Assembly (NCBI GenBank): GCA_048882485.1
Contig: JBHLRP010000074.1
Span: forward strand, 1 to 12,051
Length of the DNA stretch: 12,051 bases
Source of the DNA: Candidatus Thorarchaeota archaeon
GTDB taxonomy: Archaea > Asgardarchaeota > Thorarchaeia > Thorarchaeales > Thorarchaeaceae
Direction: 5' to 3'
Made by a program: the position numbers and the translations under genes. The notes below the pieces were generated by a model. That model made no database searches. It was not told where the DNA came from and was given only the letters and a program-made list of their open reading frames with translations. This document shows, one piece after another, positions 1 to 12,051 of the stretch (position 1 is its first letter; each line of letters starts with the position of its first letter).

Positions 1-689
1 GTTGGACAGAAGACAACTGCAGCATCAGGATTGACCATCATCATGCTATCCATCTTTTCCTTTAGAACAGAGAACGATGTGTCTGAGGCTTGCCCTCGGA
101 TGCCTGCTCCACAACACATTGTCTTGTCCATATACTCCAGCGGCTCCATTCCAAGAGTTTCAACCAGCTTGTCAAGCTTTACAGGTGCTTCTGGTGAGTC
201 GACCTGCAGTATTTCTGAGGGTCTTAGGAGGTGGCATCCTGAATGGGTGACTACGCTCATACTCACAGGTTTGACAACCTTCTTGCCAATCTCTTCAGTC
301 CCAATCTTGTCATGAAACAACTGGTGAAGATGAATGATTGATGAGGTACCCTTATACTCCGTCCCAACAGCCGCCAAGTGTTCATTTGCCAGAGTCTTTC
401 TCCCTGGTTTGGTATCCATCTCGTGTTTTGCCATGGTCAATGACTCGTGACACCCTGCGCAGGCCGTAAGAATATCAAGACCCTGTTCCTCGGCCAGAGC
501 TATGTTCCTTGCTGCAAAGACTAACCAGGTTTCATCTGAGAAGGATCGCACTCCATTAGGCTCTGGACAGCATGTGAACGGTAGGTCCACAACCTCGATG
601 TCGAAATGAGGCGCAACCATTCGAATGGACTTTTCAGCAAAGGGAAGTCGATACGCCATTGTACATCCGACGAAGAACGCGTACTTCAT
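1..689 (-). CDS. hdrB: Heterodisulfide reductase subunit B (CCG-domain protein), 3' end outside the window
   Basis: Not in ORF track. ATG at 689-687 overlaps the hdrC TGA (ATGA). Hand translation is open to the window edge: MKYAFFVGCTMAYRLP...FTCCPEPNG...AARNIALAE...TACAGCHES...HSGCHLLRP...TMCCGAG...VVFCP. These are the two CCG-type Cys motifs of HdrB. Confidence 0.95.
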   Translation of the reverse strand, partial: MKYAFFVGCTMAYRLPFAEKSIRMVAPHFDIEVVDLPFTCCPEPNGVRSFSDETWLVFAARNIALAEEQGLDILTACAGCHESLTMAKHEMDTKPGRKTLANEHLAAVGTEYKGTSSIIHLHQLFHDKIGTEEIGKKVVKPVSMSVVTHSGCHLLRPSEILQVDSPEAPVKLDKLVETLGMEPLEYMDKTMCCGAGIRGQASDTSFSVLKEKMDSMMMVNPDAAVVFCP

Positions 690-1177
690 TCAGCTACAGT
701 CTCCTTTGCCAGGTTCTTCTCCAGAATTTCCATTGCACCTGTCCCCTCAAACAAAATCTTGATCTGTTCTGGGTCTGGCTTCGGAATCACTGGAAGTCCA
801 AGTTTACTTCGCTTTCTATCTACTCCGGAACTACCCGGTGCTATCGCTCCAATAGTGAAGAAGGACTCCACTGCCTGCACGATGCTCATGGGTGCCTTGC
901 CCTCTGCAGCTGACAAGTTCTTGAGTTCAATCAGAATGTCTGCCAGAGAAACTCCCATTGGACATCTTTGTTCACACATAAGGCAGTACGCACAAAGCCA
1001 TTCATTGCCTTCCTCCGTCAGCTCTCCGGTTGATACCACTGCATCAACAGCTAGTCTCGGATTAACTCCTGGTGCCACCCTGAATACTGGACAGGATGAG
1101 GAACATATGCCGCACTGAAAACATGGCTTTGCAGCTTCCCTGAGATTTTCGATGCGTTTCTGTGCTTCGTCTGTCAT
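686..1177 (-). CDS. hdrC: Heterodisulfide reductase subunit C (2x[4Fe-4S])
   Basis: CFQCGICSSSCP and WLCAYCLMCEQRCP motifs. Lies between hdrA and hdrB. SD-like AGGTGG overlaps the hdrA stop just upstream of the ATG. Confidence 0.93.
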   Translation of the reverse strand: MTDEAQKRIENLREAAKPCFQCGICSSSCPVFRVAPGVNPRLAVDAVVSTGELTEEGNEWLCAYCLMCEQRCPMGVSLADILIELKNLSAAEGKAPMSIVQAVESFFTIGAIAPGSSGVDRKRSKLGLPVIPKPDPEQIKILFEGTGAMEILEKNLAKETVAE

Positions 1178-1185
1178 CGTTCCAC

Positions 1186-3729
1186 CTACTTCTTGGACTG
1201 CTTTTTCTTTGGTTTGGTTGCTTTCTTCGTAGTCGTCTTTGGCTTCGAAGGTGCTTTCTTCTTGGTCCTCTTCTTTGCCGCAGTCTTTGGCTTTGCTTTT
1301 GGCTTGCTCTTTGGTTCTGGTGCTGGTCTTTCCTTATTGTATCTCTCAACAACATCTGTCATGTCTTGCATTATGCCTTGCCACTTCTTCCCCTCACTAG
1401 CCGAAACCCAGTCTACTCTGAAGCGTTCATCTGAAATTCCGTTTCGTTTCATCCATCTGCGGATTCTTGATTCACGCTTTGCCATCCAATGGTTTCCTGT
1501 CTGGAAATGGCAGTCTGCAGGCAAATGGCAACCAGAGTACAGGACTGCTCCAGCTCCAAGCTCGAATGCCTTTTGAGCAAATTGAACGTGGTATCGGCCA
1601 GAGCAGATTGCACGTATCACTCTTGCATTAGTGGGATACTGCATCCGTGAAACACCAGCTAGGTCTGAGCCGCGGTAGGAGCAATAGGTGCATGCAAAGG
1701 CGACTATCTTCTCTGAAGGATTCTCCTTGAGTGCCATCTCTATTTGGGCATGCAATTGCTCATTTGTGAAGTTGGGCATGTAGATGGCGTCCTCTGGACA
1801 GTCACCTGCACAGGTGCCACATGCCTGACATAGAGCGCCTACTACAGTGTGTTTTCCTGCACCATCTACCGCAATAGCCCCATATGGACACCTCTTCACA
1901 CATGTGCCACACCTAGAACACTTATCCTGCAGAATCTTTGCGCTTAGTGCCTCAATGGGGTACCGTCCCTTCTGCAGTATAATTGAAGCACGTCCTGCTG
2001 CGGCACTAGCTTGAATCACTGAGTCCCTGATGTCTTTTGGTGACTCTGCACCTCCACATATGAAGATTCCAGCCGAGCTAGTATCAACGGGTCGCAGTTT
2101 GGGATGGGATTCGATGTAAAAGGAGTCTTCAGTGCAAGATATCGGTAGTGGGAAATCTCCAGCGGTACCTTCTGCCCCCATCGACAGAATGACCATGTCA
2201 TAGTCGACCATGAGCAACTTGTTGTGTGTCGTGTCCTCAACTGCAACTCTCAGATTCTTGGTGTCGGGGTACTGTTGGATTTCTCCAACACGTCCTCGTA
2301 TGAACTTGACACCCTCTTCTCTCGCTTTGAGATATTGGTCTTCGAAATACTTGCCGTGCATCCTGAGATCCTGATAGTATATTGTGACCTCAGTGTCTGG
2401 ATAATGTTCTTTGATGAGCAAGGAGCACTTCACTGATTCCGCACAACAGTAGTTGGAGCAGCCTGTTCTAGTGGATAGGCTGCGTGAACCGACACATTGA
2501 GCAATTGCGACTGACTTCGGCTTTGAAACATCTGATGGCCTTACTAGGTGCCCCTCAGTTGGCCCAGCTGCGTTGATCAGTCTTTCGAACTCTAAAGAGG
2601 TGATGACATTGGGATATCTTCCCCATCCTAAACGTGGAATCTTATTTGGATCTGCAGGAGAAAATCCTGTTGCTAATATGATTACTCCCACCTCAAACTC
2701 AATGATCTTGCTTCTATCAGAGGGAACTATTGCCTCCTGTTCACACCTGTCTATACATTTTCCACAACGAATGAGGTCCATTCCGAGACATGCATCAGGG
2801 TTGATGAAGTAGGATGAGGGGACTGCTTGGGGGAATGGTATGCCTATGGCCTTGTTCCATGTGAGATTCTGATCTGTTCGACTAGGTACATCTACAGGGC
2901 AGACCTCGACACAATCGCCGCATGATGTGCACTTGTCGGGATCCACGTATCTAGCCCTCTGCTTCACTCGCACATTGAAATTGCCAACATACCCCGAGAT
3001 CTCATCAACCTCTGCCATTGAAATGAGATTGATGTTCGGATGCTTTGCCACATCAACCATCTTGGGTCCCAGAATGCAAATGGAACAGTCGTTCTGAGGG
3101 AAGACCTTGTCCAGAATCGCCATTATGCCCCCGATGGTAGGCTCCTTCTCGATTAAGTAGACTTTGAAGCCTGCCTCAGCCAAGTCTAGTGCAGCTTGCA
3201 TACCTGCAACTCCAGCTCCTACAATCATTGCAGCTTGTGTGACTGGAACGTCAAGTTCTGGTTGGGCTTCCAAAGTTCTTGCCTTCGCCACAGACATAGC
3301 CACGAGCTCCTTAGCTTTCAGAGTGGCATGTTCTGGCTCGTGCATATGGACCCATGAAACATGTTCGCGGATATTCGCCATTATGCAGAGATAGGGATTC
3401 AATCCTGCAGCTTTCACAGTCTTCCGAAACGTGTCCTCATGCATAGTTGGCGAACAAGAGGCCACGACCACTCGGTTTAGTCCATGCTCCTTTATGGCCT
3501 GCTGAATCTCGTTCTGTCCGGGATCTGCGCAAGTGTATCTATTAGTCTGGACAAAAACCACGTTTGGCAGAGTTTCCGCGTACTTGGCAACCTCATCTAT
3601 GTCTACAACGGCTCCGATGTTCTTCCCACAGGCACAGGGGAACACCCCTATCCTCACTTCTCCATCTGCAGAAACAATCTCTGCTTCTTCAGCAGTTTCA
3701 GTCTGGGGTTTAGGATCGCTTGTGGTCAT
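1186..3729 (-). CDS. hdrA: Heterodisulfide reductase subunit A fused to a C-terminal MvhD ([2Fe-2S]) domain, with Lys-rich tail (847 aa)
   Basis: HdrA motifs: RIGVFPCACG, VVVASCSP, FAD-binding GAGVAG, DKVFPQNDCSICIL, CTSCGDCVEVCP, LEFERL, QCVGSR..CSNYCC, CSRCGTCVKRCP and CQACGTCAGDCP. MvhD motifs at about 1330-1715: IVAFACTYCSY..DLAG, CSGR, GCHLPADCHF. Start moved from the track TTG (3750) to ATG 3729, which follows SD GGAGTGG. Confidence 0.95.
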   Translation of the reverse strand: MTTSDPKPQTETAEEAEIVSADGEVRIGVFPCACGKNIGAVVDIDEVAKYAETLPNVVFVQTNRYTCADPGQNEIQQAIKEHGLNRVVVASCSPTMHEDTFRKTVKAAGLNPYLCIMANIREHVSWVHMHEPEHATLKAKELVAMSVAKARTLEAQPELDVPVTQAAMIVGAGVAGMQAALDLAEAGFKVYLIEKEPTIGGIMAILDKVFPQNDCSICILGPKMVDVAKHPNINLISMAEVDEISGYVGNFNVRVKQRARYVDPDKCTSCGDCVEVCPVDVPSRTDQNLTWNKAIGIPFPQAVPSSYFINPDACLGMDLIRCGKCIDRCEQEAIVPSDRSKIIEFEVGVIILATGFSPADPNKIPRLGWGRYPNVITSLEFERLINAAGPTEGHLVRPSDVSKPKSVAIAQCVGSRSLSTRTGCSNYCCAESVKCSLLIKEHYPDTEVTIYYQDLRMHGKYFEDQYLKAREEGVKFIRGRVGEIQQYPDTKNLRVAVEDTTHNKLLMVDYDMVILSMGAEGTAGDFPLPISCTEDSFYIESHPKLRPVDTSSAGIFICGGAESPKDIRDSVIQASAAAGRASIILQKGRYPIEALSAKILQDKCSRCGTCVKRCPYGAIAVDGAGKHTVVGALCQACGTCAGDCPEDAIYMPNFTNEQLHAQIEMALKENPSEKIVAFACTYCSYRGSDLAGVSRMQYPTNARVIRAICSGRYHVQFAQKAFELGAGAVLYSGCHLPADCHFQTGNHWMAKRESRIRRWMKRNGISDERFRVDWVSASEGKKWQGIMQDMTDVVERYNKERPAPEPKSKPKAKPKTAAKKRTKKKAPSKPKTTTKKATKPKKKQSKK
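1189..1329 (-). repeat. Low-complexity Lys/Pro/Ala/Thr-rich C-terminal tail of HdrA-MvhD
   Basis: RPAPEPKSKPKAKPKTAAKKRTKKKAPSKPKTTTKKATKPKKKQSKK: 47 aa with 20 Lys, 2 Arg, 1 Glu and repeated KPK units. Confidence 0.9.
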
Positions 3730-3801
3730 TAATCCACTCCCTTGTTTCAAAGGAGGACAAATCTGTTGTCGCGCCTATTTCTAGTCTGGACAATTGTGAG
3801 C

Positions 3802-3809
3802 TAAATAAA
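3802..3809 (-). promoter_or_regulatory. Putative TATA box of the hdr operon
   Basis: Minus strand reads caaacTTTATTTAg about 73 nt upstream of the hdrA ATG. Confidence 0.5.
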
Positions 3810-3865
3810 GTTTGAGAATAGTAGGCAATTTCATTCAATATAGTTCAGAAACAAACGCCGTTAGG

Positions 3866-3875
3866 GATTATAATC
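3866..3875 (+). promoter_or_regulatory. Putative TATA box (palindromic GATTATAATC) for the ygbA-family gene
   Basis: TTATAA core inside a perfect 10-bp palindrome in the divergent hdrA/ygbA intergenic region. Confidence 0.35.
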
Positions 3876-3947
3876 AAGTATCAGCCCCATGTCCTGCACC
3901 CAAGACATGATAAGCCTGTACATTTGGCACTGAGGAATGACCTCGAC

Positions 3948-4271
3948 ATGACAGAGACCGCTGATGGCCCAAGAATAGCTAGAGAGAAACGCACAGTGGA
4001 GAAGATGATCAGATTCCATTGTGAACGAAAGCACAGCATAGAAGGTGGCAATCTCTGTGAGGCCTGCAATGACCTTCTTGACTACTCAATGCATAGATTA
4101 GACCACTGTCAGTTCGGCGAAGAGAAGCCGACCTGCAGAAAGTGCACTGTTCATTGCTATAAGCCATCGATGCGAGAGCAGATTCGTCAAGTGATGCGAT
4201 TCTCAGGGCCACGGCTGGCTATCAGAATGCCTTTAGATTGGATACGGCATGCTCTTGACGAGAAGGAATAA
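3948..4271 (+). CDS. ygbA: YgbA-family ('nitrous oxide-stimulated promoter') Cys-rich protein
   Basis: Family signature RIAREKRTVEKMI..C...LCEACNDLLDY...RLDHC.FGEEKPTCRKCTVHCYKP.MREQIRQVMRFSGPR. ATG 3948 preferred over the track TTG at 3924. Confidence 0.88.
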   Translation: MTETADGPRIAREKRTVEKMIRFHCERKHSIEGGNLCEACNDLLDYSMHRLDHCQFGEEKPTCRKCTVHCYKPSMREQIRQVMRFSGPRLAIRMPLDWIRHALDEKE

Positions 4272-4345
4272 TGAGGCGAGCTGGGACACCAAAACCGTAA
4301 AAAGCAGGGCTAAACGTCGAGGTTTTGTTTCAAGGAGGTAGCCAC

Positions 4346-5119
4346 ATGCCTGGTAAGGTGTGGAAATACATCACGGATAAGCTGGAGAAAGAAGGTGCTT
4401 GTCATTTCTCCCTGCTTGACCCAGACCCTCTGGCAATGAATAATGAAACAGTTGTTAAGCTTGCAAAGATTGCAGAGAGTTCTGGTTCTGATGCCATAAT
4501 GATCGGTGGCAGCACGATCTTTGGTGACATTGATGAGTCCGTTAAAGCTATAACTGATTCAGTCGATATACCCACAATTCTCTTTCCTGGTAACATTACT
4601 GGTGTCAGTGAGTATGCAGATGCTATGTTCTTCATGAGTCTTCTAAACAGCACGAATCCCTACTATCTAATTGGCGCCCAAGCTCTTGCGGCACCACGTG
4701 TCAAGTTCTCAAATATTGAACCAATTCCAATGGCCTACCTCTTGATTGAACCAGGCAAGACTGCAGCATGGGTTGGCGAAGCCAAATGCTTTCCCCGGGA
4801 CAAACCAAAACTCGTCTTGATGTATGCTCTTGCAGCTGAGCTACTTGGCTTCAAGCTGGTCTACCTTGAGGCTGGAAGTGGCGCTGAGGGCGGTGGAGTC
4901 CCTACCCAGACCATTGCTACAGTGGCACAGTATTGTGACATCCCCATAATCACGGGTGGTGGTTTCAATAATGCTGAGTCAGTCGTCAAGGCGGTCGAAG
5001 CTGGAGCATCTATAGTGGTTCAGGGAACATATCTAGAGAAACATGCTCAGGACGACAAAGGAGCTGGTTTGAAGAAGATAGTGAAGGCACTAAAGGACGC
5101 AGGTGCCAAGAAGCTGTAG
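4346..5119 (+). CDS. Geranylgeranylglyceryl phosphate synthase (group II, PcrB-like TIM barrel)
   Basis: HFSLLDPD, DAIMIGGS, PTILFPG, MSLLNS.NPYYLIGAQ, MAYLLIEPG, YLEAGSGA and GGG motifs. SD GGAGGT at 4334-4339 precedes ATG 4346. Confidence 0.95.
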   Translation: MPGKVWKYITDKLEKEGACHFSLLDPDPLAMNNETVVKLAKIAESSGSDAIMIGGSTIFGDIDESVKAITDSVDIPTILFPGNITGVSEYADAMFFMSLLNSTNPYYLIGAQALAAPRVKFSNIEPIPMAYLLIEPGKTAAWVGEAKCFPRDKPKLVLMYALAAELLGFKLVYLEAGSGAEGGGVPTQTIATVAQYCDIPIITGGGFNNAESVVKAVEAGASIVVQGTYLEKHAQDDKGAGLKKIVKALKDAGAKKL

Positions 5120-5138
5120 GATAGAGATTCGCCCTAAG

Positions 5139-5146
5139 TTTAAATA
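5139..5146 (+). promoter_or_regulatory. TATA box for the roadblock(-map) transcript
   Basis: Consensus-like TTTAAATA about 50 nt upstream of GTG 5195. SD GGAGGT at 5181-5186. Confidence 0.6.
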
Positions 5147-5194
5147 CTCCGAAGGGTTTTTTGTCGAAGAGTAACCCAAGGGAGGTCCAGCACC

Positions 5195-5593
5195 GTGTCA
5201 TCAAAGACTGAAATGCTTACTGAACTTCTTGAAGACCTAAGTCGCGCCTCCCAAGGTAATGTCCAGGCCAGTGTCATAATCTCCCGTTCTCAAGGACTAC
5301 CAATCTGCTCTCATTTTCCTCCTACAGATGATTCGGCTATGGTTCCTGAAGAGGATGTTATCGCAGGCAGGGCTATACAGATCGAGTCACAGACAATCAA
5401 GGTCTTCAAGCAGCTCAAACGGGGCCCTTTTGTAAGGATGCTCATTGAGGGTGAGTCTGGGTATGTCATTGTTTGCGACGCAGGAGAGGATGCGATACTT
5501 GCCGTCCTGACGACCAAGGGTGCAAATGTCGGTTACATGTTCTTTATGATGGCACGACACTCAAAGCGCATTGCGAACATCCTCGGTGGATAG
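5195..5593 (+). CDS. Roadblock/LC7 (MglB/LAMTOR2-like) domain protein
   Basis: 132 aa with the roadblock pattern L..L......V.ASVII....GLPI...IAG...L.RG....MLIEGESGYVIV..AGEDAILAVLT...ANVG. Strong SD and GTG start. Confidence 0.88.
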   Translation: MSSKTEMLTELLEDLSRASQGNVQASVIISRSQGLPICSHFPPTDDSAMVPEEDVIAGRAIQIESQTIKVFKQLKRGPFVRMLIEGESGYVIVCDAGEDAILAVLTTKGANVGYMFFMMARHSKRIANILGG

Positions 5594-5645
5594 GTCTTCA
5601 TTCCGTCACTCTTTTATTCGTCAGCATTGGCATCTGGAGGTGCGA

Positions 5646-6587
5646 GTGAGTAGATTGCCTGAGGAAAAAGAAGAGAAAACCGAGCAGAAAGAAGAGCCAG
5701 AGGATGAATGGGCTAAATGGCGACAAGCTGGAGTGGTTGCTCGCGAAGCTCTTGATATTGCACGACCAATGGTAAAACCCGGGACCAAGGTCTTGGACAT
5801 TGTAGAGGCGGTTGAGAATTACATCCGAGAGAAGGCCACAGGTATCTCCTTCCCATGCAACGTTGCCATCAATAACATCGCTGCGCATTATACCTCTCCT
5901 TTAGATGATGAAACCGCTATTGCTGAGGGCGATCTTGTGACCGTGGACTGTGGAGCCCACGTCGATGGATGTATATCTGACAGTGCGTTCACTATTGCTC
6001 TCAATCCAGAACACCAAAGCATAGTGAAGGCATCTGAGGATGCCACCAAAGTGGCTATCCGAATGATGCGACCAGGAGCTAAACTGAATACCATCGGGGC
6101 ATTGATTGAAGATACTATCAAGAGTGCTGGTTTTGAGCCAGTCAAACAGCTCTCAGGTCATCAATTGAATGAGTATGAACTGCATGGGGAGAAGCAAGTT
6201 CCATGTGTATCAGGCAAGTCAGAAGTGTTGGTAGAGGAAGGTGAGGTCTATGCCATTGAAACCTTTGCTAGCACAGGTTCAGGGAACGTGACAGATCTAC
6301 CAGAACCGCTGATTTTCCAAATGCTGCCAATTAGAGTTCCTGTGAGATTCAAGGGGACAAAGAGGTTTCTAGGCATTGCTCGCAAGGAGTTCAAGGAATT
6401 CCCCTTTGCTAAGAGATGGATGGCGGAAAGACTTCGAAAAGCGGACCTGGAGCTCGGCATAAGAGAACTTCAGAAGAACGGGGCTTTGATCGCTCATCAC
6501 ATTCTGACGGAAGAAGAGGGTGAAATCGTATCTCAGGCCGAGCAAACTGTCATAGTGACTGAGAATGGTGTTGAACAGACCACCTAA
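5646..6587 (+). CDS. map: Methionine aminopeptidase, type II
   Basis: FPCN..N.IAAHYT, DCGAHVDG.ISDSA, LSGH, YAIETF and QAEQT supply all five metal ligands (D,D,H,E,E). The type II helical insert is present. SD GGAGGTG at 5636-5642 points to GTG 5646 or TTG 5655, not the track start 5571. Confidence 0.93.
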   Translation: MSRLPEEKEEKTEQKEEPEDEWAKWRQAGVVAREALDIARPMVKPGTKVLDIVEAVENYIREKATGISFPCNVAINNIAAHYTSPLDDETAIAEGDLVTVDCGAHVDGCISDSAFTIALNPEHQSIVKASEDATKVAIRMMRPGAKLNTIGALIEDTIKSAGFEPVKQLSGHQLNEYELHGEKQVPCVSGKSEVLVEEGEVYAIETFASTGSGNVTDLPEPLIFQMLPIRVPVRFKGTKRFLGIARKEFKEFPFAKRWMAERLRKADLELGIRELQKNGALIAHHILTEEEGEIVSQAEQTVIVTENGVEQTT

Positions 6588-6592
6588 CGCGG

Positions 6593-6609
6593 TTTCTTGT
6601 TCTTTTCTT
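6593..6609 (+). terminator. U-rich archaeal terminator candidate after map
   Basis: tttcttgttcttttctt begins 5 nt after the map stop. Confidence 0.4.
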
Positions 6610-6775
6610 CCATCAGGAGCGAATCGATATCTGACCGACTAAATTTCCATACAATTAAAAGTCCTTTTTTCCTTCTGGATAAAAGGTGGTCCCGGGAGAC
6701 TGTCTTCTACTGCAGTGATTTTGCTATGAATTCTGGCAGGCTCTTATCCATCCTGATTGAGACGGAGGAGCAGCT

Positions 6776-7744
6776 TTGGATCGAGCGCGTGGCGATGCTC
6801 AAGAGAGGGCTAGTCATAGTAGGAGTGAATCTGAAACTCAGACATGTCCAGAGTGCGGCTCAACAGGAGTCGTAGAGGACATCACTCGGGGCGAAAGTGT
6901 CTGTGGAGGATGCGGGCTAGTTCTATCTGACCATCGAATCGATACAGGTGCCGAGTGGAGGGCATTTAGCTCTGAAGAGGCTGATGCCCGTAGTAGGGTT
7001 GGTGCACCTCTGAGGTACACCGTACATGACAAAGGTCTCTCAACAGTTATTGATTGGAGGGATCGCGACACCTCAGGGCGAAAGTTGAGTCCTACTCGAC
7101 GCTCTGAGATTTACCGCCTAAGGAAGTGGCAAATCAGGTCTCGCGTTCATAGCTCAATGGATCGGAATCTGGCACAAGCTATGTCAGAACTCGAACGACT
7201 TGCGTCTCAACTAGGTATACCGAAACCAATTCGTGAACTGGCTGCCCTATTGTACAGGAAGTCCATCATCAAGAAACTAGTGAGAGGACGATCCATCGAG
7301 GCCATGGTGGCTGCAACACTCTATGCAGCTTGTAGGATACGGAAAAAACCAAGACCGCTCGATGAGGTAGCTGACGCTTCACGTGTTGACAAGAAGAAAC
7401 TGGGGCAGTGCTACCGCCTTCTTCTACGAAGTCTTGCCATCAAGATTCCTCTTAGCAGTCCAATCGACTATATCTCCCGCTTTGCTTCTCAATTGTCACT
7501 GTCGAGTCCCGTTCAGTTGAGGACTGTTGAGATCCTTCAGCGGAGTAGGGACATAGGACTGACCATCGGGCGCGACCCATTGGGTCTCGCTGCTGCCGCA
7601 ATCTATGTGGCTTCAATCATGCTTGATGAAAGAAGAACCCAGAGAGAGATTGCAGAGGTTGCTAGGGTTACTGAAGTGACCGTTAGGAACAGGTACAAAG
7701 AGATCGTCCGCAAGCTAGGAATCGACTCTATGGCTCTAGGCTAA
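6776..7744 (+). CDS. tfb: Transcription initiation factor IIB (TFB)
   Basis: Zn ribbon CPECG...CGGCGLV, B-reader IDTGAEWRAF, two cyclin repeats (VRGRSIE, GRDPLG) and BRE-binding HTH RTQREIAEVARVTEVTVRNRYKE. TTG start with SD GGAGG at 6764-6768. Confidence 0.97.
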   Translation: MDRARGDAQERASHSRSESETQTCPECGSTGVVEDITRGESVCGGCGLVLSDHRIDTGAEWRAFSSEEADARSRVGAPLRYTVHDKGLSTVIDWRDRDTSGRKLSPTRRSEIYRLRKWQIRSRVHSSMDRNLAQAMSELERLASQLGIPKPIRELAALLYRKSIIKKLVRGRSIEAMVAATLYAACRIRKKPRPLDEVADASRVDKKKLGQCYRLLLRSLAIKIPLSSPIDYISRFASQLSLSSPVQLRTVEILQRSRDIGLTIGRDPLGLAAAAIYVASIMLDERRTQREIAEVARVTEVTVRNRYKEIVRKLGIDSMALG

Positions 7745-7806
7745 TTCCAACTAGTATCAATAATTCTGTGGCTCACCCAAGTCTAGATCTGATCTGGGCT
7801 AGAGAA

Positions 7807-8148
7807 CTATCGCCGTCTTCCACCTGTGAATGACCAGTCTACTTGAACCATCTCTTCGGGGAATCCTAGCTTCGCCAAGACATCAGTGATGATACCACGG
7901 TGGTCTCCTTGTAATTCAACATGGCCATGCTTTGCAGCTCCACCGCAGGCTAGCTTGCCTTTGAGCTTTGTAGCTAGGTCTCCAAGATCAATATTCTTGT
8001 CAAAACCTTCAATCACGGTCGTAAGGCGACCCCATTTTCTTCGTTCAACAGTCACAGTAATGCGGGCTTCTTCTTGAGCTATGGTCTCACAGACACACAG
8101 GTCAAGTGGCAATCCGCAATTTGGGCATATTCCACCTTCATCGCTCAC
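7807..8148 (-). CDS. Translation initiation factor aIF-1 (SUI1/YciH family)
   Basis: CPNCGLPLDLCVC N-terminus, ERRKWGR.TTVIEG, LK.KLACGG and VELQGDHR. GTG start. Confidence 0.95.
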   Translation of the reverse strand: MSDEGGICPNCGLPLDLCVCETIAQEEARITVTVERRKWGRLTTVIEGFDKNIDLGDLATKLKGKLACGGAAKHGHVELQGDHRGIITDVLAKLGFPEEMVQVDWSFTGGRRR

Positions 8149-8198
8149 GCAGTAGTATACTCCTGAAAGTTGGTTTTACAAAGATGGCTATTTTCACA

Positions 8199-8206
8199 CA
8201 TATAAG
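8199..8206 (-). promoter_or_regulatory. Putative TATA box for aIF-1
   Basis: Minus strand agaaCTTATATG about 50 nt upstream of the GTG. Confidence 0.45.
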
Positions 8207-8288
8207 TTCTATGAAGGTGAACATGAATTAGAGGGAGAATCAATGTTATTGGTAAGAGTAAAGAACCTTCAGTATACCGATTTCAGCT

Positions 8289-9878
8289 ATGCAGAGTGGA
8301 GTCTTAATTGTAGATGCGCTGAGTGCTGGAACAGGACGCCGAACCAGTTCACGAGACTCCATTGGCTGCGGCCCACGTTCAGTAGCAGGTGTATTTGAGC
8401 GACATGAGATTCCGTGCCGCATTGCAAGAGTAGAGAGCGTGCTTTCGAATCCCAGACAAATGAGAAGTTTCCATCACATTGCTATTAGTGCCATGACTAT
8501 GGACCTGCCAGTTGTTAGGAAAGTAGCTGGGAAATGGAAACGAATGAGTCCAGAGGGGAGGCTACTTTTAGGAGGCCCAGTGACAGCCAAGCCAGTTGCA
8601 ACCCTGAAGGATGTTAAACCCGATATACTGGTCTTGGGAGAGGGAGAAGCCACTCTGGACGAGCTCGTTAGCATCGGATTTCTTGAGGAAAAAGTTGACT
8701 GTTCTGTTGTTCAAGGAGTCGCATTCCTCGATGAGAGGTCCCCCAAGATTACTCCATTAAGGAGATTTCTCACCCCTGAAGAGCTGTCTTCGGTATTTGT
8801 GCCTTCTTCAACAAGAATTGTCGACTATGATGCATATCAGGCTGCTCGGGTTTATGTAGAAACTGTAAGAGGCTGTTCCAATTTCAGACGAACGACAATC
8901 GCACTTCCCAGCGGTCAAGAATGCACCGATTGTAGCAACTGTGACTCGCCTGACTTGGAAGCAAGACTCGACTGCCCCGAGAACATTCCTCCTGGATGTG
9001 GATTCTGCAGTGTGCCCGGCACTTGGGGGCCGCCAAGAAGTCGTACAGAAGAAGCAATTTTGCGTGATGTTTCCGAGCTGATAGAACTTGGAGTGCACCG
9101 AGTTGTCTTGGAAGCCCCTGACTTCCTAGACTATCATCGAGGTCAAGATGGTTTAACTGATCCCTGTAGTCCACCAGCTAACAGCGAGGCCATGAGTCGG
9201 TTGCTTCATAGACTGGCATCATTACCGGAAGTCGCGGAAGGCAACGTGCATCTATCAATTGAGAATATGAAGGCCTGCTTGTTCACCGAGAAGGTTGCAG
9301 CTGTCCTATCAGAATCAATGCAGGGCATCTCTCCAAATATTGGCCTTGAGTCAGGGTCTGACGAACATCTGAGAAGTATTGGAAAATGTGGAAGCTCAGG
9401 CGACGTATTGCGAGCAGTGAGAATCGCAAAAGCTCATGATATGGCTCCATTTGTGTATCTGATATATGGTCTGCCTGGTGAAACTCCTGAAACTGTGAAG
9501 GCGTCTGTAAATCTGATGAGAGAAGTTGCTAAGGCTGGTGCAGAGAGAATAATCCTGTATGGCTTTAGGGCTCTGCCTGGATCTGCATTTGCAGACTTTC
9601 CTGAACCACATCCAAAGGACTCGATCAGCGCGCCACTTCGAAAGGAGGCGGCTCGAATTAACCGAGCGCGCAAGGACAAGCATGTAGGCACTATTGTCCG
9701 TGGAGTAGTGGCTGAACCCTCTTTGACTCATCGTGGATATTCCATGGTGTATCCATTGAGTGAAGGACCCCTAATGACAGTGAGAGGTGGGTATTCCCCT
9801 GGAACGGTGCTTCGAGTCAAAGTGGTAAAGGTTCTGAGTAGCGGTCTGGTCGAGGGCATTGTGACAGAGGACCGCTAG
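8289..9878 (+). CDS. Uncharacterised radical SAM protein with N-terminal cobalamin-binding-like domain and C-terminal TRAM-like domain
   Basis: B12-domain-type motifs IAISAMT, LLLGGP and DILVLGEGE. Core motifs YVETVRGC...GCGFC, RSR, NIGLESGS...L..IGK and YLIYGLPGET. C-terminal beta-rich VGTIVRGVV...GTVLRVKV......VEG resembles TRAM. Confidence 0.85.
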   Translation: MQSGVLIVDALSAGTGRRTSSRDSIGCGPRSVAGVFERHEIPCRIARVESVLSNPRQMRSFHHIAISAMTMDLPVVRKVAGKWKRMSPEGRLLLGGPVTAKPVATLKDVKPDILVLGEGEATLDELVSIGFLEEKVDCSVVQGVAFLDERSPKITPLRRFLTPEELSSVFVPSSTRIVDYDAYQAARVYVETVRGCSNFRRTTIALPSGQECTDCSNCDSPDLEARLDCPENIPPGCGFCSVPGTWGPPRSRTEEAILRDVSELIELGVHRVVLEAPDFLDYHRGQDGLTDPCSPPANSEAMSRLLHRLASLPEVAEGNVHLSIENMKACLFTEKVAAVLSESMQGISPNIGLESGSDEHLRSIGKCGSSGDVLRAVRIAKAHDMAPFVYLIYGLPGETPETVKASVNLMREVAKAGAERIILYGFRALPGSAFADFPEPHPKDSISAPLRKEAARINRARKDKHVGTIVRGVVAEPSLTHRGYSMVYPLSEGPLMTVRGGYSPGTVLRVKVVKVLSSGLVEGIVTEDR

Positions 9879-9983
9879 GATTTGTGGCTATAGCCAGTCA
9901 TAAGAAAAGCTTCATATGCAGAGAATTCCGGCGAGATGCTGAACGAACCACCAATTTTGTCAGGTTCTCCGAGGCGATATTTA

Positions 9984-10127
9984 ATGGTCTACATTTGCCA
10001 TAGCTGTCACAAAGAAGTCACTCCCGAAGGTTTGAAGACTCTTCCAGGTGTGAAATGTCCATACTGTGGAGGCCGAATTCTATACAAGATTCGTCCACCT
10101 GTTGTAAAGAGAGTAAAGGGAGTCTAA
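9984..10127 (+). CDS. rpoP: DNA-directed RNA polymerase subunit P (Rpo12), 47 aa
   Basis: MVYICHSC...VKCPYCGGRILYKIRPPVVKRVK Zn-ribbon signature. SD-like GAGGCGA at 9971-9977 precedes ATG 9984. Confidence 0.93.
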   Translation: MVYICHSCHKEVTPEGLKTLPGVKCPYCGGRILYKIRPPVVKRVKGV

Positions 10128-10149
10128 TTCATTCTGTCCTGAATCGAGT

Positions 10150-10248
10150 TCAAGGCTTGTACAACAGGTAAATCGCCGCAATTGCTGATGCCAGAAATAG
10201 GAATATGAAGAGTGCAGCTCCAATCTTGAGTCTTAGTGACCGTCTCAT
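10150..10248 (-). CDS. Putative 32-aa single-pass membrane microprotein
   Basis: Not in ORF track. MRRSLRLKIGAALFIFLFLASAIAAIYLLYKP*. The ATG overlaps the get3 stop (TAATG) and GGAG lies 10 nt upstream. Basic N-terminus followed by 22 consecutive uncharged, mostly hydrophobic residues. Confidence 0.7.
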   Translation of the reverse strand: MRRSLRLKIGAALFIFLFLASAIAAIYLLYKP

Positions 10249-11207
10249 TATTGCTCTTCTCCAATGAGAATCTTGCCTAGCTCTGTGAGCCCATCAATGC
10301 CTCGAATCTCTTTGTCGAATAGAGGCACTTCTGTTATATCAAGGTCCTTGTAGAGGTCCTTGATATCCACCATATTAGATTGTTGCATCTCTCTTCTTGT
10401 GCTGCAGAAGACACAGTCGGGATTGGGAGGTACAAGTTGATTCACAATTATGTTGCTAGCTGGGATGTTCCAGCTGTGAAGACTCCCCAGTAGTCTTTGG
10501 GTTTCAAACACAGCCATTGCTTCTGGTATCATCACAATTGCGAACTGAGTCATCTCAGGATCAGATAGCTGTATTCTTGCAGCAAGGATCTTGTCTTTTG
10601 TACGCTGCAACATCTCCCAGGATGACTCGTCCTGAGCACCACCTCCGAACATTGCCCTTAGTCCTGACATCATGGAACTCAATCTCTGTCGTAGAGTGAG
10701 CATTCTTCCAAGCCAGCTATCTAGTAGATCAGGCAGTTCTAGAAGCTTCAAGGTGTGTCCTGTCGGTGCTGTATCGAAGATTACTCTATCGTAGGATGTG
10801 TCTTCAAGAAACTCCAGCATCTTTCCAAATGCCATAGCTTCGTCTGAGCCAGGAGGCGACATTGCACCGATATCTCCAACAAGCTGTGATGCCATTTCCA
10901 ATTCTGGTCCAGCCACGCCATCTCCTATTGAAGTCTGAAATTCCTGCATGCCTTTCGCAGTGTCGATTTCCATTCCCCAGAGATTCTTCACTCCCTTGAT
11001 CTCAATTATCTCTCCGCCTGAAAGGTCCTGATCAAAGCTATCACTCAGACTATGAGCAGGGTCTGTTGACATCACTAGAGTTCGAAATCCATGTCTCGCT
11101 GAAAGAAGTGCCATTGCACCTGCACAACTAGTCTTACCAACTCCACCCTTTCCACCCGATAGGATGAACTTGATGTTATCATTGAAGACGATTTCATTTA
11201 TTGTCAT
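10248..11207 (-). CDS. get3: Get3/TRC40/ArsA-family ATPase, single-domain Get3-like form (319 aa)
   Basis: GGKGGVGKTS, STDPAHSLSD, PG.DEAMAF, DTAPTGHTL, Met-rich insert RMLTLRQRLSSMMSGLRAMFGG and CVFC (10404-10415). ATG 11207 follows SD GAGGT, so the track start 11294 is unlikely. Confidence 0.9.
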   Translation of the reverse strand: MTINEIVFNDNIKFILSGGKGGVGKTSCAGAMALLSARHGFRTLVMSTDPAHSLSDSFDQDLSGGEIIEIKGVKNLWGMEIDTAKGMQEFQTSIGDGVAGPELEMASQLVGDIGAMSPPGSDEAMAFGKMLEFLEDTSYDRVIFDTAPTGHTLKLLELPDLLDSWLGRMLTLRQRLSSMMSGLRAMFGGGAQDESSWEMLQRTKDKILAARIQLSDPEMTQFAIVMIPEAMAVFETQRLLGSLHSWNIPASNIIVNQLVPPNPDCVFCSTRREMQQSNMVDIKDLYKDLDITEVPLFDKEIRGIDGLTELGKILIGEEQ

Positions 11208-11278
11208 TCCCTGACCTCTAGCGGCACAGGCTCGTGTCAGTCTATTAATGCTTCCATGCATCCAGAAACACCATGCAT

Positions 11279-11287
11279 AAGTATAAG
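11279..11287. promoter_or_regulatory. AT-rich TATA-like element in the divergent get3 / AlkP-like intergenic region
   Basis: Reads cTTATACTT toward get3 and TATAAG toward the + strand gene. Confidence 0.35.
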
Positions 11288-11368
11288 CGCGCAATATCTA
11301 ATGACGTACGACAAGGAGTCTCATCACGTCTGAGCCCCCCAAAAAGCGCAAACTCTGAGGATATCTCT

Positions 11369-12051
11369 ATGTCATCTTTCCCACAAGTAAGGACTTCAGC
11401 ACTCGAATTTCCATCCACCATTATTCGATTGATGGGAATATCTCCTCCTGAGGGAATGCCGCCACCAAATGCAGAGATACTTGCGAAGTTCAATCCCTCT
11501 GCAGTTGTCATGGTCATCATCGACAACTTTGGGCTATTTGAGGCAGTGGTCTACAAGCCTGAGGCTATGATAAAGAATCTAGAGGCACTTGCATTGATTG
11601 AAACTGATGATCCCTATGCAATCCCTCTGATGACAGCTCTGCTTCGCCCCTTGGATGGATTTCACATCATGAGGCATGCTCGTAACTACGGGAAGTCAGT
11701 CAAACTGATTTGCAGAGAAGAGGACACAGACATCCTTGGTTTTGATTCAGGTATTACCGTGCACAAGCGTGATGATATGGCGACATATGTGGAGGCGACA
11801 AAACACATTTTCAAGACAGAAGTGCTCTATCTCCACTTTCTCGACTTTGAGAGTCTCTATGCTCAGTATGGCCATAGAACTCCACCTAAGACACTCCTTG
11901 AGAAGATTGTGCGAAGAACTGACAACTGGGTGAAGGTGTTGCTAAAACAGGCAAGGGTTGGGACGTTATTCATCGTGATAGGGAATCATGGTAGACATCC
12001 AATACCCTTGGATTATGAAGGCAAGCTAGCAGAGTGGCGGAAGGCCAATGC
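11369..12051 (+). CDS. Divergent alkaline-phosphatase-superfamily (NPP/metalloenzyme-like) protein, 3' end outside the window
   Basis: Not in ORF track. Open for 227 codons to the window edge: MSSFPQVRTSALEFPSTIIRLMG...AVVMVIIDNFGL...VLYLHFLDFESLYAQYG...RTDNWVKVLL....GTLFIVIGNHGRHP. GAGG at 11357-11360. An alternative in-frame ATG exists at 11273. Fold assigned by eye. Confidence 0.65.
   Translation, partial: MSSFPQVRTSALEFPSTIIRLMGISPPEGMPPPNAEILAKFNPSAVVMVIIDNFGLFEAVVYKPEAMIKNLEALALIETDDPYAIPLMTALLRPLDGFHIMRHARNYGKSVKLICREEDTDILGFDSGITVHKRDDMATYVEATKHIFKTEVLYLHFLDFESLYAQYGHRTPPKTLLEKIVRRTDNWVKVLLKQARVGTLFIVIGNHGRHPIPLDYEGKLAEWRKAN

Follow-up and report, generated by a model that had tools for sequence, protein, structure and literature searches.

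What is a 32-codon ORF that shares one nucleotide with the stop codon of an Asgard get3 gene, and does its product belong to the Get3 machinery? How archaeal Get3 finds its clients and the membrane is the broader question that gives the peptide its interest, and the Asgard archaea are the expected root of the eukaryotic pathway. SecE and Sec61-beta are examples of tail-anchored clients of Get3/TRC40, and proteins of the tail-anchored type are too short for co-translational capture by SRP. The stretch of DNA analyzed here (hereafter the window) comprises 12,051 nt of a Candidatus Thorarchaeota contig. An earlier note on this DNA had read get3 and the ORF as a dedicated two-gene module, with the peptide acting as a client, a receptor or tether, or a regulator, and had added the caveat that the TAATGA at the junction might be a plain tandem stop.

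Results

The get3 junction and the short ORF

The microprotein gene lies on the minus strand of the window at 10150..10248, with an ATG start, 32 codons, and a TGA stop. Its product has a basic N-terminal arm (residues 1–8), a transmembrane helix (residues 9–30), and a two-residue tail. The A of the ATG at 10248 is also the last base of the get3 stop TAA (10250-10248, minus strand), resulting in a 1-nt overlap, and a Shine–Dalgarno-like GGAG (10259..10262, minus strand) lies within the final get3 codons, 10 nt before the ATG. The arm carries the basic residues R2, R3, R6, and K8, the stretch I9-Y30 (10159..10224, minus strand) is uncharged, and the tail reads KP. The helix codons include the invariant F18 (10197-10195) and S21 (10188-10186), as well as the near-invariant L17 and A25. 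The geometry that the earlier note had described for the gap between get3 and rpoP agreed with the sequence throughout, including the coordinates, the overlap, the GGAG spacing, the charges, and the tail.

The stop of rpoP (9936..10127, plus strand; true start maybe nearer 9981-9984) is 120 bp from the get3 stop. Past the microprotein ORF, 22 bp are left before this convergent stop, which leaves no room for a longer gene. While rpoP bounds the get3–microprotein unit downstream, a divergent phosphodiesterase/phosphopentomutase-like gene (11273..12051, plus strand; likely start near 11369, judged from relatives) bounds it upstream and remains close to get3 in Hermodarchaeia, f19, f7, and f18. 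A weak 6-bp hairpin over the microprotein stop (10138..10154, minus strand; consensus −5 kcal/mol, two pairs with compensatory change) was seen solely in the genus of the window genome. Four contig sets compared at the locus contained no indels and no joints, a comparison that says nothing on expression.

Elsewhere in the window, a Roadblock/LC7 protein (5195-5593, plus strand) and a YgbA-like protein (PF11756; 3924-4271, plus strand) are ordinary and encoded among information-processing genes. The gene at 8289-9878 (plus strand) encodes a B12-binding radical SAM protein, in which a Cys-rich insert of ~40 residues parts the first cluster cysteine from the other two.

The upstream ATPase

The get3 gene (10248..11207, minus strand) encodes a single-domain ATPase of the Get3/TRC40 type with 319 aa, a deviant P-loop, a DTAPTGH switch II, Met-rich groove helices, and a CxxC motif. 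The protein matched PF02374 with an E value of 3e-85 and TIGR00345 with 289 bits (cut-off 135). The closest archaeal structures were 3zq6 (E 1e-75) and 3ug6 (E 1e-71), well ahead of E. coli ArsA (1f48), which was also outranked by eukaryotic Get3 proteins. The CxxC zinc dimer motif (C265-C268; 10404..10415, minus strand) was present in 100 of 100 aligned canonical Asgard Get3 rows. The putative groove is rich in Met, with five such residues between positions 161 and 215, and this region aligns to 3zq6 with small gaps only.

An ArsA arsenite pump was rejected as the identity of the get3 product, which has one domain and just three Cys (28, 265, 268); the pump models reached 121-149 bits, where their cut-offs are 650 and 800, and no ars genes were found in the window. 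With TIGR00345 over its cut-off, the ArsA models far under theirs, and both the CxxC and the Met-rich helices in place, the reading of the upstream gene as Get3-like was upheld. The window genome also contains a tandem pair of distant ArsA/Get3-family genes lacking CxxC (G000:C47:13024-14977, minus strand), which is common to part of the Thor genomes.

Evidence that the ORF is a gene

A matching ORF was found behind get3 in all 62 Thor loci that contained the get3 stop, representing 43 distinct sequences, of which 42 encoded 32 aa and one encoded 31 aa. The start codon was ATG in 28 of these sequences, TTG in 12, and GTG in three, and all three reading frames relative to get3 occurred. The TAATG junction was found in seven of the 43 sequences; in the others, the two genes overlapped by 4 nt or lay 0-12 nt apart. 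Because the starts, the spacing, and the frame all change, a tandem stop cannot account for the ORF, and the caveat raised earlier is refuted. In 42 of the 43 loci, the spacing fell within the range of −8 to +10, which is regarded as predictive of termination–reinitiation (PMC10666635). A 4–6 nt match to GGAGGTGA preceded the start in 42 of the 43 loci, and in 35 of those 42 the distance of the GGAGGTGA match from the start fell into one 4-nt window. The position of this Shine–Dalgarno-like motif tracked the microprotein start more tightly than the get3 stop.

Across the three identity bands with the closest pairs, the pN/pS of the microprotein was 0.19, 0.22, and 0.27, and codon-position conservation was lowest at the third position (0.50 vs. 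0.72 and 0.83). No frame-breaking indels were found in the Thor sequences, and the alternative frames across the gene contain stops. K8, F18, and S21 were invariant across the Thor microproteins (F18 and S21 in 40 distinct peptides), and R2 and K6 were conserved in the arm. The expectation of a conserved short ORF with a transmembrane helix and synonymous-biased substitution behind get3 was thereby borne out for 43 distinct Thor sequences. Of the 15,993 ORFs in the genome that run from a first ATG and encode 25-45 aa, two had a comparable hydrophobic span plus at least three basic residues up front. Searches of 1.84 billion database proteins returned 12 representatives, all of 32-36 aa, and where gene callers had predicted the microprotein, it was always named hypothetical or left unnamed.

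The chance that the frame is not a gene, and reflects either coincidence at a TAATGA tandem stop or the shadow of a conserved DNA element, is close to nil. It is true that TAA TGA stands in frame with get3 in the window genome and that most gene callers overlooked the ORF, but neither explains a constant length maintained through varying start codons, offsets, and frames, a pN/pS of ~0.2, stops in the other frames, and a ribosome-binding motif that follows the start. Judged by these substitution and length patterns, the microprotein ORF is shown to be a protein-coding gene under purifying selection, with one copy per genome.

Distribution and gene neighborhoods in Asgard genomes

The profile search yielded one microprotein copy in each of the 57 other Thor-family genomes with a completeness of at least 85%. 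Beyond Thor, matches were obtained in the sister family f2, in f6, in six of seven Hermodarchaeia (f12), in both genomes of one Baldrarchaeia family (f15), and in all six genomes of f19. The members, whether linked to get3 or not, measure 27-38 aa across these groups. The gene is located directly behind get3, at a spacing that suits coupling, in Thor, f2, f6, Hermodarchaeia, and f15, and this adjacency appears on four separate branches of the Get3 tree, a quick tree that was used descriptively only. The flanks have been swapped around the pair, with a beta-CASP nuclease gene downstream in Baldrarchaeia and f6, an rpoP-like gene in Hermodarchaeia, and the convergent rpoP in Thor, where get3 and the microprotein gene form a unit enclosed by a divergent and a convergent gene. 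The beta-CASP nuclease gene also follows get3 in several families, at loci L074, L076, L077, L079, and L081, with the peptide between them or absent, which is probably the older gene order. At L292 (G357:C292), the peptide is encoded a second time ~600 bp behind the first copy, in a form that is degenerate at the N-terminus.

A different arrangement was found in f19, which is the sister of Jordarchaeia in the same quick tree. In a closed f19 genome, the microprotein gene is 870 kb from get3 (1.906 vs. 2.779 Mb) and stands alone between a small GTPase gene and a DUF763 gene. The peptide was not detected in the Odin, Jord, f7, f8, f13, and Heimdall-type genomes searched, several of which are closed and carry a canonical get3. 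Weak matches in Heimdall-type genomes were located inside long ORFs and were dismissed as signal anchors. A 38-aa member or look-alike far from get3 was observed in f18 (L215:3247-3363), a single case in a genome labelled Heimdallarchaeota. The proposal of a dedicated two-gene module fits Thor, where the pair forms a unit whose spacing lies in the coupling range at 42 of 43 loci. It does not fit f19, where the two genes are unlinked, the genomes with get3 in which no peptide was detected, or the closed Lokiarchaeia genomes described below, which keep a probable homologue without canonical Get3. The proposal is thus partly supported, but not as a general rule.

Other genes also adjoin get3. In six Asgard families lacking the downstream peptide, get3 is immediately preceded by a co-directional TRAP-beta-like gene that matches PF05753 at E 9e-18 to 5e-5 (L074:2122-2967, L075:2383-2982, L078:4152-4760, L079:2243-2851, L085:2386-2964, and L087:4089-4820). 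A protein of 119-126 aa that has three or four helices and falls into no Pfam family is encoded next to get3, upstream on the same strand in Hermodarchaeia and downstream and convergent in f19 (L203:4248-4607, L067:4006-4383, L205:2028-2384, and L286:2498-2857). It is a candidate membrane partner of Get3 and was not found by tblastn of the window genome. The window genome does contain two DUF106 genes of the EMC3/TMCO1/Get1 family (G000:C8:12534-13007 and G000:C52:20193-20666), one of them ~3.5 kb behind secY, as well as an EMC6-like gene (C25:7950-8183) that is separate from the microprotein gene.

A probable Lokiarchaeia form

Weak matches led to a protein of 41-52 aa in Lokiarchaeia, whose basic arm is longer and whose helix has the Ser in the same register. 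This form was present in 70 of 106 f9 genomes and eight of nine f24 genomes, as well as in f28 and f30. It follows a gelsolin-like gene of 230-246 aa in 25 of 30 loci, usually by 8-58 nt (L340:1492-1617, L351:3234-3371, L321-L350), and a VTT/DedA-domain gene often comes next. In f28 and f30, it is found behind or near DNA polymerase B genes. In L. ossiferum, it is annotated as the hypothetical protein NEF87_005016.

A profile built from the Lokiarchaeia sequences alone placed the window ORF at the top of 90,559 frames from the window genome (E 0.025), and in f6, f2, and one Thor genome its best genome-wide match was the peptide linked to get3 (E 8.9e-7, 2.7e-5, and 8.8e-5). HHalign of the Lokiarchaeia profile against the Thor profile gave 94% and a score of 32.4, compared with 15.4 ± 3.1 for shuffled helix columns (maximum 26.8, n = 60). 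The reciprocal search detected the Lokiarchaeia form in three of five Loki genomes. Since the Lokiarchaeia seeds were originally picked with the Thor profile and the sequences are short and of low complexity, we regard homology with the get3-linked microprotein as a good probability that stops short of certainty.

Three closed f24 genomes keep the Lokiarchaeia form and do not have the canonical get3 that a relative carries. The sole full-length family member in these genomes is a divergent ArsA-family paralogue with altered switch motifs and no CxxC. In f24, this ATPase of 410-451 aa is encoded between dnaG-like and tgt-like genes (L382:2005-3264, L383, L384, and L386). If the Lokiarchaeia form is homologous, Get3 would not be needed for insertion of the family.

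Features of the peptide

The microprotein contains a single hydrophobic helix within ~30 residues of the C-terminus and no second helix. Four basic residues occur among the first eight in 39 of 41 Thor peptides, and an N-in/C-out topology is predicted from the positive-inside rule. The hydrophobicity of the window helix (KD19) is 2.6. The conserved Ser is retained in 94% by weight across all families, while conservation on one face of the helix, measured as helical periodicity, was not significant (permutation p =.095). A Gly directly precedes this Ser in Hermodarchaeia and f19 and in four of 42 Thor peptides, and is absent in Baldrarchaeia and the Lokiarchaeia form.

Searches of Pfam, NCBIfam, the PDB, and the ESM Atlas with the microprotein family gave no significant family match, and no literature on the family or on a get3-linked microprotein was found in the mostly open-access literature searched. 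Likewise, no client gene overlapping get3 was described in that literature. An identity as SecE or Sec61-beta was rejected, as the TIGR00327 and PF03911 families were found elsewhere in the genome as separate genes. These comparisons show the microprotein to represent an undescribed Asgard family of predicted single-helix membrane proteins. A complex prediction of the peptide with SecY, SecE, and Sec-beta of the window genome gave a score of 0.00 and a mark of 0.32, which by calibration speaks neither for nor against an interaction.

Discussion

The preferred reading

Our preferred reading, to which we assign a probability of about 0.4, is that the microprotein is an ancient single-span accessory protein and a co-translated client of Get3, and that it rests a Ser-centered face on a membrane partner, with the insertion machinery as the likeliest candidate. 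Ribosomes ending get3 would reinitiate on the microprotein gene, so that both products are made together. The 32-residue peptide would still have its helix in the ribosome tunnel at termination and would therefore need a post-translational route, for which freshly made neighboring Get3 is a likely carrier; this would also explain why the adjacency was kept. Once inserted in the N-in/C-out orientation, the peptide may pack on a specific membrane partner via the face formed by F14, L17, F18, S21, and A25, in the manner of small accessory subunits. The likeliest partner would be a DUF106/EMC6-like insertase, or SecY-E-beta with TRAP, where the peptide could act as a stabilizing or gate-occupying helix. 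The link to Get3 may then ease supply and co-expression without making the peptide an obligatory receptor. Our confidence is highest in the coupled translation, followed by the post-translational delivery and then the specific intramembrane partner.

The strict conservation of F18 and S21 within the helix, together with the retention of the Ser in all families, suggests a packing surface for a membrane protein, although the one-face pattern by itself is not significant, and the conservation inside the helix appears to exceed what capture in a hydrophobic groove would need. The family survives away from get3 and probably also without Get3, so its function would not depend on Get3. On this view, the peptide is a small membrane protein of ancient origin with its own role, probably delivered by Get3 but not an obligatory part of the Get3 machinery. 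The overlap has been kept for long, which argues for an advantage of synthesis next to Get3, the simplest being that Get3 carries the peptide. The insertion machinery was chosen as the partner because the other conserved neighbors of get3 are of that kind. The partner is thus named from gene context that belongs to get3 and not to the peptide, whose Lokiarchaeia form follows a gelsolin-like gene, and the proposal should be read with that in mind. Among the roles of client, receptor or tether, and regulator put forward in the earlier note, that of a client is the most plausible, though not of a dedicated one.

Alternative explanations

The microprotein might instead be a real small membrane protein with a job unrelated to Get3 or protein insertion, such as a transporter regulator or an anchor tied to the actin system, which remains behind get3 only for lack of its own promoter at that position. 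We consider this somewhat unlikely. The three different neighborhoods across the Asgard groups would fit it, as would the gelsolin-like gene ahead of most Lokiarchaeia copies (25 of 30 loci) and the fact that presence or absence of the peptide tracks Get3 in neither direction. Among tightly spaced gene pairs in Haloferax, 45% encode parts of one complex and 55% do not (PMC10666635), so that tight spacing is compatible with such a passenger. It is harder to reconcile with an adjacency to get3 that recurs on four separate branches of the Get3 tree and outlasted the replacement of both flanking genes. Another possibility, and a quite unlikely one, is that the basic arm captures Get3 while the helix packs on a DUF106/EMC6-like insertase, providing the functions of Get2 in trans. 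Archaeal EMC6-like proteins are the proposed origin of the membrane part of Get2 and lack its Get3-contacting extension (PMC8675477), which the peptide would supply. The invariant K8 and the conserved R2 and K6 of the arm, the presence of DUF106 and EMC6-like genes in the window genome, and the 1:1 supply that coupling would give all point the same way. Get2, however, uses a 40-residue helical domain with an RERR motif on a linker of ~110 residues (PMC8530227), whereas the arm has eight residues in Thor and 4–5 in f19, abuts the helix, and contains no RERR motif, and four basic residues beside a helix are expected from the positive-inside rule anyway. Moreover, both Get3 without the peptide and, probably, the peptide without Get3 were found. 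The acidic C-terminal patch of yeast Get3 reads DELYED; the corresponding Asgard patch is no more acidic in peptide-bearing lineages than in those without the peptide. With no RERR helix, no long linker, and one helix only, the peptide fails the defining features of Get2, which weighs against the receptor or tether role proposed earlier.

An outside chance is left for a dedicated regulator of Get3, either a co-made pseudo-substrate in the groove or an uninserted peptide that reports insertion capacity. The tight coupling, the constant length in Thor, and a hydrophobicity that suits the Get3 groove (KD19 of 2.6 in the window) are in keeping with this role, but in f19 selection maintains the gene at a great distance from get3, where such a role would be hard to keep. 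Since the gene is located downstream of get3, it also cannot act in cis as a leader or sensor peptide. A signal-peptide-like precursor, from which signal peptidase would release a hydrophobic signaling peptide of 7–9 residues by cutting after small-x-Ala, is highly improbable. The n-h-c layout matches, and the small-x-Ala motif occurs within residues 20–27 of 24 of the 41 Thor peptides; it is missing in the other 17, the conservation peak precedes the cut site instead of lying in the released part, and the families differ in both the length and the sequence of the C-terminal part.

Significance

As far as the literature searched indicates, the get3–microprotein arrangement has not been described before. 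The microprotein represents a new family, although proteins of its general kind are known, and its tie to the GET question is weaker than first proposed. A single-copy microprotein found across half of the Asgard classes and mostly unannotated shows that the known set of Asgard membrane proteins is incomplete. It is a 32-residue candidate for tests with purified Get3, with the invariant K8, F18, and S21 as mutation targets, and the probable homologue NEF87_005016 makes the family testable in living cells of the cultured L. ossiferum. It is possible, though we think it unlikely, that the peptide is a split-Get2 tether on a DUF106/EMC6-like insertase or a RAMP4-like helix at the SecY gate that predates eukaryotes. 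If either were true, the Asgard archaea would hold a precursor for a component thought to be specific to eukaryotes.

Comparison with known systems

The upstream ATPase resembles the archaeal Get3 homologues 3zq6 and 3ug6 in its single domain, CxxC, and insert region, and differs in that no microprotein has been reported alongside them. Several archaeal Get3 homologues bind tail anchors, but only one of the four tested delivered a substrate, and a TRC40 insert is no guarantee of tail-anchor targeting (PMC6593721). The microprotein shares with Get2/CAML a basic N-terminal stretch on a membrane anchor and functional proximity to Get3. Unlike Get2, which has three helices, it has one and lacks the three-helix domain that pairs with the Oxa1-family subunit, and the window genome encodes the EMC6-like candidate ancestor of Get2 separately.

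RAMP4/SERP1 occupies the Sec61 lateral gate, has a ribosome-binding hook at about residues 3-28, and is described as specific to eukaryotes (PMC11186639). The microprotein has a similar tail-anchored helix, hydrophobic in its first half and with small residues and a Ser at its midpoint, and a Gly stands before the Ser in the Hermodarchaeia and f19 members; one family member matched PF06624 with an E value of 0.35. In contrast to RAMP4, the Thor form has no hook or linker, only eight residues precede its helix, and the kink glycine is missing from most Thor, Baldrarchaeia, and Lokiarchaeia members. A PF06624 search of ten Asgard genomes did not retrieve the microprotein gene, and the family profiles did not retrieve RAMP4 from the PDB at E values up to 10. 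In these profile searches, the helix of cytochrome c oxidase 7C outscored RAMP4, which shows the noise level. Homology to RAMP4, for which a motif in the helix had spoken, was not supported by the genome and PDB searches.

Compared with tail-anchored proteins in general, the microprotein is alike in its basic cytosolic flank, in a helix that ends two residues from the C-terminus, and in being too short for co-translational capture by SRP, and unlike them in being nearly devoid of a cytosolic domain and in having no sequence relation to SecE or Sec61-beta. In overall build, it resembles DUF4044/Prli42 of Firmicutes, the sarcolipin-type regulins, AcrZ, and KdpF, which have 30-50 aa, a basic N-terminus, and one helix, and often go unannotated, but it differs in giving no significant profile match to any of them. 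DUF4044 appeared at rank 12 with a score of 0.75 for the Lokiarchaeia form in the ESM Atlas feature search, which serves as a lead only.
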